A stretch of DNA of 64,000 bases, taken from the sequence record NC_007623.1. One strand, written 5' to 3'. The notes beneath the pieces are model-generated. The model ran no database searches. It was not told where the DNA came from and was given only the letters and a program-made list of their open reading frames with translations. Shown here in pieces: positions 1 to 64,000 of the stretch. Both the position numbers and the translations under genes were made by a program. How positions within the stretch are numbered: the stretch's first letter is position 1; the number at the start of each line of letters is the position of its first letter.

Positions 1-294
1 ATGGGTGTCGCTCCAGGGTTCCCGGATTATGATGTCGAAGCACTGATCGGGGTTATTAACGGACTGCGTAAGGAAGAAGACGACGTCATCGATGACTATG
101 TCTTCCACCGGAATGAGTCGGCTAATTACCGGAATCTGGATGAAGAACTTCAACCGTTTATTAAGCCCGCTGTACGGTTCAATGAGAATAACAAAATCGA
201 AATCAAGTTACTGGGCGGTTGGAAACCTTTTAACCCCGCTGTGTCGGGTTCTGTACGGAGAAAAATGAATGAAGACAAACACTTCACCGCCTGA
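1..294 (+). CDS. hypothetical protein, probably 5'-truncated by the window edge
   Basis: Open frame from base 1; overlaps the start of the next ORF, as expected in an operon. Confidence 0.55.
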   Translation: MGVAPGFPDYDVEALIGVINGLRKEEDDVIDDYVFHRNESANYRNLDEELQPFIKPAVRFNENNKIEIKLLGGWKPFNPAVSGSVRRKMNEDKHFTA

Positions 295-817
295 GTACAT
301 CATCAGTGAGAACGGTGACTGGTTCCATTTCAGTGGGTATTGGGGGGTGTTCTCCCGGTGCTTGTGTCGGATGGGTGGGAAGTTCCATGAGGCTATCGAT
401 GTCTCGTTAACCCCGATTAATGTCTGGCAGTGGGAAAACCTGAAACAGGTTCGTATTCGTAAACACCGCACCGCTGAGACCAATCCCTTTGCCTTTGCCC
501 ATTCGTTCCCCAAAGTGCGTTATGACCACCTGGTAGAAAAAGTGGGGGAGACGGTTGCGCACCTGCTGGTTCACGAGGATCTCTTGGCTGAAATAGACAT
601 GTCGCTGTTTCGCCACATGGATCGTGTGTGGGGATGGGGTGGTGGTGTCCCCTTTATCCTGGTGTGTAAAGAGCGAGACCGTTACCCTGAGCTCCTGGAA
701 CATTGGTTCACTGTATTGGATAACGAATCCGCGTACTTGAAAAGCATGGATGAGGACATGATGCAACGTTATCTCATCCATACTGAAAGCTGTCGGGCTA
801 AAGCCCACTCTCACTAA
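269..817 (+). CDS. hypothetical protein (182 aa)
   Basis: ORF co-directional with neighbours; no recognisable motif. Confidence 0.7.
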   Translation: MKTNTSPPEYIISENGDWFHFSGYWGVFSRCLCRMGGKFHEAIDVSLTPINVWQWENLKQVRIRKHRTAETNPFAFAHSFPKVRYDHLVEKVGETVAHLLVHEDLLAEIDMSLFRHMDRVWGWGGGVPFILVCKERDRYPELLEHWFTVLDNESAYLKSMDEDMMQRYLIHTESCRAKAHSH

Positions 818-888
818 TTCCGAACACCCGCTCCTATTCTTTACCTCGGAATGACAACTCAATCGTTAATGACCTATAAGGAACCTGA

Positions 889-1149
889 ATGACTACCATC
901 AAAGTCCAACAAAAACTGGGTCTGGCTGCTTTTGCTATCCTGTCGGACCAACTGAAAGCAGAAGGTATTCACGTGATTAACCCGGTAGAGGGCGAGGTGG
1001 TTACCGCTGACGATGTGGTTGGTAAAGTCCTGGCTGCCTTCAACCTGGGCAACAAGATTGAAGTGAACGCGGACGTCCCCGCTAGCAATAAAGGGGTGAA
1101 TTACCGGTTCGAACGGATTGGGGGAGCGTACTACCTGGTCCGGAAGTAG
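889..1149 (+). CDS. hypothetical protein (86 aa)
   Basis: AAGGA RBS upstream, biased codons, followed by a terminator hairpin; not GroES-like. Confidence 0.8.
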   Translation: MTTIKVQQKLGLAAFAILSDQLKAEGIHVINPVEGEVVTADDVVGKVLAAFNLGNKIEVNADVPASNKGVNYRFERIGGAYYLVRK

Positions 1150-1160
1150 CTAACGACTCG

Positions 1161-1203
1161 CCCTCCTGCCTTATTGGCAGGAGGGTGTATGTCCTTTATT
1201 TGT
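1161..1203 (+). terminator. intrinsic terminator
   Basis: CCCTCCTGCC-ttatt-GGCAGGAGGG 10-bp stem followed by a T-rich tract. Confidence 0.7.
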
Positions 1204-1215
1204 TATGAGGTGGTT

Positions 1216-1878
1216 ATGTCAAGACAATCGTTGTTGGAATATGGAAGAGGGTGGTTATGCGACCAGGGTGGTGAGGGTAAAGAGGAATGGACCGGGGGTG
1301 ACGCGGTGTTCTACTCCATGAGTGTCAGTCCTTTAGCTTATCCCACCACCACCTTTTGGACGGGTCGTTTCAATATCCACATGGAGAACATCACTGTTCG
1401 GTTACATTCGCACGATAATGATCCTGAATTGGTGTTGTTCTTCAATAAGCTCAATCTACTGGAGCAGGGCGTACGGGAGTATTGCAAGGCGTTCAGAAAG
1501 GTCCTCAATAACCCGAAGAAACCCCTAAAGGAACCCGTCTATAAGCGACAGTGGCTCAACCCTGAGAACATTGAAGCGCCCTTTACGGGGTATTATTTCT
1601 ATTGCATCGATCAGGATAAGGCAGGCCGGTTCTGCGTTGGGGATTGCCACCGGACCATTGTGATGTGGATGGACATTCACCACAATGACGGGAGGGTCTT
1701 TAACAAAGCGTTGTTAGAAGTTCAACTCAGCGCTCTCCAATGCCTGGTGACCTATTTGAAGGAGGCTCAGGTTAAGATCAAGAGTCTTCGTAAGCAATAC
1801 AAGGTCTTAGGTTGGGATAAACCTCAGGAGCTCCAGAGTGACACGTCCTCTGAGGACGTTCTTCCCGATCCCCAGTAG
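1216..1878 (+). CDS. hypothetical protein (220 aa)
   Basis: ATG 1216 with GAGGTGG RBS; the longer start at 1174 lies inside the terminator. Confidence 0.7.
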   Translation: MSRQSLLEYGRGWLCDQGGEGKEEWTGGDAVFYSMSVSPLAYPTTTFWTGRFNIHMENITVRLHSHDNDPELVLFFNKLNLLEQGVREYCKAFRKVLNNPKKPLKEPVYKRQWLNPENIEAPFTGYYFYCIDQDKAGRFCVGDCHRTIVMWMDIHHNDGRVFNKALLEVQLSALQCLVTYLKEAQVKIKSLRKQYKVLGWDKPQELQSDTSSEDVLPDPQ

Positions 1879-1884
1879 AAATTA

Positions 1885-1907
1885 ATAAACCTATATTACT
1901 CAGGTGT
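1885..1907 (+). promoter_or_regulatory. phage early promoter (TATATTAC core) upstream of the chaperonin
   Basis: ataaaccTATATTACtcaggtgt; TATATTAC is the phiKZ early-promoter core. Confidence 0.7.
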
Positions 1908-1942
1908 AATGCAATTAGGTATGGTTTAACAGGAGTACGAAG

Positions 1943-3619
1943 ATGTCTCAAACGCTACTGGTACATGGTAAAGATGCCCAAGGAATCATTAAACAGGTCT
2001 TGAGTGAGGTGTATGACGCCGTCACTTCGACCATGGGTCCGAATGGTCAGTTGGTGATGATCAAGAATGGGGTCTCCACCAAGACCACCAAGGATGGGGT
2101 GACGGTAGCCCGTTCCATTCGCTTTGCAGATGAAGCCCATGAATTGGTGAACCGGGTAATTACCGAGCCGGCTACGAAGACCGATGAGGAATGCGGGGAT
2201 GGCACTACCACCACCATCATGCTGACCCATGCGCTCTATCACCTGTTCAAGGACTTCCCAGGTTTCCAACACCACCGGAACATTGAAGACTTGGTAGAGC
2301 GGGTTATCCAACGTTTGGAATCCATGGCGATTCGGGTGGAAGTGGATGACCCTCGGTTGTATCAAGTGGCCCTGACCTCGTCTAACCAGGATGAAAAGCT
2401 CGCCCGACTGGTTAGTGAGCTCTATGCGAATAACAAAGGGAGTTATCCGGATATTGAACTCAAGGAAGGGGTCAACTTCGAAGACCAGATCGAACAAACT
2501 ACAGGGCGCACTATCCGTATGTTCTACGCGAATCCCTGGTTTGCGAAAGGCCACCAAGGGGGTGTGACAGAATTGACGGGGTTTACGGCGTTCGTTATCG
2601 ATCGTCGGATTGACAAGGAAGACACCCAGAAGTTGATTGATGGGGTGAATCACCTTGTGAAAACTCACAAACAACACCTGGCCCTTCCCATCCTGCTGAT
2701 TGCACGAAGTTTCGAAGAAGCCGCTAACTCGACCCTGATGCAATTGAATGCGGCGCACCCAACCCTGGTAGAAGACGGACGTCCTTGGTTAATCCCGTTG
2801 AGTACGCCGGTAGGTGGTGCAATTGGGACCTCTGAACTGCAAGACATCGCGGTCATGCTGAACGCCCCTATGCTCAGTGACGTAGCGGACCTGACCAAGT
2901 TGGATACCCATTCGATCAATGGCCAACACGGCCAACTGGAACTGGGGGGCAATCGGTCTATCCTGAAGAGTACCACACCTAAGGATGAAGACCGGATCGA
3001 ACAACATGCTCGGGGTATTGAGGAACTGTTGGAGGGGTTTAGCCTCAGCGATAAGTTCTCTGTACGCGCCCGGTACAACGAACGGCGTATTCGGACCCTA
3101 CGGGGTAAGTTGATCACCATTTCCGTAGGCGGCGAAACCTATTCTGAAGTCAAGGAACGGGTAGACCGGTACGAGGATGTGGTGAAAGCCATTCGTTCCG
3201 CCTTGGAGAACGGCATCCTTCCTGGCGGTGGCGTATCCCTGGTTAAGGCGGTCTTCGGTACGATCAAGGAAGGCCTCGAAGATAAAGACCAGAGCGCTGA
3301 GTTTGCTAAGCGGTATATCAACTCAGGCATTGCCAATGAGTTGATGCGACTGTCCACTATTCAGCATAAGCTGTTGTTCAAGGACACGGCGCTGTATAAG
3401 GAAAATGGGAGTTTCCATTTTAATGATGATTGGCTCAATACACCGACCGTCATGAATCTGGCAACTGGTGAGATTGGTACCCCGGAGGGATTGGGTATTT
3501 ATGACACCGCGTATGCCTCTATCACTGCGCTGAAAGGCGGACTCCAAACCGCTAAGATCTTGGCCACTACGAAGACACTGATCCTAGGGGAGAAGTTGTC
3601 GGCGGTTAAGGTGCGGTAA
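1943..3619 (+). CDS. groEL: GroEL-like phage chaperonin (558 aa; resembles phage EL gp146)
   Basis: STMGPNG, TKDGVTVA, GDGTTT, VGGETYSEVKERVDRYEDVVKAIRSALENGILPGGG motifs; lacks the GGM C-terminal tail. Confidence 0.98.
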   Translation: MSQTLLVHGKDAQGIIKQVLSEVYDAVTSTMGPNGQLVMIKNGVSTKTTKDGVTVARSIRFADEAHELVNRVITEPATKTDEECGDGTTTTIMLTHALYHLFKDFPGFQHHRNIEDLVERVIQRLESMAIRVEVDDPRLYQVALTSSNQDEKLARLVSELYANNKGSYPDIELKEGVNFEDQIEQTTGRTIRMFYANPWFAKGHQGGVTELTGFTAFVIDRRIDKEDTQKLIDGVNHLVKTHKQHLALPILLIARSFEEAANSTLMQLNAAHPTLVEDGRPWLIPLSTPVGGAIGTSELQDIAVMLNAPMLSDVADLTKLDTHSINGQHGQLELGGNRSILKSTTPKDEDRIEQHARGIEELLEGFSLSDKFSVRARYNERRIRTLRGKLITISVGGETYSEVKERVDRYEDVVKAIRSALENGILPGGGVSLVKAVFGTIKEGLEDKDQSAEFAKRYINSGIANELMRLSTIQHKLLFKDTALYKENGSFHFNDDWLNTPTVMNLATGEIGTPEGLGIYDTAYASITALKGGLQTAKILATTKTLILGEKLSAVKVR

Positions 3620-3628
3620 GGGGTTTGT

Positions 3629-3670
3629 AAAGGAGTAGGGGGAAGACCCCTACTCCTTTATTTTTTTTTT
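3629..3670 (+). terminator. intrinsic terminator after groEL
   Basis: AAAGGAGTAGGGG-gaaga-CCCCTACTCCTTT plus poly-T. Confidence 0.9.
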
Positions 3671-3781
3671 AAGGAAATCGATGGATGACGAAGCATTTGA
3701 AGGAGGTAGACATCCTATGCAGTGAGTCTTGTAACTTCTTTTGACTTACTCCCATTGGACCACCTTTAAGAGGATAAAGCA

Positions 3782-4411
3782 ATGGCTTCAAACCTTCCAA
3801 TCCAAACGATCTTCCTCGACAAATTCGTCGAGTTCAACAAAGACCGCTACAAAGACCAGGCGGAAATGCTCGCCCTCTTTGACGGCCTGACCCTCGCGGA
3901 CATCACGATCTCCGACATCACCGCCGACGGCGCCAACCCCGAGCTGCAAAGCGCCACGGTCACCTCTGTGAGCCGCAACTTCAAAGGTGTCGAACAAAAA
4001 TGGCTCCCGGCGAACATCAACACTCCGTTCGCCTTCGTGGTGGTGAACAAAGGCGCTCCCCTGACCGGCGAAGACCAACTGGCCGAGCAGACCACCCCGG
4101 GTGCCTACGTTTACCTGGTCGGTGAAGGCGAAGAAGCGGTTCAACGCGTGGGCCTGGTGCTGGCTTCCACCACCACCACTGAAACCCAAGCCGCCGACGC
4201 CCTGGCGCTGTTCAAGGCCAACTTCGAATACGTCCTGGACGACGCCGATGTCGATACTGCCACCGCCAAGGTGCTCAAGGTAACCACCAACCCGTTCACC
4301 CGCGGCGAGCTCGTGTACGAAATTGGTAAGGCTCCGATCATCGAGATTCCGGAAACTGACTACGGTCGTCTGGAATTCAAAGAAATCGTTCAACCCGAAC
4401 CCCAACCGTAA
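3782..4411 (+). CDS. probable abundant virion/tail-associated protein, paralogue of 16098..16691
   Basis: AAGAGG RBS, strongly C-ending codons; N-terminus FLDKFVEFNKDRY matches FLERFIAFNKERY of the other ORF. Confidence 0.75.
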   Translation: MASNLPIQTIFLDKFVEFNKDRYKDQAEMLALFDGLTLADITISDITADGANPELQSATVTSVSRNFKGVEQKWLPANINTPFAFVVVNKGAPLTGEDQLAEQTTPGAYVYLVGEGEEAVQRVGLVLASTTTTETQAADALALFKANFEYVLDDADVDTATAKVLKVTTNPFTRGELVYEIGKAPIIEIPETDYGRLEFKEIVQPEPQP

Positions 4412-4418
4412 GCTAGAT

Positions 4419-4450
4419 AACTACCAAGTGGGCTAGCCCACTTGGTAGTT
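4419..4450 (+). terminator. hairpin terminator
   Basis: Perfect 14-bp stem AACTACCAAGTGGG-ctag-CCCACTTGGTAGTT just after the stop codon. Confidence 0.75.
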
Positions 4451-4487
4451 TACCTCTCTTCGTACCTCATTTCAATTCCAGTGAATT

Positions 4488-4510
4488 TCAAATCTACATC
4501 ATCAGTGTGA
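4488..4510 (+). promoter_or_regulatory. variant of the 23-nt early-promoter motif
   Basis: tcaaatcTACATCATcagtgtga aligns with tcaagtcTATATTACttgggtga. Confidence 0.5.
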
Positions 4511-4566
4511 GCCAGGGGCAATAAAAGTTCACGGATGAATGAATTCTCTTGCAACTGGTGCTTTAA

Positions 4567-5148
4567 ATGTCATTAGGAATATTCACCATGAGTATGAGTA
4601 CTGCTAAAAGGGGTAACTTTTCTACGTCCCCCGGCAAGGAAGACGATGATCTTCCTCTGCACGAGATCCGGGATGCCTTTAATCCCGCGTTTGTGAAAAC
4701 GTTTGACAAACTGGGCCTCGACCCACAATTGATCAAAGAGTTTATTTACGCGCTTGATCTGCTCGACAACATCGTTAAGACCCCCAACTTCGTATCGGGC
4801 AGAATTCTGAATAACCGAGATATCGAAGCGTACGGCGAAGAAGCGGTCTTCGCGTTCAACCGGAATAACAATATCCCGTACTACTACGTGCGGTTGGGTA
4901 TTACCGTGTCGGAAACGGTGTACAAATTGCAGGACGAGTTTCTGGAACGTGATTATCCCAAAACGATCCTGAGTATTCTCCGCCCCATGCGCACGCCCGG
5001 TATTGACGTGACCGTAGACGGCCATCCTTACAACGTAGGGATTACCTTCAAAACGCCTCATCCTTTGTTCGGTTTGGTGAATTACCAAGATCTCCGGACT
5101 GGGATGAACACTTCAGTCCCCTTCCTACTCACTCGGGTGGGACTTTGA
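4567..5148 (+). CDS. hypothetical protein (193 aa)
   Basis: ORF between the promoter-like motif and a hairpin; start codon uncertain. Confidence 0.75.
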   Translation: MSLGIFTMSMSTAKRGNFSTSPGKEDDDLPLHEIRDAFNPAFVKTFDKLGLDPQLIKEFIYALDLLDNIVKTPNFVSGRILNNRDIEAYGEEAVFAFNRNNNIPYYYVRLGITVSETVYKLQDEFLERDYPKTILSILRPMRTPGIDVTVDGHPYNVGITFKTPHPLFGLVNYQDLRTGMNTSVPFLLTRVGL

Positions 5149-5152
5149 TCCT

Positions 5153-5195
5153 CTACCTGCTCCACTGGGCTTAACGCTCCGGTGGAGCGGGGTAG
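5153..5195 (+). terminator. imperfect hairpin/terminator
   Basis: CTACCTGCTCCACTGG...CCGGTGGAGCGGGGTAG with G-U pairs. Confidence 0.5.
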
Positions 5196-5248
5196 GGGTT
5201 ATTACCGCTTTAAATTTTTCAATACACCAACCCAAAAAGGTAATAACC

Positions 5249-6133
5249 ATGCCGAAGAATGAGAACAATCCTGATAAACAAGGTCTTACGTCTATCTCTG
5301 ATGAAGACTTGGATAAGGCACTCAACGAACTGGACAACGCAGGGGAAGACGTAACTCCGGTGTCCGAAGAGACCACTACGCGGCATCCGGGTACGTCGGA
5401 TATCCTCAACCGCTATTCACATCCCGCCCTTCAGCCGAAGAAGGGAACCCCTGAATACATCGAGTGGAAAGCCGCTCTCAAACAGAAGGAGGACCGATTA
5501 GTGGAATCCTTGAAGACTTCGGTGACCCAGGAACATGAAGAGAATGTCCTGAAAGGGAATACCCTGGGTACTAAACCGAAGACCAAGCAGGTAGAAGGCC
5601 TGTTGGAGATGGTGGTTCGTAAGAAGGCTGAACTCACCCAAGAAGACACCGTAGACGCCGCAGAACGCGCATTGGCAGCGCTGAAGCGGGTGCGGGAATA
5701 TAACCGTAAGAAACGTATTCGACTGTGGTGTATTGTTGTCGGGCTCTTGGTGGTTGTGGGAAGTGGTCTCTATGGGGGGTGGATGTTCGTCCAGAAACAA
5801 ATGCTCACCGGTCATTACACCGTGGTCGCGGAGTGCAAAGTCCCTTACGGGGATTTTGAAATTACCGGTAAGCGGTACTACCGCTACGCGTATCAATCGA
5901 TTCTGGGTTACCACCTCGTGGATGAGGGTACGGTCGAAGAAGTCACCGAAGTCAAACTCCCTGGGGATAAAATCATTATCCTGGGATTCGATGCGAGTAA
6001 AGGGAACTGGTGGCGGATGAACTATGACCGGGGAGAATTCGGTACCGTTAAACTCAAACCTACAGATAAGTACTGGTTCGTCGGCGAGAAAGACCGTACC
6101 ACCCTGGTACCTTATCACTCGTTCTGCCATTAA
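5249..6133 (+). CDS. single-pass membrane protein (294 aa)
   Basis: Charged/coiled N-terminus, basic RKKRIR then hydrophobic LWCIVVGLLVVVGSGLYGGWMFV. Confidence 0.8.
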   Translation: MPKNENNPDKQGLTSISDEDLDKALNELDNAGEDVTPVSEETTTRHPGTSDILNRYSHPALQPKKGTPEYIEWKAALKQKEDRLVESLKTSVTQEHEENVLKGNTLGTKPKTKQVEGLLEMVVRKKAELTQEDTVDAAERALAALKRVREYNRKKRIRLWCIVVGLLVVVGSGLYGGWMFVQKQMLTGHYTVVAECKVPYGDFEITGKRYYRYAYQSILGYHLVDEGTVEEVTEVKLPGDKIIILGFDASKGNWWRMNYDRGEFGTVKLKPTDKYWFVGEKDRTTLVPYHSFCH

Positions 6134-6162
6134 ACGGTAACCTTACCGAGGGAGTCAATCCC

Positions 6163-6741
6163 ATGCTGAATACTTCAGACCAACCTGTGGGTCTCTTGTC
6201 CAGTCGATTGTACATCGATCCCAACGATGGTTCTTTCTTTACCGGTCATTTGGAAAAGTCCCACAAGAAACGGTGTCACTTAGTACGCCACAAGCTCCAA
6301 TACGCGATCCGGTATTATTCATCCGTTAAACTGCCCGAGGGGTGGTTGGTGGGGATCAGTGACCGGGAGGCAAGCCGGTATTACTTCTTCCCTACCCAGG
6401 GAAAACGGAGGAGTATTCTGGTTCCTTTACCCAGTACAGCGTACCGAGAGATCTGGTTTAACCTGTTTAAAGGGATCTGGATGACTGGTACCCGGGAGGC
6501 TATCTACCTGCACAGTGTGGCGTATCCCCATCTCATGGAGCTCTTGAACGAATCCTTAGTCCCCAGAGTGATTTCTGTTGAAGGTGAATGGAAAGGGGAA
6601 GGGTATATTGCGTCTCTGGAATGGAAGCCTGAAAAACCCGGTCGGTTGATCGTAACAACGACCTTGGATAATGCTAAAGACCACAGTGTTCCGATCCAAT
6701 GGCATCCCATCGATGCGGTGGTTCGTCTCATCCGAAAGTAA
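6163..6741 (+). CDS. hypothetical protein (192 aa)
   Basis: GAGGGAG RBS; operon context. Confidence 0.75.
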   Translation: MLNTSDQPVGLLSSRLYIDPNDGSFFTGHLEKSHKKRCHLVRHKLQYAIRYYSSVKLPEGWLVGISDREASRYYFFPTQGKRRSILVPLPSTAYREIWFNLFKGIWMTGTREAIYLHSVAYPHLMELLNESLVPRVISVEGEWKGEGYIASLEWKPEKPGRLIVTTTLDNAKDHSVPIQWHPIDAVVRLIRK

Positions 6742-6753
6742 GAGGATTACATC

Positions 6754-7617
6754 ATGAAAGAAGAAAACCAGAAGAAGACCAACAGTTTCCAAGGTGGCGA
6801 TGTTCGGGTAGTGTCTTCTAAGACGCATCCCGGTAAATCGAAATTCCTCCCGGTAAACCTCATGGGACCGGATACGATCGAGAACCCTGACCAACTGGTC
6901 CTCCAAGTTCATCACCGTCTGACCGAAGGCCAGAAAGCGTTCTACCACACCCTGGAAACCTACGGGCTGTGTAAGGCCTACAGTTCGTCACCCGATCCCC
7001 GTACGTTGGTGATCAACATCGCTACCGGTCTTCCCCACACCAAGGAAGAGAAAGACGCTCCTCGCCGCAGCATCGAGCTGGACGCCGGCATTATCCTCTA
7101 TGCGGTTATCAGCGAACGGGAGGGTGGGGCCTTCAAAATCGTCATCGTGGGAACCGCTACCCATACGTCTTATTTGGTGATCCGTGAGGACGTTGCCTTC
7201 TCGTTTATCATCGATAAGGTGTCTTTGTCGGTTCAGGATGCGGTAGTCGCCCTGTACGCCAGCAACCTCAGCAAAGGTCGAGGGCTCTTCGAGAACACCG
7301 CTAAACACCTTCCGGACTTCTTCTACAAGCTGTTTAAAGCGGTCTTCCCGGAAATGGTTCGTCTGGAATTCACGATCACTCACATTCATGAAGACAGTGT
7401 TCGCGTTGCGCTGTACTGGGATCCTAGGGGACCTAACAAGAATCTCATTGCCTGCAATGGGTTTGTCTTCCCGTTGGACATTTCCCAGTTCCCGGGTAAA
7501 CAAATCTCCCGGGGGTATAACCTCCAGAAGAAAGAAACCCGTCATGTCGCTCACAAACAAAAGACATCTGACCTGTCAGTCAATACCCAGCGTCTGTTGG
7601 AAAAGTTCTCGAAATAG
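6754..7617 (+). CDS. hypothetical protein (287 aa)
   Basis: GAGGA RBS; operon context. Confidence 0.8.
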   Translation: MKEENQKKTNSFQGGDVRVVSSKTHPGKSKFLPVNLMGPDTIENPDQLVLQVHHRLTEGQKAFYHTLETYGLCKAYSSSPDPRTLVINIATGLPHTKEEKDAPRRSIELDAGIILYAVISEREGGAFKIVIVGTATHTSYLVIREDVAFSFIIDKVSLSVQDAVVALYASNLSKGRGLFENTAKHLPDFFYKLFKAVFPEMVRLEFTITHIHEDSVRVALYWDPRGPNKNLIACNGFVFPLDISQFPGKQISRGYNLQKKETRHVAHKQKTSDLSVNTQRLLEKFSK

Positions 7618-7628
7618 TCTGTGAGTAC

Positions 7629-7654
7629 GAGGTGGGGGGTAACACCCCTACCTC
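7629..7654 (+). terminator. hairpin
   Basis: GAGGTGGGGGGT-aac-ACCCCTACCTC. Confidence 0.55.
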
Positions 7655-7700
7655 TACCTATGCTGTAACGCGCTGTAACACCCTTTAAAGAGTTTTTAAC

Positions 7701-8201
7701 ATGAAAGGTACCCTACCCCATTACCAGATCAGAATTATCGCTAGAAGTGCCTTTACAGACGATTTAAAGGAGAGACTCAAACCACTGTATGAAAACCTCT
7801 TTCACCACGAACTCCATCTCGTCATTGGTACTAAAACAACCCGTAAGCTGTTTAAACCCTCCGCCCGTAAAAATCCCCACCCCTCCGTTATTGAGAAACG
7901 GTACGAAGACTTCTTCAAAGTAACCGACAAGATAGTACTCGTTACTCACTTGGGAGAAGCCGTGGGATATCTGGCGGTGGTTAAGAACAAGATCACCTCA
8001 CTCTTTGTTGAAGAAGACTTCCGGAAGCTAGGCTTAGGGCGGATCATGGTGTCCAAGTTACAACGGGGTGGACATCCTGTGAACCGGTTCCTCTACGTTC
8101 AATGCTTTACCCAGAATACAGCTGGTATCAACTTCTACCGGAAAGTTGGGTTTAAGGAAATTGACAGAGGAGAGATCTACACGGTTTTGTTAATGGAATA
8201 A
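7701..8201 (+). CDS. GNAT-family acetyltransferase
   Basis: Motif A ITSLFVEEDFRKLGLGR (Q/RxxGxG) and motif B NTAGINFYRKVGF. Confidence 0.85.
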   Translation: MKGTLPHYQIRIIARSAFTDDLKERLKPLYENLFHHELHLVIGTKTTRKLFKPSARKNPHPSVIEKRYEDFFKVTDKIVLVTHLGEAVGYLAVVKNKITSLFVEEDFRKLGLGRIMVSKLQRGGHPVNRFLYVQCFTQNTAGINFYRKVGFKEIDRGEIYTVLLME

Positions 8202-8209
8202 ACACCGTA

Positions 8210-8239
8210 CTAGGAGTAGCCCATAAGGGCTACTCCTAG
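8210..8239. terminator. bidirectional terminator between convergent genes
   Basis: 13-bp stem CTAGGAGTAGCCC-ataa-GGGCTACTCCTAG. Confidence 0.8.
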
Positions 8240-8259
8240 GGGTGTATTTTATTTTTGTT

Positions 8260-9186
8260 TCAAAAGAAGCGGTAGATATCACGGTAGCGTCCTGCTTGGT
8301 AGTAATCTCCTGATCCAATGGTGGAGGAATTAACACCCCCTACCAGGTAAATCCCACTGTCATCCGTGAGCATCTCAAAGGCATACCGTTTAGTTACCGT
8401 GGTCATTTGCTTGTACCAACGGTCTTTCAGTATGTCGTAAATATGGAACACGATGTAACCGTTTTCAACACCACAGAGAATCAGGAACTGTTTCCACGAA
8501 GTCCCCCCAGTCCAACTACTGGCAATAGGTGCTTCTGTTACCGTTCTCCAGGTGTTGGTAACGGGATCGTATTCCCTGACCAATCTTGACGTACCCGCGG
8601 GGTCGTTCCATCCCCCGAATACATAGATCTTTCCATTGAACTGTCCGATGTAATGCCCATTGAGCGCCATCGGCATATCCGCTTTACGGGTCCAGACGTT
8701 GGTGGTGGTGTCATACTGGTGGTTGAGGGCTGTGGGTTTATTGGTACTCCCCATGTAACCCCCCATGCAGAAGATCGTCTTATCATCCAGGGTAATACAC
8801 CGACCTTGTCCTCGGGCTCCATCCGGGAGGTTATTCAAGTTCGTTGAAGACCCTGTTGAAGGATTCAATTTCCACACGTGACTCACATAGTTCCCATTAT
8901 TACCGGTAATACCCCAGAAGGAACTGTTGCAGTAACACCCGCCACTCCAGGCCCATACGGAGATATTCCCGGTAGTGGCCCACGTACGGGTGGTAAAGTC
9001 ATAACGGGTATACGTCTGTTGTTGACCCCCACCGGCAAACTGACCTCCGAAGATATGAATCTTCCCTCCACCGATACCCGCACTGAAGTTAGCAATACCG
9101 TTGAAAGGAACTTGAGTCACCCATTCCATTCGTCCCAGAATGTAGGGGTTATCATCAGAAAGGGTAAATAGTTGACTCTCTAACAT
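8260..9186 (-). CDS. Kelch-repeat beta-propeller protein, probably tail-associated
   Basis: About 6 Kelch blades: KIHIFGG, TIFCMGG, KIYVFGG, IYLVGG with YD...W motifs. Confidence 0.85.
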   Translation of the reverse strand: MLESQLFTLSDDNPYILGRMEWVTQVPFNGIANFSAGIGGGKIHIFGGQFAGGGQQQTYTRYDFTTRTWATTGNISVWAWSGGCYCNSSFWGITGNNGNYVSHVWKLNPSTGSSTNLNNLPDGARGQGRCITLDDKTIFCMGGYMGSTNKPTALNHQYDTTTNVWTRKADMPMALNGHYIGQFNGKIYVFGGWNDPAGTSRLVREYDPVTNTWRTVTEAPIASSWTGGTSWKQFLILCGVENGYIVFHIYDILKDRWYKQMTTVTKRYAFEMLTDDSGIYLVGGVNSSTIGSGDYYQAGRYRDIYRFF

Positions 9187-9199
9187 GAAGCCGCTCCTA

Positions 9200-9224
9200 A
9201 AGAGAGGGAGTTAATCCCTCTCTT
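9200..9224. terminator. hairpin
   Basis: AAGAGAGGGA-gttaa-TCCCTCTCTT. Confidence 0.55.
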
Positions 9225-9231
9225 ACTGATT

Positions 9232-9915
9232 TCAGTTCAACACAAACAAAGGACCCGGAACGGAAGGGAGTTCCTCTGCGACGGTGGCTGCTTCGGCTCT
9301 ATCCATAAGGGACCATATCGTTTCCAGTCCTTCCTGGATACGAGAAGTCACTTCATTGGACAAGTCAATGGTTTCTTGAGCGGTCAGAGAAAGCGTTACA
9401 CCTTCCTTGGTACGAATAGAAGCGGAGAAGGGTTTCTCCTCACGCAATGCTTCTTTCGCCTGGATACTCAAGGCCGTCAAATGGATTCGGTGGGTGGATT
9501 CGATCAAGAGGGTGTGGGCCGTCTCCCCGAATCGCACTTCCATGCCTGTGTAGAACGCCGCTGCAATCACATTCTGGATTTCATTCTTACGAATGTCCTT
9601 AGCGGATCGGAGGCGTTCTGCGACTTCCTCAGGGGTAAAATCCCGAGTGGTCCACTGCTGGGTCCAATACCCATCAATCTGTTTAGGGGGAAGTTCAACC
9701 GGTACATCCCCGGCGGGTGGCTGGGTCAATTGAACGACAGCCATCAGGAAGGGTTCTCCTTCCAAGGCACTGGCTTGTAGCTTACTGGGAATGGGCCAGT
9801 CAGGGAACTTCTTCCGAACATCCTCAATGTAAAGAGGATATTCCCCCGTACGCGTGTCAATCAAGGCGGTGCTTTCATACACCACAGTTACCCTATCCAT
9901 ACTCATTCTCCTCAT
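9232..9915 (-). CDS. tail fibre assembly/chaperone-like protein (DUF4376-like C-terminus)
   Basis: WTQQWTTRDFTPEEVAERLRSAKDIRKNEI and W-rich C-terminal pattern typical of fibre chaperones; located in the fibre cluster. Confidence 0.6.
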   Translation of the reverse strand: MRRMSMDRVTVVYESTALIDTRTGEYPLYIEDVRKKFPDWPIPSKLQASALEGEPFLMAVVQLTQPPAGDVPVELPPKQIDGYWTQQWTTRDFTPEEVAERLRSAKDIRKNEIQNVIAAAFYTGMEVRFGETAHTLLIESTHRIHLTALSIQAKEALREEKPFSASIRTKEGVTLSLTAQETIDLSNEVTSRIQEGLETIWSLMDRAEAATVAEELPSVPGPLFVLN

Positions 9916-11417
9916 TACGTGATTTTAATCCGATACCCTTGGGAACCGCCAAAGAGGTAGAGGGCTTGGTTGTAGTTCACCCCCCACGCACTCGTAGCAA
10001 CACCCGAGCCCAAACTTCCCAATAGCACCCACTTGTTCAACCGAGGTTCAAAATACTGAATTGGTTGATCATTAACACTCCCCGCAATCGCGTAGAGTTC
10101 TCCATTGTTCCCCAGTACAAAGGCTGCACCAACTGGGATACCAGGAAGAGTCACCGTTGTCCAGGTGTTCGTAGCCGGGTTATACTGGTACATCCCAGGG
10201 TTGTTCGCCCCCGCCACTACCCCACCAATAACACTCACCTTCCCTTGGTAAACCATTACCGTAAAGTCAGAACAATCTCCACTCTCAGCGAAGGCCTTAA
10301 GGACAGTGTGGGTATTGGCAACAGGATCGTACGCGATCAAGAAGCCTTTATTCGTGGTGGGTGTTCCTGACTGTACCCCGCAGATGTACACCTTCCCATT
10401 GAGATAAACCGCTCCACCTGTCAGCGGAGTCAGGGGCATATTAGGTAAACGGGTAACGATGTTCGTAGTGGGATTATACCCGTACGCATCATTCGCAGCG
10501 CCTCCTAGGAAGTAAAGAACATCCTTACCATCAGAAACCAGGATGGAGTTCTTCCGGGGGGGATTGGTAGGCCCTGTTGGACTCAGGGTTTCAAGTACCC
10601 GGGTTTCAAAGTTAACCCGACGGAACTCTTTGGTAGCGGTCTCTACCCCACCGTAGTAGTAAATATGGTTTCCATGGACACATCCCCGTCCGGTATTGAA
10701 TAACAATGAACCCGGCCAGTTATCCATCGCCTCACTCTGACCTTCAATAAACGGGTACGTCCCCTTGGCATACAGAATAGGGCGCCATCCCTGGGTAGGG
10801 ACTTCAGAATCACTGGCAGAGTACGTGACATTCCTAATGGTGTACCACCCCCGATACGCTTGAGTGGTACCGGGTTCATTACCCGTAATGTCTTTACCCC
10901 AGTTGGTATTCCCGTCAGTATTCCCACCACTGGCCGCTTGATTCATCCCCAGTTCTGCATCCGTGAACCGAGTGGGCCAGTTGAATCCATTGGGATCCGA
11001 TACATGGACGTTATACAACAACCGGTCCCATTCAGACGTTGCTGTATTGCCATCACTCCCCATGGTCAAGAGACCTACGGTGTAAATAACCCCCCGGTAC
11101 CGTAGCTCATAGCTCCCTGTCCGTAGACCGGCTTGGGTCAACAGAATACGCCGAACATTATTCCGGATCGGCATTTGAGGAATGTAACAGGTTTCATTGT
11201 GGTTCGAAAACTTCAACCACGGTTTGCCTTCATTGATCACTTTACCAAAGGCAATCCCAGTGAGTTTCGCTAAATCCTCGTAACCAAACAATTCCGTTGC
11301 AGGAGTAATCCCGTACCATCCTTGGGCAGGACTACCTGCTTTCAGTTTAGAAGGCCCCGGATAAGGATCGTCCGGAAAGGCATTCGCGGTCGATGTAAAG
11401 AGTAACGCTTCTATCAT
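9915..11417 (-). CDS. phiKZ gp131-family-like tail protein with C-terminal Kelch propeller
   Basis: N-terminal PGPSKLKAG...GWYG...ELF...KPWLKF...IPQMPIR pattern recalled from the gp131 family; 6 Kelch blades (IYYYGG, LYFLGG, VSVIGG, LYLFGG). Confidence 0.75.
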   Translation of the reverse strand: MIEALLFTSTANAFPDDPYPGPSKLKAGSPAQGWYGITPATELFGYEDLAKLTGIAFGKVINEGKPWLKFSNHNETCYIPQMPIRNNVRRILLTQAGLRTGSYELRYRGVIYTVGLLTMGSDGNTATSEWDRLLYNVHVSDPNGFNWPTRFTDAELGMNQAASGGNTDGNTNWGKDITGNEPGTTQAYRGWYTIRNVTYSASDSEVPTQGWRPILYAKGTYPFIEGQSEAMDNWPGSLLFNTGRGCVHGNHIYYYGGVETATKEFRRVNFETRVLETLSPTGPTNPPRKNSILVSDGKDVLYFLGGAANDAYGYNPTTNIVTRLPNMPLTPLTGGAVYLNGKVYICGVQSGTPTTNKGFLIAYDPVANTHTVLKAFAESGDCSDFTVMVYQGKVSVIGGVVAGANNPGMYQYNPATNTWTTVTLPGIPVGAAFVLGNNGELYAIAGSVNDQPIQYFEPRLNKWVLLGSLGSGVATSAWGVNYNQALYLFGGSQGYRIKIT

Positions 11418-11481
11418 GATGACTTATACCCCAAAAAGAATACCAGGGAGACCCCGTAGAGCCCCCCTGGTAGTCATACTG

Positions 11482-14400
11482 TTAAGGAACAACAGCCCCC
11501 AACGCACCAATCCATTTGGTTCCATTCCAGGTAAAGACGTAGACCAGTTCAGATCCACTGACGGATGGGGGAGTTCCGTTATGCCACACCAAGGGTGTTG
11601 CATCCTTACCAGCGAAGGTCACAACACCCGCTCCGCCGGTGACATTAACCGTCAGGACCATCCCACGTACCGGGGCTTTAGGTCCATCAGCAATCACCAT
11701 TTGCTTACCCCCCGCCGCGGTGTTATTGATCTGGATGTACTGATCCACCAACGGATTGATTTCCCCACTGGTCGTAAAGACCTTAATCGGCAAATCATAG
11801 CGGTCAAAGGTGAGATCCAACTCCTTCCATTCAGGAATATCCGTACCGGCACGGAAGACCCGAACGTACTGTTTACCATCCTTGGCTTGGAGGTCTTCAA
11901 TACCCTTCGGAAACTCAATAGCTTTCCATTCGGTACCGTCACCTTCTGCATTGACAGCCTGGGCGTAATACGACCCTGGAACCGCATTCGGTACGGGACC
12001 AATAGGGAGGGGGACCCAACGGTTACCCAACCGGACAACCCGGCCTTCAGACTCCATGGGGGAATTGACATCACCCGCCACCAAACGCCCCCACAGGACC
12101 CAACCCCGATCAACGGTCTTGTAGAACACATTGAAGGTCTCAGAGACTGCCCAGTCACCGACTCGACCACTGAAGGCATCCGAAGGTGCGTCTACACCCG
12201 GCGGCAACGTAAGCCACCGGCTGCCTTGCTCACCCTGAATACCGGGTTTCCCTTGAGGTCCGGGAGGACCGTCACCCCCGGTCTTACCGGTTTGACCGCG
12301 CCATTCACCGGTTTCACGCCAGGCGTTAGTCGACGTACTCCAGATGGCTAGGGTGTTGGACTCCGCCAGGTAATACGCATCCCCCGCAACCCCCGCAGGA
12401 ATAGCCGCTTGTAAAGCTGCCAGGTTCGCATAATCCCCTTTAATGGGTACCGTAGGACCTTCGGGGCCTTGTTCACCCCGTTCCCCGTTCTTACCCGGTT
12501 CACCCCGGAAATCAAACCCAGGACTCCACTCGCGCTCATCATTCACGAAATACGTTAAATGATTCTCCAGAACGAGGATAGCGTCACCTTGCTTATAACC
12601 ACCTGACGCAGGCAGTTCCGCCAAGGTGGGTACCACATCCACCATGTTCAACCCAGCACCGGGAGCGCCATCACTCCCTGGCATGGACACCGGACCCACG
12701 TTATCCCAACGAGTTCCGGTATTCACCCAGAGGTCTTTATTCAGGTCAACGTAGGCTTTACCTTGAGTTTCCTCGTTAATCGGAGGAGGATCGGCATCCG
12801 CAGGTGTCAGGACCTTAATGATGTCCAAGGACTTACCATTCAGGCCATCCTTACCGTCCTCACCATCCTTCCCTTTAAAGACACCCAGATTCGCCCATGC
12901 ATTCGAAATGAATCCATAGATCGCGTTTTCATCACGAACAGCATAGACCCATTGATCTTCAGGATTCGCAGGAAGATCCGCTACTGTGTCAACCACACCC
13001 CGAAGAACAATGTTGGTACCGTCACGACCATGGAGGCTGGCTAGGAACTCCTCTTCACTGCCGGTGTTCCCTTTGGAAATCCAGAGTTCGTACGTGGACT
13101 GGCCATTGATACCATCTTCCCCTTTAAAGGGACCCAGGTCCAACCAGGTCGAACTCGCTGCACTCCATACGTACAACCGAAGGGTGTCTCGTGTCACATA
13201 CCCATCTTGGTTAGCCGGAGGGTTGGGTAAGTTGTCCAGATCAACACGAGTCCCTACAGTCCCCAAGACATTCAGGTTCTCACCGGGTTCGCCTTTCATG
13301 GCCGCCCAGTAATCATCTTCCGTCTTACCTTGGTTCTCGGGTTTATTCAACCAGACCTGAACACTGTTCAGACCACCCGGTCCTGCATCACCCTTTTCCC
13401 CTTTAAACCCCCCCAGCTTCCGCCACGCGCTGTTCAGGTAGATGTACAGGGTATTCTCATCCTGAACCGAATAAACATCCTGTTCTACACCGGGGTTGGG
13501 GAGGTCATCTATGGTCGCTACGGTGTCTTTAACGATCAAATTACGACCGTCAACACCGTTTCTACCATCTTCTCCCTTGAATTGACCCAGAATTACCCAG
13601 TTATTCTCAATCCACATACGGACTGTATTGTCCGCACGAACCGACCAGGCATCCTGTTCAACCGCGTTACTCGGGAGTTCACTGGCCAGGTCTACCGCCC
13701 CTTTCACCACGATACTCTTACCGTCGGTACCGTCCTTACCGTCCTTGCCCTTATACTGACCGACATCAACCCAATCCGTACGGTCTGCAATGTAGATCCA
13801 CAGGTGGCCCGTATCCAACGTCACCCAGCCATGTTGATCAACCGGGTCTTTAGCATTCAGCGCATTACGGTCAGCCACCGTTCCCTGTACCTGAAGGTTA
13901 GCCCCGCGTTCACCCCGAATGGCTTCCTGCCACTCTGTAATGGTTTTGTTCTCGTTACCGGGAATCTTCTTCCAGGTTTCGAACGCATCATCTCCCTGAG
14001 CACCTTTATCTCCTCGTTGGGAAGCCAGGAATTCCTGAAGGGTCTTTTCTTCATTCCCAGGAATCTCTTTCCACAGCTCGAAGGTACTCTTGCCGTCAGG
14101 ACCTCGAATGTTCAAACTTTCCCAGACAAACTCACCCGCTGTTTTACCCGGAACCAGAACATGGATATCATTCCGCCACAGGTAGGCATCTCCGGGTTTA
14201 TTCCCTTCAGGCAGTGGGAGATCGAGGTTGTCAGGCCAAACGCCCAACAGGTTAATCCCCCGTTCCCCTTGCAAGGAACCCGAAGACGCCCATTCGTTAC
14301 CGTTCCATACCCGTAGGGCAAAGTTAACGAAGTACGCGGTACCGATCGGAAGCTCTTGGGTATCAATAGCTTCCAGTTCAGCTTCCGAATTGAGTTTACC

Positions 14401-14622
14401 TTTAAGAACAACCCCTTGAGTTGAGAGGGATTCTAGACTCTCCTTCAACCACCGGGTACGCGCATCCAACACCCGAGCTTGGAAGTTAGCCGCACCCTCG
14501 CCGTTGTCTCCCCCGCGAACTCGTACGTCAGTCACCAAAGCCGGGAGGTGTTCTTCCCATCGAGACTCCTCGACAATCGCTGGTAGTTCACCCGGTGTTA
14601 CTGTTTCATCGCCAATAGCCAT
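11482..14622 (-). CDS. long tail fibre with collagen-like linkers and repeated bead domains (1046 aa)
   Basis: Fibre-type N-terminus (AANFQARVLDARTRWLK); about 10 repeats of roughly 55-65 aa separated by Gly-X-Y runs. Confidence 0.85.
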   Translation of the reverse strand: MAIGDETVTPGELPAIVEESRWEEHLPALVTDVRVRGGDNGEGAANFQARVLDARTRWLKESLESLSTQGVVLKGKLNSEAELEAIDTQELPIGTAYFVNFALRVWNGNEWASSGSLQGERGINLLGVWPDNLDLPLPEGNKPGDAYLWRNDIHVLVPGKTAGEFVWESLNIRGPDGKSTFELWKEIPGNEEKTLQEFLASQRGDKGAQGDDAFETWKKIPGNENKTITEWQEAIRGERGANLQVQGTVADRNALNAKDPVDQHGWVTLDTGHLWIYIADRTDWVDVGQYKGKDGKDGTDGKSIVVKGAVDLASELPSNAVEQDAWSVRADNTVRMWIENNWVILGQFKGEDGRNGVDGRNLIVKDTVATIDDLPNPGVEQDVYSVQDENTLYIYLNSAWRKLGGFKGEKGDAGPGGLNSVQVWLNKPENQGKTEDDYWAAMKGEPGENLNVLGTVGTRVDLDNLPNPPANQDGYVTRDTLRLYVWSAASSTWLDLGPFKGEDGINGQSTYELWISKGNTGSEEEFLASLHGRDGTNIVLRGVVDTVADLPANPEDQWVYAVRDENAIYGFISNAWANLGVFKGKDGEDGKDGLNGKSLDIIKVLTPADADPPPINEETQGKAYVDLNKDLWVNTGTRWDNVGPVSMPGSDGAPGAGLNMVDVVPTLAELPASGGYKQGDAILVLENHLTYFVNDEREWSPGFDFRGEPGKNGERGEQGPEGPTVPIKGDYANLAALQAAIPAGVAGDAYYLAESNTLAIWSTSTNAWRETGEWRGQTGKTGGDGPPGPQGKPGIQGEQGSRWLTLPPGVDAPSDAFSGRVGDWAVSETFNVFYKTVDRGWVLWGRLVAGDVNSPMESEGRVVRLGNRWVPLPIGPVPNAVPGSYYAQAVNAEGDGTEWKAIEFPKGIEDLQAKDGKQYVRVFRAGTDIPEWKELDLTFDRYDLPIKVFTTSGEINPLVDQYIQINNTAAGGKQMVIADGPKAPVRGMVLTVNVTGGAGVVTFAGKDATPLVWHNGTPPSVSGSELVYVFTWNGTKWIGALGAVVP

Positions 14623-14639
14623 TTAAGAAATTCCTCTGA

Positions 14640-16082
14640 TTAAGGGGTAAAAACAAGATGGGTGTTCAATTGACCCACCCGCACGGTGGTCGTTTGAGCG
14701 ACCCCTTTCTTCAACACAATCACGACCCGGAGTTTCAAGGTCTTAGGTGCGCTGGCCAATTCAAGGATTTGGGTATCGAAGATTCCCGAGAGATCCCCTT
14801 GACGCAGAGGGTAATTCAGTTCAGTGTTCTGACCCGAGCGCACAGTTTGGACTTGATCGTTCTGGTAGGTTACTTCCAGTTCCAACCCTACTTGCAAGAC
14901 TGCTTCCGCATCGGTTTGAATCGCCCAACGACCCTGAGCTACCAATTTCATCCCTACGGTCAGGTTTGTAATAGGGAGATCCTGTTCCATTCCCAGGGTC
15001 GGTTGATCACCGGTAGGCGTGCCCGTAAAGGACATTACCTGGTATTCACCCCCCGAAGGGTTGGTTTCCTTGGTAATAGCGACGGTCAAACCGATCAGTC
15101 GATTACCCCCAATACCGGTATTCGAGGCGATCTCAACCGTGGTAATGGTAGCACCTCCCGAATCCCCAGCACTACCATCATTACCGATCAACAAAGGGTT
15201 GGGGTTAATGCTCCCGAAGAAGTGGGCGGTCTCCGGCGGTGTCGTGCTGAACGGGATGTAACTGGTTGGCAAGGTAATGGTATTCTTGAACAGCTTGCTC
15301 ACCGCAGTGGCGACATGGTTACCGATGATCTCGGCTCCTTTGGGGCTTGGGTGTACACCGTCCCCCAGCATGCCCGCCAGCGGCTTATTGACATTACCCG
15401 GCTCTACCATGTCATCCCAGGGGTTAACCACGATAACACCCCGTTTAGGCAGCTCAGAGAGCATCCACAGGTGCACTTGGTAATGAATAGCCAATTGTTC
15501 ATCACTGAGCCCAATAGCGGCTTGTTCTACCGGGGTTTCAGCGATCACAATGACGGTTTTGCCATTGGCCAGCAATGTGGCGTAAATCTCGGAGAGGTTA
15601 TTGATCGTTTCATTGAACGTCTGGTTACGCAGACGGTCATTCCCCGAACCCAAATGGATAATGACATCGAACTTATCCAAGGAAGCCAGGAGTTGGGGAA
15701 GACGTTGGGCTTGTTGGGAGGTAGTATTCCCATCGACACCGGCGTTCATGGCATCCGGGAAGGCTACGGCTCCCTCGGTCTTCGCACTGGTCCAGAAGGC
15801 CAGACCAACGTTACCTTTCACGCACTGGTAAGCCCGGCTATCACCGTATACCACGATATTGCGGTTAAACGGCAACCGGTCATTACTTACCGCATTGACT
15901 TTGGTGGTCAGGGTATTCACTTCTTCTTTCAAATAACGGGTACGAGCGTCCAGCACACGTGCTTGCTTGTTCGCATTGCCGGTGCCTTCTTCGGTGGCTT
16001 CAACCTTGTCATCCGGCATCAGAGCCAGCAAAGGTTCAACCCATCCCGGTTGTTCATTAATCACTACGGGATTGTCAGCCAT
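14640..16082 (-). CDS. tail spike/fibre with SGNH/GDSL esterase domain
   Basis: Same N-terminal anchor as the fibre; SGNH blocks YGDS, NAGVDG, GSGND, DGVHP all present. Confidence 0.85.
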   Translation of the reverse strand: MADNPVVINEQPGWVEPLLALMPDDKVEATEEGTGNANKQARVLDARTRYLKEEVNTLTTKVNAVSNDRLPFNRNIVVYGDSRAYQCVKGNVGLAFWTSAKTEGAVAFPDAMNAGVDGNTTSQQAQRLPQLLASLDKFDVIIHLGSGNDRLRNQTFNETINNLSEIYATLLANGKTVIVIAETPVEQAAIGLSDEQLAIHYQVHLWMLSELPKRGVIVVNPWDDMVEPGNVNKPLAGMLGDGVHPSPKGAEIIGNHVATAVSKLFKNTITLPTSYIPFSTTPPETAHFFGSINPNPLLIGNDGSAGDSGGATITTVEIASNTGIGGNRLIGLTVAITKETNPSGGEYQVMSFTGTPTGDQPTLGMEQDLPITNLTVGMKLVAQGRWAIQTDAEAVLQVGLELEVTYQNDQVQTVRSGQNTELNYPLRQGDLSGIFDTQILELASAPKTLKLRVVIVLKKGVAQTTTVRVGQLNTHLVFTP

Positions 16083-16097
16083 GAGAATAAGTCCTGT

Positions 16098-16691
16098 TTA
16101 ATACGTGAGGGTGCCGTCGTAACGGAATTGTCCGTTAAAACGAGGAATGGCGTCGTAATGGCTTTCTACGACAGCGAGAGTACCGGTAACGGTGTTGGAA
16201 TCAATGATAGCCTGAGTGAACTCCCCGTCGAGGGTAATTTCATCATCCGTCAAGTCGTAGTAGCATTTGGCTTTGATCAGGGCTTTAATGTGTTCAGGGT
16301 TACGACTCCCTTTGAACACCAATACCGCACCTTCAATGATATCTTCGTCTCGTTTGACTTGGTAAATACCTTCCACCCCCTGGGTTTGTAAAACGTCCCA
16401 ATCAACCGGATCAGGGGTTTCCAGCATGGAGACCTTATTCTTCACATAATCCGCTGGGAGGTACCGTTGGTTCTTACCGGTCAGTTTACCTTCGGAATCG
16501 ATGTTGACCACCCGAGCAAATTCACCACCTTCTACCTCAACTTTCCTGAGGTCAGAGAGGGTAGTATTGTCCAGGGTGAGTTGTTCTAATACACTAACAA
16601 TGTTCGGTTCATCGGAATAACGTTCTTTATTAAAAGCGATGAACCGTTCCAGAAACAGTAGATCGTTTGGAAAGGCCATGGGCGTGTCCAC
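16098..16691 (-). CDS. probable tail-associated protein, paralogue of 3782..4411
   Basis: First gene of the minus-strand fibre operon; shared N-terminal pattern; start may be 16679. Confidence 0.7.
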   Translation of the reverse strand: MDTPMAFPNDLLFLERFIAFNKERYSDEPNIVSVLEQLTLDNTTLSDLRKVEVEGGEFARVVNIDSEGKLTGKNQRYLPADYVKNKVSMLETPDPVDWDVLQTQGVEGIYQVKRDEDIIEGAVLVFKGSRNPEHIKALIKAKCYYDLTDDEITLDGEFTQAIIDSNTVTGTLAVVESHYDAIPRFNGQFRYDGTLTY

Positions 16692-16795
16692 AGAAGTAGA
16701 TAGAGGGTTCGGTCATTAGACCATAAAATTGGTAAATAAAATAGTACCCAAACCCATATTCTTCACTTACCTGGTTATTTAACTTGAGGTTCTTT

Positions 16796-16818
16796 TCAAA
16801 CCTACATAATCAGGGTGA
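16796..16818 (+). promoter_or_regulatory. variant early-promoter motif
   Basis: tcaaaccTACATAATcagggtga. Confidence 0.55.
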
Positions 16819-16859
16819 AGCACAGACAGAGACCGTTTAACGGTCAAGGAGCCTTGTCA

Positions 16860-17036
16860 ATGAATACCCATCAGGCCAAACAGGGGTTAGCCCAGCGTGT
16901 TGAAACCCTGCGTCAAAAAGCTCGTCGTTATGCCCGTCAGGCGATGTGTTCCCTAGAACCGTCTTACCGGCAACATTACCGTCAACTGAGCTACGAAGCC
17001 AGCCGTATGGCAGATCGCCTTCAACGTCAACTGTGA
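16860..17036 (+). CDS. small basic helical protein (58 aa)
   Basis: AAGGAG RBS before ATG 16860. Confidence 0.7.
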   Translation: MNTHQAKQGLAQRVETLRQKARRYARQAMCSLEPSYRQHYRQLSYEASRMADRLQRQL

Positions 17037-17074
17037 TTGGTGTTTACCCCCCTTCCCCCACACACAGGTGTGAG

Positions 17075-17305
17075 ATGAGCAACGTTATCGATATGTTCAG
17101 CTGGCGGGACTCGAAGAATAAGCGTTCGAGTCAGTTCTCAGTGCTTCATCGTGAAATCGAAGCACTGTACGTCATTCAGAACCGCGCGCTTCAGGAGATC
17201 GCTTCAGCGGATACGGTCTTGGCGTATGAACAAGCTAAACTCTTCCTGATGGATGTCAGGATTGAAATCTACACCAAGACCATTGCGTTGAGTCAGTGTA
17301 TCTAA
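17075..17305 (+). CDS. small hypothetical protein (76 aa)
   Basis: AGGTG RBS before ATG 17075, in frame with track ORF 16946..17305. Confidence 0.65.
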   Translation: MSNVIDMFSWRDSKNKRSSQFSVLHREIEALYVIQNRALQEIASADTVLAYEQAKLFLMDVRIEIYTKTIALSQCI

Positions 17306-17328
17306 GGACATTTAACGTCCAGTGGTAA

Positions 17329-17351
17329 TCAAGTCTATATTACTTGGGTGA
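17329..17351 (+). promoter_or_regulatory. phage early promoter
   Basis: tcaagtcTATATTACttgggtga; exact 23-nt duplicate at 59309. Confidence 0.8.
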
Positions 17352-17391
17352 TTAGGTACACAACATTCATTCCTTTTTAGAGGTTTACACC

Positions 17392-17871
17392 ATGGCTAAA
17401 CAGTCGAACTTCACCATCGCTAACTACAACGCCGTCCTGGAAGCTGTTAAAGCCAACAACGGTTACGTGATCGACACCCACGGTGGTAGCCGTGGACCTT
17501 ATCGTGCTGCTGGTATCGCCGCACTGGTGAAGGACGAAAGGGTTACCCCGGTGCTGCTGTGCCATGGTTCCTACTTCTGCCTGAACTCGCTGCACAAGGA
17601 AGCCGATGGTTCGGTGACCCTCTCCAGCTGGTCGGTCGGTGTTACCATCTTCACCCACCAACACGGTGGGCTGGAAGAAGCGATCCAAGCCTACAACAAG
17701 GAGCAATCCGAGTGGGCGTTGTCGGGTGGTCAACTGATGCATGTACGCATCTTCGACTACACCGACGAAACCGCACCTGTGTTCGGCGAGCCAGTTGATC
17801 TGGCAGGCGAAGTCGTGGGTGCGCTGGCAGCACAAGAGCCGATCGCCAAGGTCGACATCCCTGCTCAATAA
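17392..17871 (+). CDS. early hypothetical protein (159 aa)
   Basis: GAGG RBS; C/G-ending codons; directly behind the early promoter. Confidence 0.85.
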   Translation: MAKQSNFTIANYNAVLEAVKANNGYVIDTHGGSRGPYRAAGIAALVKDERVTPVLLCHGSYFCLNSLHKEADGSVTLSSWSVGVTIFTHQHGGLEEAIQAYNKEQSEWALSGGQLMHVRIFDYTDETAPVFGEPVDLAGEVVGALAAQEPIAKVDIPAQ

Positions 17872-17916
17872 CGAGCAGTTTTCTGTACGTAATCTGACTT
17901 CATTAGGAGCAATGCC

Positions 17917-18324
17917 ATGAGTAATGTAATGCACGTTAGCACCATCGCCGGTCGTACCGCCCTGACGGTGATCACACCCGACGACCTGCCGGTTACCAAC
18001 TGGATGGAAAATGTGCTTGCTGCACAGATCCAGAAAGTGGTTGACGAAGGTAAGGGTTGGCCCAACGACGCCGAGTTCAAGGTGGAGGTTACCTACCACA
18101 CTTGGCCACAGGGTTGGGACCGGGAAGTGTACACGCACTTCTTTACCAACCGCGCCGAGCTGGACTCCTACATCAAGGACCAGCACGAGTGGGCCCGTTG
18201 TGAGGACAACATGGTGAAGATCAAGATCTACAACTGGGACCTCGGTCCGAACTTCATGGAAACTCGTGAGTTCGGTGGTCCTGAGTTGTGGAACAGCCCT
18301 CTGAGCCGTCCTTACTTGACGTAA
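17917..18324 (+). CDS. early hypothetical protein (135 aa)
   Basis: AGGAG RBS; C/G-ending codons. Confidence 0.85.
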   Translation: MSNVMHVSTIAGRTALTVITPDDLPVTNWMENVLAAQIQKVVDEGKGWPNDAEFKVEVTYHTWPQGWDREVYTHFFTNRAELDSYIKDQHEWARCEDNMVKIKIYNWDLGPNFMETREFGGPELWNSPLSRPYLT

Positions 18325-18332
18325 GGCTAGCG

Positions 18333-18377
18333 CTACCTCCCTGCCAGTGGCAGGGAGGTAGTACTCCTTTTATTTTT
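18333..18377 (+). terminator. intrinsic terminator
   Basis: 13-bp stem CTACCTCCCTGCC-agt-GGCAGGGAGGTAG followed by a T-rich tract. Confidence 0.85.
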
Positions 18378-18424
18378 TGCTTCATTTCCATTTTTATAGT
18401 TCACTCAACACAACGAGCAAAGTA

Positions 18425-18565
18425 ATGCCTGACACTAACAACGGTCCTGTGGAAATAAAGATGGAACGTGTGCAGTTCAAAAGAATAAAAGTAAGGGGTC
18501 TTCGTAAATTCTGGTTACTCATCAAACGCTTACTGAGTAAGGACACCGATTATAAGAACACTTGA
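18425..18565 (+). CDS. small basic peptide (46 aa)
   Basis: In-frame ATG 18425 in track ORF; weak RBS. Confidence 0.4.
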   Translation: MPDTNNGPVEIKMERVQFKRIKVRGLRKFWLLIKRLLSKDTDYKNT

Positions 18566-18617
18566 CGAACGCATGGCTAAGTCAATGGAACTAAGGGTAA
18601 TTAACTTCTAGTTGTAA

Positions 18618-18640
18618 TCAGGTCTATATTACCTTTGTGT
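18618..18640 (+). promoter_or_regulatory. phage early promoter
   Basis: tcaggtcTATATTACctttgtgt. Confidence 0.75.
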
Positions 18641-18700
18641 ATATTAAGGCGTGGTTGCCTTCCTATTTTTAAGACCGAATAAACACAAAGGATGTTATCT

Positions 18701-19048
18701 ATGAGTCAAGTCAAGAAAGCGATGAAAGGTGTTCTGAAAGGTAACAGTCGAACGGCCGATAAGTTTGTATTATGGATGCCAGTTGAGCTACGCGATAAGG
18801 TTAGCGAACGCGCAACGGCCAATGGGCGGAGTATGAATGCTGAATTTATCATGCTCATACAGGCTGCGATAGCCAGTGGGAACACAGGTGGAACCCAAAT
18901 AAGGACTATTCCATCGGTAGGTGACCCTGTTCGGGTTGAAGGGCTCCCAGGTGTGGTGACTGAATTGATACCGACACCGACTGGATTAAAGATCCGGGCA
19001 AAAACCTGTGAGGGAGAGGATATTTATTCGTTATGGGAGATTGTTTGA
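18701..19048 (+). CDS. Arc-family ribbon-helix-helix DNA-binding protein, AmrZ-like
   Basis: [34 protein letters not shown] versus P. aeruginosa AmrZ [34 protein letters not shown] (recalled); AAGGA RBS 8 nt before ATG 18701. Confidence 0.88.
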   Translation: [115 protein letters not shown]

Positions 19049-19049
19049 T

Positions 19050-19250
19050 ATGACTCGTTTCGAGAACTCGGATAAGGAAAAGAAACCCAGTGTTCCTTTG
19101 CAGAACAAAATCGGGTTTGCGGGGATAGGGCCCGACGATGAGCCCATGTCGTGGACACTCACCCTCCCCGGTGAAAACTCGGTGGGTTACGCAGAACCCT
19201 TTCGACCTGAGAAAGAAGACCTGATCCCCCAACCGGTCTCTTTCGATTAA
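19050..19250 (+). CDS. hypothetical protein (66 aa)
   Basis: ATG 1 nt after the upstream stop; GGAGA RBS. Confidence 0.6.
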   Translation: MTRFENSDKEKKPSVPLQNKIGFAGIGPDDEPMSWTLTLPGENSVGYAEPFRPEKEDLIPQPVSFD

Positions 19251-19261
19251 AAGCGTTGTAT

Positions 19262-19295
19262 ACCCCTACCCAGCCCTTTTCGGCTGGGTAGGGGT
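19262..19295. terminator. bidirectional terminator
   Basis: 14-bp stem ACCCCTACCCAGCC/GGCTGGGTAGGGGT between convergent genes. Confidence 0.8.
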
Positions 19296-19313
19296 TAATC
19301 TCTTTATTTTTGT

Positions 19314-20369
19314 TTACTTCACTTTGGTAACACACGACGATCTGACCAGTTCGGTGATGTCGATCATCGTAGCTGCCACCGTCACGGTGATCTTATCCAC
19401 CTCGACCACCCCACTCAGCAATCCTTTCAGCTCATCGAGTCGCTTATTGAGGGCTTCCTTATCGGTGTCGTTACTGTAGTGGTTAATTTGACCTTCCACC
19501 TTGGCAATCTTGCTCTCCAGTGCTTGGCGGGTCTCAAAGATGCTCACCCAACTGTTGGACATTGCTTCTTCACAACGACCGATTTTGCGGACAAATTCCT
19601 TAGCGGAATTGAGGTCTTTGATCGTTGTCACTTTAGGCAGGCCGATAAGTCCATTCACGTATTGCTGGATACCAATAACCATGCCGTCCGCTACGCCAGA
19701 ATCCTCACCTTCATCCGCCAGTTTCTGGTACTTCGCTTTACGCTCATTCAAACGACCCACCGCGGCTTCCAGTTTGGCGACCTGGCTGCGCATTAGACTG
19801 CTGTGAATGATTCTGGAATCAAAGACTTCCTTGATCACCTTTTTAACCTGTTCAGGTTGGTGTTCCACCGGGAGGGCTTTAATGTCGTCAAGTTTCTTAA
19901 CTACGGTCTCCTTAGCACTTTGGTCCTCGATCTTGTTGGCGATCTGAGTGGCTTCTTGGAGAACAGGACCCACGTTGGTCGTTGTCACCTTAGGACTCGC
20001 TACGGCGTCTATCGCCTTTTCAGCGGCCTTAGCGGATTCATCTACCTTATCCAGTTTGTCTTTAACGTTCTTCTTGAAGAGACCCCCGAAGATCGACTTG
20101 AACAGGTTCTTGATGTATTCCCAGGCTTTCTTAATCCCTTCGCCAATCGACGACAGGAACCCCTCATTCCCCGCCACTTCATTACGGGTCAGGTAACCCG
20201 CGGTATGGAGAACGGACTGAAGGTAACGCTGATTCGCAGTCAGGTCCATTCCTTCAGTTCCCATGACCGTATCCGAAAGACCATCGAGTACTTGCTCAAT
20301 ATGTTCCATTTCTGGAACACCGTCCATCAGTTCGTCTTCGTATTCAACCGTGTTGGCTTGCTGTTCCAT
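19314..20369 (-). CDS. phiKZ-type internal head (ejection) protein with acidic propeptide
   Basis: Acidic N-terminus, G-T-E|G and G-N-E|G sites, then amphipathic GFLSSIGEGIKKAWEYIKNLFKSIFG helix. Confidence 0.7.
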   Translation of the reverse strand: MEQQANTVEYEDELMDGVPEMEHIEQVLDGLSDTVMGTEGMDLTANQRYLQSVLHTAGYLTRNEVAGNEGFLSSIGEGIKKAWEYIKNLFKSIFGGLFKKNVKDKLDKVDESAKAAEKAIDAVASPKVTTTNVGPVLQEATQIANKIEDQSAKETVVKKLDDIKALPVEHQPEQVKKVIKEVFDSRIIHSSLMRSQVAKLEAAVGRLNERKAKYQKLADEGEDSGVADGMVIGIQQYVNGLIGLPKVTTIKDLNSAKEFVRKIGRCEEAMSNSWVSIFETRQALESKIAKVEGQINHYSNDTDKEALNKRLDELKGLLSGVVEVDKITVTVAATMIDITELVRSSCVTKVK

Positions 20370-20386
20370 TATTTGCTCCTTAAGGG

Positions 20387-23209
20387 TTAAAAGAGTGAGA
20401 GAACACTCCGGGAGGTATACAAGGAATGGGTTTCAGGTTCATCCCCCATATCAAACATTTCTTGGCCGGTGATATTACCCAACAACTCATGGCCCTGTTC
20501 TTTACTCATAAGAATGTCCACTTGTTCCTTAGACCATTCCATGATGTTAATACTGCGGGTCATAATGTTGAGTTTATCCCCGGTGTCCATATCCAAGAGT
20601 TTAAAGTAACAGGGAGCATCCTGACCGGTACGCCAGGTACGGGCTTGGACCTGTTTCACTTCATACTCTCGGAAAGGGGCATTCAACAGAATGGTCAGGT
20701 TCGCCATAATCAAGGGATACCCTTCCTTCAGGGAATCAAAGATCGCAATCAACGCACGGAGAGTGGGGTCTTTCTCAAAGCGTTTGATATTGGTGTCTCG
20801 TTCGTTGCTGTTTTCACCGTATACTGTCACATTCGGATACCCGACCTTCGTGAGGTATTCCTCGCAGAGTTTAAGGGCATCCACGTAGGAGGTAAAGATC
20901 AGAGTCTTCTTCTCCACGTTATCGATGAGCTCAGGGAGTCCTGCGTGCGCAATGGTGTCTTTAATAGCGTTAATACGGGCTCGTCCTAAAACGTTCCCTA
21001 AGGCCTCTCCACGCAGTTTTAGACCCAAGTACTTAACCGCGGACTTAATGTTCCTGAAATCCTTCAGGGTGGTCCCTTTAAGGCCCTTCTCGATGTCTTC
21101 TTCCACCAGCTTACAGAACTGACTGTCTTGGTTATCCGTAAAACTGTTGTACCCCCGGGTTCTGAACCGGTGAACAATCTGTTTGTACTTCACCAGATTC
21201 TCAACCGCTTTAGCATTCCCCTGGATAGACAATTCATACGACGTCATAACATCGTTGTAGAATTCCAGGAAGCTCGGCATATGCTTCGTATAGAACGCAA
21301 TCCGTTCTCCAATGTAAATCTGCATTTGGAGGCGAATAGCATCCAAGGTGTATTGATCCGAATTCGGGATCTTCACCTTAACCAGTTCCATAGGAGGAGG
21401 ATCGCCCAATCCCACCAGTTCAGGAATGGTGAACTTCATACGTCCAATACGTCTACTCAGCAAATCCATTAACGAGGGACGGTTACGTCCATAGGACGCC
21501 ATAAAGAACTCCCGAGCCTTCTTATCGAAGTAGGGATCGATCATACAGGTCGTTGGGAAGATTTCACTCCCCTGAGCCTTTAGCGGCGTCCCTGACATCG
21601 GAAGGTGATGCCCGAACAGTTCCATGTCGCACCATTCGATCAACTTCCGTGTACGGGCTGCTTTAGGGTCATTGAAGTTCTGGGATTCATCCAGAATCAT
21701 CTTCAAAGCGCCTTTATGCTTCTTACTCAGCGCAATGAGGAAGTTCTCCAAGTATTTCCCCATACCACTGGTCATGTAATCGTAATGGACGATGTAGAAG
21801 TCATACCCTTCTTCTAAGACCTTACCGCTGATACTGGTCCAGATACGGGGTGGAACCTTAAAGTGCTGGAGGGGTTGTTCTACCCAGACTTTATCCACAA
21901 TGTTCATAGGGCAAAAGACAACCGTCGGAGCCGTATTGATCAATTGAGACCACGCCAAGGACGTAAAGGTATTGTGGGTCACGATGTAGTCATCCACCAC
22001 ATACAGCTTCTCGTCATTATCCAAGGCAATGCAGCAAGTCTCTTGATTCTCCACTTTCTCCCAGTACGCCAGCTTCAGTTGCAGGTCTTCATACTGGGAG
22101 AAGTTATACATTCCTTGAATACGGGGATTGTCTCCAATTAACCCAGTCATCATCTTGCCGACGTCTCGGTGCTTAAAGTCAACCTTATACAAACCGTTAA
22201 CCAACACTGGCTCCGTAGCTGTTCCTCCAATGGACCACATCAACCGACGGAAGTTCTCCATCCCAATCCGGTTCTCGTGATACGCGGATAAGACGGATTC
22301 ACTGATTAAACACCCCACGTGTTCAATCACCGATGTGACTATATTAAAGCGATCCCGATACGGGAGCTCCAATACGTTGTCCCCTATTACAACGTCGGTA
22401 TTGACCAGCTCCCTTGCAGCGACTTCAGAAGACGTATCGCAATGGGGGTTGCATCCATTGATCTCACCCACTAAGGGGAAGTACACATCCTCTTTACGGG
22501 CTTTATGGAGTACTTCCAACGTGGTTAAGATTTCATCGACCCCATTCACCGTGGTTTTCCACAAATGATACGGATGAGAGTCAGCCGTTCTACCGTCTTC
22601 GAAATAGAAGCGATAAACTTCCGTGATCCCCTGGGGGTAAATACTCTCCACACACGCGGTATCACCCCCGGGGGTCACTACGATATCCTTGACCTTTAGG
22701 TCACCCAAGGCTTTCCACCCATTTGGGACTTTAACCCGGGTTGAGAGAGGCATGGCTTTTCCTGAACCCGGTTTAGCATCCAACAACATCCCTTTCAAGT
22801 GATAACTGTTCACAATGATAGGGTATTGCTGAAGAAAGTCCAACTGCTGAGGAAAGGGAACTGTGTTGAACTGATTCAGTTTCTTAAGATCAAAAGGTTT
22901 ACCTCCCGGATTAACCGTATCTTTAATCCAGGTCTCGGTTTCAATGAGTTCCTTCAATTCACTCAACGCTCGTCTGCGGGTACGGAGGTTCCGTATTTTG
23001 AGGAGTTCCCCCACAATGTGGTGCAATTCTACCAGGAAGAAGTTATGCACCTTAATGGTGTCCCAGGATTCGCGTCGAATCTGATGTTTCGTTAAGAGAG
23101 AAGTGCTGTAGAACTTCTCAATGTCTTTGGCTAAATCGTAATAGGACACACCCGTAATGTGTACGTAGTCTCCCGTTTGTTTGATCTTAACTGAAAACAG
23201 TCCTAACAT
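20387..23209 (-). CDS. superfamily 2 (SNF2-like) helicase, intein-containing precursor
   Basis: Walker A KPGSGK|T, Walker B ILDESQ, motif III SGTP, motif VI QARTWRTGQ. Confidence 0.92.
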   Translation of the reverse strand: MLGLFSVKIKQTGDYVHITGVSYYDLAKDIEKFYSTSLLTKHQIRRESWDTIKVHNFFLVELHHIVGELLKIRNLRTRRRALSELKELIETETWIKDTVNPGGKPFDLKKLNQFNTVPFPQQLDFLQQYPIIVNSYHLKGMLLDAKPGSGKAMPLSTRVKVPNGWKALGDLKVKDIVVTPGGDTACVESIYPQGITEVYRFYFEDGRTADSHPYHLWKTTVNGVDEILTTLEVLHKARKEDVYFPLVGEINGCNPHCDTSSEVAARELVNTDVVIGDNVLELPYRDRFNIVTSVIEHVGCLISESVLSAYHENRIGMENFRRLMWSIGGTATEPVLVNGLYKVDFKHRDVGKMMTGLIGDNPRIQGMYNFSQYEDLQLKLAYWEKVENQETCCIALDNDEKLYVVDDYIVTHNTFTSLAWSQLINTAPTVVFCPMNIVDKVWVEQPLQHFKVPPRIWTSISGKVLEEGYDFYIVHYDYMTSGMGKYLENFLIALSKKHKGALKMILDESQNFNDPKAARTRKLIEWCDMELFGHHLPMSGTPLKAQGSEIFPTTCMIDPYFDKKAREFFMASYGRNRPSLMDLLSRRIGRMKFTIPELVGLGDPPPMELVKVKIPNSDQYTLDAIRLQMQIYIGERIAFYTKHMPSFLEFYNDVMTSYELSIQGNAKAVENLVKYKQIVHRFRTRGYNSFTDNQDSQFCKLVEEDIEKGLKGTTLKDFRNIKSAVKYLGLKLRGEALGNVLGRARINAIKDTIAHAGLPELIDNVEKKTLIFTSYVDALKLCEEYLTKVGYPNVTVYGENSNERDTNIKRFEKDPTLRALIAIFDSLKEGYPLIMANLTILLNAPFREYEVKQVQARTWRTGQDAPCYFKLLDMDTGDKLNIMTRSINIMEWSKEQVDILMSKEQGHELLGNITGQEMFDMGDEPETHSLYTSRSVLSLF
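21971..22756 (-). mobile_element. class 3 intein (262 aa) in the helicase Walker A
   Basis: Ala1 start (AMPL), block B HPYHLW, block F TCCIALD, end VTHN followed by Thr+1. Confidence 0.93.
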
Positions 23210-23238
23210 TGAAGTCGTCCTTAAAGAAGGGGTTTAAA

Positions 23239-24405
23239 ATGCGTCAAGTAGAAGTAGGATCCGCGGTCTATAACAACCTGGCTCGTCTATACGACCACCT
23301 GTGGGGTGGAGAATTGGTTGAGGTAGGCCAACGGGTAGAAGGGGAAACGGAATATCGAGATGTGCTGACCCTCGGAGATGTCGAGATCCATTACTTCTTT
23401 ACCCTCAATAAAGAAGGTAAAGAAGAAGCCTACGTGCGGTATACCCGTGACAACGGTACCCTCACGTTCCGACTGAACGAGAAGTGGACCCAATACCTCT
23501 TCAATGACGAAATCTTCACCATTCCAGAAGAGATCGTAGAGGGTATGGGGAGGGTCTCTATAGAGTTCCCCAGTAGTTGGTTACAGGTCGCGGCTAAACA
23601 CCCCGCTGATGATGTGCTTCAAGATGACCTGAAAACCACGGATAAACTGGTGATTAAGCTCTCCAATAAACTCCGTCATGCCGTGGATGTTATCACCAAG
23701 AAAAGCAACCATTTGGTTGAATGGGTGGGTAAACGTGACCACGACCTCTACCTCACGTTCAAAACCAAGAAAGACGACCTTTCTTACTTTACGGTTCGGT
23801 TTGATAAAGTCTACCCCGAAGTCCCTAAAGAAGGGATTACCCTCGGGGAAGGGGAAACGTTGGAGATTGATAACCCCGATAACCGTCAGGAAGTTAAGGA
23901 CCTTATTAAGACTATCGGTGAACTGGAACACCAAGTGAACCGACAGATTCAATATTACCGCAAGCATGCAGACCTGACTGACGCGGGTAAAGCACTCTTC
24001 GAGCAGGAAGTCCGTACCCTTCTATTTGCCGCCAGTCACTTCAGCAAACGCATTTATCCTTTCAACAGTGTGCATGGTAAGGAATGGTTGGATAAGGCGG
24101 CTAACGAGATCCTGGAGCGCCTGTACGCCTATAAAGCCACCACAGACGTTCCCTTCGGGTTGGATGTGAACAGTTGGTTCGTGTGGAGTTATCCACTGGA
24201 TGGAAGTGAGCCGGTTAAGGTCACGGATGAATCGGTTGACTTTATTGAGTGCGTACTTAATCGGTACACGGAGAGTTTTGTTGATATCCTGACGGGTTTC
24301 CTGATGGATTTGAACCACACGGAAGTCATCCGTCCGTATCACTACGTGGTGCCTGCTGACCTCAGTGACGGATACTCGATCGGCTCGATTCGTCGGGTAA
24401 AATAA
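23239..24405 (+). CDS. hypothetical protein (388 aa)
   Basis: ATG 23239 with AAGGGG RBS; divergent from the helicase. Confidence 0.8.
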   Translation: MRQVEVGSAVYNNLARLYDHLWGGELVEVGQRVEGETEYRDVLTLGDVEIHYFFTLNKEGKEEAYVRYTRDNGTLTFRLNEKWTQYLFNDEIFTIPEEIVEGMGRVSIEFPSSWLQVAAKHPADDVLQDDLKTTDKLVIKLSNKLRHAVDVITKKSNHLVEWVGKRDHDLYLTFKTKKDDLSYFTVRFDKVYPEVPKEGITLGEGETLEIDNPDNRQEVKDLIKTIGELEHQVNRQIQYYRKHADLTDAGKALFEQEVRTLLFAASHFSKRIYPFNSVHGKEWLDKAANEILERLYAYKATTDVPFGLDVNSWFVWSYPLDGSEPVKVTDESVDFIECVLNRYTESFVDILTGFLMDLNHTEVIRPYHYVVPADLSDGYSIGSIRRVK

Positions 24406-24417
24406 CGAAAACGACTA

Positions 24418-24451
24418 TACTCCAGGAGAGCCGTTGGGCTCTCCTGGAGTA
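24418..24451. terminator. bidirectional terminator
   Basis: 15-bp stem TACTCCAGGAGAGCC-gttg-GGCTCTCCTGGAGTA. Confidence 0.8.
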
Positions 24452-24458
24452 GTCGGTA

Positions 24459-25091
24459 TTACGGTACACCCAATCGAGACTCTAGATCCTTAATGTATTC
24501 ATCCCTGGCCACTAAGGCCGCTTCCAGATCTCGAATACGAGACAAATCATTACTGTCATCCGTAATCGTGTTCTTGCGGGTGGTTTCAAACACATCATGC
24601 TCATTCTTCGAGACATACCCAATGACCGGTACAGTTCCCAAAGTGGATTTCCCTTCCACTCCGAAATGGGCTTTGATGTAGGTATCGAAATGTTGCATCG
24701 CCAAGACAAGGTTATCCTTCATCTCAGGGGGTAACGCACCACAGTCGGTGACAATACACATGCGTTCGTACGAATACCCATCTACCAACGGGAAACTCTT
24801 CAGGTAGGTAGTCAGCACATAGACCGGAGGACCACTCCGCGGTATTAACGACACCACCACGGCGTTTTCACTGATCGCCTTTTCCAGTACCGCAGGGTAA
24901 TCTGCTTCGCTGAGTCCAATGGGTTTAAAGACCCGCTCGTAGATCTTAATCTTCAATCCCTGCATTTCAGGGATCGTTCGAGTGGCCTCTACGGTGTAGA
25001 ACGTATTGGGATTCACCACGGTTGAGAAGGGTGCGATAGCTTCAAACCGTCCGGCTGCACCAATGGCTGGAATGATGTTTTGCTCAGCCAT
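24459..25091 (-). CDS. hypothetical protein, probably virion structural (210 aa)
   Basis: Coupled to the upstream ORF; structural role inferred from phiKZ-like gene order. Confidence 0.7.
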   Translation of the reverse strand: MAEQNIIPAIGAAGRFEAIAPFSTVVNPNTFYTVEATRTIPEMQGLKIKIYERVFKPIGLSEADYPAVLEKAISENAVVVSLIPRSGPPVYVLTTYLKSFPLVDGYSYERMCIVTDCGALPPEMKDNLVLAMQHFDTYIKAHFGVEGKSTLGTVPVIGYVSKNEHDVFETTRKNTITDDSNDLSRIRDLEAALVARDEYIKDLESRLGVP

Positions 25092-25094
25092 TCA

Positions 25095-26441
25095 TTAATC
25101 CTCCTCTACAATCCCGTCTTGAATCATTTGCCACCGGGTGAACATCACGTATTTCACTTTACCAATACGCTTGGCCACACAGACCTTATCCAAGCGAGTC
25201 AGACGGCTGACCCCGGGAGGCAGCAAAGAGAACGGCGTAACCACTTCAGCGGCTGCTACCAGGTCCTCCATTCCACGGATAAACGCCATAGTAGCCTCAC
25301 CCATGGATCCAAAATCAGGATCCAGGGAGGGGATCAATTGGTACTGGGGAACAATTGAACGAATCTTCTGCATCCCTTGACGGTTGTTCTTTTTAGCTAC
25401 AAACCCAATCTGAACCGATTTATACAGCATGGGTAGGGTTTGGAAGGATTTTATGATGAAGTCTTCTGGTATTGTTGGGACCAAGTACTGCTTGGCAATA
25501 TCGATTTCAGTCTCACGATCGACAATGGGGGAGAACGAGCTAGCACCGGTGGTGCGGTCTACAATCCCAATCATGTCGAAACGGGGGATGGCATAGAACT
25601 CCAGCGGGTTGAAGAGATCGGGGATCTTTTCTTCCCAATCTTCACGAGGATACTTCGAATCTTTCAAGATTTCATCTTGAATCTGTTCGTAGAGCTGATC
25701 TTCCGCCTCGGTACCATTACCCCAGGACAGGATAGACCAGTACCCCATGTTGAACTTGCCGGTGTTAATCAGGTCAAGTATCTGGAATTCTTCGACGTTG
25801 CGCTCTGTATAGGGCCAGCCTGCATTCCGAGTCGCTTCATGTTCACGTTGCGCGATGACCGTCGGGGTTTCCCGTGCGAACCGCTCAGCAATCTGCTGAT
25901 AGTTCATGGTCATCAGGTTGTCCATCTCGTTTAACGGGATGGGGTGGATAATCGTAAACTGAACACGGGGATATTGGATCAGGAAGTACGCGTCAGCCAT
26001 CCACAAGTAGAACGGCTGCTTATCACCACCCACGACATGATAGCCACGAACAAAGCTCGGTAGCCAGATCGTGTTATTGGTGACCATTTCACCAACGTCT
26101 TCAATCACAACATTGGTGGTGAATTGGGCTTTGAGTAGCGCAAGGGTGTTAGGACGACTGTCAGTGATTTTCCCGCTTAGAGCTTGTTCATACAACCAGT
26201 TGGACACACCGATTTGAGCTTCAGCAATCGCTTGCGGCATAACAATCTCTGTTCCATCGGTTTCGGAATAGAAATTGACCAATACGGTTGCACTGGGAAT
26301 GTTCGCAGCCAGGGTAAACTTACCCGGGTCTTTGGCGTAACTGTTGGACTTGTTCGACAGCTCGCCAATAGGGGAGGTTGTGAGTAGACTGTTGTCGTGA
26401 AGCTTTGCTATACTTGCGAAAGAAAGGAACGTGGTACTCAT
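25095..26441 (-). CDS. hypothetical protein, probably virion structural (448 aa)
   Basis: Long ORF with phage codon usage; role inferred from context. Confidence 0.75.
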   Translation of the reverse strand: MSTTFLSFASIAKLHDNSLLTTSPIGELSNKSNSYAKDPGKFTLAANIPSATVLVNFYSETDGTEIVMPQAIAEAQIGVSNWLYEQALSGKITDSRPNTLALLKAQFTTNVVIEDVGEMVTNNTIWLPSFVRGYHVVGGDKQPFYLWMADAYFLIQYPRVQFTIIHPIPLNEMDNLMTMNYQQIAERFARETPTVIAQREHEATRNAGWPYTERNVEEFQILDLINTGKFNMGYWSILSWGNGTEAEDQLYEQIQDEILKDSKYPREDWEEKIPDLFNPLEFYAIPRFDMIGIVDRTTGASSFSPIVDRETEIDIAKQYLVPTIPEDFIIKSFQTLPMLYKSVQIGFVAKKNNRQGMQKIRSIVPQYQLIPSLDPDFGSMGEATMAFIRGMEDLVAAAEVVTPFSLLPPGVSRLTRLDKVCVAKRIGKVKYVMFTRWQMIQDGIVEED

Positions 26442-26474
26442 GATTGGCTCACCGTTGATGTAAGGAATACGCCC

Positions 26475-26930
26475 ATGGTTTTAGGTATTGCAAAGGAGAT
26501 GGCGGATAGATTCATAGAATTCGTTCTTAAATTCTTCAAAGGGGAGTCTGCTGAAGACCAACTGAGCAAAGCCCTTAAAGTTTCAGTACTTACTATTGCC
26601 CTGCTACTGTTTGGTTTGTTTGCATTGTTGAGTAACAACCTCAACCTGCGCATGGATCTGGCGGATGCTGAAATTGGTCTGGCTAAGATTAATATGCTCT
26701 TCGACCCTACTGTGGGGGAAGGGGGACCTTTAAAAGAGTTCGTTCGTATCAATGATGCGTTGAGTCGACAACTAGACAGTGTTAAGAATCAAAATATCAT
26801 CTTGTCGAAACGAACCATTACTGCAACGGCTGAAAACAAGGTACTTAAGGAACACCTACTTAAGGTCCTTGAAGAGAACAAGATTCTACAAAATAATAAC
26901 CAAATGCTGTTGAGAAAATGTACACAATAG
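26475..26930 (+). CDS. membrane-anchored coiled-coil protein (151 aa)
   Basis: TAAGGA RBS; TM segment VSVLTIALLLFGLFALL; heptad-rich C-terminus. Confidence 0.7.
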   Translation: MVLGIAKEMADRFIEFVLKFFKGESAEDQLSKALKVSVLTIALLLFGLFALLSNNLNLRMDLADAEIGLAKINMLFDPTVGEGGPLKEFVRINDALSRQLDSVKNQNIILSKRTITATAENKVLKEHLLKVLEENKILQNNNQMLLRKCTQ

Positions 26931-26996
26931 GGACCGGTTAAATTCCACAAGGATGTGTATCCCATGTACACGCACCTACTAGAATGAGTTAACGTA

Positions 26997-28508
26997 ATGG
27001 AAGCCATCACACCGTCTGTCAACTGGGTTATGTACCTCCTGGTAGGACATAACAGCAAGTTAAAGAAAAACGGCTACTTCCTGGGTGGTCATGGGTATTC
27101 TTACGATATCCAACAAGAAGGTAAGCGTAAGCTAACCAAGGATGTCCCGACGTCGGCGGGGTATTATACCGGTAATCCTCAGAAGACCAATACGGCTGTA
27201 ACGATTCGGGATATTGTGTCGTTGACCGTAGTGAATGCGGAGAGTGAGCTGGAAGCCCTCTTGAAGGGATATTGGGAAGTCCTGAATGCCCTTACCACCG
27301 ATCCCATCCTGAAGAACCTGTGTGTCATTACCGAACACAAAGTCTTGGAAGCCTTGAGTAAGGTGGACAAGAAGAAAGTCGAAGACGCTGAAGAGTTCAA
27401 ACTCGGAAGACTGGTTTTAAGCGCAACGGAGCGAGCGGTGTTGTTAGACATCCTCACCTGCTTGGAAATAGCCAGTCAAACAGACCGTCGGGTGGTCTTC
27501 GATTTCCCAGGTGTTGCAGAAGGGGGTCAAGGGAATAAGGAAGCTGCCAAACAAAGGGACCTTGCTGAAACGATCAGTCTGTTTGGGTTTAAGAAGGAAA
27601 CCAACCTGGAAGTGGTTTCCCGTAAGGAGTATGAAAACCCAGAGGTGGAATTCAACAAGATCGTCAGTGCCTCTCGGTGGTATTTCAATACCTTGGATCC
27701 TGAAGCGTTCTATAAAGAACAACACGGGTATCGAGTGTACGGGTTTGGTAAAGTCGAACGGGATAAAACGTACTACGGTAAGCTCACCCCGGATGTGACC
27801 TACTCCAAACTCTACACCAAACGACCCCTTCGTTTACTGGATAAGTTGTTTGACTTTACGGTACAACGGATTGCCAATCCCGAGGGGTATTTGTCAGCAG
27901 GGGATCTGAACCACATTGTTACCAAGGATGTGGCGCGGTTAGTGGATCATTTCCCAGGGGTTCCTAAGGAAAAGGAACTGATCTCCCCTTTCACCAAACA
28001 GAACACGAAACCGGTTCTGATTGAGCTTATATCCCCGGTCTTGATGTCGTATCGGATCAGGGATTTCTTAATTGGGATGGATATTCTGTTTGAAGGGTTT
28101 ATGAACAAGGATACCGAGAACAGGTATGGGTATCTGACGTTCTACATTATCACGGATTTGATTTACCAGAAGGAAGTCAATGGAAAAGGGGTGGAGAAGC
28201 TTAAGCTGGATCCAGCCTTTACCCAGACTCGGGAAACGATCAGTTTAAAGGTCACTCATCCCAGCGCAATTAAACCGGTAACCATCAAGCTGTCCATTGG
28301 GTACGACACTCCGGATCGGAACGCTTTTAATTCGATTACGGACCCTAAGGTTAAGGTCTGGTGTGTGACAGACACCCGGAACAAGGAAGGTTTGCGGTAC
28401 GCGACGATTGTGGAGACGGATGAGTTTATCTATATCCATACGTCGGCGATTGCTAACCTTCGGGTGTTAACCTTGGCGGAGTTAGGACGAAGTACTGATA
28501 AAGCGTGA
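26997..28508 (+). CDS. RNase H-fold protein with apparently degenerate active site (503 aa)
   Basis: GGHGYSY, ESELEAL, VITEH and GNKEA segments in RNase HI order; long C-terminal extension. Confidence 0.55.
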   Translation: MEAITPSVNWVMYLLVGHNSKLKKNGYFLGGHGYSYDIQQEGKRKLTKDVPTSAGYYTGNPQKTNTAVTIRDIVSLTVVNAESELEALLKGYWEVLNALTTDPILKNLCVITEHKVLEALSKVDKKKVEDAEEFKLGRLVLSATERAVLLDILTCLEIASQTDRRVVFDFPGVAEGGQGNKEAAKQRDLAETISLFGFKKETNLEVVSRKEYENPEVEFNKIVSASRWYFNTLDPEAFYKEQHGYRVYGFGKVERDKTYYGKLTPDVTYSKLYTKRPLRLLDKLFDFTVQRIANPEGYLSAGDLNHIVTKDVARLVDHFPGVPKEKELISPFTKQNTKPVLIELISPVLMSYRIRDFLIGMDILFEGFMNKDTENRYGYLTFYIITDLIYQKEVNGKGVEKLKLDPAFTQTRETISLKVTHPSAIKPVTIKLSIGYDTPDRNAFNSITDPKVKVWCVTDTRNKEGLRYATIVETDEFIYIHTSAIANLRVLTLAELGRSTDKA

Positions 28509-28512
28509 ACAT

Positions 28513-28550
28513 TATACCTACTGGGAGGTGTGAACCTCCCAGTAGGTATA
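28513..28550. terminator. bidirectional terminator
   Basis: Perfect 17-bp stem TATACCTACTGGGAGGT-gtga-ACCTCCCAGTAGGTATA. Confidence 0.85.
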
Positions 28551-28559
28551 CGTATGTTA

Positions 28560-29402
28560 CTATTTTGCTTTGGTTACAATCGTCTCGGTCTGATCACGGA
28601 AGACGGCCGCCAGTTCGTTCAGGAGGGTCATCATCGCTCCGCAGATGTCCGTAAACTCCACAAAACGATTAACCACCAACTCCACTTCGGTCAGAATCTT
28701 CTCATCCACGACGAGATCATTGGTTTTGATCTTCTCAACCAGGAGTTGTCCCAGTTCATAGACCCGAGACAATTCCCGACTGGCCATTTCAACATCCCGA
28801 GCGCCCAGTAGCTTGGCCGACACGTTGTAGGTTTCCAGTACGTTGTACAGTTCTTCGAAATTGACGTAAACTTCACCCAGGGTACACGTCTTGCGGTGGG
28901 GGTTGGATGGGAGACCTTTAAGGAACTGTTCGGAACGGTCCAGTACCGTATCGAAGTTGGTAATGGTCCAACGGAAACGGGTTTCAGGACGACCGGTCTT
29001 AATCAGTTGTTTAAGCCAATCGTATAGTCGAATTGCTTCAGTTTTCATACTACTGACCAGATAGACCCCATCCGTGGCTACGAATTGGGTATAAGCCATC
29101 ATATTACCGAGGCCGGGTGTGTAGGTCTCCGGGACAATGACTGGCAACCCAGCGTTCTTAACAAAGAGAATCTCTTTCCGCTGGATCGTTTTACGGAACT
29201 TTTCAACGTCCAGAGTGATAACCGACTTTTCGAAGGCGGCCAGACGGCGGTCTATAGAGGCACCGAACTCAGAGAAGAAAAGACCCACACTTTCCCCTAC
29301 ACTGAGTTTTTCAGCCCCCAGGACTGAGAGAAGCTGGGGATTCTTGATCCGTTCGATGAAGTCTTTCGATGTAAAGGAATGTTCCATAACTGAAAATCTC
29401 AT
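28560..29402 (-). CDS. hypothetical protein, probably head-associated (280 aa)
   Basis: Long ORF; SVGESVG may hold an S/A/G-x-E processing site. Confidence 0.7.
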   Translation of the reverse strand: MRFSVMEHSFTSKDFIERIKNPQLLSVLGAEKLSVGESVGLFFSEFGASIDRRLAAFEKSVITLDVEKFRKTIQRKEILFVKNAGLPVIVPETYTPGLGNMMAYTQFVATDGVYLVSSMKTEAIRLYDWLKQLIKTGRPETRFRWTITNFDTVLDRSEQFLKGLPSNPHRKTCTLGEVYVNFEELYNVLETYNVSAKLLGARDVEMASRELSRVYELGQLLVEKIKTNDLVVDEKILTEVELVVNRFVEFTDICGAMMTLLNELAAVFRDQTETIVTKAK

Positions 29403-29499
29403 GAGTATAGTTTGGGGAATGGGTTTTTACGCAGACCCATCTAAAGCAGGGCGTTGCCCTTTCAGCTAAAGTTCATAAAATACGAGGAATAAGAGGAAC

Positions 29500-30969
29500 A
29501 TGAGTACGCCTCTTCTGTTTACCCAAGAGTTGGAATCGTCGGATACGTTGATTGTAAATCTTCCGTTTTCCCCTATTTTCGATATGTTAAACACCGAGAT
29601 CTTGATGAGTGCATCAGGGGTGGCGTATAACAACGGGGGTCTTTGTCGTAACAATGCGATCGTCGGTGGGAACAACACCCAGAAGACCGGGATGACCGTA
29701 CTGGGTATGGCACGGGTCTTGATTCGGTTTAAAGGGTCTGTTGTCTTCTTCTTTGATATTGAGGCCACCTTCTCCGTAGACCGTCTGGCGGAAATGATAG
29801 ACCGAGAGATCGGTATTCACGGGTACTTCAACGAACAGATACTCGGCAAGCGCTTCTTCTACTTCTCTCGGAATGATTTGGTAAATCCCTGTGATGGCAC
29901 CTTTGTTCATGATAAGTTCAAATGGTTGAAGGGGAAGATCGCTGAACAGATTAAGGCCAAAGCCGATATCTTCATGAAGACCCCGTTTACGGACAGCAAA
30001 GGCAACCCCGTTAAAATCATTACCCCTATTCTGTGCGTGGTCGACTCTATCTCTGAAATGCCCTTCCATCGGGTATCGGAACATTTCCAAGAAGGGGATG
30101 TTGATCAAGGCGGAGAGAAGAAGACGCGCGATCTGGTGATTGGGAACCTCCGTCGTATCGTCTATGAAGACGCCGATATCTTGGGTGGGGTATCGGGTTG
30201 TTACCAGATTTGGGTTGCTCAGGTTGTTGATAAGATCAACATGACTGGGCGTCCTGAGGAGAAGGAATCTATTTTCATCCGTCCGGGTAAGAAGCTGAAA
30301 GGTCCTAAGGCCATGATGCGTATTCCGCAGATCGGTCACGAGATCCTTAAAGGTTCAGTGCTTAAAGGCGGAAGTAATGGTCAAGAGTGGTTGTACCCGA
30401 ATCCCTTTGGTAAAGATGTTATTGTGACTCCTGATGCCAAAGAAATGCCTGACTTGATGATTTATAATAATCAACCCTATCGGAATAAGGCGGGGATGTC
30501 AGGTATTAACGCGTTCTTCATTGGTTCCCAGTCCATGGGAATTCAAGAAGGTCTGACCATGTACCATGTACTGAAGACAGCTAAGTACTTCGGCCTGGAA
30601 GGGAGTGACCGCAGTCATCACTGCATTCTGTACCCTGATCTGAAGGTGGGACGTACCACTGTATGGGAAAATACCATTGAAGACCGTAAATTCCTGCGAG
30701 CACTGACCATCATTTACCACTTGTGGTTCATGCAAACCTTCTGGCTGACACTTCCCCACAAATACCGTCTGACTCCTCAGGCATTGTACGACGGTATTAT
30801 TGCTCAAGGACTGGACTGGAACGATATTCTGGAGAACACAGTAGACTACTGGTACACGAATCCAGATATTGACAAGTACACTGTTACAACGTATGAACTC
30901 ATTCGCATTGCACTGGGTGAACGTAAACCTTACTGGAAAGAGAAAGGTGCACCTAAGGCTATTATTTAA
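29500..30969 (+). CDS. uvsX: RecA/UvsX-like recombinase
   Basis: Walker A-like GGNNTQKT, FFDIEAT, Walker B VVDSISEM, WVAQV, RNKAG; phiKZ-type size. Confidence 0.8.
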   Translation: MSTPLLFTQELESSDTLIVNLPFSPIFDMLNTEILMSASGVAYNNGGLCRNNAIVGGNNTQKTGMTVLGMARVLIRFKGSVVFFFDIEATFSVDRLAEMIDREIGIHGYFNEQILGKRFFYFSRNDLVNPCDGTFVHDKFKWLKGKIAEQIKAKADIFMKTPFTDSKGNPVKIITPILCVVDSISEMPFHRVSEHFQEGDVDQGGEKKTRDLVIGNLRRIVYEDADILGGVSGCYQIWVAQVVDKINMTGRPEEKESIFIRPGKKLKGPKAMMRIPQIGHEILKGSVLKGGSNGQEWLYPNPFGKDVIVTPDAKEMPDLMIYNNQPYRNKAGMSGINAFFIGSQSMGIQEGLTMYHVLKTAKYFGLEGSDRSHHCILYPDLKVGRTTVWENTIEDRKFLRALTIIYHLWFMQTFWLTLPHKYRLTPQALYDGIIAQGLDWNDILENTVDYWYTNPDIDKYTVTTYELIRIALGERKPYWKEKGAPKAII

Positions 30970-30973
30970 ATAA

Positions 30974-31005
30974 AGGGTGGGAGGGTAGCCTGAGTCCTCC
31001 CACCC
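30974..31005 (+). terminator. imperfect hairpin
   Basis: GGGTGGGAGG...CCTCCCACCC. Confidence 0.5.
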
Positions 31006-31027
31006 CGACTTTGTAAAGGACCCCCTC

Positions 31028-31402
31028 ATGGAAACAGCACCGTGCCCTACCACCATTCTCATTATGGCGGACAGTAACTTTATTAATCTTTGCCTGGATC
31101 CGTTCGACTACATCAGGCGGTTGAAAGAACGGGTGTCTGCCGTGCGGGAGGATAACCCGTTGTTGTATACCGTCAGTGGTCGCTATGGTGTGAGCGCGAT
31201 TGACAGTGAAATCCCGGTGATTGAAGTGAATGACCGGAATAAGACCCTCTTCAGTCAAACCTTGGAGAACTGCTCCATGTTGTTTGACGAACTCCTGGCG
31301 ATCAGTACGGTCGAAAGTGATCCCTTTATTAACTCCGCCAAAGAAGTGATTACATTGGCCAACAAGACGTTTACACATTACAAATACCCGAGGAAAGTGT
31401 AA
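31028..31402 (+). CDS. hypothetical protein (124 aa)
   Basis: AAGGA RBS; TAATG overlap with the next gene. Confidence 0.75.
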   Translation: METAPCPTTILIMADSNFINLCLDPFDYIRRLKERVSAVREDNPLLYTVSGRYGVSAIDSEIPVIEVNDRNKTLFSQTLENCSMLFDELLAISTVESDPFINSAKEVITLANKTFTHYKYPRKV

Positions 31403-32079
31403 TGGCTGGCAACCGGAAGGCATTTGAAGAACATGTGTATAAAGCCTTTGGTCCTCTGACCAAAGGGGGTGGCAATAAGAAGATTTATGAGAAACTCTTT
31501 GCCACCATGGACGATGACGCTTTTGAAGACTTCGTCCAGTGGTTGGAAAAAGGGAATCCGTTAGCGATTTGGGCCAGTAACTTTGTTCCTGAAGAGAAAC
31601 TGAATTTCGATAACCTGATGAGACTCTGTAAACAGTTCGGTATTGAAGTTGAACACCAACTGGTTATTTACGACGAAGACACCGGGATCAAGTCACTGAC
31701 CGCTTATAAGGCGATTGTAGGACGTGCTGAAGTCCGTAAACAACGTCAGATGTTGTCCAAGAAGTTCAGTGCGGCTAAGAACGACTACGAAATCGATGAC
31801 CTCACCGGTCAACCCATGGGGGACAGCCGGAGTGCGGGGATCAGCGGTCCTGAGGTTACCGTACTGCGTAACCTGGGTTTGAACATCATGGCGAATGAAC
31901 TGTACAACGTTAAAGGCGGCGACCAAGAGGCCTTTAAGGCGTACAAGAACGATTTGTTGACCACCGGTAAGACCACCACCAATGGGAGCCTGCGTAAAGG
32001 CTCAGGTACCAAGGTGTTGAGCACGGTCCACCACCTCATGCGTGGTCGTCATATCGACACTAACTTTAACCAGAAGTGA
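31402..32079 (+). CDS. rpoB: virion RNA polymerase beta subunit, C-terminal part (phiKZ gp149-like)
   Basis: LTGQPMG...ISGPEVTVLRNLG...NELYNVKGGD aligns with bacterial beta VTQQPLG...FGEMEVWALEAYG...QEMLTVKSDD. Confidence 0.88.
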   Translation: MAGNRKAFEEHVYKAFGPLTKGGGNKKIYEKLFATMDDDAFEDFVQWLEKGNPLAIWASNFVPEEKLNFDNLMRLCKQFGIEVEHQLVIYDEDTGIKSLTAYKAIVGRAEVRKQRQMLSKKFSAAKNDYEIDDLTGQPMGDSRSAGISGPEVTVLRNLGLNIMANELYNVKGGDQEAFKAYKNDLLTTGKTTTNGSLRKGSGTKVLSTVHHLMRGRHIDTNFNQK

Positions 32080-32088
32080 TCTCTCCCC

Positions 32089-32502
32089 ATGGATAAACTC
32101 ATTCATTTGTCGAATACCATTCAAGAAGTATGGTTGGACCTGTCAACCGGAGAAGCTCCTCCTCCCATTCTTCAGAACTTCTCGTCGCTTATCAACCGTC
32201 CTTTGATCTGTTTTAATGAAGCCTATTCAGTCTTCATGAACCAAGTGGGAAGTAGTAGTGATCTCTTCGACAGTTGGGTCAGTATTCAAATGATGGTTAT
32301 CACCCGCTTGGGCGAGCATCAGGTGGCGTTCAGTCAGTTCAGTCAAATGTTCAAGGAAGTCTTTAAGACCATTGAAGGGGGTAATGGACTGGATATTTCC
32401 GACGAGAATGAATATAAACGCTGGAGTTTCTTGATTGCTTTAGCGTTTAGGGTGTATACCACTCATTTCATTGTACCCCCACCTAAAGGACGTAAGGCAT
32501 GA
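32089..32502 (+). CDS. hypothetical protein (137 aa)
   Basis: Operon context. Confidence 0.7.
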   Translation: MDKLIHLSNTIQEVWLDLSTGEAPPPILQNFSSLINRPLICFNEAYSVFMNQVGSSSDLFDSWVSIQMMVITRLGEHQVAFSQFSQMFKEVFKTIEGGNGLDISDENEYKRWSFLIALAFRVYTTHFIVPPPKGRKA

Positions 32503-33281
32503 ATCGGGTATTAACCGCCTACGCGGATGTGGACAGTCTCTTCGATTATCGGAGGGGATTGATTCAGAAGTGGTTAACACGAGACATGGCTGTTAGTGAT
32601 GAAAACAGCTTGAGTGATGAAGCCTTTGCAGCGTATCAAGAGAAACGCCGGCTTCAAGGGGACACCCTGTGGGAACTTCATATTGAGAAGAACTACAGGG
32701 AGAGAAGGATGGATACGTTTAACTATCCGTTCTTTGGGTTCACCCGACAGATATTCAGGGAACTCTATCAGAAACGGAGTTTACGGGATTGGGGGTACGG
32801 GTATTACCCCACAGGGTTCCTGTCTAATTTCGTCAAGGTGATTATCGAGCATGAACAACTGACCGATAAACCTATCGAGATCAAAGGGGTGACCCTCACG
32901 ATCAACTGTTTCCCTTATGTCATGGATACAGCCCTTAAGGAGGAGTTGATCGAGCACGTTAAGACTCGGTTAGGCTACCGGGTAGAGGTGAAGACCGTTG
33001 ATGACGACATTATCAATGCGACACCCTCCTACTATCGACAGTTCGATTATGTCTTCAAATACGACTTCCTGTTGAATGAAGACTATAAGTCCTTCTTTGA
33101 GAACGTCGGTAAACCGCCTATTCCTGATACGGCGTTTTTGGTTCCAGATCTCCTGGTTCAAGAAACCGAGTATTTGGAAGGGAGTATTTACGACCGTATC
33201 TTCGCCCAATCCATTGCGCTGGCTCCTGTATTGAAATTGATTCCGATCAACAAAGGTTTCTATGATTACTTGACGGAATAA
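32499..33281 (+). CDS. hypothetical protein (260 aa)
   Basis: ATGA overlap with the upstream gene; TAAGG RBS. Confidence 0.8.
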   Translation: MNRVLTAYADVDSLFDYRRGLIQKWLTRDMAVSDENSLSDEAFAAYQEKRRLQGDTLWELHIEKNYRERRMDTFNYPFFGFTRQIFRELYQKRSLRDWGYGYYPTGFLSNFVKVIIEHEQLTDKPIEIKGVTLTINCFPYVMDTALKEELIEHVKTRLGYRVEVKTVDDDIINATPSYYRQFDYVFKYDFLLNEDYKSFFENVGKPPIPDTAFLVPDLLVQETEYLEGSIYDRIFAQSIALAPVLKLIPINKGFYDYLTE

Positions 33282-33290
33282 CCCCTTTAT

Positions 33291-33320
33291 TAACTGGGTG
33301 GGGATCTCCCCACCCAGTTA
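33291..33320. terminator. bidirectional terminator
   Basis: 14-bp stem TAACTGGGTGGGGA-tc-TCCCCACCCAGTTA. Confidence 0.75.
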
Positions 33321-33331
33321 TGTTCGCTTGG

Positions 33332-33844
33332 TTAAATTTCCTCACCATCGATATCCACCAGCTGATTCCCCTGCACCAGCTCTTCTTCCGTAATGGGACT
33401 CAAGGTAGGATCCAGAGGCAGGGGTTTAGAGGGATCCAGTACGAACTGCGAGAACTCAAAGGTGGGGAGTTTAATCCCTCCACTTTGAATACGCTCCATA
33501 GCCTCCAGCATTTGGTTAAAGGCCAGTCGGTTGCCTTCATTCTCTTTCTTCTTAGCCCGCTCTTTACGGTCATCCCGTACGGTCTTCTCAATCTGCGCAA
33601 TAATCTGGGTGACCCCTTCCAGCAGATGCGCGTTCTTCGGATTATCCAAATACGCAGACATAGCGTATTCCAGAATGAAAGCCCGGTTACGTTGTACTAC
33701 CTTAACCAGTTCTTCCTGTTCGATATCCTCCAGATTACCAGTCATTGCCTTACGGAGTTCTTCCAGAACCGTTTGCATTTTATCCGTATCCAAAGGACTG
33801 GCTTTCTTCTTTTCCTTTTCGGGTGTGTCGTCAGGCGTTTCCAT
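33332..33844 (-). CDS. hypothetical helical protein (170 aa)
   Basis: Helical, charged ORF convergent on the terminator. Confidence 0.7.
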   Translation of the reverse strand: METPDDTPEKEKKKASPLDTDKMQTVLEELRKAMTGNLEDIEQEELVKVVQRNRAFILEYAMSAYLDNPKNAHLLEGVTQIIAQIEKTVRDDRKERAKKKENEGNRLAFNQMLEAMERIQSGGIKLPTFEFSQFVLDPSKPLPLDPTLSPITEEELVQGNQLVDIDGEEI

Positions 33845-33850
33845 GATTTT

Positions 33851-33873
33851 TCAGACCTACATTATTCGTTTGA
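33851..33873 (+). promoter_or_regulatory. variant early-promoter motif
   Basis: tcagaccTACATTATtcgtttga. Confidence 0.45.
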
Positions 33874-33893
33874 GTGGTTAGGAGTATGTGTAA

Positions 33894-34472
33894 ATGGCAC
33901 TAACTAAACGGGCTCTATTCAGGTGGTTAAGCTGGATACCTGGTATAGGTAACCTGTTTAACCGAAAACTGGATTCCCTCACGATCGAGCGGCTGACTGA
34001 GATTAATCAACGGTTCTCTAAGGCTTCAGTACGGTTCGCAGCTCAGATCCAGGATCTATACGATTGCTTAAAGCCCCTAAATACGTCCTTTGACATCGAT
34101 CCGAGGGTCTACCTACCCTTACCTATTGAACTGTCAACAAAGTCCTCTAAGGACGCTCACAGGCTGGTAGAGAGGGTACTGTCAGGTTACTCGTGGAACC
34201 CTGACGAACACTTCGTGAGTAACATGATCGAACACTACCCCAGTTTCCTAGACTGGTACAGTAACGGTTACAGTCTCGACGGGTATTACCAGGGAATGGT
34301 GAAACTCATGGAACTGTATTGTGCCTTATTCCCCGTTATACCGAATGAGGACGATCCTGTTGAATGTCATCCTGTCGTAGAGAACTTCTTAACCAGCCGG
34401 TGGTTTAGGCTGATGGTTATTGACCTGATCAAAATACTGACTCTGGTACTTATCCAACGTCGGGGAGGTTAA
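33894..34472 (+). CDS. hypothetical protein (192 aa)
   Basis: AGGAG RBS. Confidence 0.75.
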   Translation: MALTKRALFRWLSWIPGIGNLFNRKLDSLTIERLTEINQRFSKASVRFAAQIQDLYDCLKPLNTSFDIDPRVYLPLPIELSTKSSKDAHRLVERVLSGYSWNPDEHFVSNMIEHYPSFLDWYSNGYSLDGYYQGMVKLMELYCALFPVIPNEDDPVECHPVVENFLTSRWFRLMVIDLIKILTLVLIQRRGG

Positions 34473-34907
34473 ATGGAAGAAAACAGAAAGAGACCCAAAG
34501 CCAGCCGGTTGGAGAGTATCTCCCACAAGTTTGTACGGGATGAAGAACTCAGAGATCCCCCCGCCCGGTTATTCCGGGCAATTCTGAACAAAGTGGTTCC
34601 TACCCCTCACAAGTGGAAGAACTACTTACGGGATTATCTGGAGTATGTGGTGACCACCCGAGATCCCCAACGGGCTAAGACCGAACGCATTACCCGGCAA
34701 GGTAACATTAAGGCAACCTATTTCCAAAGCTATACGTTAACCTTCCAGAAACTCTTGGAAGGGTTGTCTATCCTACGGATGAAATCTTGCAGAATCATCA
34801 TCGAGGTTGTTGATGAACACGGTGAAATACTCACAGTGGAAGAAACTATTCGCATCGTAGAGAAGAAGCGTTTGGAGAAACCCATTGTGGATGAACCGGA
34901 AGAGTGA
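34473..34907 (+). CDS. basic hypothetical protein (144 aa)
   Basis: GGAGG RBS; abuts the upstream stop. Confidence 0.8.
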   Translation: MEENRKRPKASRLESISHKFVRDEELRDPPARLFRAILNKVVPTPHKWKNYLRDYLEYVVTTRDPQRAKTERITRQGNIKATYFQSYTLTFQKLLEGLSILRMKSCRIIIEVVDEHGEILTVEETIRIVEKKRLEKPIVDEPEE

Positions 34908-34912
34908 ATGCA

Positions 34913-34955
34913 GGAGTAGGTGCGCTAACGCACCTACTCCCCTTCCCCCTTTATT
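34913..34955 (+). terminator. intrinsic terminator
   Basis: GGAGTAGGTGCG-ctaa-CGCACCTACTCC plus pyrimidine tract. Confidence 0.7.
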
Positions 34956-34977
34956 CTTTATTTTTTGGAGTGCCGCT

Positions 34978-36087
34978 ATGGGTATCCTTGACGGGTTCAA
35001 TCTGTCTTCGGGTATTAATGCCTTTAAGAAAGAAACCGAAACCGCAATGCGGGGGGTTAAAAGTGAAACCCTAACCCCTATTGATGTCACCGCCAGTCGC
35101 CTTAAAGAAGGGGTGGCTCTTACTAACCCGAATGACACCACACTCAAGTCAACCATCACCGCGTACCGGAGTTCGGTTGTAGAAGCCCTAGACGGTGTTA
35201 TTGGAGCCCTGTCAGGCGGTTTACTCAATACGAAGGACATTACCCGAGCCATTCGTATTGATAGCAATGGGGTCAGTTTCAGTGATGATGACTTGATTAC
35301 CGCGGCAGGGAGTCAAATGGGCGTTAACGTCTGGGGTAAGAACGGCGTTAAGCAACTCATCGCAGACACTCTCACCGCAGAATTCAATCGGCTCACTGGA
35401 TTGAATGTGGGTCAAATTATCCAGGTCGGTTATGGTGACAAAGGTTCACCCTTCCGTATCAATGACAGTTGGAGAACTCAGCTCGGTAGTGCCACCCTCG
35501 ATATGCTCAGGGATTATACCGGTATTGATGAGTTTGTAGACGTCAGTGTTCAATCGGCGTTTTACAACGCCATCCTGTACAACTCAGCGATGTACGGGAT
35601 GAGTGACAGTTATAAAACCCAATGGGATAACTACCCGTATCTCTCTCTGAGACAAGATGCCTTTATTGAAGCCATTCAGTACATGATTACGAATGGGGAT
35701 GTTGAGAGTATCAGTAAGGTCTTTGAACTCATTAATACCGAAGGGAAGAATACCTTACTGAGTAAATACCCGGATTTCATTGAAACCCTCTTTACGAAGT
35801 TCTCTTTCGACAGTCAAGTCCACAGTGAAGAGCACCCCGCCATTCGTACGAAACTCTTAAACGTTTTAGAAACGGTAGCGGGTAAAGAGTGGTATTACCG
35901 GGAGACCCAATTCGGTAAAGCGTACAACCTGGGGTTGGTATCGAACATCAGTGACGACATGGTAACCCTGTTAACGCCTGTTGAAGAGTTGATTCCCCTC
36001 TTAACCACTCGGGGGATCTTTCAGACTGAACGGGCAACGGATGTATTGAATCAATCCTTCCCGAATGCCCCTATTCGCATTAAATAA
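34978..36087 (+). CDS. hypothetical protein, probably virion structural (369 aa)
   Basis: GGAG RBS before ATG 34978; next to tail genes. Confidence 0.75.
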   Translation: MGILDGFNLSSGINAFKKETETAMRGVKSETLTPIDVTASRLKEGVALTNPNDTTLKSTITAYRSSVVEALDGVIGALSGGLLNTKDITRAIRIDSNGVSFSDDDLITAAGSQMGVNVWGKNGVKQLIADTLTAEFNRLTGLNVGQIIQVGYGDKGSPFRINDSWRTQLGSATLDMLRDYTGIDEFVDVSVQSAFYNAILYNSAMYGMSDSYKTQWDNYPYLSLRQDAFIEAIQYMITNGDVESISKVFELINTEGKNTLLSKYPDFIETLFTKFSFDSQVHSEEHPAIRTKLLNVLETVAGKEWYYRETQFGKAYNLGLVSNISDDMVTLLTPVEELIPLLTTRGIFQTERATDVLNQSFPNAPIRIK

Positions 36088-36098
36088 CCCTAACGAAG

Positions 36099-36130
36099 AC
36101 TCCCCTACCCCAATTAAGGGGTAGGGGAGT
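36099..36130. terminator. terminator hairpin
   Basis: ACTCCCCTACCCC-aattaa-GGGGTAGGGGAGT. Confidence 0.75.
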
Positions 36131-36184
36131 TATTACTGAATAAGTTCTTTTTGTATTGATTAATAGAGGGTGTGATTTCCGCTT

Positions 36185-36219
36185 AGTAGACTCGGGGGCG
36201 TGAAACCCCCGAGTTTACT
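36185..36219. terminator. terminator hairpin for the minus-strand tail operon
   Basis: AGTAGACTCGGGGG-cgtgaaa-CCCCCGAGTTTACT. Confidence 0.7.
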
Positions 36220-36225
36220 GGCTTT

Positions 36226-38418
36226 CTATCTTGCAAGAGGGCGTGTTGCCAAGCGAAGCAGATCTGCCGCTATCGAGTCATTTATCTTAGCCGCGATGTT
36301 GTCAGAACGAATACTGGTCTTAATATCCGTGACCACACCCGTCAGTTGACGGTTCAAACGCGACCACCGCAGAATGGTATCCAGGTAGTCCATCCCTGTG
36401 ATACGACTGGCAAAGTTGTTGAACGCACTGTCATCCGACAGAATACGACTGACCACCGCATTCGGATTAGTAAGATCCAGGATACTAATGGACCGATCAA
36501 TGGGAAGGGTGACCAGGGGTTCCAGATCGGTAATCTGTAAACTGGCCGTCATATTCAACGGTTTACGATCACGAGTCCACCCCGCATCTCCTTCCCCCAG
36601 GGTCAGATCCAATTGAGTCACCAGACCGGTACGGATGATTCCACGAGACTTACAGAAAGCTTTCACGTAGAAGGGGGAGGTATGGGTTCCACCGCCTGAG
36701 GTATTACCGGCCACTAAGGGCAGTAGGAGGGAAATCAATACCCAGATCTTAACAATCTGCTCATACGGGTGTGCGTAGTTACACACTGACTTAATGGTGT
36801 AGGTCTCCGTATGGAGATTGCAGGTGGATTCAGTCCAGTGGTCAGGGATCTTGACGTAACTGTTATTGGCAACAGCCAGGGGGATATTTCCAATAACAGA
36901 CCCTGAAAGGGCTCCCATAGCCGCGTCTTTAACAATGTTAATCAGTCCATCGACAATGGCTAAGCCAGTTTGACCTTTAGCCACATCGAAGGTGAAGTCA
37001 TTGGTAGTGCGAACAATGGAATTGAACTTTTCCGCCATAGGCGATTGCCCAGTGCTATTAGAGAAGGAATCCCGAGTAGCTCCCCCGTTCCCCTCTACGC
37101 GGAAGGTGATCCCATCCATACCACCGGCTACAGCGGTTTTAACGAGGTCGTAAATATCTCCCATCCAGGTACGATCGTTAGGGTTGTCTTCGTAGTAGAA
37201 CTGATCCCCATTGTTAATAGCGGGATTAGCGGTTACTGAGGGGGTAGCGGGAGAGGGGCGTTGAGGCCGTTCGTTGGGGTTTACAGGAGGAGCTGAAGTA
37301 CCATAAGACTCACCCGTTCCCATAGGCTGCATGGTGGAGGTGGGTTGTCCGTCAGGTCCGGTTGGGGGTTGTTCCAGTTCAAGGTTGGCAATTCCATATT
37401 GCTTATTACGTGCAGGGTCGATGTCTTGATAAGCGCCTCGGTTGAGGTAGGCACTGTCTTCTTCAACGTAGTTGGGTTCGTTATCACCCCGGTATTTACC
37501 GACTGTGCTCATTTCCTTTTCAATATACTCTTGAGAAGGTCTGCCAGCGGTTACTGAACGATCGAAGGTGACTTCTTGAAGGATTTGTTTGGCTCGTTCC
37601 AATTTCTGTTGGGGGGAGTTAATTGAAGTGTCGTTGTCCATAGAGGCCAGACGCTCCAACATTACCCGGTGTTTACGCACCCCTTTATTGACCAACCGCA
37701 TGAGGTCAATAGTCCCATCCTGGTTGACGCAATCAGGAAAGAGGGTAGACAAACTGGAAACGACTTTACTGTTGTCGTAATCGGGTTTAAGACCGTACAG
37801 GGGATCGGTCTGTTGCTGGTTCATCTTAGGTAGGATGGGATCGATGTACCCCAGTTTCACCATGAAGTCATTCAGTACACCGGTAGCCACCATGGTGTAC
37901 GCCCCAACCGCAGGCTTAACAGTCCAGAACTGATGCTTGGGGGAATCTGCTAAGAATGCCAGGAATTGGGTGCTGATACTCAACAGCTGCATAGGCCAAA
38001 AGGCAATAGAACCGATGGCTTGTCCCATGTAGAACGACAGACTGGGCGCCCGCCCTTTGTTCGCAATGATAGCCGCTGCGGGAGAGAACATGTTTGTAAT
38101 GAATGACAACAGACCAGCGAACTGAGCCACGCCTGGGGTAATGGTTAAGAGGGTGGCGTTGTTGTCGTAGATCTCTTTATACATGGAGCCGAATCCCCCT
38201 TCTGGGGTGACCATTAACCGTCCGTAACGAGGATCGGTCGCAGGGCTCCATTGAGGCACAGGGTTCACAAAGCGGTTATCCCCTGTTGCACTACTGAAAA
38301 CGTTGAAATATTTGTCCCAATCGAGGATGTCTAATACTTCACTCGGTGGGATACCGCGGGTTAACAGACGGAACGATTTCGTGATAATGTCCCGGTCGCG
38401 TGTCGTCACCTGAGCCAT
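36226..38418 (-). CDS. probable tail/baseplate-associated protein (730 aa; phiKZ gp182-like by synteny)
   Basis: AGGAA RBS before MAQVT; follows the giant tail protein; Pro-rich linker in the middle. Confidence 0.7.
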   Translation of the reverse strand: MAQVTTRDRDIITKSFRLLTRGIPPSEVLDILDWDKYFNVFSSATGDNRFVNPVPQWSPATDPRYGRLMVTPEGGFGSMYKEIYDNNATLLTITPGVAQFAGLLSFITNMFSPAAAIIANKGRAPSLSFYMGQAIGSIAFWPMQLLSISTQFLAFLADSPKHQFWTVKPAVGAYTMVATGVLNDFMVKLGYIDPILPKMNQQQTDPLYGLKPDYDNSKVVSSLSTLFPDCVNQDGTIDLMRLVNKGVRKHRVMLERLASMDNDTSINSPQQKLERAKQILQEVTFDRSVTAGRPSQEYIEKEMSTVGKYRGDNEPNYVEEDSAYLNRGAYQDIDPARNKQYGIANLELEQPPTGPDGQPTSTMQPMGTGESYGTSAPPVNPNERPQRPSPATPSVTANPAINNGDQFYYEDNPNDRTWMGDIYDLVKTAVAGGMDGITFRVEGNGGATRDSFSNSTGQSPMAEKFNSIVRTTNDFTFDVAKGQTGLAIVDGLINIVKDAAMGALSGSVIGNIPLAVANNSYVKIPDHWTESTCNLHTETYTIKSVCNYAHPYEQIVKIWVLISLLLPLVAGNTSGGGTHTSPFYVKAFCKSRGIIRTGLVTQLDLTLGEGDAGWTRDRKPLNMTASLQITDLEPLVTLPIDRSISILDLTNPNAVVSRILSDDSAFNNFASRITGMDYLDTILRWSRLNRQLTGVVTDIKTSIRSDNIAAKINDSIAADLLRLATRPLAR

Positions 38419-38452
38419 CGTGAATAAATTCCTAAGGTTAACTAAAAGAGGC

Positions 38453-38474
38453 GGGGAGTACATCAGTACTCCCC
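38453..38474. terminator. intergenic hairpin
   Basis: GGGGAGTAC-atca-GTACTCCCC. Confidence 0.5.
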
Positions 38475-38486
38475 TATTAAGATGGA

Positions 38487-41400
38487 TCAATTCAAACGGA
38501 CGGTTTTATCGGTTCCCTGATTCACCTGTTTGTCTTGCATCTCCGCCATCCGACCCAGTACCTTGTAGATCTCAGCCAGAATACTGTTCGTATCCGAACT
38601 GTTATCACCCAGTTTACCCAACGAGGCCTTAAGCTCAGCCACCAACGCAGAGTCATCACTACGGGTGGTCGTAAGTGCCTCGGTACCCCGAGGGGACTGA
38701 GGAACAGGTTCAGACGGCGCAGGCGGAACCGGTTGAGGTGCAGAGGGAGGTGGAGAACCCTCATTAGACCTCGGAGTCGAGATCGGAACATCCGTAGCCG
38801 GGTTACCAAAGGTGGGAGTAGGCGTAGGTGGAACGTTCCGTTGCATCGGTCCTACCACACCACCGCCCAGTCCGGTGGTATCCTGTCCATTCACGGACTG
38901 CCCGCCTTGCACAGCGTTAAGGAACTTGTTCGCTGCTTCAGGGGACTTAAAGGCCGCGTGGATATGCCCGCCCGTACCGAGTGCCGTTCGACTGCGGTAT
39001 TCATTGATGACTTGGAATTCCTGAGGGCTTAACCCTGCCCGACGAAGAATATCCGTTACAATGGCAACCGCTTGGTCACTTCCTTGTGCACCATTCACCA
39101 GGGTGAAGTCTAACGCCAGGCCTTTAGGATGAGCGCCTTTAGACCCCTTATTGACGTGGTAGGCGTCATTCAGTGCAGAGAAGTACCGGAAACCCGGAAC
39201 TGTCTGTTGAATGATTTTACCCAGTTCTTCCACAGCAGGGTGGTGTTCACCCCCCGCAATGGCTTCAGGGGATTTCAGGCGCAATCCACTGCTACCCGGT
39301 GTATTGGTGTTAACGATCATCCCACCGTTATCACCTGACCCGTATTGTCCCCCTCCGCCTCCCATGGTTCCATTCAGGGACGGCAGACTACCACCCACAA
39401 CGCCCGGAGCCGGTCTACTGACTTGAGGACGCTGGGGTTCGCTGGGGGCTTCTTGACCGTACAGGTCGGACCCGGTTTGGCTCCCTAACCCACTCCCAGC
39501 CGTTTTATCAGCTGTGGTCAGTTCACCACTTTGTAGTTTCTTCAGGTAATTCAGATAGAGCGCATAGCGCTGAGGCATTTCAGGTAACGGATTACCTCCA
39601 TTCAACCCTGTTGCCGCTCTACCGAAGTCACCGGTTTGGCTAATACTTCTCAAGAGCTTAGAGTTCCTGAAGAAGTTCACCGCAATGGCTGCCATGACGT
39701 TCGGATCGTTACTGGCCAGCTCTGGTCTGTTCTCCAGATCAATACCCAGCTCTTGGCCAACCCTCCGGTAATTAGCGCGACCCGTCAGCTGAATAAACCC
39801 ACGCCCTCGGTAACGGTACCCATCACCGGCTTCCCTGTTCCCTAAGGAAGCACCTTTACCCCCACCGTACACGGTATTGGCGATGGCCACTTCACCGGCT
39901 TGTACGAGCGCTCTCGCTTGTTCCATGCTCTTCACTTCCCTGAAGAGTTGAACCAAGCGTTCCGGACTGCTGTACTTCATGTTCTCAGTGGTCCGGGAAT
40001 AGCCTGAAGACTCGTAGTTGGTAAGGGCGAGCATTTCAGCGATTTCACGAGGGTCCGTAAAGCCTTGTTTCAGCATCTCACGGATGATCAACTGCTCCGC
40101 CAACGGCTTAGGAACACTCACCCCTCGATCCGTTCCTTGGTTCGTACGTACACCGGTCATATCCAAATGACTGGTGTCCGAATCACCCGTAATAGGCGTG
40201 AAACCAAAGGCATTCTCAGGGGTTCTGAACCGACCGTCGCTGCTGTACGTATTCCCAGCGTCTCCGCCAAAGGTACCGTACATCCCTCCTAGAGCAGAAT
40301 CTCTCCGAGACCGGAATTGTTCCGGGGTAGAAACATTCGCTTGTTGGTCGGTGAACCCACCCCCTACCCGGTGAGGACTGATCTTCTCAGCCCAGGTTTG
40401 GGCGTTGGTCTTACCCGCTTCCAATTCAGGGTCTTTGAGTTTAGCTTCTACCGACGCTTCCCCCAAGAGGTTCAACATCCTGTCAACTTTATCCGACCGT
40501 CCGGGAGAGGTTTCCCAGGCGAAGGGTGCTGCTCTCACATTCCACACCGAGATGGTAAAGCCAAAGACGCCATTGACTTGGGTTTGAGTCAGTTCCTTGG
40601 CGATCTCATACCGTGCGGTAGCGGAAAGGGTTCTCCAAACCACACCCGGTAGCCCCCGACGGTATTTCCTCATCAGGGTCATGTAGTTGGTCAGCACCGG
40701 CAGGAACCGATCCCTGAACCACTTGCACCAGGCATCCGCGTACCGATCATCCACCCGGAAGGCGTCCTTGAACCGAGCGAAGAGTTCACCTATGTTGCCC
40801 TTGAACACCATGTCATCCCCTTTCGCCATAAACAGGGATTCACAATGACGTTCCAACTTGAGGACGGCTTCGACTCGCCAGGGGACATCCTTATCGTTCC
40901 CGTAGGTAGCCACCCGGATAGCGGTAAGCATATCCAAGGCTTTACCATCTGGCATCAGGTCTTGGATATAGATCTGGCCGACAACCGCATTGGCGGTATA
41001 CGCTTTCCCTAACCGATCGATTTCACCTTTAACCTCCTTCAGGCGATCGGTGGCCTCCATCTTCTCCCCGAAGTCTTTCCACTGGGTACTCCGGTCTTCC
41101 AGCTTCCGTTCCAGTTGAACCCGTTCCTTCTGAAGGGACTCCAGACTTTGGCCTTTAACCGTAGAGACGGCAAAGGGATCAATGGTGGGATCTTTAGCCC
41201 CGACATACTTCTTAAGGGCATCCAAGAGGTTACCCACCCGGATGATCGTCATTTGTTGATCAAGGAGAGGAGTCTCTTTGTCAATCTTAGCTACGATCTG
41301 GTACGGGGAAGGCACCAACCCACTGAGGGCACTGTGGGCTTGTTTGGCCACTTTGTACACGATTAAGTCAGACGAATCGTCATAGTCCTTCAACGATCGC

Positions 41401-44400
41401 AGTTTAACCGCATCCAAACAGGCCAGGTAGGTCAAGTAAACGGGTTTGAACCGTCCATTGAACCAGGTAAAGACTTCACCAATTTCATTACGGTCTTGAG
41501 GATTGCCTACGAAGAGACGAAGGACTTCCTCAATAGGCGCTTGCTTAGACAGCGACGCGCGCCCATTCCCAATCACCACATGGTCTTTTAGCAGGTTCTC
41601 AACGTTGAGGATTTTAGCCGCCAGGGGACCGTGAGGATCTGAGAGACCGTACTGAACCATCCGTAGTTCAATTTGCTTCCCTTTACCTGAACCAAACAGG
41701 GAATCCCATCCCCATTTAGAAGTCCCCAACATCACCCCAAAGGGACTGTACATCGAAGACCCCAGGGCATCCGTAGTAGGACTCTTTCCTTTGACCTTTT
41801 CCAAAATCCATTTCGCAATGGTCTGTCCACCCAGTAAGCCCGCGGTGGCACCCACTTGTTGGTAAAGACTATTACCGGCTTTACCCACTTTAAGGATTTG
41901 GTCGGTGGTACCGAGTTTCTTCGTTTCTTCGTCAGTAGCGACCTGGTACATTTCGTACGCAGACAATGCACCTGCGCCAATCAAACCGGCGCGTCCTGCA
42001 CCCAGTTTACCCAAGTGTCCGAGTCCACCCAGACCATTCAATAACCCACCGAGTCCACCAGCGACGCCCTTAGCGATAATCGTCAACAGTTTAAGTCCCA
42101 TACGACCGAACTTAAACAATGCACTGAACCCGCTCCAGAGGACCTCAGAACCCAGGAAGCTGGTCAGCCACTCGAAGCCTTTCTTAACACCCCCTACCAA
42201 ACTGCTCAGGAGACCGAAGATACCGAACTTCTTCTTCTTACCGAGTTCTTTCTCATCCTTCATACCGAAACCGAAGTTTTCAGCAATCGAGATGATGGCG
42301 TTCTTAACGGTGTTGTCTTTCTCTTCCTGGAGTTTTTGCGCACGGTCGGCCAGGGAGTTAGCTCGGGTGGCATCATTGGACGACGCTGACCGACGGAACC
42401 GATCGGTGTTGTCCCCTTCCCCCGCTTTTCCTTTAGCGGCTCTAAAGCTCTCCAGGGCGTCTTTAAGCGCTGGATTCTTTTCCATAAGGGCTTCGGTAAG
42501 GGTAAGATCGTTTCGATCTCCTAGGGACCCTGGAGGGCCTTCTGGGCCATCTTGGGAACCTGGTGCCGGGGGAGTGAAGGGATTGGGGCTACCATCCGGT
42601 GAGTTATACCCCCAATGTTTCAAGAGGAGGTAATAGATCCGATCCACGGAATTGACCACTGGAGAGTGATCCGTACTGAACGGATTCTTAACCCGACCCC
42701 CCATGCCTTTCGCATACCCACCTGCGCGGTCTTTCAATTTACCGAAGAGGTCCAACCCGAACTGTCCGGCTTGTCTAAGGCCCGCGCCCAGCTTGTTGAT
42801 ACTGGTCCCCATGGAGGTTTTAAGTCCACGGTCGTATTCTTCAGCCGTGATCAGGGTATTCCCTTCCTTGTCATACACCGGGCCATCGATCTCATCCCAT
42901 CCCTGGAGTTCAACGAACCCGTCTCCACTCCGTTTGAAGTATTGACCTTTACCAAAGCGACTCCCCAGCAAAACCGGTTCGTCTTCACCTTCAATGTAAA
43001 TATCCATCCGGTACAGACGGGTACGAGCTTTATCCCAAAACCCTTTAATGCGGTTAACAGGATCCAGCCAGTTAAAGGCTTTCATAAAGAGATCCCGAAC
43101 CTTATTCAGGCCTTTAAGGAATACTTCCTTGTTGTCTTCGGTAAAGAGTTTACCCGCTAAGCGGCTAGCGCCAATAACGGCTCCATTGGCCAGGTCTTTA
43201 ATACTCCCAGTAATCTGATCCCACCCCTGAATGATCTTCCCGGTGAGCATATCCAGATACTCACCCTTAAAGAGTTTAAAGGATTCAAGGATCGGGGTAT
43301 CAGACCCTTCTTCGTACAGGTCTTCCGTGTTCTCGGCTCGATGAGCAGCCGCTCGGGCACGCAACTTGTTATATGCCATCCCTAGCGCCAAGCCACCTCC
43401 TACCAATGCAGCACCTTTCGGGTTGTAGATCGCCATACCCGCCAATCCACCCAGTAAGCCACCCAGTACCAACGGTTGGTTATCCAGGAGTTTGTCTATT
43501 CCCTTATTAAACAGATCCCCAAACGACGTACTCTTAATCCGTTCCAGAATACTCCGTTTTTGTTGCTGGAGGGTTTCTTCAGCTTCAGGAGTGGGTTTCT
43601 CGTAGGGTTGACGTTCCAAGATCTTGGTGAGGATATCGTTCCGGTTCCCTCCCAGTTCTACCAGTTTACCCAGCAGGCTGTTCCCTTGAGTCACCTGGTC
43701 GTTCAGAGCGGTGAACATCGAAGACGGATCCGTAAGACCCGAACGACTTACACCTCCCTGTTCAATATGTGCCCCGAGTTTATCCAAAGTTTCCCGTACA
43801 CCCTGAAGGGTTTCATTCAACTGAGCGTTCTCAGCTGCAATCATACCTCCGGAGTCTCGACGCCCTCTTCCCCGTCTGCCAAAGGAACGGGTCTTACGCA
43901 CCGCTTCTTCCAGAGGGTTGTCATACACCATAGCACGGTCAGGGTTATCAATGAAGGACTGGAGGACGTTCCGGAAGGTGTCCATATTGACTTCATCGTG
44001 GCCATTTTCAGACTTGATGATGCCAGCTTCTTTCATGACGTTGTAATACCCAGACGAACGCAGCATATCGACGCGCTCGGCAATGTCCGGCATAAACCGA
44101 CCCAGGAGGTTGGATTGTTCCGTTAACTTGGCGGCGCGTTCTCGGGCTTGTTCTGTAGGAAGACGAGCAATAGCGCTCGCCCGGTCCAGGGTACTGCCCT
44201 CCTTAAAGGCCGTAAAGGCTTCCGGGGTAATATCAAAATTCCGTTGGAACAATTCCCGGATTTCATCCGCTACCTGACGGTTTACCCCTTTGGTCTCCAA
44301 GTTCATGTACAGGTACGGACTGAACCCTTTCCGTTTATCCGCATTCTGAACCAGTTGCATCGCCAATACACGGCGGGCTTCGTTGGACAATTCCTTATTG

Positions 44401-46118
44401 GGGTCAATGGAATCCACCAATCGAAGGGACGTATCCGCTTGGGACTTGAATTGGTCTTTATCCATTACCCGGTTAAAGGTATCCGCTACCTTTTGGTTAT
44501 GGCTGACCAACTTACCCCGTACGTAGTCATAACTCGACGCTTTAAGGGTATCATCCCCCGTACGGATCTTTTCAATCGACAAGTGAATGTGGCTGAGCAG
44601 TTCGGGGATCACTTCATTCAGGGTACGGGAGGACTGTTTGTTCCAGATCTCCGGTTCGTGGGCATCCATTAACCCCCGACGTTTTAGGCTGTAACGACTC
44701 CCGGTGGGTTGGTACAACTCATCCAACAACCCCGCCATGCCTTTATTCGCCCCTTTCTTCAGGGTATTAATAACCGTCCATTCCACTTTACCCAAGGGCT
44801 TTTGACCTGAACGGAGCGTACTGAGGTATTGTTCGTAGTCCCCGTCCTCGTCAAACGAGGATCCCCAGTTGTGGTATTCCGAAAGGGTATTGACCATTCC
44901 TTCCGCATTACTGAGGTTATACGACGCTATGTTACCCAAATCCGTGAGTTGCGCGTACGCGTTATCCGCCCATTTCCCCAGTTCCGGGAATTGTTTCTTG
45001 AACTTAGCAACGTATTCCTTTCCCTTACGGGAATTGATCATCCGGGGGAGGTTGCTAATGAACATTTGGGCCGCAACGTTACCCACCATGGTCCCTACGT
45101 TGAGCGGCATGCCTTCCGACATCTCCGCCGCCATGCGCATGGCGCCAATCAGGTCACCTGCACCTCGGATTCCGTCCCCTCGCGCATCCTTACCGAACCG
45201 CTCGTTAATAAACTCACGTATTCCTCCAAAGGAGCCTTTAACCGTATTGAAGACCGATTCCCGAATGCTATTACGCATCGCTTGACTGTGGGTGGTCTTT
45301 TCGTAATCACTCTTAGCGGAGTTCAGGGCAATGGTCTTCAGTTCAGCAATCATCCGGTGATTACTGGCTTCCATGAACTTGTAGAACTTCGCGCTGGTCA
45401 AATAGGAACGGGCCAACAGGTTCACCTTGAGGGTATCATTCCTCAATTGAACTTTACGTTGGTAATTCACCATTTGTTCCAGCAGTTGGTTACTCCGCCC
45501 AATACTCAGGTTCAGGGTATTCAACCCCCCAATGGTGCGGCCACCTACTTCGGTCATCATGGCGGTAATACTTTCACCCACCCCAATGACCGTTTCCCGC
45601 TCTAACAGGGAGTTAGCGTCTTCACTCCCCAGTAGGTCTTTCACATCATTTTCGCCCACATTTTCCATGGACGGGGTGTCACTCGCCGACGACGTATATG
45701 GCTTCCAACTGCTGAAGTCATTTTGACTGAACCGAGTCAGCCCACTGGCTACACCCCCGGTGATCTTATTAGGAGCTATTTTACCTAACTTATCACCACC
45801 CCGTTTAGCCAAGTATTGGAGGTCCACGACTGCATCGTAGCTTTCACGTTTAAGTTCGTCTACGATCTCCCTCCGACGACGGTTAATGTCCGACGCCGTA
45901 GTAAAGGCAGTCCCCCAGGTCTTAGGGAGGACCATCTTCAGGGTGTTCAACCGAGCATCGGTGTCCCCTACTGTCTGATTCACTACACCTGACAAAAACC
46001 CGGTTGCTACCGAACGAATGAACCCCGGTTTCTTCCCATCGAAATCGGTATCGAAATCAATATCCCCAGTAAAGGGATCCTCTCCCCAATCGAAATCATC
46101 GAATGTATTATCCGCCAT
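38487..46118 (-). CDS. giant virion tail (tape-measure-like) protein with C-terminal GH19 glycosidase and M15-like peptidase domains (2543 aa)
   Basis: Helical body with Gly-rich hydrophobic segments; GH19 motif DGYRYRGRGFIQLTGRANY; HPKGLALD (HX6D) plus HIH. Confidence 0.88.
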   Translation of the reverse strand: MADNTFDDFDWGEDPFTGDIDFDTDFDGKKPGFIRSVATGFLSGVVNQTVGDTDARLNTLKMVLPKTWGTAFTTASDINRRRREIVDELKRESYDAVVDLQYLAKRGGDKLGKIAPNKITGGVASGLTRFSQNDFSSWKPYTSSASDTPSMENVGENDVKDLLGSEDANSLLERETVIGVGESITAMMTEVGGRTIGGLNTLNLSIGRSNQLLEQMVNYQRKVQLRNDTLKVNLLARSYLTSAKFYKFMEASNHRMIAELKTIALNSAKSDYEKTTHSQAMRNSIRESVFNTVKGSFGGIREFINERFGKDARGDGIRGAGDLIGAMRMAAEMSEGMPLNVGTMVGNVAAQMFISNLPRMINSRKGKEYVAKFKKQFPELGKWADNAYAQLTDLGNIASYNLSNAEGMVNTLSEYHNWGSSFDEDGDYEQYLSTLRSGQKPLGKVEWTVINTLKKGANKGMAGLLDELYQPTGSRYSLKRRGLMDAHEPEIWNKQSSRTLNEVIPELLSHIHLSIEKIRTGDDTLKASSYDYVRGKLVSHNQKVADTFNRVMDKDQFKSQADTSLRLVDSIDPNKELSNEARRVLAMQLVQNADKRKGFSPYLYMNLETKGVNRQVADEIRELFQRNFDITPEAFTAFKEGSTLDRASAIARLPTEQARERAAKLTEQSNLLGRFMPDIAERVDMLRSSGYYNVMKEAGIIKSENGHDEVNMDTFRNVLQSFIDNPDRAMVYDNPLEEAVRKTRSFGRRGRGRRDSGGMIAAENAQLNETLQGVRETLDKLGAHIEQGGVSRSGLTDPSSMFTALNDQVTQGNSLLGKLVELGGNRNDILTKILERQPYEKPTPEAEETLQQQKRSILERIKSTSFGDLFNKGIDKLLDNQPLVLGGLLGGLAGMAIYNPKGAALVGGGLALGMAYNKLRARAAAHRAENTEDLYEEGSDTPILESFKLFKGEYLDMLTGKIIQGWDQITGSIKDLANGAVIGASRLAGKLFTEDNKEVFLKGLNKVRDLFMKAFNWLDPVNRIKGFWDKARTRLYRMDIYIEGEDEPVLLGSRFGKGQYFKRSGDGFVELQGWDEIDGPVYDKEGNTLITAEEYDRGLKTSMGTSINKLGAGLRQAGQFGLDLFGKLKDRAGGYAKGMGGRVKNPFSTDHSPVVNSVDRIYYLLLKHWGYNSPDGSPNPFTPPAPGSQDGPEGPPGSLGDRNDLTLTEALMEKNPALKDALESFRAAKGKAGEGDNTDRFRRSASSNDATRANSLADRAQKLQEEKDNTVKNAIISIAENFGFGMKDEKELGKKKKFGIFGLLSSLVGGVKKGFEWLTSFLGSEVLWSGFSALFKFGRMGLKLLTIIAKGVAGGLGGLLNGLGGLGHLGKLGAGRAGLIGAGALSAYEMYQVATDEETKKLGTTDQILKVGKAGNSLYQQVGATAGLLGGQTIAKWILEKVKGKSPTTDALGSSMYSPFGVMLGTSKWGWDSLFGSGKGKQIELRMVQYGLSDPHGPLAAKILNVENLLKDHVVIGNGRASLSKQAPIEEVLRLFVGNPQDRNEIGEVFTWFNGRFKPVYLTYLACLDAVKLRSLKDYDDSSDLIVYKVAKQAHSALSGLVPSPYQIVAKIDKETPLLDQQMTIIRVGNLLDALKKYVGAKDPTIDPFAVSTVKGQSLESLQKERVQLERKLEDRSTQWKDFGEKMEATDRLKEVKGEIDRLGKAYTANAVVGQIYIQDLMPDGKALDMLTAIRVATYGNDKDVPWRVEAVLKLERHCESLFMAKGDDMVFKGNIGELFARFKDAFRVDDRYADAWCKWFRDRFLPVLTNYMTLMRKYRRGLPGVVWRTLSATARYEIAKELTQTQVNGVFGFTISVWNVRAAPFAWETSPGRSDKVDRMLNLLGEASVEAKLKDPELEAGKTNAQTWAEKISPHRVGGGFTDQQANVSTPEQFRSRRDSALGGMYGTFGGDAGNTYSSDGRFRTPENAFGFTPITGDSDTSHLDMTGVRTNQGTDRGVSVPKPLAEQLIIREMLKQGFTDPREIAEMLALTNYESSGYSRTTENMKYSSPERLVQLFREVKSMEQARALVQAGEVAIANTVYGGGKGASLGNREAGDGYRYRGRGFIQLTGRANYRRVGQELGIDLENRPELASNDPNVMAAIAVNFFRNSKLLRSISQTGDFGRAATGLNGGNPLPEMPQRYALYLNYLKKLQSGELTTADKTAGSGLGSQTGSDLYGQEAPSEPQRPQVSRPAPGVVGGSLPSLNGTMGGGGGQYGSGDNGGMIVNTNTPGSSGLRLKSPEAIAGGEHHPAVEELGKIIQQTVPGFRYFSALNDAYHVNKGSKGAHPKGLALDFTLVNGAQGSDQAVAIVTDILRRAGLSPQEFQVINEYRSRTALGTGGHIHAAFKSPEAANKFLNAVQGGQSVNGQDTTGLGGGVVGPMQRNVPPTPTPTFGNPATDVPISTPRSNEGSPPPSAPQPVPPAPSEPVPQSPRGTEALTTTRSDDSALVAELKASLGKLGDNSSDTNSILAEIYKVLGRMAEMQDKQVNQGTDKTVRLN

Positions 46119-46148
46119 TGTTAATGCACTCCCGCATAAGGAAACCGT

Positions 46149-47591
46149 ATGAAACCGACTAACATTACCCTCTTAGACCCCCGGACGATTGTTCCGGGTG
46201 TCTTTAAACCTATTACGTCTACAGACTCATTTGAAGGGATGACCCAGAACCTCAATGATGACGGTCTCTTCTCCCTTGACATCTTCGGTAAACTGGGTAG
46301 TAAACAACGTGATAACACGGAAGCGTATATCGACGTTAAACTTCCCATCTTCAATCCCACTTACCTAAAAGCCCTTATACAGATCAAAAGTCTGTATCAT
46401 TCAATTTTGAAAGGGTCGGAATACGCGGTATGGGATCCCGAACTGAAGGATTTCATAAAATCGAACATCCTGGAAGGGGAAAAGGGTTTCGCCTTCTTCC
46501 TGAAACACTTCGATGAAACCGTCTTCTCCCTGACCCCCTCTCATAAACGCAAACAACGGGTAGAACTGGCGAACCAATTCCGTAACACGGCGTTAACGGA
46601 TAAGGTCCTGGTCATCCCCGCGGGTCTCAGGGATATCCAATTCAATCCAGATGGTTCCCACACCGAACCTGAAATCACTGAATTCTACCGCGCCTTAATG
46701 TTCCGGGTGAGAGTGATCCTCGGGAATAAGGAAGATGCCCTGAACCCCCTTTACGATACCGTTCGGTGGGGGGTACAGAATGCTTTCTTGGAATTGGATA
46801 ATTACCTCTTTGGTTTACTCCAGGGGAAAGGGGGTGTTCTCCAGCGTCGTATGTCCACCCGAGGGGTTCACAACAGCACCCGGAACGTCATTACCGCCCG
46901 TAAAGTCTCCAGGACACGTTTAGACTTCGACGACGGTGTAGGTCCTAACTCTGCGGACATGGGACTCTACCAAGCCCTGCTGAACTTCCCTTATGTCTGC
47001 ATCAATGCGTTAACCAACGGCTACCTTTCCAACATCTTCACCCCCAGCTCTCAAACCGCTAAGCTGGTGAATACCAAGACCCTGGAATACGAATACGCTG
47101 AAGTCTCCCCTGAGGTGGTAGAGAAATGGACCACCGCCACCGGGTTAATGAAACTCTTCAACGGGTTTGCCGATCCCTCCTTACGGAGTAAACCCATTGT
47201 CATTGAGTGGAAATACTTAGCCCTCATTTATGATGATGGGACTGATGTGTGTGTTCTCCATGACATCAACGATCTCCCTCAAGGGAAAGACCGTAAATGG
47301 GTGAAACCTATCACCTACATGGAACTCTTCTACTTGAGTTGCCACAGTGTCATCGAAGAACAGATTACAGGACAAACCCGGTATCCCATTACGGGGATTG
47401 GCTCTATCTTCCCGGCTAAGGTTAACCTACGTACCACCACCAATGCGAGCCAGCGGGTCATTCGTAATCCGATTGATTGGAGTGTGCGGGAAACCTGTAA
47501 ACGGTTCCCTAAACGTGAAGCCCACCCCGATTACTTCGATGCCATGTCCGTAGACCCCTCTAGAGAAGCTTTGCTCGACAGTGACCATGAT
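46149..47591 (+). CDS. rpoC: virion RNA polymerase beta-prime N-terminal subunit, exon 1 (phiKZ gp180-like)
   Basis: DGLFSLDIFG, VLVIPAGLRD, LQGKGGVLQRR, RYP; ends in DSDHD, the first half of the catalytic motif. Confidence 0.93.
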
Positions 47592-47621
47592 TAGATAGTG
47601 ATGCATGATATAAACTCACTA

Positions 47622-47673
47622 TACAACTCCTATTGTATGCGGAAGTGTTCGCATTCGACCATAAGGAGTTGTA
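47622..47673 (+). promoter_or_regulatory. hairpin sequestering the HNH ribosome-binding site, with internal TATG
   Basis: TACAACTCCT (47622-31) is perfectly complementary to AGGAGTTGTA (47664-73), which includes the Shine-Dalgarno. Confidence 0.7.
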
Positions 47674-47676
47674 AAG

Positions 47677-48948
47677 ATGCTAACGTGTTTTGGAAAGAAA
47701 TACGTGTTGTCTACAACCAACACGGTTTACAATGTCACCGATAAGACAGATGTTCCAGTCCATCGGATGACAGACGGGAATACGTTCTTCATCGCACGGG
47801 GCGATGAAAACGAACTGGTTAAGATCAAACTGGGGTTAATGATCCTCCATGGAGAAGGAAAGTTCCATCTTCCTCTCTCTGAATGGGAACAGGTGAAAGT
47901 AGGTTTTCTGGATGACGATACAGGAAACTTTGCAGCGGATAACCTTTACTTGGTCTATCCTGAAGAGGGCATCCCTTACCCTGAACTCTCTGGGTACTAC
48001 TACATCCCTGGGTTTGAACTCAACGCAATCAACCGAGACGGTGTGGTATACCGAACAGTTAGAAAGAATCTTTACCCACCGTATCTGGGTGGTAACACCG
48101 TTCCTAACAGTTTCTACCCCTTTGTTCGACTGGATGTGGTCAGTGGGGATGAACGCAAGTATGTCCACCGGCTACTGGCGGAGACCTTCGGTAAGCCGCC
48201 TAAGGGCTACCCCAAGCTACTGGTCGACCATAATGACGGTAACAAGATGAACTTCAAGCTCTTTAACTTGATTTGGGTTACCGCTAAGGACAACTCCTTC
48301 AAAGCGTACAACAATCAAGAAGCGAGAGCGGACAATAATCCCTTGGAGGTTTTTGACAGGGAATTAGGTCAAGTCTTTAAGTACGTCAGTCAAAATGAGT
48401 TTGCGAGAACCATGGAGGTGGATTCTTGGTGCATTAGTCTGGTACTCAAACGTCCTCGTTCAGTGTACAAGAACAGGTACGTTCTTCGTCGGAAGGGAGA
48501 TACACGTGACTTCCAAGAGATCTGGGACTATAAGCCCCCTGTGGGTAAGAAGATCCTTGCCCGGAATGTCTTCACCGGTGAAATCACGGTGTATAATTCA
48601 TTGGCGGAGGCCTCTAGAGCAACACAGGTAGGGACAACAGGCATCCTGACGTCCCTGAGTAACACCAACCCGAGATCCGCCTTTAAAGACCTTCAATTCA
48701 AGCGGGAGTCTGACGAGACCCCTTGGCCTGATTTGAATGAATACGAACTGGAATGCATCCGGCGCAAGATGCACCCTGCTACAGCTGTGTATGAAATGTT
48801 TGATTCGGTAACCCAGGAGACGTCGATTGTGTATGGCGTTGATGCAGTTACCCGAATCACCGGAGCCAATCCCCGTACCGTTATCGTTTGCGCACGAGAA
48901 GGTAAGTTGCTCCATTCCCGTTATCGTTTCAAGAAACTTACACGTTAA
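47677..48948 (+). CDS. intron-encoded HNH homing endonuclease with NUMOD1/IENR1-like repeats
   Basis: VHRLLAETF...VDHNDGNKMNFKLFNLIWVTAKDN; three C-terminal repeats such as VYNSLAEASRATQV. Confidence 0.92.
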   Translation: MLTCFGKKYVLSTTNTVYNVTDKTDVPVHRMTDGNTFFIARGDENELVKIKLGLMILHGEGKFHLPLSEWEQVKVGFLDDDTGNFAADNLYLVYPEEGIPYPELSGYYYIPGFELNAINRDGVVYRTVRKNLYPPYLGGNTVPNSFYPFVRLDVVSGDERKYVHRLLAETFGKPPKGYPKLLVDHNDGNKMNFKLFNLIWVTAKDNSFKAYNNQEARADNNPLEVFDRELGQVFKYVSQNEFARTMEVDSWCISLVLKRPRSVYKNRYVLRRKGDTRDFQEIWDYKPPVGKKILARNVFTGEITVYNSLAEASRATQVGTTGILTSLSNTNPRSAFKDLQFKRESDETPWPDLNEYELECIRRKMHPATAVYEMFDSVTQETSIVYGVDAVTRITGANPRTVIVCAREGKLLHSRYRFKKLTR

Positions 48949-49363
48949 CGAGTTTATATCCATCACTTAGTCCGGCTAGGCACGAAAGTCCTAGACCGTA
49001 TTCCTCTGAATTGCTGGGAGTTCACAAAAGTCTGTTGGCTACAACGTAACTGGAAACAGTAAGCGTGAATGCGACCGAAAGGTAGAAAGAACAACAGACC
49101 TGACCTACGCTAACCAATAACGCTAAGGGTCGTAAACAAGGGACAATCAGCCGCTAAGACGCTACCGGGTATTAAACCCTATGCGTAAAGTTCAACGACT
49201 AAGGGAGTTATGACCCTGTACACCTACCAAGGAAGGGGGTGGAAGTGGAGGAGACCTAAGGGGGAATAGACCTATTCCCTACGGTCAAGATATAGTCTGG
49301 CCCTGTTTAATAAACAGGCAGGCACCTGAGTGTGCCGGGTCCTAGTACGGACTGACCACCGCG

Positions 49364-49546
49364 GGCGATCAATTGTCGAGCCATTCTGTTGTAGCGGAAG
49401 ACAGCAAACAACAGGCCTACGAACTCTTTGGGAAACGGGAGTATTACATCAGTGGTACGGGTCGGTTTTTGTACGATCCGATCAATGAACCGATTCTCTT
49501 TATGTTTAAAGCAGCGACGAGCGGCTTAGAGGATATTGAGGTATGA
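49364..49546 (+). CDS. rpoC: virion RNAP beta-prime N-terminal subunit, exon 2 (60 aa, absent from the ORF track)
   Basis: Reads GDQLSSHSVVAEDSKQQAYELFGKREYYISGTGRFLYDPINEPILFMFKAATSGLEDIEV*; completes DHDGD; stop overlaps the next ATG (ATGA). Confidence 0.9.
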   Translation, partial: GDQLSSHSVVAEDSKQQAYELFGKREYYISGTGRFLYDPINEPILFMFKAATSGLEDIEV

Positions 49547-52500
49547 GCAATCCAATTACGTATTCCGAGTTCTTTAAGCACTTTGTGCTGCGTAAGAAAC
49601 AAGACGTTGTAAACCCTAAAGTCCTGGGTATTGGTGAAGTGATCCTTCCTAAGGGGAGTTTACTGCACTTCGTACCGAAGACGATTAACGAAAAGGGACC
49701 GGGTAGTAGTGAAGCGTTTATCAGTAACTTCCCTAAAGAGGTCTTTATTGAGTTTGTAAGGGACGGGTATAAGCCGGTGATGGGGCATGGGCGGACAGTC
49801 GCCTATGACTACCCTAAGGCGGTTAAGGCGTACCGGGCGAGTCACTACATGTACAGCTGGGTGCGAGAGATCAGCACGGTGTACAACAAAGAGAACGTGT
49901 TGGTCGTTAAGAACTACGGGATGATTCCTCAGGGGTTCGTTTACCGTCCGAGTATTTTCGTGAATTATGAAAAATACTACAACATGATGCACCTGCTCAT
50001 TGAGAACATCAATGCAGAAGCCGAGAAAGGGGTGCGTCGGCAGTATATGCGGATTGACCTGCCGTTGAACCTGCCGTCCCTGGTTGAGCTTGAGAAAGAC
50101 TACGGACGGTTTATTGATGGGTTTAATGATGGGCATCCTGTCCTGATGCGCAATATGTTGGAGAGTACGAAGGCTGAGAACTGCTATTGGCTGTTGGACC
50201 TACTGGGGTTCCTGTTTGGCCAGTATTCGTTCAGTTTGTTCGGTAAACTCACCGACCAGGCGTATAAGGATTTGCATATCCTCTTTACGTCACAAAGTAA
50301 AGTCATTGTAGTACAACTGGGGCTGTTGAAGGGTTGGTTAGATGAAACAAATCCTAAAGACGAGAAAACCTACCCCTCTGCTCGGAAAGAGTTTGAAAGT
50401 CTGAAGACATTGACCCGCCATAATGCGGTTAAACGTTTCTATTTGGCTTTGATGAATCTTTCTCGTGGAGGCGTTCCTGAGAATGTACTCATTAAAGAGG
50501 AAACGAAAAATGTCATCCCAATTGCCGGAGAGAAAGGTACCGTTGACCAAGTGGCTGCGGGAACGTCACGAGAAGAAGAAGAAGAAACATCCAATCTTCC
50601 AGAAACCCGAGACCATACTGGCTCGGGCACGGTTCCCCGTGCTGATCGTCCTGCTGGTTCTATCCTTGATGTTTTCAGCCGAAGTGAAGGACCTGGCGAG
50701 GCACATGACGAAGAGCAAGACACAGCGGGAGAACGAGGTGCTGATTCAAATCTTGAAGAGTGGACATCGCCGGTAGATGATGAACTGCTGGAGGTGGAGA
50801 AAGTCCAAACCGAGATCAATACCAACAAGAATGTGTTTAAGACGCCTGAGAGTGGTGTAAAGCGGGCGTTGGAGGAGCGGGCTAAGGAAGGTACGCTGAC
50901 GGTGGCTGAACATGATTTCTTCATGCGTAAAGCGACCCGTTATCAGCACATTGAGATGGAGAACGGTCAAACGTTCGAAGAGTTCATTCAGATCAAACCC
51001 GAAGAGGTTAAAGACCTGGGTGGAGAGATTGAAGGTGAGTTTCTCCCCGTACTGGATGAGAGCATGTTGCGGAGTCGTGCCAAATCCCTCAAGATCGAAT
51101 ATCCTCAGAAGTTTTTACACCGGGATATTGGTCGAATGGTGTTGGGTCTTCAGAACGCTGGCTTTGCGATGAACGACTACCGGCGTGAGAAGGTCGTCAG
51201 CGTAGAAGGCAGTTACGAGGTCCACAGCATTCAGTTACACGAAGTCAATGGTGATCAGGTCACTGTACATACTCGGTTGCCTACGGTGCTGAAAGACGGC
51301 ACCTACGTCATTGATGGTGTTAAGCAACACATGCAACTGCAACGTCGGGAGAAACCTTTCCGGAAGATCAGTCCTCGGGAAGTGGTGCTGTCGAGCTATT
51401 ACGACCGTAAGCTCATGGTGAGTCGTAGTCCGAAGATGGTGGATAACCTCTCTACGTTCATGGTGAAGCAAATCTCCCTCCAGAGTAAGCGGAAAGGGTA
51501 TACGGTCACTAAAGGCAGTACGTGGGATCGCTCCCTTAAAGCCCCCCGGATTTACAGCATTCTGGCTCGTCAGTACAAGTACATTACTGTCGACGGGTTG
51601 GTATTGGACTTCCGGTTGAAGGATCTCCTGGAACTCCACCCTGAGTTCAAAGCCTATACCCGCCCTGATCGGTTCTTGATTGGGGTAAAAGACGGATTAC
51701 CTTTGATCATTGATGATTACGGTAACCTGTACAAAGGGGAAGAGGAACTCGGTACTGTTGAAGACTTGCTCGGTATTGATGTTCGTAAAGCGCCTTTGGA
51801 ACACGTGGTGATTAACATCAGCGGGTATTCGTTTCCGTTGGGAGTGGTCCTGTGCTTCTACTTCGGTATTGATGAACTGTTGCGGGTGATTAAAGCCACG
51901 ACGCGTTCGGTACCCGTAGGGACTCGCCCTAAATTGACGGAGGATGAATACGCGATTCAGTTCAATGACGAATACTTGATCTTTAACCGTCGGGAGAAGC
52001 TCACCACGTTGATCTTCGGTGGAATGCCGAAGTTGAACAACATCAGTAACTTCAGTCGGAGTGATTTGAATAATAACAGTATTTGGAGTGCGTTAATGGG
52101 AGACCCTCGGGTTCGCCCATCTCAGTTCCAGGAAATGAAGAACCTCTTCGATCTCTTTATCGATCCCATTACGAAAGACCTCTTGAAAGAGATGAAGCTG
52201 TCTGAAGACTTCCATTACTTGCTGATTGATGCGGCTAAGGCATTGGAAACGGATTACAGTCGACACGAGGTGGAGATTGAAGAGCAACGCATTGTAGGGT
52301 ATGAACGCTTCGCGGGTCATCTCTACACGGAATTTGTAAAGTCCATTCGTCAATACCGGAATAAGGGGAAAGGACGTAAACACAAACTGGACTTTAATCC
52401 GGACGCGGTTATTATTGCCATTGGTACTGACCGGTCTACGAACTTGGTGGAGGAAGTGAATCCAGTTCACCAAGTGAAGGACCAAGAGGAAGTGACGTTT

Positions 52501-52743
52501 GGGGGTACGGGTGGTCGTAGTGAAATCACCATGGTCAAACGCGCACGGACTCAGCTGGAGAGTTACAAAGGGGTCATCAGTGAAGCCAACAAGGACAGTG
52601 GTAAAGTGGGGTATGTGACCTACACCACCTCTGATCCGGGTATCGCTGATTTCCGAGGCAATGTTGATCCCAAGAACAAACGTACTCCTACCGGTGACGG
52701 TTCGGTAACTATGAACCTGATGTACGGTGGAACGCATGACGAT
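49543..52743 (+). CDS. rpoB: virion RNA polymerase beta N-terminal subunit, exon 1 (phiKZ gp178-like)
   Basis: VIDGVKQHMQLQ, EVNPVHQV...VTFGGTGGR, SEANKDSGKVG; ends in GTHDD. Confidence 0.92.
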
Positions 52744-53158
52744 TGAGCTGTTGTGAAAACAATAGATCACTCAGTCCAACCAGGGAGTAATCCCTTGTTG
52801 CCATTACCTTTAATTGCGGGAACCTACTGAGAGCCTTATCTACCAAACCCGAGCAGGAAACCAACGGGTGGCCAACCATAACGGGTTGGGGACGGTAATA
52901 ACGATAAGGATTGGGGAACCCTACGCAGCGAAGCACCTACGTATTGTCGAGAGGACAAGATAGGGTGAACGTTCAACGACTACGGATGAAATTTCCGGTA
53001 GAGGTGTCAGGATGATACTTCCAAAAGTAAGGTTGCCCTGTATGCTTGAGGTGTGAATAACACTGAGTACAGGGATGAAATATAGTCTCGTCATCTAAGG
53101 GAAAACCTTAGAGCGTGGTGCTACGCGCACCGGCGGATAGGATATCCGTGAAGAAACG
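52744..53158 (+). mobile_element. ORF-less group I intron (415 nt)
   Basis: P1 ACGAU/GUUGU; P AATTGCGGGAA 52812, R GTTCAACGACTAC 52971, S GAAATATAGTCT 53077; terminal G 53158. Confidence 0.93.
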
Positions 53159-54277
53159 GTCAAACGAGCAGTATTCACATCGACTCAGGCCTCTCAAGCA
53201 GTGATGGCTAAGAACTACGAGATCGTTACCCTGAGAACGGGTTACGAGAATGTACTGGCTCACCGGACCTCTGACCTCTACAGCAAAGTAGCCGCTGAAG
53301 ATGGTAAGGTCACTAAAGTGGAGAACGATCGCTTACTCGTCGAATACAAGGACGGAACAACGGACTCGTATCCCTTGGGGTTGGTGATTGGGGAAGCCAG
53401 TGGGGAATATCATCCCCACAGCCGTACCACAGATCTGAAGGTCGGAGATACCTTCCGTAAGGGAGATGTCATCGGTTGGGATGAAAACTGGTTCGGTCGA
53501 GATCCCTTCTGCCCAGGGCAAGTCGGGGTTAAGATGGGTAAAATGTGCCAGATCGTTATGGTGGAAGATCAGGATGTGTACGAGGACTCTATTGCAATTT
53601 CGAAAGAATTGGCGATGGAAGCACGTACCCCATTCATTAAACCCAGTCGGTTTGCCGAGGACGTGTCAAACAACCTGGTAATGCGGGTTAAGGTAGGAGA
53701 TTACGTCGAACAGGACACGATTTTATGTGATATCGAAGAGCCTCACTTGGTGGAGGGCGAGGAGCTTCCTGAGCTCGAAGCAGACATCAACAAACTCGGT
53801 ATCAAACAGATCCGTTCGAAGCATCATGGAAAGATCGTACACATCGATGTTCGGTACAACTCTCCCTTAGACAAGATGTCTGACTCGTTCCGTTCGTTCA
53901 TTGTTCAGAAGGATAAGGAAACGAAACGGAAAGGGTTGGTGGAAGGAACCGGTGTCGAGAACAATGCCATTTCCACGATGTTCAATCTTAATCGTCCCAT
54001 GTTAGGTCCAGGTAAGGCGTTCATTACGTTCTACATCGAGTCGTTAGACCCGAGTACCAATGCGGATAAGTATGTCATTGGGAACCAGATGAAAGCCACT
54101 GTGGGTCGTATCATGGAAAGACCGCTTAAGACCGCCAGTGGGATTGTCATTGATGTGAAGTCGAGCTTTAAAGGGATGTTTAACCGAATGGTGCTCAGTT
54201 TGAGGAACAAGCTGGTTGCTAACGAGTATGGTTACCAAATCACTCGCCAGGCCATTAAACTCTACAGAGGTAAATAA
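53159..54277 (+). CDS. rpoB: virion RNA polymerase beta N-terminal subunit, exon 2 (372 aa)
   Basis: Starts VKRAVFTSTQASQAV, in frame with track ORF 53201; EDSIAIS, VKVGDYV, DKYVIGNQMKATVG correspond to bacterial beta motifs. Confidence 0.92.
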   Translation, partial: VKRAVFTSTQASQAVMAKNYEIVTLRTGYENVLAHRTSDLYSKVAAEDGKVTKVENDRLLVEYKDGTTDSYPLGLVIGEASGEYHPHSRTTDLKVGDTFRKGDVIGWDENWFGRDPFCPGQVGVKMGKMCQIVMVEDQDVYEDSIAISKELAMEARTPFIKPSRFAEDVSNNLVMRVKVGDYVEQDTILCDIEEPHLVEGEELPELEADINKLGIKQIRSKHHGKIVHIDVRYNSPLDKMSDSFRSFIVQKDKETKRKGLVEGTGVENNAISTMFNLNRPMLGPGKAFITFYIESLDPSTNADKYVIGNQMKATVGRIMERPLKTASGIVIDVKSSFKGMFNRMVLSLRNKLVANEYGYQITRQAIKLYRGK

Positions 54278-54279
54278 CG

Positions 54280-55158
54280 ATGAACTTCCGGACGAAGAAC
54301 GGTTACCGAGACCTGCAAGCGTTGGTTAAGGAACTGGGTCTTTATACCGGGCAGATTGACGGTGTGTGGGGGAAGGGAACTTCCTCCTCCACTGAAACCC
54401 TGCTCCGGGGGTATGCCGAGGTGGTGGGTAAGAATACCGGAGGTATCGGTCTCCCCACCACCTCGGATGCCAGTGGTTATAACGTCATTACAGCGCTCCA
54501 GCGTAATCTGGCCTTCTTGGGTCTCTATTCCCTGACTGTGGATGGTATTTGGGGGAATGGGACCTTGAGTGGCTTGGATAAGGCATTCGAGGTGTACAAG
54601 GAGCGTTACCGCACGCCGACCTACGACATTGCGTGGAGCGGTAAAGTCAGTCCTGCCTTTACGGCGAAAGTGAAGGATTGGTGCGGCGTTCATGTGCCGA
54701 ATCACCGAGCTCCTCATTGGCTGATGGCCTGTATGGCTTTTGAGACCGGCCAGACATTCAGCCCGTCTATTAAGAATGCGGCGGGTTCTGAAGCGTATGG
54801 GTTGATTCAATTCATGAGCCCAGCCGCCAATGATTTGAATGTTCCGTTGAGTGTGATTCGATCTATGGATCAGCTGACTCAATTGGACCTGGTCTTTAAG
54901 TACTTCGAAATGTGGATGAAACGGGGTAAGCGTTATACCCAGCTGGAAGATTTCTATTTGACGATCTTCCATCCGGCCTCAGTAGGTAAGAAGGCTGATG
55001 AAGTCCTCTTCCTTCAGGGGAGTAAAGCGTATCTCCAGAACAAGGGGTTCGATGTAGATAAGGATGGTAAGATCACCCTGGGTGAAATTTCTTCTACATT
55101 GTACACCACGTATTACAAAGGTCTGTTGCCTGAAAATCGTCACGTTATTTCGTATTGA
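54280..55158 (+). CDS. modular endolysin (peptidoglycan-binding plus lytic transglycosylase-like domain; resembles EL188)
   Basis: Two DGxWGxGT PG-binding repeats; catalytic AFETG and AYGLIQFM. Confidence 0.93.
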   Translation: MNFRTKNGYRDLQALVKELGLYTGQIDGVWGKGTSSSTETLLRGYAEVVGKNTGGIGLPTTSDASGYNVITALQRNLAFLGLYSLTVDGIWGNGTLSGLDKAFEVYKERYRTPTYDIAWSGKVSPAFTAKVKDWCGVHVPNHRAPHWLMACMAFETGQTFSPSIKNAAGSEAYGLIQFMSPAANDLNVPLSVIRSMDQLTQLDLVFKYFEMWMKRGKRYTQLEDFYLTIFHPASVGKKADEVLFLQGSKAYLQNKGFDVDKDGKITLGEISSTLYTTYYKGLLPENRHVISY

Positions 55159-55189
55159 TTCACCTTCTTTTCCGTAGGAGAGTTTCCCT

Positions 55190-55366
55190 GTGAAAGCAGA
55201 ACTAATCAACAATGTCATTGCACTGGCGAATACCGCGGAGTTCGTTAAACAGACGATCCGTAAGGTAGGGCTGGAGTACATTGCGCCGCTGGATCCCAGT
55301 ATTCAGGCTGAGAAGATCAGCAAGGCCCTCACGAAGCGTGTTGTTAAACAAGGAGCGAACCAATGA
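55190..55366 (+). CDS. small hypothetical protein (58 aa), below the track cutoff
   Basis: AGGAG RBS, GTG start, TGA overlapping the next ATG. Confidence 0.7.
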   Translation: MKAELINNVIALANTAEFVKQTIRKVGLEYIAPLDPSIQAEKISKALTKRVVKQGANQ

Positions 55367-56913
55367 TCAGTAAGGACAGCCTGGCGTTGGCAGAGAACAT
55401 CGCCGTCGCGCTCCCTGAAGGCACTGTAGTCCCATCCACCCCGATCCTTCAGGGGTTGAATACCCTGAGTTATGGGGCGTTCCCGTACGAGGAGGACTTC
55501 CGGGATAAGGTGGTTGAAGTGACTTCCGAGATCACGGAGCATTCGGCAGCGATTGAGGCGGGGAGTGACAAAGCCGCTGAGACCATCCGCGGTGCGTTCG
55601 AGATGGTGAAGTCCTACGGCGTCCCGATGGCGGACGCCATCCAGGAGAAAGTGGGTCTGCTGTACAGCCGAGGTGATCTGAACTGGGCGTCGTTGCGTCA
55701 TTTCAATATCACGTACATCAATGTCTCGGATCCGTTCTTTGACTCGGCTATTTATCCTACTGAAGTCAAGAACAAGGCGTTGTCGTTTGACAGTGTGGGT
55801 CTGGATGTCCTGAAACGGTTGGAGTTTGAATTCGCAACGGAACAGGAGATCCGGGATTACGTGGCAACGTCTCACCCAGAGATTAATGCCATCCTGGATT
55901 CCAAACTCGAAGACATCGTGTACGCGTTCTACGCGATTACGATGCTGGCCGATCTCAAATCCCTTTTCCACTACAAGGGTGAGGCGACCTTTGACTTCAC
56001 GCGTGTGAAATCGGTACGCCTTAACCTGCTGCTGAAGACCTACGTGATCTTGACGAAGATGTACAGTCAGGAAGACCCGGCGTTCCTGGTTAAGGGGTCG
56101 TTGGAGGATTACCGGGAGTATATCAACCTGCTGTGGAATGGGATGACCCATTACCTCATTGCGTTGAAGAACACGGTTCAACTTTACCGTAACCGTAAAG
56201 CGGCTATCTACGAGGCTGAAGCCTCTAAGTTGGTGGACTTTAAACCAGTTGATGCCCTGGACGTTACCGTTAAGGGATTGAGTGGTAATGTCGTCGTGTA
56301 TTACAGTGATGAGGTCCTCAAGACAGTAACCGGTAATGGGGGGAGTTTGAACGACTGTGTGATCGCCTCGATCTATGGGCGTCTCACCGGTCGTCCGAAT
56401 GGCTTCCTGGACCTCATCAATAACCCTGACCTGGTTAAAGACTTGACGGCTAACTACTTCGAGGGTATTCACCGTCCACTGAACCAAGATGCCCGTAAAC
56501 ATTTCATTAACAACAGTGTTGGGGCTATTGTTCAGTTCCTGAATGAACGGGAAGAAGCTCGGGCGGCGTTGTATGAGCATTTGGATGCAGAAGGGTCTTC
56601 GGTCCGTACCCTCATTGAAGAGAACCTGAGCGGTGACCTGGACGTTCTCTACACCCTCTACGAGAACGACGTCCGCAAGAGCAGTGGCGTTGAACCTGTG
56701 AGCATGGAGATTGAGGCTCAACGGGCGAAAGAGGTCATCTTCCAAACCAAACTCGTCCCTAACTTCTTGAAGTTGTTGGGGTGTGAACTGGCTGCGGAGA
56801 TCATTGAGCTGACCTTTGTTAAGCTCGGTGAGGAAGACAACCTCAACAGCAAGCGTGAACGCCTCCATGGGGCGTTGATTGAACTGCTGGTGGGTGAACT
56901 GCTGGGAGTTTAA
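55363..56913 (+). CDS. probable head protein (516 aa; phiKZ gp177-like by synteny)
   Basis: AAGGAG RBS; precedes the protease in the phiKZ-type cluster. Confidence 0.7.
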   Translation: MISKDSLALAENIAVALPEGTVVPSTPILQGLNTLSYGAFPYEEDFRDKVVEVTSEITEHSAAIEAGSDKAAETIRGAFEMVKSYGVPMADAIQEKVGLLYSRGDLNWASLRHFNITYINVSDPFFDSAIYPTEVKNKALSFDSVGLDVLKRLEFEFATEQEIRDYVATSHPEINAILDSKLEDIVYAFYAITMLADLKSLFHYKGEATFDFTRVKSVRLNLLLKTYVILTKMYSQEDPAFLVKGSLEDYREYINLLWNGMTHYLIALKNTVQLYRNRKAAIYEAEASKLVDFKPVDALDVTVKGLSGNVVVYYSDEVLKTVTGNGGSLNDCVIASIYGRLTGRPNGFLDLINNPDLVKDLTANYFEGIHRPLNQDARKHFINNSVGAIVQFLNEREEARAALYEHLDAEGSSVRTLIEENLSGDLDVLYTLYENDVRKSSGVEPVSMEIEAQRAKEVIFQTKLVPNFLKLLGCELAAEIIELTFVKLGEEDNLNSKRERLHGALIELLVGELLGV

Positions 56914-56916
56914 TGA

Positions 56917-57645
56917 ATGGACGTTACTTCTCTCGTACGAGACCGAAGTAAGATCCGTAAGGCGTACACCCTCCACGACGATCACAGTGTCACTGCAAAT
57001 CGTCCTCTGGAAGTTCATATTCCCAAACGTTTTACTGAACATGGGTTAGCGTTTATTGGGGATAAGGTGACCACTACGTTAGTGGCGGGTGTTGTCATCC
57101 CGGGGGAGTGTTACTCCCCTTGGGTGGCGTTGACGGATGTCACGATGGTCCCTATGAACGTTCGGGAGACGGGTATTGACGGCGTTCAGTACCTTATCCT
57201 GGAGTTTGAAGAAGGGGATACCCTTATTGAGAACCTTCGGTATATCCAAGACCCCAATAAGCCCTACTTCTATTTCACTGAGTTTGACCTCTACGCGAAG
57301 ATTCCTTGGTACTTATCAGACAATGATGTCACCTCCTTGTTTGATAACGCTAAGATACAATCAGGCAGTGAAGTTGGTGATACGCCGCAACACATGCGGA
57401 TCTTTAATTCCGTTATGATGCGGGATCCGGATAACTTGGACAATCCGTATCGCAACAGTCAAGCCATGCTAGACGGTCGCCCTCCGGTATGGGTAGGGTT
57501 GAATAACAGCTCAATGCTGATTGACGGCACCTACTTGAAACTCACCGGAGGTTTCCTCCAAGACAACACGGTGGCTGCTATTATCAAGCAAGACACCAAA
57601 GTAACCGATCTGGAAATGATCGTTAAAGGGGTCCCAGATGAGTAA
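56917..57645 (+). CDS. conserved virion protein (242 aa; phiKZ gp176-like by synteny, candidate extra vRNAP subunit)
   Basis: Directly upstream of the prohead protease; functional call is from synteny only. Confidence 0.55.
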   Translation: MDVTSLVRDRSKIRKAYTLHDDHSVTANRPLEVHIPKRFTEHGLAFIGDKVTTTLVAGVVIPGECYSPWVALTDVTMVPMNVRETGIDGVQYLILEFEEGDTLIENLRYIQDPNKPYFYFTEFDLYAKIPWYLSDNDVTSLFDNAKIQSGSEVGDTPQHMRIFNSVMMRDPDNLDNPYRNSQAMLDGRPPVWVGLNNSSMLIDGTYLKLTGGFLQDNTVAAIIKQDTKVTDLEMIVKGVPDE

Positions 57646-58501
57646 TACTTTAACCTTTGAGAATACCCTGCTGGCAAACAGTGGTAAACGGGGTATTCTC
57701 AAACCCATGGACAGTTCGGGGTACTACCGGATCAATGCGGGAGGGTTCAATATCCCTAACCGTTCCGGTATTACCTACCGGGTGAATGACTACATTCGTG
57801 AGTGTGCTCGTCCAGGCAGTGATTTTGACCGTCGGGTGAACGAAGGCCAGATGTATTGTGAAATCGGCCACCCACCTCAGTATTACAAGATCTTGGTCAA
57901 TGGCGAAGTGGTTCGCAAGCAGATCACGGATCTCTTCGAATGGATTAACCGCCTTCGGACCATTGACTTTGATAATGTCTGTGGTCATATTCGTAAAGTC
58001 CATTGGATCTTTACGGGTGGACCGAACGATCCGGTTTACAATGACATTGAAGTGATTCCGTGGGCGAAGAACCCACATCATAAGCAACTGCTGCAAGAAA
58101 GTCTGGATAATCCGGATATCAATACGGCGTTTAGTATCCGTACGGTAACCAAGCCTCAGAACTTTGGCGATAAAACGCGCGAGGTGGACTACTGGAGCAC
58201 GTATGACGCTGTCATAGAGCAGGGTATACTCCGTGCGTGTAAACACCTCACAGCGGGCTTGGAGAGCCTTCTGGACGACTATTCCGCTGAGGGTGGTGAA
58301 ATGGAGTTCACCACGACCATGGAAGAGCTCTTCTTTATCTGCGATCAGAAGATGCGTTCACCTGAAGTGGCGGAACGTTATGCGGGTACGGAAAGCTTTG
58401 TTCGAGTACAGGAAATGCTGGATGATCTCCGTAGACGAACACCTGCTCAATCCAAACCTGCGCGGTTGATTGTGTCCAGTTCGTTGGATGTGTTCCGGTA
58501 A
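57638..58501 (+). CDS. prohead (head maturation) serine protease, T4 gp21/phiKZ gp175-like
   Basis: NIPNRSGITY, CEIGHP, VCGHIR (His), AFSIR (Ser), STYDAV; C-terminal AGLE self-cleavage-type site. Confidence 0.85.
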   Translation: MSNTLTFENTLLANSGKRGILKPMDSSGYYRINAGGFNIPNRSGITYRVNDYIRECARPGSDFDRRVNEGQMYCEIGHPPQYYKILVNGEVVRKQITDLFEWINRLRTIDFDNVCGHIRKVHWIFTGGPNDPVYNDIEVIPWAKNPHHKQLLQESLDNPDINTAFSIRTVTKPQNFGDKTREVDYWSTYDAVIEQGILRACKHLTAGLESLLDDYSAEGGEMEFTTTMEELFFICDQKMRSPEVAERYAGTESFVRVQEMLDDLRRRTPAQSKPARLIVSSSLDVFR

Positions 58502-58516
58502 GCCTGAGCCAGCATG

Positions 58517-58546
58517 CCTAGCCTTGGGGTAGACCCCAAGGCTAGG
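58517..58546 (+). terminator. terminator hairpin
   Basis: CCTAGCCTTGGGG-taga-CCCCAAGGCTAGG. Confidence 0.75.
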
Positions 58547-58619
58547 TTATTAATTTTAGCTGTTTGTTTATTCTTATAGTCCGTTGCGGCTAACCATTTA
58601 AACCAGAAGGAATTTCCTT

Positions 58620-59288
58620 ATGTTGATTGAAAAGCTTAATTTCCAAACCCTGGTGCTTCATCTGCGTGAGGTGAAGGGAGGGTTTAATGTTCTCCAGGTA
58701 TTGTGGGAAACCGCCCAGAAGGAATGGGAACGTTCCAAGAATGCTGATACAGACATCCATTTCATCAAAGGCGTGTTTACTTCCACTCAGAAAACCGATG
58801 CGGTCCGGATCTATGTGGCGAAGCTGGCTAAGCTGTACATGAACACCGTGGGGGTACTGCCGGGGATGTGGTCCAAACATACTCTGACCCATGAGCATAT
58901 CCTGACCAAAGCCACTGTGGACAAGATTTGCACCATGGAAGTGAACAGTTCCGAACAGTTGTTCGAATTGGTTGCCACCCGTGTATTGGGAGTTGATAAA
59001 ACCCTGGTGGAGTATATCCTGACCGATGAAGACAAACCCCGGGATCGCGCCCGTATCCTGATTAACTACCTGGGGTACCGTGTGGATGAACCGGGTGTCC
59101 CGGAAGAGGACTACCCTGACCTCATCAGTAGCCTGAGTGAGTTGATCGGTAACAATGGGTTTACAGATGAGTTCTTTGAGAACCTGTTGAAGGAAGCAGA
59201 AACCTACTTCGATAGCGGATCGGTTGACTTCCAACAAACCCCGTTGGATGTGTTGGAGAACTTCCTGCACCAACCCTGCAAGCAATAA
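58620..59288 (+). CDS. hypothetical protein (222 aa)
   Basis: AAGGA RBS. Confidence 0.8.
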   Translation: MLIEKLNFQTLVLHLREVKGGFNVLQVLWETAQKEWERSKNADTDIHFIKGVFTSTQKTDAVRIYVAKLAKLYMNTVGVLPGMWSKHTLTHEHILTKATVDKICTMEVNSSEQLFELVATRVLGVDKTLVEYILTDEDKPRDRARILINYLGYRVDEPGVPEEDYPDLISSLSELIGNNGFTDEFFENLLKEAETYFDSGSVDFQQTPLDVLENFLHQPCKQ

Positions 59289-59308
59289 GGGGTTTTGCCC
59301 AAAAGATT

Positions 59309-59331
59309 TCAAGTCTATATTACTTGGGTGA
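59309..59331 (+). promoter_or_regulatory. phage early promoter
   Basis: tcaagtcTATATTACttgggtga, identical to 17329..17351. Confidence 0.8.
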
Positions 59332-59427
59332 GCGACATCAGGACCTACCTGACGAGGGCAGTACACCACTTCCCTTGCTTTGTCTTGGTGTCGTCACACC
59401 ACCACTTTTGGACAGTAAGAGGTTGTT

Positions 59428-59868
59428 ATGTCGATCAATAAAGAATACGGCGAATGGATGGAAAAGGGTGTTAAGGGTCTGGTAGACTCGCACGACTACA
59501 ACAAGGCCACCAACCACATCACGTTCGATTCGGAGAAGGTGGAACTGCCTAAGGGTGTTACCCAAGACAGTATTCTCCAGCACGTCAATTTCTTCAACGA
59601 TATCAGCGCGCAGGTTGAAACAGCCACCTCCCAGATCGCCCGGAGTCAATTCGAAGACAACAAGGAACTGACCACCGTCGACGGCACCCTGAACCTCGGG
59701 GGGTTGAACATCAATTCCCAGCATCACCTGAAACAGAAGGTGGGTGAAGATTATTTGTGGGGGCAAAGCACCACCGCAGTCGATTACACGCATACCGAAG
59801 AACAAGCCGTTTGGTTGGATACCCAACGTACGGCCAGCCAGGAACAGGCCGCCAAGCTGTTCGAGTAA
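59428..59868 (+). CDS. early hypothetical protein (146 aa)
   Basis: GAGG RBS; biased codons; single-gene unit between promoter and terminator. Confidence 0.85.
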   Translation: MSINKEYGEWMEKGVKGLVDSHDYNKATNHITFDSEKVELPKGVTQDSILQHVNFFNDISAQVETATSQIARSQFEDNKELTTVDGTLNLGGLNINSQHHLKQKVGEDYLWGQSTTAVDYTHTEEQAVWLDTQRTASQEQAAKLFE

Positions 59869-59880
59869 GCATTCCTTCAA

Positions 59881-59930
59881 TAAAGCTAGTGACCGTTAGT
59901 GTCACTAGCTTTATAGGGACTATTTTTTGA
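59881..59930 (+). terminator. terminator hairpin
   Basis: TAAAGCTAGTGAC-cgttagt-GTCACTAGCTTTA, T-tract downstream. Confidence 0.75.
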
Positions 59931-59988
59931 TTTAGGGAACGGACCCCTGTTGACCGTTACCTTCCTAAGACCTCAATGGAGACAGAGA

Positions 59989-60204
59989 ATGAAGTGGTTA
60001 AAAGCGTTGCTTGACCTTCTCTTTGGGAGTGGGGAAGGTCAGCGTGAGACGAGGGACGTGACGTTGGAGAACCTCCACGAAACCTTGTTACCTCGGGTTA
60101 GATTCCCTTTGGAAAGTCACCACGAAGACAATTATAAACCCCTCTTACTCCCAGAGTCTTCTAAAGTGATTGGAGAGAAGGAGCAGAAACGGAATGAAGG
60201 ATAA
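59989..60204 (+). CDS. small hypothetical protein (71 aa)
   Basis: GGAG RBS before ATG 59989. Confidence 0.6.
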   Translation: MKWLKALLDLLFGSGEGQRETRDVTLENLHETLLPRVRFPLESHHEDNYKPLLLPESSKVIGEKEQKRNEG

Positions 60205-60228
60205 CTTCACGTCGGTAGGTAAACGAAT

Positions 60229-60618
60229 ATGAGTCATGAACGGTGGAACACGGCTCGTTTTGAAGCCATCAATTGGGAGGACAATCAACGCGGTATCCCT
60301 ATTGGTATTAAGAACAACCTGTATTTCCGGTTTGATTATACCCGTAAGGGTGAAGGCTGGGAGGTTACCCTCTGGAATACAGAAGGGACGATTGCCCGGA
60401 TTGAAGATAGCCCGACCGGGTTCTCATTCTCCAGTTACCGAGTGGATCTCGTAGATGCCGAGTTGTTGGCTGAGATCCATACCCAATTGAAAGATCAGAT
60501 CAATAAGGTTAAACCCACTGAACTGATCGAGGTAGGGGGGTTAAAGCATCTGAATCACATCGTCTTTACGGAACCAGATGCGGAAGAAGGGTCTCTCGCG
60601 CCTTATGATCCAGCCTAA
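60229..60618 (+). CDS. hypothetical protein (129 aa)
   Basis: TAGG RBS; operon context. Confidence 0.75.
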   Translation: MSHERWNTARFEAINWEDNQRGIPIGIKNNLYFRFDYTRKGEGWEVTLWNTEGTIARIEDSPTGFSFSSYRVDLVDAELLAEIHTQLKDQINKVKPTELIEVGGLKHLNHIVFTEPDAEEGSLAPYDPA

Positions 60619-60645
60619 CCGATTTCAAGACCACGAGGGGTACCT

Positions 60646-60951
60646 ATGCTAAGTAATCACATCATTACGTTCGAGATGGCACTGGAAGCTGAACCTTCGG
60701 TGATTCGGACATTTGAATATAAACCCTTGAGGGTTATGATGGGACAGCTTGAAACCTTCATTGTCATTGAACAGGGGAAGGAGGATGTGGTGTATGCCAC
60801 GATCGAAATCCCCAGTGACGGTGATATTAGTGTGAATATTGAAGGGAGTCCGTTTAGCCGTAAAGACACTGAAAAAGCCCTCTCGCTGATCTTTGAACAG
60901 ATCTCAGAGAAACTCAAAGCTACAACACCCCCATCTTCCACTCTCAACTAA
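60646..60951 (+). CDS. hypothetical protein (101 aa)
   Basis: GAGGGG RBS. Confidence 0.7.
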   Translation: MLSNHIITFEMALEAEPSVIRTFEYKPLRVMMGQLETFIVIEQGKEDVVYATIEIPSDGDISVNIEGSPFSRKDTEKALSLIFEQISEKLKATTPPSSTLN

Positions 60952-60963
60952 GAGGTTTATTCC

Positions 60964-61782
60964 ATGATCATCCCTAAACAAGTGGCTAAAGAACCGCACG
61001 AATTCAAGAAGTACGGCGAATTCACCTACGGGGTTCATTCTCCCAGTGTTGAAGCCTTGATGCCTGTTAACGAGGCCACGATCTTGGGCCAAGAAGCCAC
61101 CCTCAAGATCCTGAACGAACTGGATAGTGCAGTCATGGGTTCTGTTCGTTCCCTGAACAACCAGTATGAACTCTTCCGTCAAGGGATTGCCTACGGTCTC
61201 CCGTACCGTATCAGTACCGACGGGAATATCGAGTTCGCAGTGTACCAACGTACCAAGAAAGCTGGGGATCAACGCCTGAGTAGCTGCTTGTCCCTGGCCC
61301 CCGGGGGTCATATCGAGAAGGAAGACATTTCCTACTACCCGGAAGCTGATAAGTTCTACGGGGAAACTTCGGTGATCGATTGGGCTTATACCGTGGAGGC
61401 TAACCTCCGGCGTGAATTCCTGGAGGAGATCGCCTTCTACTCATTTAACTGGGGTGATATCACCGAAGAAGTTACTCAGAAGGCGTTTCCTATTGGGTTC
61501 GTGATGGATAAGGGTGAACCCGGGTACGTTGGGAATATTCACGTCGGTGTCATCTGTCTAGTTCCAGTGGTGGAACACAACGCCACGTTCGATATGTCCA
61601 ACGAAGTGAACAACAAAGAAATTGGGTGGTTTACGGTCAAAGAGTTGGTCGCCCAACATACCGGCGAAGACGCCCACATCAAGTCGGATGACGGTGAACT
61701 CGTTCGCTTCGAACCCTGGTCAGGTTTGATCATCAACCGGATTGACCAGATTGTGGATATCATCAAGGGGCAGGGTCAGTGA
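60964..61782 (+). CDS. Nudix-family hydrolase
   Basis: YQRTK, SLAPGGHIE ... NLRREFLEEI (split Nudix box), VGNIHVGVI. Confidence 0.8.
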   Translation: MIIPKQVAKEPHEFKKYGEFTYGVHSPSVEALMPVNEATILGQEATLKILNELDSAVMGSVRSLNNQYELFRQGIAYGLPYRISTDGNIEFAVYQRTKKAGDQRLSSCLSLAPGGHIEKEDISYYPEADKFYGETSVIDWAYTVEANLRREFLEEIAFYSFNWGDITEEVTQKAFPIGFVMDKGEPGYVGNIHVGVICLVPVVEHNATFDMSNEVNNKEIGWFTVKELVAQHTGEDAHIKSDDGELVRFEPWSGLIINRIDQIVDIIKGQGQ

Positions 61783-62114
61783 GAGGGGATTCCTTCTGTA
61801 CCAAAGCAACCAGTAAGACACTTTTGGACACGTTCTTCCAACTGTTGGAGGTTCTTAAAGAACAGGGGAAGGATCAAGCGACCACAGTATACCAGACCGA
61901 AAGTCGTAACGGGTTGACCGCTGTTATCAGTCCGAATGGGGTTTGGTTCTACCATTTCCCATCCCGGGAAACACCGGTGGCTAAACTGACCTCTACGGGT
62001 GAGTATGTCTCTTTGGGGATTATCAGTCTGTCCACGCGAGAACGGATCGCTTTCCACGAGGAAGATCTCACCGTGGTACTTAAAGAGATCATTGCTCACT
62101 ATCAACCGCAATAA
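61779..62114 (+). CDS. hypothetical protein (111 aa)
   Basis: GTGA overlap with the Nudix stop. Confidence 0.65.
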   Translation: MRGDSFCTKATSKTLLDTFFQLLEVLKEQGKDQATTVYQTESRNGLTAVISPNGVWFYHFPSRETPVAKLTSTGEYVSLGIISLSTRERIAFHEEDLTVVLKEIIAHYQPQ

Positions 62115-62123
62115 CCAGACGCT

Positions 62124-62165
62124 CAGTAGGTAGGGGTATCCCCTACCTACTGGTTTCTTTATTTA
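62124..62165 (+). terminator. intrinsic terminator
   Basis: CAGTAGGTAGGGG-tat-CCCCTACCTACTG plus T-rich tract. Confidence 0.8.
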
Positions 62166-62180
62166 TTTGGAGGAAAGAGA

Positions 62181-63098
62181 ATGGCTGTTATTAATTTGGC
62201 TTGGAGTGGTGGGGTGGAATCTGTGGCGATGTATCATAAAGCCATGAAAGCCGGCCATACGGTGAATCCTTGCTTGGTGAATGCCACGGGCAGTGCATGC
62301 GTGACCTTGGTGGAATTAATGGCACTCGCTAAAGTGGAAGATTATTTCAGAGATCACACGAATGACTATCCAGGGTCCATTGGAAAGACCTTCGTGATGA
62401 TGGACACGAGTATGGCCGTTCCTTCCATTTACACCATTGATAGCAACAGACAGAGTCCATTCGTTCATATTGCTAATCAATCCCTGAATGTGGTATTGGG
62501 GATGATGCAAGCGTCTCGGAGTAACATTCACCTATTCCCCAGTACGTGGGTAGGGTTCATACAAGAAGATAGCTCAGAACACACATTAAATATCAATGAA
62601 TGGAGCGAAGCAGATTACCAGGTGCTGCTGAATCTTCCCGCCACACTCGGTAAATTGGCGGGCACGGACATAGGTTGTCGGCCATTCATAGCCCCATTGT
62701 GGGATGTTCCTAAGCGAATCCTTTATAACGATCTTCCCGGGGAATTGAAAGAGCTAGTACTCCCCAATCTCATTTCACATTGGTATACTCTAAAAGAGAA
62801 TGATGAAGTGGTCCTTACGGTCTCTAAGGAGAAGGAAGTAGAGTGGGAAAGGGCGGGTATCCCTCTACCGACTCAACGCTTTGTCTTTCGTTTGAAAGAC
62901 TCCACCCCTGCGATGAGGTTATTGGTAGGGTTGCCCACCCCTAAAGACCTAGAGATAGAAGATGATCTTGGTGGAACACTGCATGAGATCACCCAGGGTA
63001 TCATCAGGAGGAAATCCGGTTACTGGATGAACGATTATGAAGAAGTTAAGGGGGTTTATCTGGATGTGATTAATGATATCTTACGGAGTAGAGAATAG
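62181..63098 (+). CDS. PP-loop (adenine nucleotide alpha hydrolase-like, QueC-like) protein
   Basis: N-terminal INLAWSGGVES resembles SGGxDS; APLWDVPK resembles the QueC PL...K motif. Confidence 0.65.
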   Translation: MAVINLAWSGGVESVAMYHKAMKAGHTVNPCLVNATGSACVTLVELMALAKVEDYFRDHTNDYPGSIGKTFVMMDTSMAVPSIYTIDSNRQSPFVHIANQSLNVVLGMMQASRSNIHLFPSTWVGFIQEDSSEHTLNINEWSEADYQVLLNLPATLGKLAGTDIGCRPFIAPLWDVPKRILYNDLPGELKELVLPNLISHWYTLKENDEVVLTVSKEKEVEWERAGIPLPTQRFVFRLKDSTPAMRLLVGLPTPKDLEIEDDLGGTLHEITQGIIRRKSGYWMNDYEEVKGVYLDVINDILRSRE

Positions 63099-63121
63099 CC
63101 TTTAACACTGGAGTATTCGTT

Positions 63122-63301
63122 ATGGCTAACAACGATGTTAAAATCGACCGTAAACTACTGGAATCCCTCGGTAAGGTTTACGATCATATTCCTGAAGAAC
63201 GCCGTCCGTACGACCCCAGCAGACCTGAAGGGGATGCGGGTATCCTCAAGACGTATGAGAAACCCAAGCGATTCAACTTTGAAATAAAAATCGGGAAATG
63301 A
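63122..63301 (+). CDS. small hypothetical protein (59 aa), below the track cutoff
   Basis: GGAG RBS; MANNDVKIDRK...KIGK*; ATGA overlap with tmk. Confidence 0.65.
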   Translation: MANNDVKIDRKLLESLGKVYDHIPEERRPYDPSRPEGDAGILKTYEKPKRFNFEIKIGK

Positions 63302-63951
63302 CTATGAATTTCGCTAGTCTCTACTCCGGAATGTTTTGTGTGGTGGAGGGGTTGGATGGAACGGGTAAGACCACTGTTGTTAATCGCATAACGGACTGGT
63401 TAGTAGAACGTGGTGTGGATGTGGTTAAGACCCGAGAACCGGGTGGGACCCCGTACTGTAACCGTATCAGGGATTTGCTCCTGTCGCTGGATGAGGGTGG
63501 AGAAGGTCCTTGCCAAATGACGGAACTCCTGTTGTTCAATGCCGCTCGGGTACAACACCTTGAAACCTTGGTTAAACCCAGCTTGCAAGCCGGGAAGTTT
63601 GTACTCTGTGATCGGTATGTGCATACGACCATAGCGTACCAAGGGGAAGCCCGGGGATTGGGGGTAGGGAAGATCCTGGAGTTACACCGCTTGCTGACCC
63701 AAGACTTTTGGCCTCACTTTACGTTCATTCTGGATGCACCGGTTGAGGTGGTGTTGGACCGAGTCCATCAACGGGGTGGTATGAACCGTCTGGATTCTCA
63801 AACGGTTGAATTCTATGAAAAGGCCCGTACAGCGTATCGTCGTATGGGGCAGACAGGCCGTGATTGCGCACTCATTGACGCCACTGTGAGTGAAGACGAG
63901 GTGTTCAATCAAATGACCACCTATCTGGAACGCCTGTGTAATAAATATTAG
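63298..63951 (+). CDS. tmk: thymidylate kinase
   Basis: VEGLDGTGKTT P-loop, TREPGGT, ELLLFNAARVQH, LCDRY. Confidence 0.97.
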   Translation: MTMNFASLYSGMFCVVEGLDGTGKTTVVNRITDWLVERGVDVVKTREPGGTPYCNRIRDLLLSLDEGGEGPCQMTELLLFNAARVQHLETLVKPSLQAGKFVLCDRYVHTTIAYQGEARGLGVGKILELHRLLTQDFWPHFTFILDAPVEVVLDRVHQRGGMNRLDSQTVEFYEKARTAYRRMGQTGRDCALIDATVSEDEVFNQMTTYLERLCNKY

Positions 63952-63960
63952 AACACATCG

Positions 63961-63992
63961 CTACTGCCTAGCCGTAATGGGCTAGGCAGTAG
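63961..63992 (+). terminator. terminator hairpin
   Basis: CTACTGCCTAGCC-gtaatg-GGCTAGGCAGTAG. Confidence 0.7.
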
Positions 63993-64000
63993 GTTGTCGT

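Follow-up and report, generated by a model that had tools for sequence, protein, structure and literature searches.

Introns described in virion RNAP genes

Both of the sites at which virion RNAP (vRNAP) genes of Pseudomonas phage EL (NC_007623.1) are interrupted are already known from other phages, through the gp180/gp179 intron of phiKZ, the gp210 intron of PhiPA3 and the gp273/274 intron of 201phi2-1. We analysed 64,000 nt of the EL genome (the window), to which all coordinates refer; every feature located below is on the plus strand. The phiKZ intron (Mesyanzhinov 2002, Ceyssens 2014, as cited in PMC11512511) lies, like the first intron of EL, in the gene for the vRNAP beta' N-half, and the arrangement is the same: gp180 as exon 1, the HNH gene gp179, a ribozyme core, a short hidden exon 2 and then gp178, of which EL ORF186 is the homolog. 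In both phages a GAU Asp codon precedes the intron, which opens with an in-frame stop (UAA in phiKZ). However, the phiKZ insertion is 6 nt upstream (D/FDGD versus DxDxD/GD in EL), gp179 is just 26% identical to EL gp185, and the phiKZ beta gene has no intron.

The PhiPA3 gp210 intron (gp211/gp209) resembles the second EL intron in being a group I intron in the vRNAP beta gene, inserted directly after two conserved Asp (PMC11620839), a position with which the sequences agree. Its HNH nickase nicks the intron-less phiKZ allele and gives a competitive advantage (Birkholz et al. 2024, PMC11620839), whereas the second EL intron is ORF-less; the beta' gene of PhiPA3, gp212, is uninterrupted. For the 201phi2-1 intron, also in vRNAP beta, the evidence is proteomics and two spliced reads (PMC11512511), and we liken it to EL from the description of gp273/274 in that paper. 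As in EL, both sites are interrupted within one operon in Shewanella phage FishSpeaker and in the Klebsiella/Raoultella phages phiKp_32 and VB_ZK_P1. FishSpeaker has an HNH ORF at site 1 and, like EL, an ORF-less insert at site 2, the latter not recognised by Rfam; phiKp_32 is the reverse of EL, with its ORF in the second intron, and VB_ZK_P1 has ORFs in both. The insertion points in these three phages lie at +6 nt (site 1) and +10 nt (site 2) relative to those of EL; phiKp_32 is an exception at site 1, where its insertion point is that of EL.

The two interrupted genes and their introns

Exon 1 of the beta' N-half gene (ORF184, 46149-47591; PHROG 2986, E 9e-193) has 481 codons and ends in D-S-D-H-D, its alignment stopping at the third catalytic Asp. 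The ORF184 family profile matches RNAP beta' chains in the PDB, both that of AR9 (7S01_d, E 2e-12) and bacterial ones, and it aligns GGDFDGDQL with the AR9 motif GDYDGDVL, which bears out the beta' and beta names given to these genes in the original prediction. Exon 2 (49364-49546), which is missing from the annotations of the EL records, comprises 60 codons and a TGA stop, begins G-D-Q-L and lacks its own start codon at 49364. By tblastn it matches 68 phage records and is continuous with exon 1 in intron-less phages; across the intron the Asp-triad motif (NADFDGD type) is restored as DSDHD/GDQ. Exon 1 of the beta gene (ORF186, 49543-52743; PHROG 3148, E 0, positions 2-1050 of 1424) has 1067 codons and ends in H-D-D. 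Exon 2 (53159-54277; PHROG 3148 positions 1065-1423) begins V-K-R-A-V, has 372 codons and a stop and is colinear with the unbroken gene of phage GXNNE2; the annotated ORF187 begins inside it, at an internal ATG (53204). Read across the junctions, the products are 481+60 aa (beta' N-half) and 1067+372 aa (beta), and both introns must be removed before full-length subunits can be made. We infer that self-splicing at both sites is needed for this. A point against is that ONT-cappable-seq of phiKZ, in the conditions used there, did not reveal splicing of the gp179 intron, the homolog of intron 1.

Intron 1 (47592-49363, 1772 nt) interrupts the catalytic Asp motif (D-S-D-H-D/G-D), opens with an in-frame UAG and ends in G. 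The Rfam covariance model RF00028 matches its core (P2-P9) at 48945-49317 with 51.1 bits (E 4.6e-10; gathering score 50) over model positions 1-253, and both the R (GUUCAaAGACUA) and S (AAGAUAUAGUC) elements are seen, the R element at 49190-49201. We read the insert between the R element and P3' as P7.1/P7.2 of subgroup IA; two more hairpins lie 3' of the core and reach 49363. In P1 and guide-sequence pairings that were, for both introns, read from single sequences without covariation, the 5' strand of P1 (47589-47603, the exon GAU plus the first intron nucleotides) is predicted to form a duplex of 5 bp, a 3-nt bulge and 7 bp (-11.6 kcal/mol) with an internal guide sequence at 48961-48972 (the P1 3' strand), in which U47591-G48970 would be the splice-site wobble pair. 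With this U before the splice site opposite a P1 G, and with the terminal G49363, intron 1 fits the group I end rule. Its boundaries are set by intron-less Joad, N1M2, AH04, LAh10 and pAEv1810, in which the tblastn match of exon 1 residue 481 adjoins that of exon 2 (residue 7 of the frame opening at 49346), and by a contig of public run X1 (labelled RNA-Seq, but possibly DNA of intron-less strains) that skips exactly these 1772 nt.

Intron 2 (52744-53158, 415 nt) interrupts the beta gene after H-D-D/V-K, is ORF-less, opens with an in-frame UGA and ends in G53158. The RF00028 match (52709-53113, 40.5 bits, E 6.4e-08) is below the gathering score of 50 and covers the full model (1-253), with the R and S elements both seen. 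A natural intron-2-less Elvirus allele exists in GXNNE2, which has an uninterrupted 1439-aa beta gene that is 415 nt shorter; the exact intron stretch is missing from GXNNE2 and from public run X2, and a contig of X1 skips the same 415 nt. In the minimum-free-energy fold, P1 (52741-52776) pairs GAU/UGAG (52741-52747) with CUCAGUC (52770-52776) at -9.2 kcal/mol, with a predicted wobble pair U52743-G52774, and a small hairpin occupies the loop of 22 nt between the P1 strands.

The endonuclease gene of intron 1 (ORF185, 47677-48948, 423 aa) lies in the P1 loop. Its product, gp185, matches Pfam HNH_3 (PF13392; E 4.7e-11, residues 161-207), PHROG 59 (E 6.7e-50) and I-HmuI (1U3E; E 0.0013, residues 151-207), and is predicted to be, probably, an I-HmuI-like nickase. 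Along its entire length it shares 33-36% identity with the ORFs of the site-1 introns in VB_ZK_P1, FishSpeaker and PDCC-1, and it clusters with the site-1 enzymes; the site-2 enzymes form a separate group, and identity to PhiPA3 gp210 is 28% over 223 aa. EL has just two HNH genes of the gp185 family, gp185 itself and one in a third intron, within the non-virion beta' gene, and encodes no endonuclease of the site-2 type (the PhiPA3 gp210 or phiKp_32 kind). The Shine-Dalgarno sequence of ORF185 (47663-47668) would be hidden in a hairpin (47623-47672, local minimum-free-energy fold), the sequence of which is almost invariant across 7 Elvirus genomes.

The original prediction had regarded the two junctions as parallel in design, and the features on which it relied are real. 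Both introns follow GAU (GAT at 47589-47591 and 52741-52743) and open with an in-frame stop (TAG and TGA, respectively); only intron 1 has an endonuclease ORF; the beta' exon 2 stop overlaps the beta start in an ATGA (49543-49546); and the introns share the 12-mer GTTCAACGACTA (49190-49201 and 52971-52982), which occurs nowhere else in the window (chance would give 0.38 matches at up to one mismatch, and at least two were found in 5 of 100 shuffles). However, the U before each splice site, the opening stops and the 12-mer are generic. As to GAU, group I introns need a U at the end of the 5' exon, and the codons interrupted here are in both cases those of conserved Asp residues. The 12-mer is the conserved R element of the group I core (Rfam consensus GUUCAaAGACUA); among 29 fetched loci, intron-bearing ones of ten other phages included, 21 have it. 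An in-frame stop in this position has been described as a general trait of such introns (PMC3984707) and is also found in the third EL intron, phiKZ gp180, phiKp_32 and VP4B; a variant of intron 2 in MIZ-Pa99 is without it. Klebsiella phage Miami, which is intron-less, has the same ATGA overlap. The ribozyme cores of introns 1 and 2 are 62% alike, versus 59-63% in shuffled controls, and being no closer than shuffled sequence they have no special mutual relationship.

Occupancy of the two sites and movement of the introns

All four combinations of site 1/site 2 occupancy are found among relatives. Both sites are filled in the EL type, FishSpeaker, phiKp_32, VB_ZK_P1, CF8 and PS1; site 1 only in GXNNE2/GXNNA8, run X2, VP4B, PDCC-1 and phiKZ; site 2 only in PhiPA3; and neither in Joad, Miami, N1M2, AH04, Aphrodite1, pTD1, pAEv1810 and others. 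Counted as clusters scored at both sites (n=22), these amount to 6, 4, 1 and 11, respectively, a positive association (one-sided Fisher p ~0.015, by hand, uncorrected for relatedness or locus choice) that still allows some linked spread. The two sites are not tightly linked in Elvirus, whose genomes are mosaics of recombination on a sub-kb scale. The introns of PS1 and CF8 are 91-92% identical, versus ~69% for the genes, and by this comparison ORF-less introns at both sites move between these distant Aeromonas phages; an intron without an ORF need not, therefore, be immobile or decayed.

We consider it very probable that the EL vRNAP beta' N-half and beta genes each carry a selfish group I intron, the two being unrelated and acquired independently. 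Each sits in DNA that cannot vary, since essential Asp residues are encoded there, site 1 being the DxDxD Mg-binding motif of beta' and site 2 the DD pair of beta, equated by Birkholz et al. with E. coli RpoB D675 (PMC11620839); homing endonucleases target such invariant stretches. Full-length subunits would require the pre-mRNA to splice itself at both sites. Intron 1 would be mobile and complete, with an HNH enzyme that cuts intron-less beta' alleles, into which the intron is then copied by repair. Intron 2 would be a non-autonomous passenger, inherited vertically, with losses and gains that are independent of intron 1; if it moves at all, it most likely does so through an endonuclease specific for site 2 and acting in trans, like those of PhiPA3 (gp210) or phiKp_32.

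Alternative explanations

A possible, though doubtful, alternative, in line with the ORF loss that the original prediction also suggested, is that intron 2 is a decayed mobile intron that formerly carried an HNH gene of the site-2 type, similar to PhiPA3 gp210, and is heading for precise loss. ORF-bearing introns do occur at the same DD site (PhiPA3) and 10 nt downstream (phiKp_32, VB_ZK_P1), with their ORFs towards the 5' end, a region that in EL intron 2 holds only the 22-nt P1 loop. Intron-2-less Elvirus alleles also fit a homing cycle, which Goddard and Burt in 1999 reportedly described as gain, ORF decay and loss. Against decay, no ORF remnant is visible within the 415 nt, the PS1 and CF8 introns move although ORF-less, and the closest match to the core outside Elvirus is not PhiPA3 but a Bacillus phage beta gene, at a different site (74.6% over 176 nt).

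We regard as improbable the explanation closest to the original prediction, in which a designed double ribozyme gate controls the vRNAP, beta translation needs the first splice through the ATGA, and cutting at site 1 by gp185 spreads intron 2 by co-conversion. An intron that is non-mobile or ORF-less can indeed be mobilised by the endonuclease of another locus: in T4 the defunct nrdB intron is trans-homed by the neighbouring endonuclease MobE (PMC2790892), and collaborative homing is described in cyanophages (PMC3984707). In those systems, however, the cut site is at or within ~2 kb of the passenger intron, whereas the sole nearby endonuclease of EL targets a site 3.4 kb off; in an intron-less recipient 3380 nt of exon would separate the insertion sites, which exceeds the maximum of ~2 kb measured for co-conversion in T4 (PMC2790892). 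Natural genomes also separate the elements. The positive association of occupancy favours linked spread, as do two genera in which the sites are jointly filled or empty (PS1 versus pAEv1810, and phiKp_32/VB_ZK_P1 versus Miami), but GXNNE2, GXNNA8 and X2 have intron 1 and gp185 without intron 2, and a single site is filled in phiKZ (site 1) and in PhiPA3 (site 2), the independent distribution that the original prediction had itself named as refuting it. Nor was a donor tract found between the sites in the sister pairs PS1/pAEv1810 and phiKp_32/Miami: the ~3.3 kb between them is no more diverged than the flanks, and extra divergence is limited to ~150-600 nt beside each site.

The proposed dependence of beta translation on splicing is similarly weakened. 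Chimalliviridae keep transcription and translation apart (PMC12908238), which would leave time to splice before any ribosome arrives. With a GAGGA 8 nt upstream of its ATG, beta could start translation on its own, and the ATGA, although present as the coupling would require, is shared with intron-less Miami. What stands of the earlier reading is that there are two real introns, both of which must go if full-length subunits are to be made, and one endonuclease; special design and co-conversion are not supported.

That there are no introns at all, the genes being truly fissioned around a free-standing HNH gene and non-coding spacers, has next to no likelihood: public annotations do give separate CDSs, and RNAP subunits in this phage family are elsewhere split into N and C halves, but the inserts match the Rfam group I model over its complete length (1-253), each is preceded by U and ends in G, the breaks fall inside DxDxD/GD and DD/VKR of genes that are colinear and unbroken in relatives, beta' exon 2 has nothing from which to start at 49364, and contigs of public run X1, which is labelled RNA-Seq and in which intron-skipping contigs could be DNA of intron-less strains, join 47591 to 49364 and 52743 to 53159, skipping exactly 1772 and 415 nt.

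Two group I introns in the virion RNAP genes of phage EL

Pseudomonas phage EL (AJ697969/NC_007623) matches the region at 46149-54277 with 100% identity (genome positions 193364-201492; the window corresponds to EL genome positions 147216-211215), and seven other Elvirus records match it with 97.8-99% identity. According to one related record, Elvirus belongs to the Chimalliviridae, jumbo phages that form a nucleus. The ORF at 46149-47594 matches PHROG 2986 (profile positions 5-486 of 539), while both the ORF at 49543-52746 and the frame at 53201-54277 match PHROG 3148 (profile positions 2-1050 and 1065-1423 of 1424, respectively). Their phiKZ homologs encode gp180 and gp178, two subunits of the RNAP packaged in the virion. 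Their original labels, beta' followed by beta, are correct, because a family profile of full-length intron-less homologs of the first gene finds RNAP beta' chains (AR9 chain 7S01_d with E 2e-12 and bacterial beta' chains with E values of about 1e-4) and its alignment pairs GGDFDGDQL with the AR9 motif GDYDGDVL. The beta' chains were reached only by this profile; phmmer searches of the two large exons singly against the PDB returned nothing and there were zero Pfam or NCBIfam matches for the RNAP exons. All searches and folds used the exons separately, and none the joined (spliced) protein. A promoter and terminator scan gave chance-level hits only, with no plus-strand terminator between the genes.

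The two intron cores match Rfam RF00028 at 48945-49317 (51.1 bits) and, below the family threshold, at 52709-53113 (40.5 bits, E 6.4e-08). In the intron-less phages Joad, N1M2, AH04, LAh10, and pAEv1810 the last residue of exon 1 and the residue encoded at 49364 have directly adjoining matches, and intron 1 therefore occupies 47592-49363 (1772 nt), with the protein junction D-S-D-H-D/G-D-Q-L (the slash marking the insertion point) immediately past the third catalytic Asp. Alignment to the uninterrupted beta gene of GXNNE2 (1439 aa) places intron 2 at 52744-53158 (415 nt), with the junction H-D-D/V-K-R. Contigs from X1, a small public run labelled as wastewater metagenomic RNA-Seq, contain the exact joins 47591 to 49364 and 52743 to 53159; EL-like sequence is present in this run at a depth of 17-22 (47400-53300), and its depth is lower inside the introns. 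None of the listed runs that contain this stretch is recorded as RNA. The joins may come either from spliced RNA, which would be evidence of splicing in vivo, or from DNA of intron-less Elvirus strains, and in both cases the intron boundaries are fixed.

Supporting the group I assignment at the nucleotide level, the U before each splice site is predicted to pair with a G of the internal guide sequence and the last base of each intron is a G. In intron 1, GAU/UA pairs with UUAGUC at 48967-48972, along with a 7-bp helix extension, and in intron 2 GAU/UGAG pairs with CUCAGUC at 52770-52776. The P1 loop of intron 1 holds the 1.27-kb HNH ORF (gp185). Intron 1 was folded with ViennaRNA after its 5' and 3' parts had been joined and the ORF interior removed; the fold is untrustworthy for the core and, therefore, only the P1 duplex and local hairpins were taken from it. 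The HNH ORF has its Shine-Dalgarno sequence (47663-47668) paired in a predicted 9-bp stem (47623-47631 with 47664-47672) that is almost invariant across seven Elvirus genomes, an arrangement resembling the translational control known for T4 I-TevI. The segment at 47595-47603 has two alternative pairings, either a local one of 7 bp with 47616-47622 or a long-range one of 7 bp with 48961-48967, the latter spanning the 1.36-kb ORF loop, adjoining the guide sequence and extending P1. In this model the segment could possibly act as a folding switch between endonuclease expression and splicing.

None of the public records for the nine Elvirus genomes joins the exons. The EL records do not include beta' exon 2 (49364-49546), and an internal ATG is taken as the start of ORF187, the annotated part of beta exon 2. 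In its annotated form the beta' N-half protein is without the residues that follow the third catalytic Asp. The original EL record already labels ORF185 as a putative intron-encoded HNH endonuclease. In HHBS8_1 (1501-2944 of its fetched locus) the annotation divides beta' exon 1 into two overlapping CDSs; the cause, probably a sequencing error, is a 2-nt gap in comparison with HHBS47_1, which is otherwise identical.

Junction features shared with other phages

The original prediction combined several features of these junctions into a parallel design, with a double splicing gate on one operon. The two group I introns in beta' and beta, and the features noted at their junctions, are confirmed, with the intron ends fixed by the relatives and the X1 contigs. 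The interpretation is supported only in part; a special design is not supported, as the GAU codon, the shared 12-mer, the in-frame stop and the ATGA overlap all recur in other phages. Group I introns require a U at the last exon position, and GAU precedes both introns because of this requirement and because the targets are invariant Asp codons. The shared 12-mer, GTTCAACGACTA, represents the R element, conserved in group I cores; it contains one strand of P7 and is identical to the Rfam consensus, GUUCAaAGACUA. We found this R element in 21 of 29 fetched loci, which take in intron-bearing loci of Klebsiella, Raoultella, Aeromonas, Vibrio, Photobacterium, and Bacillus phages as well as phiKZ, PhiPA3, and OMKO1. 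Introns in protein genes have been described as starting with an in-frame stop, for which ribosome stalling is the proposed role (PMC3984707). Such stops are also present in a third EL intron (GCU/UAA), phiKZ gp180 (GAU/UAA), phiKp_32 (GAU/UGA), and VP4B (GAU/UAA), and lie further downstream in FishSpeaker, at site 1 of PS1 and CF8, and in intron 2 of MIZ-Pa99. The ATGA overlap of the beta' stop and beta start, which had been read as possibly making translation of beta depend on the first splice, is also found in the intron-less phage Miami, and the sequence GAGGA is located 8 nt upstream of the EL beta ATG.

The possibility that introns 1 and 2 are copies of each other was rejected, as their ribozyme cores have 62% identity in a permissive global alignment and shuffled controls have 59-63%. 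In MIZ-Pa99 the first ~11 nt of intron 2 differ and there is a 4-nt deletion (about 8096-8115 of its locus), so that the in-frame stop is shifted to the sixth codon past the splice site and P1 is bulged; the differences are either genuine or due to misassembly.

The third EL group I intron (54.9 bits) is outside the window, at EL genome positions 29669-31112 (about 489-1932 of fetched locus L004). It likewise follows a U, carries its own 337-aa HNH ORF and splits the non-virion beta' gene at Y-N-A/D-F-D-G-D. All three EL introns are therefore in RNAP genes, and two of the three interrupt the catalytic Asp motif, one in each beta' paralog.

Occupancy of the two sites and their endonucleases

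We surveyed both sites using tblastn of the exon ends, the fetched loci and Rfam scans; roughly 290 Chimalliviridae genomes contain the operon. Site 1 (beta') and site 2 (beta) are both occupied in six EL-type genomes, FishSpeaker, phiKp_32, VB_ZK_P1, CF8, and PS1, with different ORF contents: FishSpeaker has the EL pattern (HNH at site 1 and an ORF-less site 2), phiKp_32 has an ORF only at site 2, VB_ZK_P1 at both sites, and CF8 and PS1 at neither. Only site 1 is occupied in GXNNE2/GXNNA8, VP4B, PDCC-1, phiKZ, and a second public run, X2, in which intron 1 is present and intron 2 absent; only site 2 is occupied in PhiPA3. Neither is occupied in Joad, RisingSun, Miami and its relatives, N1M2, AH04, Aphrodite1, pTD1, phiKT1019/1028, the LAh10 group, Yubaba, and pAEv1810. 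The beta' insertion points fall at no fewer than four positions inside the 15 nt encoding D-x-D-x-D-G-D, and those in beta at two, directly after DD and 10 nt downstream.

Three inserts, at site 1 of CF8 and PS1 and site 2 of FishSpeaker, were not recognized by RF00028 at E 0.01. They are 257 nt (L015, the CF8 locus, 2153-2409), 258 nt (L016, the PS1 locus, 1723-1980), and 341 nt (locus L013, about 7159-7499), respectively; the reading frame is preserved on their removal, and possibly they are introns of a very compact or divergent kind. In PDCC-1, beta' exon 1 appears to end after G-G-D (about 1850-1860 of its locus), without the pre-intron Y-D-G-D codons found in relatives.

The two sites were already known and are used repeatedly. 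The phiKZ layout is the same as that of EL (gp180, the HNH gp179, an intron core of 92 bits, a hidden exon and gp178), although its insertion point differs, being 6 nt upstream at D/FDGD. The phiKZ gp180/gp179 intron is already in the literature, and gp273/274 of 201phi2-1 are another case (PMC11512511). By our sequence check, the PhiPA3 gp210 HNH intron lies right after two conserved Asp residues of beta, which is EL site 2; unlike in EL, the PhiPA3 beta' gene is uninterrupted. Published work demonstrates that gp210 nicks the phiKZ allele lacking the intron (PMC11620839), and the EL genome paper is cited for jumbo-phage introns by a 2026 review. The EL feature consists of two selfish introns of known kinds, located at known sites of a genome that is already published, and it leaves the understanding of group I introns unchanged. 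It adds a case to the picture drawn from PhiPA3 and phiKZ, in which intron endonucleases that target virion RNAP genes act when co-infecting jumbo phages compete. By-products of our analysis are exact exon coordinates that are missing from public annotations, a natural intron-2 polymorphism in Elvirus and a comparative map of insertion points.

EL has only two HNH genes of the gp185 family, gp185 itself and the one in the third intron. Over its full length gp185 has 33-36% identity to the enzymes encoded at site 1 in VB_ZK_P1, FishSpeaker, and PDCC-1, while the site-2 enzymes, PhiPA3 gp210 and phiKp_32 2450, form a separate group and are 24-28% identical to gp185. No site-2-type endonuclease was found elsewhere in EL. 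Based on the two family HNH genes and the separate grouping of the site-2 enzymes, EL is without a cognate site-2 enzyme.

Mobility of the ORF-less intron 2

ORF-less elements do move, as inserts at both sites in PS1 and CF8, which belong to different Aeromonas phage genera, have 91-92% identity and the genes only ~69%. In pAEv1810, of the same genus as PS1, neither insert is present. This sequence pattern indicates that the movement was recent and horizontal.

As to route, intron 2 was originally proposed to spread by co-conversion with intron 1, an idea whose counterpart is the "trans homing" of T4, where co-conversion reaches at most ~2 kb (PMC2790892). Co-conversion is not supported: the EL insertion sites are 3380 nt apart, the two introns are separated in three natural genomes, and in sister pairs the inter-site stretch is not more diverged than its flanks. 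Identity between the sites is 92.7% for PS1 and pAEv1810 (flanks 94.3% and 90.2%) and 97.1% for phiKp_32 and Miami (flanks 97.3% and 97.4%). In these sister pairs, one member with both introns and the other with neither, identity dips only in the ~150-600 nt beside each site, which fits separate short-tract events. Elvirus genomes are sub-kb mosaics, and with mosaicism everywhere no co-conversion tract stands out around their introns. The sole intron-linked differences in Elvirus are two synonymous changes within 6 nt at the start of the 3' exon (53159-53164; loci L002 and L008-L012), where GTC AAA follows site 2 in all intron-2-bearing Elvirus and GTG AAG (GXNNE2) or GTA AAG (X2) is found without the intron. 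A homing-site or co-conversion footprint would be expected to leave changes at this position.

Some linkage of the two sites may nonetheless exist. Across 22 clusters, six have both sites filled, four only site 1, one only site 2 and eleven neither, a positive association with a one-sided Fisher p of ~0.015; as this value was calculated by hand, ignores phylogeny and includes loci partly picked for intron hits, we regard it as a hint and not a result. In this clade the beta' site is almost always filled where the beta site is, and two genera have both or neither. Occupancy is therefore not fully independent and a linked route of spread is possible, although we consider it unlikely. Under such a route, endonuclease-induced recombination at one site might raise the uptake of the neighboring ORF-less intron, or trans-acting site-specific nickases might form a common pool, passed between co-infecting phages within hybrid phage nuclei. 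Natural Elvirus isolates that differ in having intron 2 provide a pair of laboratory strains suited to measuring whether ORF-less introns are mobilized and by which agent.

The closest relative of the EL intron 2 core outside Elvirus is in Bacillus phage AgentSmith (2173-3862 of its locus; 74.6% identity over 176 nt). That intron is in a jumbo-phage beta homolog at a different, C-terminal site (G-I-G-D/), where it follows GAU, starts with UAA and carries an HNH-like ORF.

Follow-up and report, generated by a model that had tools for sequence, protein, structure and literature searches.

The gene for the homing endonuclease gp185 is embedded in the transcription unit of gp184 by way of an intron (47592-49363), and the question raised by this locus is how a gene in such a position can be controlled separately from the gene that carries it. 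An earlier note on this DNA had proposed an answer modelled on I-TevI of phage T4, in which the ribosome binding site is locked in a hairpin and a late-promoter motif inside the hairpin gives rise to RNAs that escape the lock. Our analysis bears out the first half of this proposal, since a hairpin masks the ribosome site in every intron-borne relative compared, whereas the evidence on the promoter half points in both directions. The window referred to below is the whole stretch of DNA that was analysed, the final 64 kb of the record of Pseudomonas phage EL (100% identity; Elvirus, Chimalliviridae); record positions equal window positions plus 147215, and all features described lie on the plus strand.

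The gp184 intron and its endonuclease gene

The first exon of gp184, a virion RNA polymerase beta'-like gene, extends from 46149 to 47591 according to its open reading frame and the record annotation, and its final codons read DSDHD. A TAG stop follows directly after ...GAC CAT GAT, and the frame reopens at 49364 (GGC GAT CAA...), from where a second exon (GDQLSSHSV...DIEV stop; 49364-49546, by frame reading) continues to a TGA that overlaps the ATG of gp186. The interval between the exons (47592-49363) can be classified as a group I intron that begins with the in-frame TAG and ends in a terminal G before exon 2. It contains a core recognised by Rfam (Intron_gpI, RF00028, at 48945-49317; 51.1 bits where the gathering score is 50, E 4e-11), a U47591-G48970 pair and the terminal G49363, and its removal restores the reading frame at DSDHD|GDQ. 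Joining the exons yields DSDHD|GDQLSS, a junction that we take to be the NADFDGD-type metal-binding catalytic motif of the largest polymerase subunit, and the intron thus appears to interrupt the DxDGD catalytic motif encoded by this virion RNA polymerase beta' gene. The EL exon junction is shared by loci L017 and L019, and the ends of the homologous phiKZ intron agree with published RNA ends. The consequence for annotation is that gp184 exon 2 and the intron are both absent from the EL records. The annotated gp184 runs from 46149 to 47594 and is labelled "RNA polymerase beta subunit".

A fold of the joined intron flanks, together with direct reading, defines P1. Its 5' strand (GAU|UAG, 47589-47594) faces the internal guide sequence UUAGUC (48967-48972), which forms the 3' strand of P1 and contributes the G48970 that pairs with the splice-site U47591. 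In the same fold, P1 is extended by a long-range pairing of 47598-47617 with 48950-48966 (GUGAUG/CAUCAC and AUAUAAACUC/GAGUUUAUAU; joined fold -30.5 kcal/mol), the 3' strand of which begins 2 nt past the endonuclease stop codon. The extension encloses the loop that holds the endonuclease gene, and P1 and its extension therefore place gp185 and its leader in the P1 loop. The AGTCCGG block that follows the endonuclease stop is conserved in L017, L018, L019 and L023, and the ribozyme core (P2 to P9) together with the intron 3' end occupies 48945-49363 in the Rfam alignment.

The gene in this loop, gp185 (47677-48948), encodes an HNH homing endonuclease of 423 aa, as indicated by its annotation, by homologs in the same intron context and by a Pfam HNH_3 domain (PF13392, E 4.7e-11, residues 161-207); H164, H185 and N206 are invariant across the protein alignment of homologs. 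Intron-encoded HNH endonucleases have been described in chimallivirus RNA polymerase genes, namely phiKZ gp179 and gp72, Goslar gp206 and PhiPA3 gp210 (PMC11620839, PMC12676376). In each of these, a hairpin covers the ribosome site. A tblastn search with gp185 identified homologs in Raoultella phage ZK_P1, Shewanella phage FishSpeaker, Photobacterium phage PDCC-1, phiKZ (gp179) and Goslar (gp206), all with the same synteny: tail lysozyme gene, beta' exon 1, HNH gene, ribozyme core, exon 2 and the next polymerase gene. The gp185 homologs in other chimalliviruses share 24-35% identity in the protein alignment, and the position of the intron differs from that in EL: phiKZ has it 6 nt further upstream (GAD|FDGD), whereas in ZK_P1, FishSpeaker, PDCC-1 and L023 it lies 6 nt further downstream (DGD|QL).

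In addition, two protein searches and exact-contig look-ups contributed metagenomic relatives: six EL-clade sequences, L023, L040, L041, L042, L044 and a free-standing homolog, L043. The six EL-clade endonucleases are 52-72% identical to one another, within a range of 28-72% across the endonucleases compared. A locus scan of IMG/VR returned only phages that had already been found and a metagenome scan gave no matches; the six-protein alignment proved too divergent for such scans.

The hairpin over the gp185 ribosome site

In the leader of gp185, TACAACTCCT (47622-47631) is the exact reverse complement of AGGAGTTGTA (47664-47673), which is the perfect 10-bp stem that the earlier note had placed at these positions. 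The first five bases of the right arm, AGGAG (47664-47668), are the Shine-Dalgarno sequence, located 8 nt before the gp185 ATG at 47677, and the left arm is accordingly an anti-Shine-Dalgarno sequence, flanked by two further pairs at 47619-20. RNAfold agrees with this reading: the minimum free energy fold of 47618-47682 consists of the 10-bp outer stem, three more pairs and a 7-bp inner stem. The inner stem had been noticed as ATGCG (47637-47641) paired with CGCAT (47650-47654), and the prediction lengthens it to seven pairs (47637-43 with 47648-54), giving a stem-loop AUGCGGA/UUCGCAU with a 4-nt loop at 47637-47654. The fold energy is -22.1 kcal/mol, against -10.8 +/- 2.5 kcal/mol for 200 dinucleotide shuffles, none of which was as stable (z -4.5), and an identical hairpin is predicted when the leader is folded within a 146-nt context.

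A perfect 10-bp stem is by itself unremarkable in this genome. The window contains 81 inverted-repeat pairs (10-nt exact seeds within 60 nt), most of them short-loop, G+C-rich and terminator-like, and the unusual part is that this one covers the Shine-Dalgarno sequence. For gp185, positions -16 to -6 have a mean unpaired probability of 0.18; among the 58 genes called in the window, whose median is 0.45, this value ranks second from the bottom. Thus, the view that the gp185 Shine-Dalgarno sequence is sequestered in a stable structure on read-through RNA is well supported by structure prediction.

The comparison with relatives extends this view beyond EL. Over 131 nt that span the hairpin, seven EL-like genomes (97.6-100% identical) vary only at G47645A, in the apical loop, and at one base of codon 2; covariation is uninformative at this distance, and the variation that exists fits the structure. 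At greater distances, each of the 16 distinct intron-borne loci has a hairpin directly 5' of its endonuclease start, with the right arm on the phage's own Shine-Dalgarno sequence. In the 12 loci of the first round the unpaired probability of that sequence is 0.01-0.36, a range reached by only 22% of EL control genes, and the folding z-scores are negative in every case (mean -2.4); the four further intron-borne relatives have the same arrangement. The leader fold of the free-standing homolog L043 contains no Shine-Dalgarno hairpin. The leaders themselves are unalignable, a multiple alignment of them being unreliable. The presence of hairpins in 16 of 16 intron-borne loci from leaders that cannot be aligned therefore argues that the structure is under selection, and we conclude from these sequences that the ribosome-site lock is a selected feature of this family of intron endonucleases.

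The picture in other HNH genes is more varied. In phiKZ gp72, which lies in a different polymerase intron, a short hairpin covers the ribosome site, and the more distant HNH gene of HPP-Temi has a clear hairpin. No hairpin was found at the likewise more distant HNH genes of Totoro, C-ZP2022, AVP1, phiKp_32 and OMKO1, for which the annotated starts are uncertain. HPP-Temi and these five were excluded from the statistics.

The TATG motif and competing explanations

The motif TATG is present at 47636-47639, 3' of the left arm as the earlier note had observed, and is a candidate late start-site motif for the non-virion RNA polymerase (nvRNAP), with a predicted +1 at G47639 (EL record 194854). The earlier note is right that TATG is the phiKZ late motif and overlaps the start: the phiKZ late promoter is TATG with the G as +1, a sequence that is necessary, is not sufficient and is frequent in the genome (PMC4666361). 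Further determinants in the flank, downstream of the motif, are needed in phiKZ. In the present set, 11 of the 16 hairpins contain TATG (EL, L017, L018, L019, L024, L025, ZK_P1, Goslar, L040, L041 and L042), and the remaining five have TATAG (phiKZ, L023, FishSpeaker and L044) or TATAA (PDCC-1). The number expected from dinucleotide shuffles is 4.4 for TATG (P about 5e-4) and 9.1 for TAT[AG], which is found in 16 of 16 (P 6e-5); these statistics take no account of shared ancestry and are inflated accordingly, since relatives are not statistically independent, though the leaders are otherwise randomised. The position is also constant, in that the motif never begins before the left arm reaches its 3' end. 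An unbiased scan of all 256 4-mers between -55 and -18 found TATG alone to be common to the six EL-clade leaders, the runners-up being present in four.

The location of the motif has consequences for the predicted structure. For an RNA begun at the G of TATG, the predicted unpaired probability of the EL Shine-Dalgarno sequence rises from 0.18 to 0.65, as would be needed for such a transcript to free the ribosome site. The same start raises the predicted accessibility in seven of eight TATG-bearing relatives, opening the site only partly in ZK_P1 (0.09 to 0.28); in L025, truncation leaves the site closed (0.29 to 0.28). The leaders implied by the motif are 24-46 nt long, within the range of phiKZ late leaders. 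A host sigma-70 promoter was not found in 47400-47800.

Whether EL uses phiKZ-type signals can be judged in part from the rest of its genome. The phiKZ early-promoter core TATATTAC recurs in EL as CTATATTAC, with four copies in the window against 0.18 expected, and at least the virion-polymerase signals are therefore common to both genera. As for late signals, the tail sheath, major capsid and baseplate genes of EL have TATG in the intergenic regions that precede them, and CATTTTATG occurs in exactly three copies in the EL genome, each in sense orientation 65-85 nt upstream of a late gene cluster. The single recurrence of a 12-mer of the hairpin loop, given at the end, points the same way. The context of the motif in the hairpin, ATTG-TATG, has the exact core of phiKZ nvRNAP late promoters on the sense strand (PMC4666361, PMC12809450) and resembles the phiKZ late promoters ...GGTATTGTATGT and P119L ...TATTGCTATG. 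Genome-wide, the intergenic sense regions of EL show no enrichment of TATG (0.0028 per nt vs 0.0027 in coding sequence), and no enrichment is detectable upstream of EL genes within the window. The polymerase lobe that binds the motif is poorly conserved: EL gp80 is only 20% identical to its ortholog phiKZ gp123, which binds TATG, and 3 of 16 pocket residues are identical in an alignment that is weak at that level of identity. The sequence evidence for the use of TATG by EL is thus mixed.

Data on 5' ends in phiKZ come from an ONT-cappable-seq study, a method that pools time points and may miss weak starts in a strongly transcribed operon. A single 5' end is listed near phiKZ gp179, P096 (187788, minus strand), to which no promoter motif is assigned, and its unit ends at T086 (186346). 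In the phiKZ locus (L011), P096 is the first base of the intron (GAT|TAA) and T086 is the G that precedes TTC GAC GGG GAC, and the phiKZ junction is therefore GAD|FDGD. The RNA between P096 and T086 is the excised intron, whose 5' end carries the GTP added in splicing; the authors of the ONT-cappable-seq work gave the same explanation for an equivalent case in LUZ24. The unit that contains gp72 has a similar 5' end, P035 at 64454, 5 nt before the gp71 stop and 1217 nt from T032 at 65671. No internal start is listed for gp179 or gp72 in these cap-enriched long-read data, and a later study also treats both genes as lacking one. Thus, a T4-like internal start is not seen in phiKZ, the one phage with start data, where the gp179 hairpin contains TATAG in place of the TATG of EL. 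Two other starts that the long-read study maps in phiKZ and classes as late promoters, P085 and P097, are listed as ending in ...TATA; in the genome both read TATAG, with the start on the A, and TATAG is therefore a variant that phiKZ does use.

The lack of a listed internal start in phiKZ suits an explanation in which the hairpin acts as a permanent attenuator, holding endonuclease translation very low at all times, with no promoter inside it. The little protein required for homing would then come from breathing of the stem on the pre-mRNA or on the abundant excised intron, and the TATG or TATA would be inherited or a chance product of A+T-rich sequence. In phiKZ, hairpins cover the ribosome sites of both gp179 and gp72, and the mapped 5' ends of the two genes are only those of introns, with no promoter motif; the motif is also short, common and insufficient alone, and shows no genome-wide enrichment in EL. 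Against this stand the retention of TATG as the sole shared 4-mer in six EL-clade leaders that are otherwise scrambled and precede proteins only 52-72% identical, the presence of TAT[AG] in every hairpin at a fixed side of the left arm, and the fact that pooled-time-point mapping can overlook a weak internal start. We regard the attenuator as a serious possibility, though one we would not expect to prevail.

A second explanation retains a function for TATG and assigns it to translation, the ATG within it being the start of a short upstream frame; ribosomes translating this frame would melt the hairpin and be coupled to initiation at the endonuclease start. Frames of 6-8 codons that end beside or overlap the endonuclease ATG do exist in ZK_P1 (with a TGATG overlap), Goslar, L017 and L019. 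The frame is merely ATG-TAA in L018 and L024, however, and in EL it has 36 codons and extends beyond the endonuclease start; in five relatives the sequence is TATA and hence offers no ATG, and no Shine-Dalgarno sequence precedes the ATG in any relative. Also, every TATG case retains the T before the ATG, a base for which a start codon by itself would have no need. Coupling of this kind is therefore improbable in our judgement. Least probable of all is that the hairpin is a ribozyme element, a terminator or an RNA-processing site that covers the ribosome site by coincidence, for although it lies in the P1 loop beside the P1 extension and perfect, mostly terminator-like inverted repeats are common in EL, it is outside the Rfam core, has a 32-nt loop in place of the 2-7 nt loops of EL terminators, is followed by no T-run or terminator, and has a right arm that tracks the Shine-Dalgarno sequence of each relative whatever its sequence.

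Proposed control of gp185 compared with phage T4

The explanation that we prefer is that the hairpin silences gp185 on read-through RNA and that late transcripts initiated at TATG escape this silencing, a combination for which we see an even chance of being correct. Its two parts differ in strength: the role of the hairpin as a translational repressor is well supported by the predicted structures, and an internal late promoter at TATG is plausible from sequence comparison, with the considerations for and against it about equally weighted. On pre-mRNA or excised intron derived from transcription that begins at the gp184 promoter, the left arm (47622-47631) would pair with the Shine-Dalgarno sequence, and gp185 would be translated barely or not at all from such a locked leader. 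The lock would leave the long-range P1 pairing free to form across the 1.35-kb open reading frame. Release would most likely occur through transcripts begun by the non-virion RNA polymerase at G47639. Lacking the left arm and the 5' splice site, these transcripts could act only as mRNA for the endonuclease; their leader would be 38 nt long and their ribosome site open. We infer that TATG may be a working promoter in EL, that it may fire late and that the lock may matter for splicing or for dosage.

The T4 precedent is as the earlier note had described it. In I-TevI, I-TevII, I-TevIII, segB and Aeh1 mobE, the ribosome site is held in a hairpin and is freed on late- or middle-promoter transcripts that start inside or after the 5' arm (PMC2988022). 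As with the T4 intron endonucleases, the EL gene is carried by a group I intron that interrupts an essential phage gene, its consensus Shine-Dalgarno sequence is located about 8 nt before the ATG in a predicted stable hairpin, and the candidate late-promoter motif is placed so that a transcript from it would lack the 5' arm; the 3' end of the endonuclease frame likewise abuts sequence needed for ribozyme folding. The differences are equally clear. The candidate promoter in EL is a start-site motif of only 4 nt, used by a multisubunit phage polymerase, whereas T4 uses a sigma(gp55)-dependent TATAAATA box. The EL gene is in the P1 loop and the T4 genes are in P6a or P9, and the EL endonuclease belongs to the HNH class, unlike I-TevI, which is a GIY-YIG enzyme. 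Also, gp184 itself is probably transcribed by the same non-virion polymerase, and the contrast in timing would therefore be smaller than in T4.

A further difference concerns the purpose of the lock. Chimalliviruses transcribe their genes inside a protein-shelled nucleus and translate them outside it (PMC12908238), and because the two processes are separated in the family of EL, the T4 rationale, in which ribosomes are kept off the folding intron, may not apply. The dosage or timing of a nuclease that needs to be imported back into the nucleus would be a likelier selective reason. More broadly, the hairpin with its TATG or TATA could constitute a family-wide switch in nucleus-forming jumbo phages that limits translation of intron-borne HNH endonucleases to late RNAs of the non-virion polymerase, that arose independently of T4 with a different polymerase and type of promoter, and that serves the dosage or timing of an imported nuclease and not the protection of splicing. 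This wider proposal is a tentative one, and we lean against it as a whole.

The logic of such control is known from T4 I-TevI, I-TevII, I-TevIII and Aeh1 mobE, and what is plausibly new is its occurrence in another phage family. In keeping with the earlier note, which knew of no such description for this locus, the searchable papers mention neither a hairpin at the ribosome site nor a promoter inside the intron for the endonuclease genes of EL, phiKZ or any other jumbo phage, and contain nothing on the expression control of chimallivirus intron endonucleases. A role of these enzymes in the competition between co-infecting phages was demonstrated recently (PhiPA3 gp210). If the proposed control is correct, the locus would be a second, independent instance of the T4 solution, reached from very different transcription machinery, and a natural test case for what turns the 4-nt TATG into a working promoter. 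The conserved ribosome-site lock and the candidate internal late start together amount to a concrete hypothesis that can be tested cheaply.

Two further comparisons concern sequences in and around the hairpin. I-TevI represses its own synthesis, and unlike in that system no operator-like copy of the homing site overlies the EL motif: the exon junction ...GACCATGAT|GGCGATCAATTGTCG, compared by eye with 47625-47645, matches at only about 6 of 11 positions, and an I-TevI-like operator was judged unlikely on this account. A partial copy of the exon end is found at 47597-47609, away from the motif. Upstream of the tail-lysozyme gene, TATG is not conserved in the other relatives and is present in EL and phiKZ. 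In EL, a 12-mer of the hairpin loop, TATGCGGRAGTG, recurs once, in the 5' leader of this neighbouring tail-lysozyme gene (gp183).

Phage phiKZ transcripts and intron insertion positions

The predicted intron of phiKZ gp179, an intron-encoded HNH endonuclease gene (L011:2218-3660; phiKZ 187788-186346, minus strand), has exactly the extent of TU140, a published ONT-cappable-seq transcription unit that runs from 5' end P096 to 3' end T086, with the junction at GAD|FDGD. Another such unit, TU058 (phiKZ 64454-65671; L028:1955 onward), covers 1217 nt across the endonuclease gene gp72; it was compared with the intron at its 5' end, which lies 5 nt before the gp71 stop. Both units look like excised introns and, as such, like evidence of splicing in vivo, in contrast to the ONT-cappable-seq paper, which reports no in vivo splicing evidence for the phiKZ introns.

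Homologous intron-endonuclease units occupy three insertion positions, 6 nt apart, all of which lie within the codons of the catalytic Asp triad and directly follow a GAY codon. These are the phiKZ junction; DHD|GDQ in the EL clade (EL window 47589-47594 and 49361-49369); and DGD|QL in ZK_P1, FishSpeaker, PDCC-1 and the metagenomic relative L023 (loci L008, L009, L010 and L023).

The interrupted polymerase gene and related endonucleases

In EL, gp184 exon 2 comprises 60 codons (window 49364-49546), and its final TGA overlaps the gp186 ATG; neither this exon nor the intron is annotated in NC_007623 or related records. The record labels gp184 'beta subunit', yet the beta' DxDGD motif is present. 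Within the intron, AGTGATGCATGAT (47597-47609), which supplies the P1 extension with its 5' strand, is a near-repeat of the exon 1 end AGTGACCATGAT (47580-47591), 17 nt downstream of it, and could be an insertion relic or an alternative pairing partner. In the EL-like phage HHBS8_1, polymerase exon 1 (L002:1050-2493) is annotated as two overlapping coding sequences, 1050-1802 and 1681-2493, which points to either a frameshift or an error in sequencing.

A single natural control is L043 (1500-1601), a free-standing endonuclease homolog that is 40% identical to the L023 endonuclease and located among nucleotide-metabolism genes; its upstream region contains neither the hairpin nor TATG. In the Pseudomonas phage HPP-Temi, an unrelated jumbo phage, a DNA polymerase intron carries an HNH gene. 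There, AGGAG also lies under a hairpin, in this case of 13 bp (L029:1100-1165), and the loop TATTGTAT is similar to the EL loop TATTGTATG.

Candidate promoters and terminators in EL

The 12-mer TATGCGGRAGTG has exactly two copies in the window, with about 0.015 recurrences expected by chance: one in the hairpin loop (47636-47647, plus strand), and the other about 20 nt before the start codon (ATG) of gp183, the tail-lysozyme gene (46127-46138, minus strand). Most relatives do not conserve the TATG upstream of gp183. In EL, CATTTTATG is a candidate for an extended late-promoter consensus; its three copies in the genome (EL record 60576 and 88166, plus strand, and 117995, minus strand; loci L038 and L039) are all intergenic and in sense orientation, 65-85 nt upstream of the late clusters of gp52, gp78 (the gene for the major capsid protein) and gp112. 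CTATATTAC agrees with the phiKZ early-promoter core TATATTAC and so probably marks EL early promoters; it occurs four times in the window against 0.18 expected (1891-1899, 17335-17343, 18624-18632 and 59315-59323, all plus strand), with genes downstream of three of the four copies.

The window also holds 81 inverted repeats with exact seeds of 10 nt within 60 nt. Many combine a high G+C content with loops of 2-7 nt and common CCCCTAC-like arms, and lie at gene ends (for example 28513-28550, 4419-4450 and 24418-24451); they probably make up a terminator family of EL.

Follow-up and report, generated by a model that had tools for sequence, protein, structure and literature searches.

Evidence for an ORF-less group I intron separating gp186 from gp187 in the virion RNA polymerase β-like gene of Pseudomonas phage EL

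Introns in virion RNA polymerase genes of giant phages

Introns have already been published at one particular site in the virion RNA polymerase (RNAP) β-like gene of the phiKZ gp178 family. In PhiPA3 (gp211/gp210/gp209; Birkholz et al., Science 2024; 10.1101/2023.09.30.560319; PMC11620839), a mobile intron is inserted after the second of two conserved aspartate codons (AAC GAU GAU|U...), immediately before an [M/V]KR motif, and carries an HNH/NUMOD nicking endonuclease, gp210 (329 aa). In 201phi2-1, the ORF-less gp273/274 intron of 336 nt interrupts the orthologous gene at the same HDD|MKR site. The joined 201phi2-1 protein has been identified by mass spectrometry (MS) (RefSeq), two spliced reads have been reported (Poppeliers et al. 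2024, PMC11512511), and the RefSeq note to the joined CDS gives "EL gp186 and EL gp187" as similar to its product. For the introns predicted in phiKZ, long-read cDNA gave no sign of splicing, and a review describes jumbo-phage β and β′ genes that are truly split at other positions.

The window analyzed here comprises the last 64 kb of the genome of Pseudomonas phage EL; all features discussed below lie on its plus strand. GenBank and RefSeq annotate the EL orthologue of phiKZ gp178 as two genes, gp186 and gp187, both labeled "RNA polymerase beta subunit." Between them lies a 415-nt insert (52744 to 53158) with the features of an ORF-less group I intron resembling subgroup IA. It occupies exactly the site known from PhiPA3 and 201phi2-1 (GAC GAU|U... 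in EL, likewise followed by [M/V]KR) and interrupts the catalytic HDDxxR motif between the codon for the second aspartate and those for Val-Lys-Arg. As same-site introns are known in these related giant phages, the EL finding is mainly an annotation fix. A full-text literature search retrieved no description of the EL intron, although an earlier mention in the 2005 EL, 2008/2010 201phi2-1, or 2014 phiKZ papers is possible.

Boundaries of the insert and the uninterrupted allele

The boundaries of the insert are fixed to the base because a related phage, vB_PaeM_GXNNE2, has the gene as a single continuous ORF (one CDS of 4,320 nt, 1,439 aa, reading ...GGTHDD|VKRAVF...). Both GXNNE2 and GXNNA8, Elvirus phages whose exons are 97.2% identical to those of EL, lack exactly these 415 nt, and the alignment of GXNNE2 CATGACGAT|GTGAAGCGA with EL CATGACGAT[415 nt]GTCAAACGA leaves a boundary that cannot slide. 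Exon 1 (49543 to 52743; RefSeq CDS PPEV_gp186; 1,067 codons) is colinear with GXNNE2 codons 1 to 1067 and ends ...MYGGTHDD. The original prediction, made from the letters alone, had exon 1 ending in CAT GAC GAT at 52743, the intron opening with TGA and closing at G53158, and a loss of 415 nt yielding the junction GACGAT/GTCAAA. The sequence bears out the first two points, the TGA being the codon that closes the ORF at 49543 to 52746; against the empty site of GXNNE2, the terminal G (omega-G, 53158) is the last inserted base, and the predicted loss and junction are present, as DNA, in this natural allele.

The insert was likewise correctly described as ORF-less: its longest sense ORF spans 49 aa, and no homing endonuclease gene is present among its sense-strand ORFs. 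The nearest endonuclease gene is that of the HNH protein gp185, which resides in another intron 3.8 kb upstream. In addition to the stop codon with which it begins, the insert carries further stops in the exon frame, and its excision restores the host reading frame exactly, the joined frame being that of the GXNNE2 protein.

Exon 2 (53159 to 54277; 372 codons plus stop), recognized from its open frame, phmmer matches, and the GXNNE2 allele, consists of 14 unannotated codons (VKRAVFTSTQASQA) followed by gp187. The frame of the ORF called at 53201 is open upstream as far as 53141, following a stop at 53138 to 53140, and there is no in-frame start codon among the 14 hidden codons after that stop. 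Read from 53159, it gives VKRAVFTSTQASQAV-MAKNYE..., with the 14 codons preceding the GTG at 53201; RefSeq starts gp187 at the ATG at 53204, 15 codons downstream of the exon start. The intron-less allele agrees with the earlier proposal that the ORF at 53201 is an exon from which 14 codons had been missed: the exon 2 protein of GXNNE2 is identical to that of EL, and within the hidden codons the two phages differ by two synonymous changes only.

The joined protein

The sequence of the joined frame predicts that gp186 and gp187 are one catalytic subunit of 1,439 aa (1,067 + 14 + 358). The GXNNE2 protein (...MYGGTHDDVKRAVFTSTQASQAV) aligns across the junction with residues 540 to 695 of Thermus β (phmmer versus PDB; E = 8.4e-9), with the HDD and the arginine both aligned. 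With the EL exon 2 piece alone, the phmmer alignment to Thermus β begins at residue 3, the arginine of VKR. The original reading HDD-VKRAVFTSTQASQAV exists as such in the natural uninterrupted allele. Its proposed match to the bacterial β motif (..QAV) is supported by the PDB sequence alignments, in which the motif arginine, equated with E. coli R678, aligns with Thermus R557. The gene is uninterrupted and DD-x-KR is kept in nine IMG/VR relatives and in most of the 60 entries listed among 295 matched phage records. Pfam found a polymerase domain in neither EL exon product nor in gp184. The only PDB matches of exon 1 (phmmer), to BRISC proteins, were rejected as spurious and low complexity.

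Ribozyme fold and covariation

The check proposed earlier, an Infernal comparison with the group I intron family RF00028, gave a match at 52709 to 53113 with 40.5 bits, whereas the curated gathering score is 50. The alignment spans the full model length (1 to 253), with E = 7.5e-9 on a 701-nt stretch and E = 6.8e-7 when the whole 64-kb window was compared with all 4,227 families; the related introns score between 28 and 88 bits. The score suffers from long insertions within P5 and in the stretch from P7 to P3′, and because it lies below the gathering score, a default Rfam scan missed the intron. More generally, this default threshold misses real phage introns with large peripheral insertions. 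The core elements reported earlier, namely P (AAUUGCGGGAA), R (GUUCAACGACUA), and S (AAAUAUAGUCU), fall in the model columns expected for them.

The U-G pair previously noted in P1 is a U-1·G31 wobble within a drawable 7-bp helix (P1 with its extension, 52741 to 52776; pairs checked on the sequence). Here, exon GAU and intron UGAG (52741 to 52747) pair with the guide CUCAGUC (52770 to 52776), such that G-3, A-2, U-1, U1, G2, A3, and G4 face C27 to C33 and U52743·G52774 falls at the splice site; the extension (52748 to 52765) is capped by GAAA. The exon/guide pair covaries between insertion sites, being GAU/GUC in EL, FishSpeaker, 201phi2-1, and PhiPA3 versus GGU/GCC in CF8/PS1. By eye, at most three P10 pairs can be drawn (GUC with GAU at 52765 to 52767), and we claim no P10.

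The remainder of the fold was evaluated against the introns of CF8/PS1, VB_ZK_P1/phiKp_32, and FishSpeaker. P2 (52777 to 52800) is a hairpin with a GUAA loop, in which 7 of 9 pairs are changed on both sides among the relatives. The 5′ strand of P3 (ACCUU, 52806 to 52810) pairs in 100% of cells with its 3′ strand (AAGGU, 53029 to 53033; pairs checked on the sequence), with two pairs changed on both sides. P4 (52815 to 52820/52919 to 52927) is also 100% paired, with one pair changed on both sides, and encloses P5 and a three-way P5a/b/c-like extension (52823 to 52916) drawn on EL alone, P5c being absent from the relatives and the alignment poor in this region. In the P6/P6a/P6b unit (52928 to 52972; 93 to 100% paired), P6 and P6b are 100% paired, with four of the five P6b pairs changed on both sides, and P6a is 93% paired with two such changes. 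P7, which forms a pseudoknot with P3, comprises GACUA (52978 to 52982) in the R element and UAGUC (53083 to 53087) in the S element, as placed by the Rfam alignment and included in the covariation set. It is the same in all six sequences; being invariant, P6 and P7 are uninformative on covariation.

Between P7 and P3′ (52983 to 53020) lie P7.1 (52983 to 52997; 91 to 100% paired, two pairs changed on both sides) and P7.2 (53002 to 53020; 67 to 69% paired). These two helices are the mark of subgroup IA in the classification of Michel and Westhof, and their presence in the modeled fold suggests that the EL intron is of the IA type. P8 (53036 to 53074) is a long hairpin of valid pairs in EL that is 52 to 62% paired in the sequence-based alignment, where its columns are misaligned. 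The 3′ region (53094 to 53148) folds into P9 (53094 to 53112), P9.1 (53117 to 53131), and P9.2 (53134 to 53148; 87.5% paired, all six pairs changed on both sides). P5, P8, P9, and P9.1 pair poorly in that alignment, possibly through misalignment.

In EL, every one of the 116 proposed base pairs is of a standard type. Across six related introns, the share of paired cells is 71% versus 39 to 46% for slid partners, and 46 pairs are changed on both sides versus 12 to 25; each of the five covariation measures fell short of its observed value in all 500 shuffles. The P3/P7 pseudoknot and the P4-P6 domain are backed by this covariation, and the comparison shows the ribozyme fold to be conserved. The minimum free energy of the 415-nt insert has a z score of -3.45. 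Among Elvirus copies of the intron, new pairs arise from two variants (C38-G53 and C304-G322), with U53G in HHBS8_1 closing the sole P2 mismatch.

Predicted splicing and alternative readings

We regard it as very likely from the sequence that 52744 to 53158 is a self-splicing group I intron, the removal of which would restore one frame of 1,439 codons. In the pre-mRNA, the guide CUCAGUC would pair with exon GAU and intron UGAG to form P1, with the cleavage point at U52743·G52774. Attack after U52743 would come from an external guanosine held in P7, and the released exon 3′-OH would in turn attack the bond following the terminal G53158, ligating GACGAU to GUCAAA and producing a frame composed of gp186, 14 codons, and gp187. 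Translation of unspliced RNA would stop at the intron UGA, yielding only a truncated protein in which the two aspartates are the last residues and the NTP-contacting arginine is lacking; the joined product is predicted to yield the junction-spanning tryptic peptide TPTGDGSVTMNLMYGGTHDDVK. We infer from the fold, the essential role of the enzyme, and the viability of six intron-bearing isolates that the RNA is catalytic and is spliced in EL.

Alternatively, the insert could be a dead intron relic, with gp186 and gp187 translated separately (from GTG 53201 or ATG 53204) and assembling as two polypeptides. The two CDSs of the GenBank and RefSeq entries, the genuine splits elsewhere in jumbo-phage β/β′ genes, the indirect nature of the case for splicing in EL, and the subthreshold RF00028 score would all fit such a state. 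However, the split would remove 14 conserved codons, including that of the arginine aligned with Thermus R557, and by eye no Shine-Dalgarno-like sequence precedes 53201 or 53204. Further, the insert has a complete covarying ribozyme fold conserved at 98 to 100% in six phages, and the close relative GXNNE2 has one uninterrupted ORF. We consider this reading very improbable.

A chance likeness to a group I core in what is really an unrelated insertion or spacer of 415 nt, such as a small mobile element or intergenic DNA, is more doubtful still. The Rfam match is indeed subthreshold in a default scan, but it is significant over the whole window, and the insert shows full-length homology to introns that other phages carry in this gene, either at the same site or at an adjacent one. 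A U at position -1, a terminal G, a guide matching the exon, and the exact restoration of the frame upon removal also speak against chance. Restoration of the frame at the protein or translation level, by an intein (EL reportedly carries intein-type endonucleases, according to its 2005 genome paper) or by ribosomal bypass of the 415 nt, is the most remote reading, as the insert has a ribozyme fold and its opening stop codon and further in-frame stops make an intein impossible.

Phyletic distribution and related introns

The self-splicing intron proposed here is polymorphic at a single site among close relatives: it is present in EL, phiRU, HHBS8_1, HHBS47_1, IR-QUMS-PaBa1, and MIZ-Pa99, whereas GXNNE2 and GXNNA8 lack it. 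In MIZ-Pa99, several 1-nt deletions and a changed 5′ end would mean a damaged intron, unless these are sequencing errors. Exon 2 of EL differs from that of GXNNE2 at +3 and +6, and differences are somewhat denser within ±500 nt of the site; such a pattern may reflect a co-conversion tract, but similar densities occur elsewhere in the gene.

The EL and PhiPA3 introns share the guide motif AGUC, and the P9-P9.1-P9.2 region with the "UGAAGA..G" tail is common to EL and the PhiPA3, 201phi2-1, fnug, and CF8 introns. EL differs from PhiPA3 in its additional three-way P5 extension and in the lack of an ORF; blastn with the EL intron gave no PhiPA3 match at E < 1e-3, and the tree does not join the two. 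The 201phi2-1 intron, ORF-less like that of EL, is shorter, scores 87.4 bits against RF00028 versus 40.5, has other P7.1/P7.2 sequences, and is nearest to the PhiPA3 ribozyme. By identity and tree path (path lengths of 0.78 to 0.99), the nearest RNA relatives of the EL intron are those of the Aeromonas phages CF8 and PS1, Raoultella phage VB_ZK_P1, Klebsiella phage phiKp_32 (60% identity to EL), and Shewanella phage FishSpeaker, which align over their whole length and are all unannotated in their records. FishSpeaker shares the DD| site of EL, whereas the other four are inserted 10 nt downstream, one base past KR (...MGG U|), and the CF8 and PS1 guides read ..UGCC rather than ..AGUC. The CF8/PS1 introns are ORF-less, while those of VB_ZK_P1/phiKp_32 carry an HNH-NUMOD ORF. 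Sums of blastn bit scores proved too noisy to rank these relatives. In a maximum-likelihood tree, EL falls in a polytomy and no well-supported clade contains it, on which ground we dropped an earlier proposal that placed EL in the CF8/PS1 lineage specifically, with no relationship to the PhiPA3/201phi2-1 type.

Compared by description, the classical subgroup IA phage introns (T4 td, nrdB, and sunY; SPO1; Twort) share with EL the P7.1/P7.2 helices between P7 and P3′. Like the EL intron, they interrupt catalytic motifs of essential genes, have an early in-frame stop, and occur sporadically among close relatives. They differ in residing in genes of DNA metabolism, whereas that of EL is in a multisubunit RNA polymerase gene, and most have, or formerly had, an endonuclease ORF in a P6 or P9 loop.

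As the EL intron has no endonuclease gene, any mobility would need an enzyme acting in trans or recombination. It is conceivable, if rather speculative, that the DD-x-KR codons are a homing hot spot at which one ribozyme clade was retargeted between sites 10 nt apart by a one-base guide change (..GUC/GAU versus ..GCC/GGU), with ORF-less copies such as that of EL still mobilized in trans; candidates for the enzyme would include the HNH protein of the other EL intron and the endonuclease of a coinfecting phage. If this were true, ORF-less copies might join in interphage competition like that involving PhiPA3 gp210. EL and GXNNE2 form a natural intron-plus/intron-minus pair in laboratory-tractable P. 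aeruginosa phages, which permits testing of the spread or advantage of an endonuclease-less intron and would extend the work on PhiPA3 and phiKZ.

Revised gene models and the first intron, in gp184

The corrected EL gene model unites gp186 and gp187 in one subunit and lengthens gp184 by 61 residues, changing the count of virion polymerase polypeptides. A like correction applies to at least nine deposited genomes (phiRU, HHBS8_1, HHBS47_1, IR-QUMS-PaBa1, MIZ-Pa99, CF8, PS1, VB_ZK_P1, and phiKp_32), and FishSpeaker is likewise annotated as having two CDSs.

The adjacent polymerase gene, gp184, contains the other EL intron. Its exon 1 (46149 to 47591, from the ORF translation and annotation) ends ...DSDHD and is followed by a 1,772-nt intron (47592 to 49363), in which the gene for gp185 (47677 to 48948) lies upstream of the ribozyme core (Rfam match at 48945 to 49317, 51.1 bits). 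The unannotated exon 2 (49364 to 49546; GDQLSS...SGLEDIEV*) is colinear with the uninterrupted gp229 of Erwinia phage RisingSun (...GSDHD-GDALSA...SGLNN*). RisingSun gp229 itself had no PDB match, and the β′ assignment of gp184 therefore relies on the DxDxD-GD motif together with the review of split sites. The first intron divides the gp184 motif DxD|GD and conceals an exon of 61 codons, the stop codon of which overlaps the ATG of gp186 (ATGA).

An uninterrupted counterpart defines the insert

The window is identical (100% in blastn) to the final 64 kb of Pseudomonas phage EL (AJ697969/NC_007623, 211,215 bp), with record base 199215 falling at window base 52000. RefSeq labels gp184 (46149-47594), gp186 (49543-52746) and gp187 (ATG 53204 to 54277) each as "RNA polymerase beta subunit" and gp185 (47677-48948) as "HNH endonuclease"; the databases annotate the gp186-gp187 locus as two genes. 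The ORF beginning at 49543 finishes ATG TAC GGT GGA ACG CAT GAC GAT TGA, its last residues being H-D-D, with the TGA at 52744. No stop interrupts the reading frame of the 53201 ORF as far upstream as 53141, and translation from 53159 gives VKRAVFTSTQASQAV MAKNYE. The 14 codons ahead of 53201 have no in-frame start downstream of the stop at 53138-53140 and are translatable only once the insert leaves the RNA.

A 2301-nt blastn query matched this region in eight other Elvirus records, with full coverage in six of them; in vB_PaeM_GXNNE2 and GXNNA8, coverage is 82% and the match is split into two pieces. In place of gp186 and gp187, GXNNE2 has a single CDS of 4320 nt (1439 aa = 1067 + 14 + 358). 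Alignment of EL, CATGACGAT (415 nt) GTCAAACGAGCA, against GXNNE2, CATGACGAT GTGAAGCGAGCA, places the insert at 52744-53158; given the bases on either side, no other position of the gap is possible. The base immediately before the insert is U, and its final base is G. Across the junction, the GXNNE2 protein reads MYGGTHDDVKRAVFTSTQASQAVMAKNYE, and the joined frame of the original prediction, made from EL alone, is identical to this natural product. Hence, the insert is precise and its removal restores the frame.

Beside the site, EL and GXNNE2 differ by GTC versus GTG and AAA versus AAG, both synonymous. GTC AAA, with its variable bases at 53161 and 53164, opens exon 2 in every Elvirus allele examined that has the intron, and the intron-less GXNNE2 has GTG AAG there; such intron-linked markers could reflect co-conversion, immunity of an endonuclease site or P10 pairing. 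The intron copy of MIZ-Pa99 (PV472050) lacks a single T at several places and is altered at its 5' end (GAT/GAGTGTGGAAAAC; here and below, a slash marks a splice junction), reflecting either errors in sequencing or decay of the intron. The taxonomy of that record is given as Straboviridae, yet this stretch shares 98% identity with EL.

The interrupted catalytic motif

In phmmer searches of PDB sequences, the EL exon 2 piece matched Thermus RNA polymerase beta from residue 3, the Arg of VKR, which lies opposite Thermus R557, and the uninterrupted GXNNE2 protein aligned to Thermus beta across the junction, at GSVTMNLMYGGTHDDVKRAVFTSTQASQAV (E=8.4e-9). The second Asp has been equated with E. coli D675 in work on PhiPA3 (PMC11620839); therefore, the Arg three residues later corresponds to E. 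coli R678. Nine relatives in IMG/VR are uninterrupted and keep DD-[PST]-KR, as are most of the 60 phage matches listed, out of 295 phage records matched. Separately, gp186 has an acidic low-complexity insert at residues ~336-409 (50548-50769; EEEEE and DEEQD runs), which yields spurious PDB matches to BRISC complex proteins.

Ribozyme fold and covariation

A default Rfam scan of the window reported only the first intron, that in gp184 (48945-49317, 51.1 bits). With reporting by E-value, the full RF00028 model also aligns to 52709-53113 with 40.5 bits (E = 7.5e-9 locally; 6.8e-7 for the whole window, both strands and all 4227 families), which is under the curated cut-off of 50 bits though well beyond chance. 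The modest score arises because the long P5 extension and 45 nt of P7.1/P7.2 count as insertions in the Rfam alignment. All 116 pairs of the fold drawn on the EL sequence are standard. It comprises P1 (three exon and four intron pairs, with U-1·G31), a GAAA-capped P1 extension, P2 with a GUAA loop, P3, P4, P5 with a three-way P5a/b/c-like extension, P6, P6a, P6b, P7, P7.1, P7.2, P8, P9, P9.1 and P9.2, followed by the tail UGAAGAAACG. In the established classification, subgroup IA is recognised by P7.1 and P7.2. The minimum free energy is 3.45 SD under that of shuffles; the insert has no sense ORF of >49 aa, and no terminator-like site was found within 52300-53600.

Covariation was assessed in a purely sequence-based MAFFT alignment of EL with the introns of FishSpeaker, CF8, PS1, VB_ZK_P1 and phiKp_32. 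Standard pairs fill 71% of cells in the proposed structure versus 39 to 46% when the 3' partner is slid by 1 to 3 columns, and 46 pairs versus 12 to 25 are changed on both sides; on all five measures, 0/500 shuffles attained the observed value. An earlier count with five sequences gave the same picture. Pairing is 100% in P3, P4, P6, P6b and P7, 93% in P6a, 91% in P7.1 and 87.5% in P9.2; it is poor in P5, P8, P9 and P9.1, at least in part because columns are misaligned. Within Elvirus, the HHBS8_1 variant U53G closes the sole P2 mismatch and the IR-QUMS variant U304C converts a G·U pair to G-C.

Related introns in other phages

The EL insertion point is also occupied in the orthologous gene of 201phi2-1 (GAU GAU/UGUG...CACG/AUG AAG CGG; 336 nt, ORF-less, RF00028 87.4 bits), PhiPA3 (AAC GAU GAU/UGUU...; containing the HNH gene gp210) and Shewanella phage FishSpeaker (GAU GAU/CAAC...AUUG/CCC AAG AGA; 341 nt, RF00028 28 bits). 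A guide ending in (A/G)GUC is common to all four introns at this site. In 201phi2-1, the annotation joins the gene into a single CDS, identified by MS, whose note cites similarity to "EL gp186 and EL gp187". The FishSpeaker intron (L007 1945-2285) is ORF-less, with a minimal 4-bp P1 (GAU/C with GGUC).

Related introns lie 10 nt downstream in the orthologous gene, after ...AAA MGG U and hence one base past the KR codons, in Aeromonas phages CF8 (L005 3829-4231) and PS1 (L011 1341-1731), Raoultella phage VB_ZK_P1 (L003 4473-5906) and Klebsiella phage phiKp_32 (L010). Those of CF8 and PS1 are ORF-less and those of VB_ZK_P1 and phiKp_32 have an HNH-NUMOD ORF. The CF8/PS1 guide, UGCC, pairs with GGU, a change matching the shifted site, and their predicted product, KRSLFSG, is identical to that of Aeromonas phage AhC3_1, which has no intron. 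The exact junction in VB_ZK_P1 and phiKp_32 is less certain because their intron-less relative KPN8 reads KRALF. All four introns are unannotated, their flanking exons being deposited as separate "hypothetical proteins".

In a maximum-likelihood tree of 14 intron sequences, FishSpeaker joins the four downstream-site introns (92/90 support), suggesting a site switch inside one clade. EL falls in no supported group; by tree path it is nearest to phiKp_32 and VB_ZK_P1 (0.78), followed by CF8 (0.88), PS1 (0.92) and FishSpeaker (0.99), and phiKp_32 shows the highest identity to it, 60%. All these introns have the P9-P9.1-P9.2 tail in common and therefore make up a single broad family of phage IA introns that does not divide cleanly into lineages. 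The phiKZ-species phage fnug has strong tandem RF00028 matches (L013 1916-2211 and 2364-2668; 87.5 and 74.8 bits); these, like a matched locus in PS119XW (L012 2457-2762), are flanked on one side by a PHIKZ055 homologue and on the other by a fragment with the annotation non-virion RNAP beta-prime. Predicted phiKZ introns showed no splicing in a long-read study.

Predicted splicing and distribution

We predict that the EL intron is self-splicing, because a catalytic subunit requires the joined motif to function, the six phages isolated independently with the intron are viable and the same-site intron of 201phi2-1 has proteomic and limited cDNA support (PMC11512511). The virion polymerase must transcribe early genes (review). 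As the intron starts with UGA, ribosomes on unspliced RNA would stop at its first codon. Since it has no endonuclease gene, its patchy distribution can be explained by loss, by recombination or by homing that an enzyme drives in trans; the SNP pattern around the site does not favour one of these over another. Jumbo-phage polymerase genes with group I introns, including introns at this DD site, are already published (PhiPA3, PMC11620839; 201phi2-1, PMC11512511). The openly available literature searched contains no description of the EL copy, though older subscription papers may mention it. Its main worth is as an annotation correction and a natural intron-plus/intron-minus pair for experiments.

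The upstream intron in gp184

In Erwinia phage RisingSun, polymerase genes gp229 and gp230 abut with a 1-nt overlap. RisingSun gp229 reads GSDHD GDALSAIAVNGEDSKKEARSLLGKREYYIGGTGDFLYDPVNEPLLFMFKAATSGLNN to its stop; EL gp184 ends at DSDHD, and its missing C terminus, GDQLSSHSVVAEDSKQQAYELFGKREYYISGTGRFLYDPINEPILFMFKAATSGLEDIEV and stop, is encoded at 49364-49546, the stop overlapping the gp186 start (ATGA). This unannotated second exon (GDQLSS...LEDIEV) has 61 codons. The comparison therefore sets the first intron at 47592-49363 (GAU/UAG...GCG/GGC; 1772 nt), with HNH gp185 inside it, upstream of the ribozyme core. It interrupts a DxDxD-GD motif (DSDHD/GD) that is probably equivalent to the Mg-binding NADFDGD of beta-prime; the DPBB domain has been located in the N-terminal beta-prime piece (review), and Pfam and PDB searches gave no match for the polymerase assignment of gp184. 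Thus, both EL introns lie inside virion polymerase catalytic motifs, each following a GAU codon. In VB_ZK_P1, a further RF00028 match (L003 754-1117; 34.5 bits) between VBZKP1_270 and VBZKP1_271 groups with the core of the EL gp184 intron (99/98 support), and the beta-prime-site intron is therefore also common to different genera.
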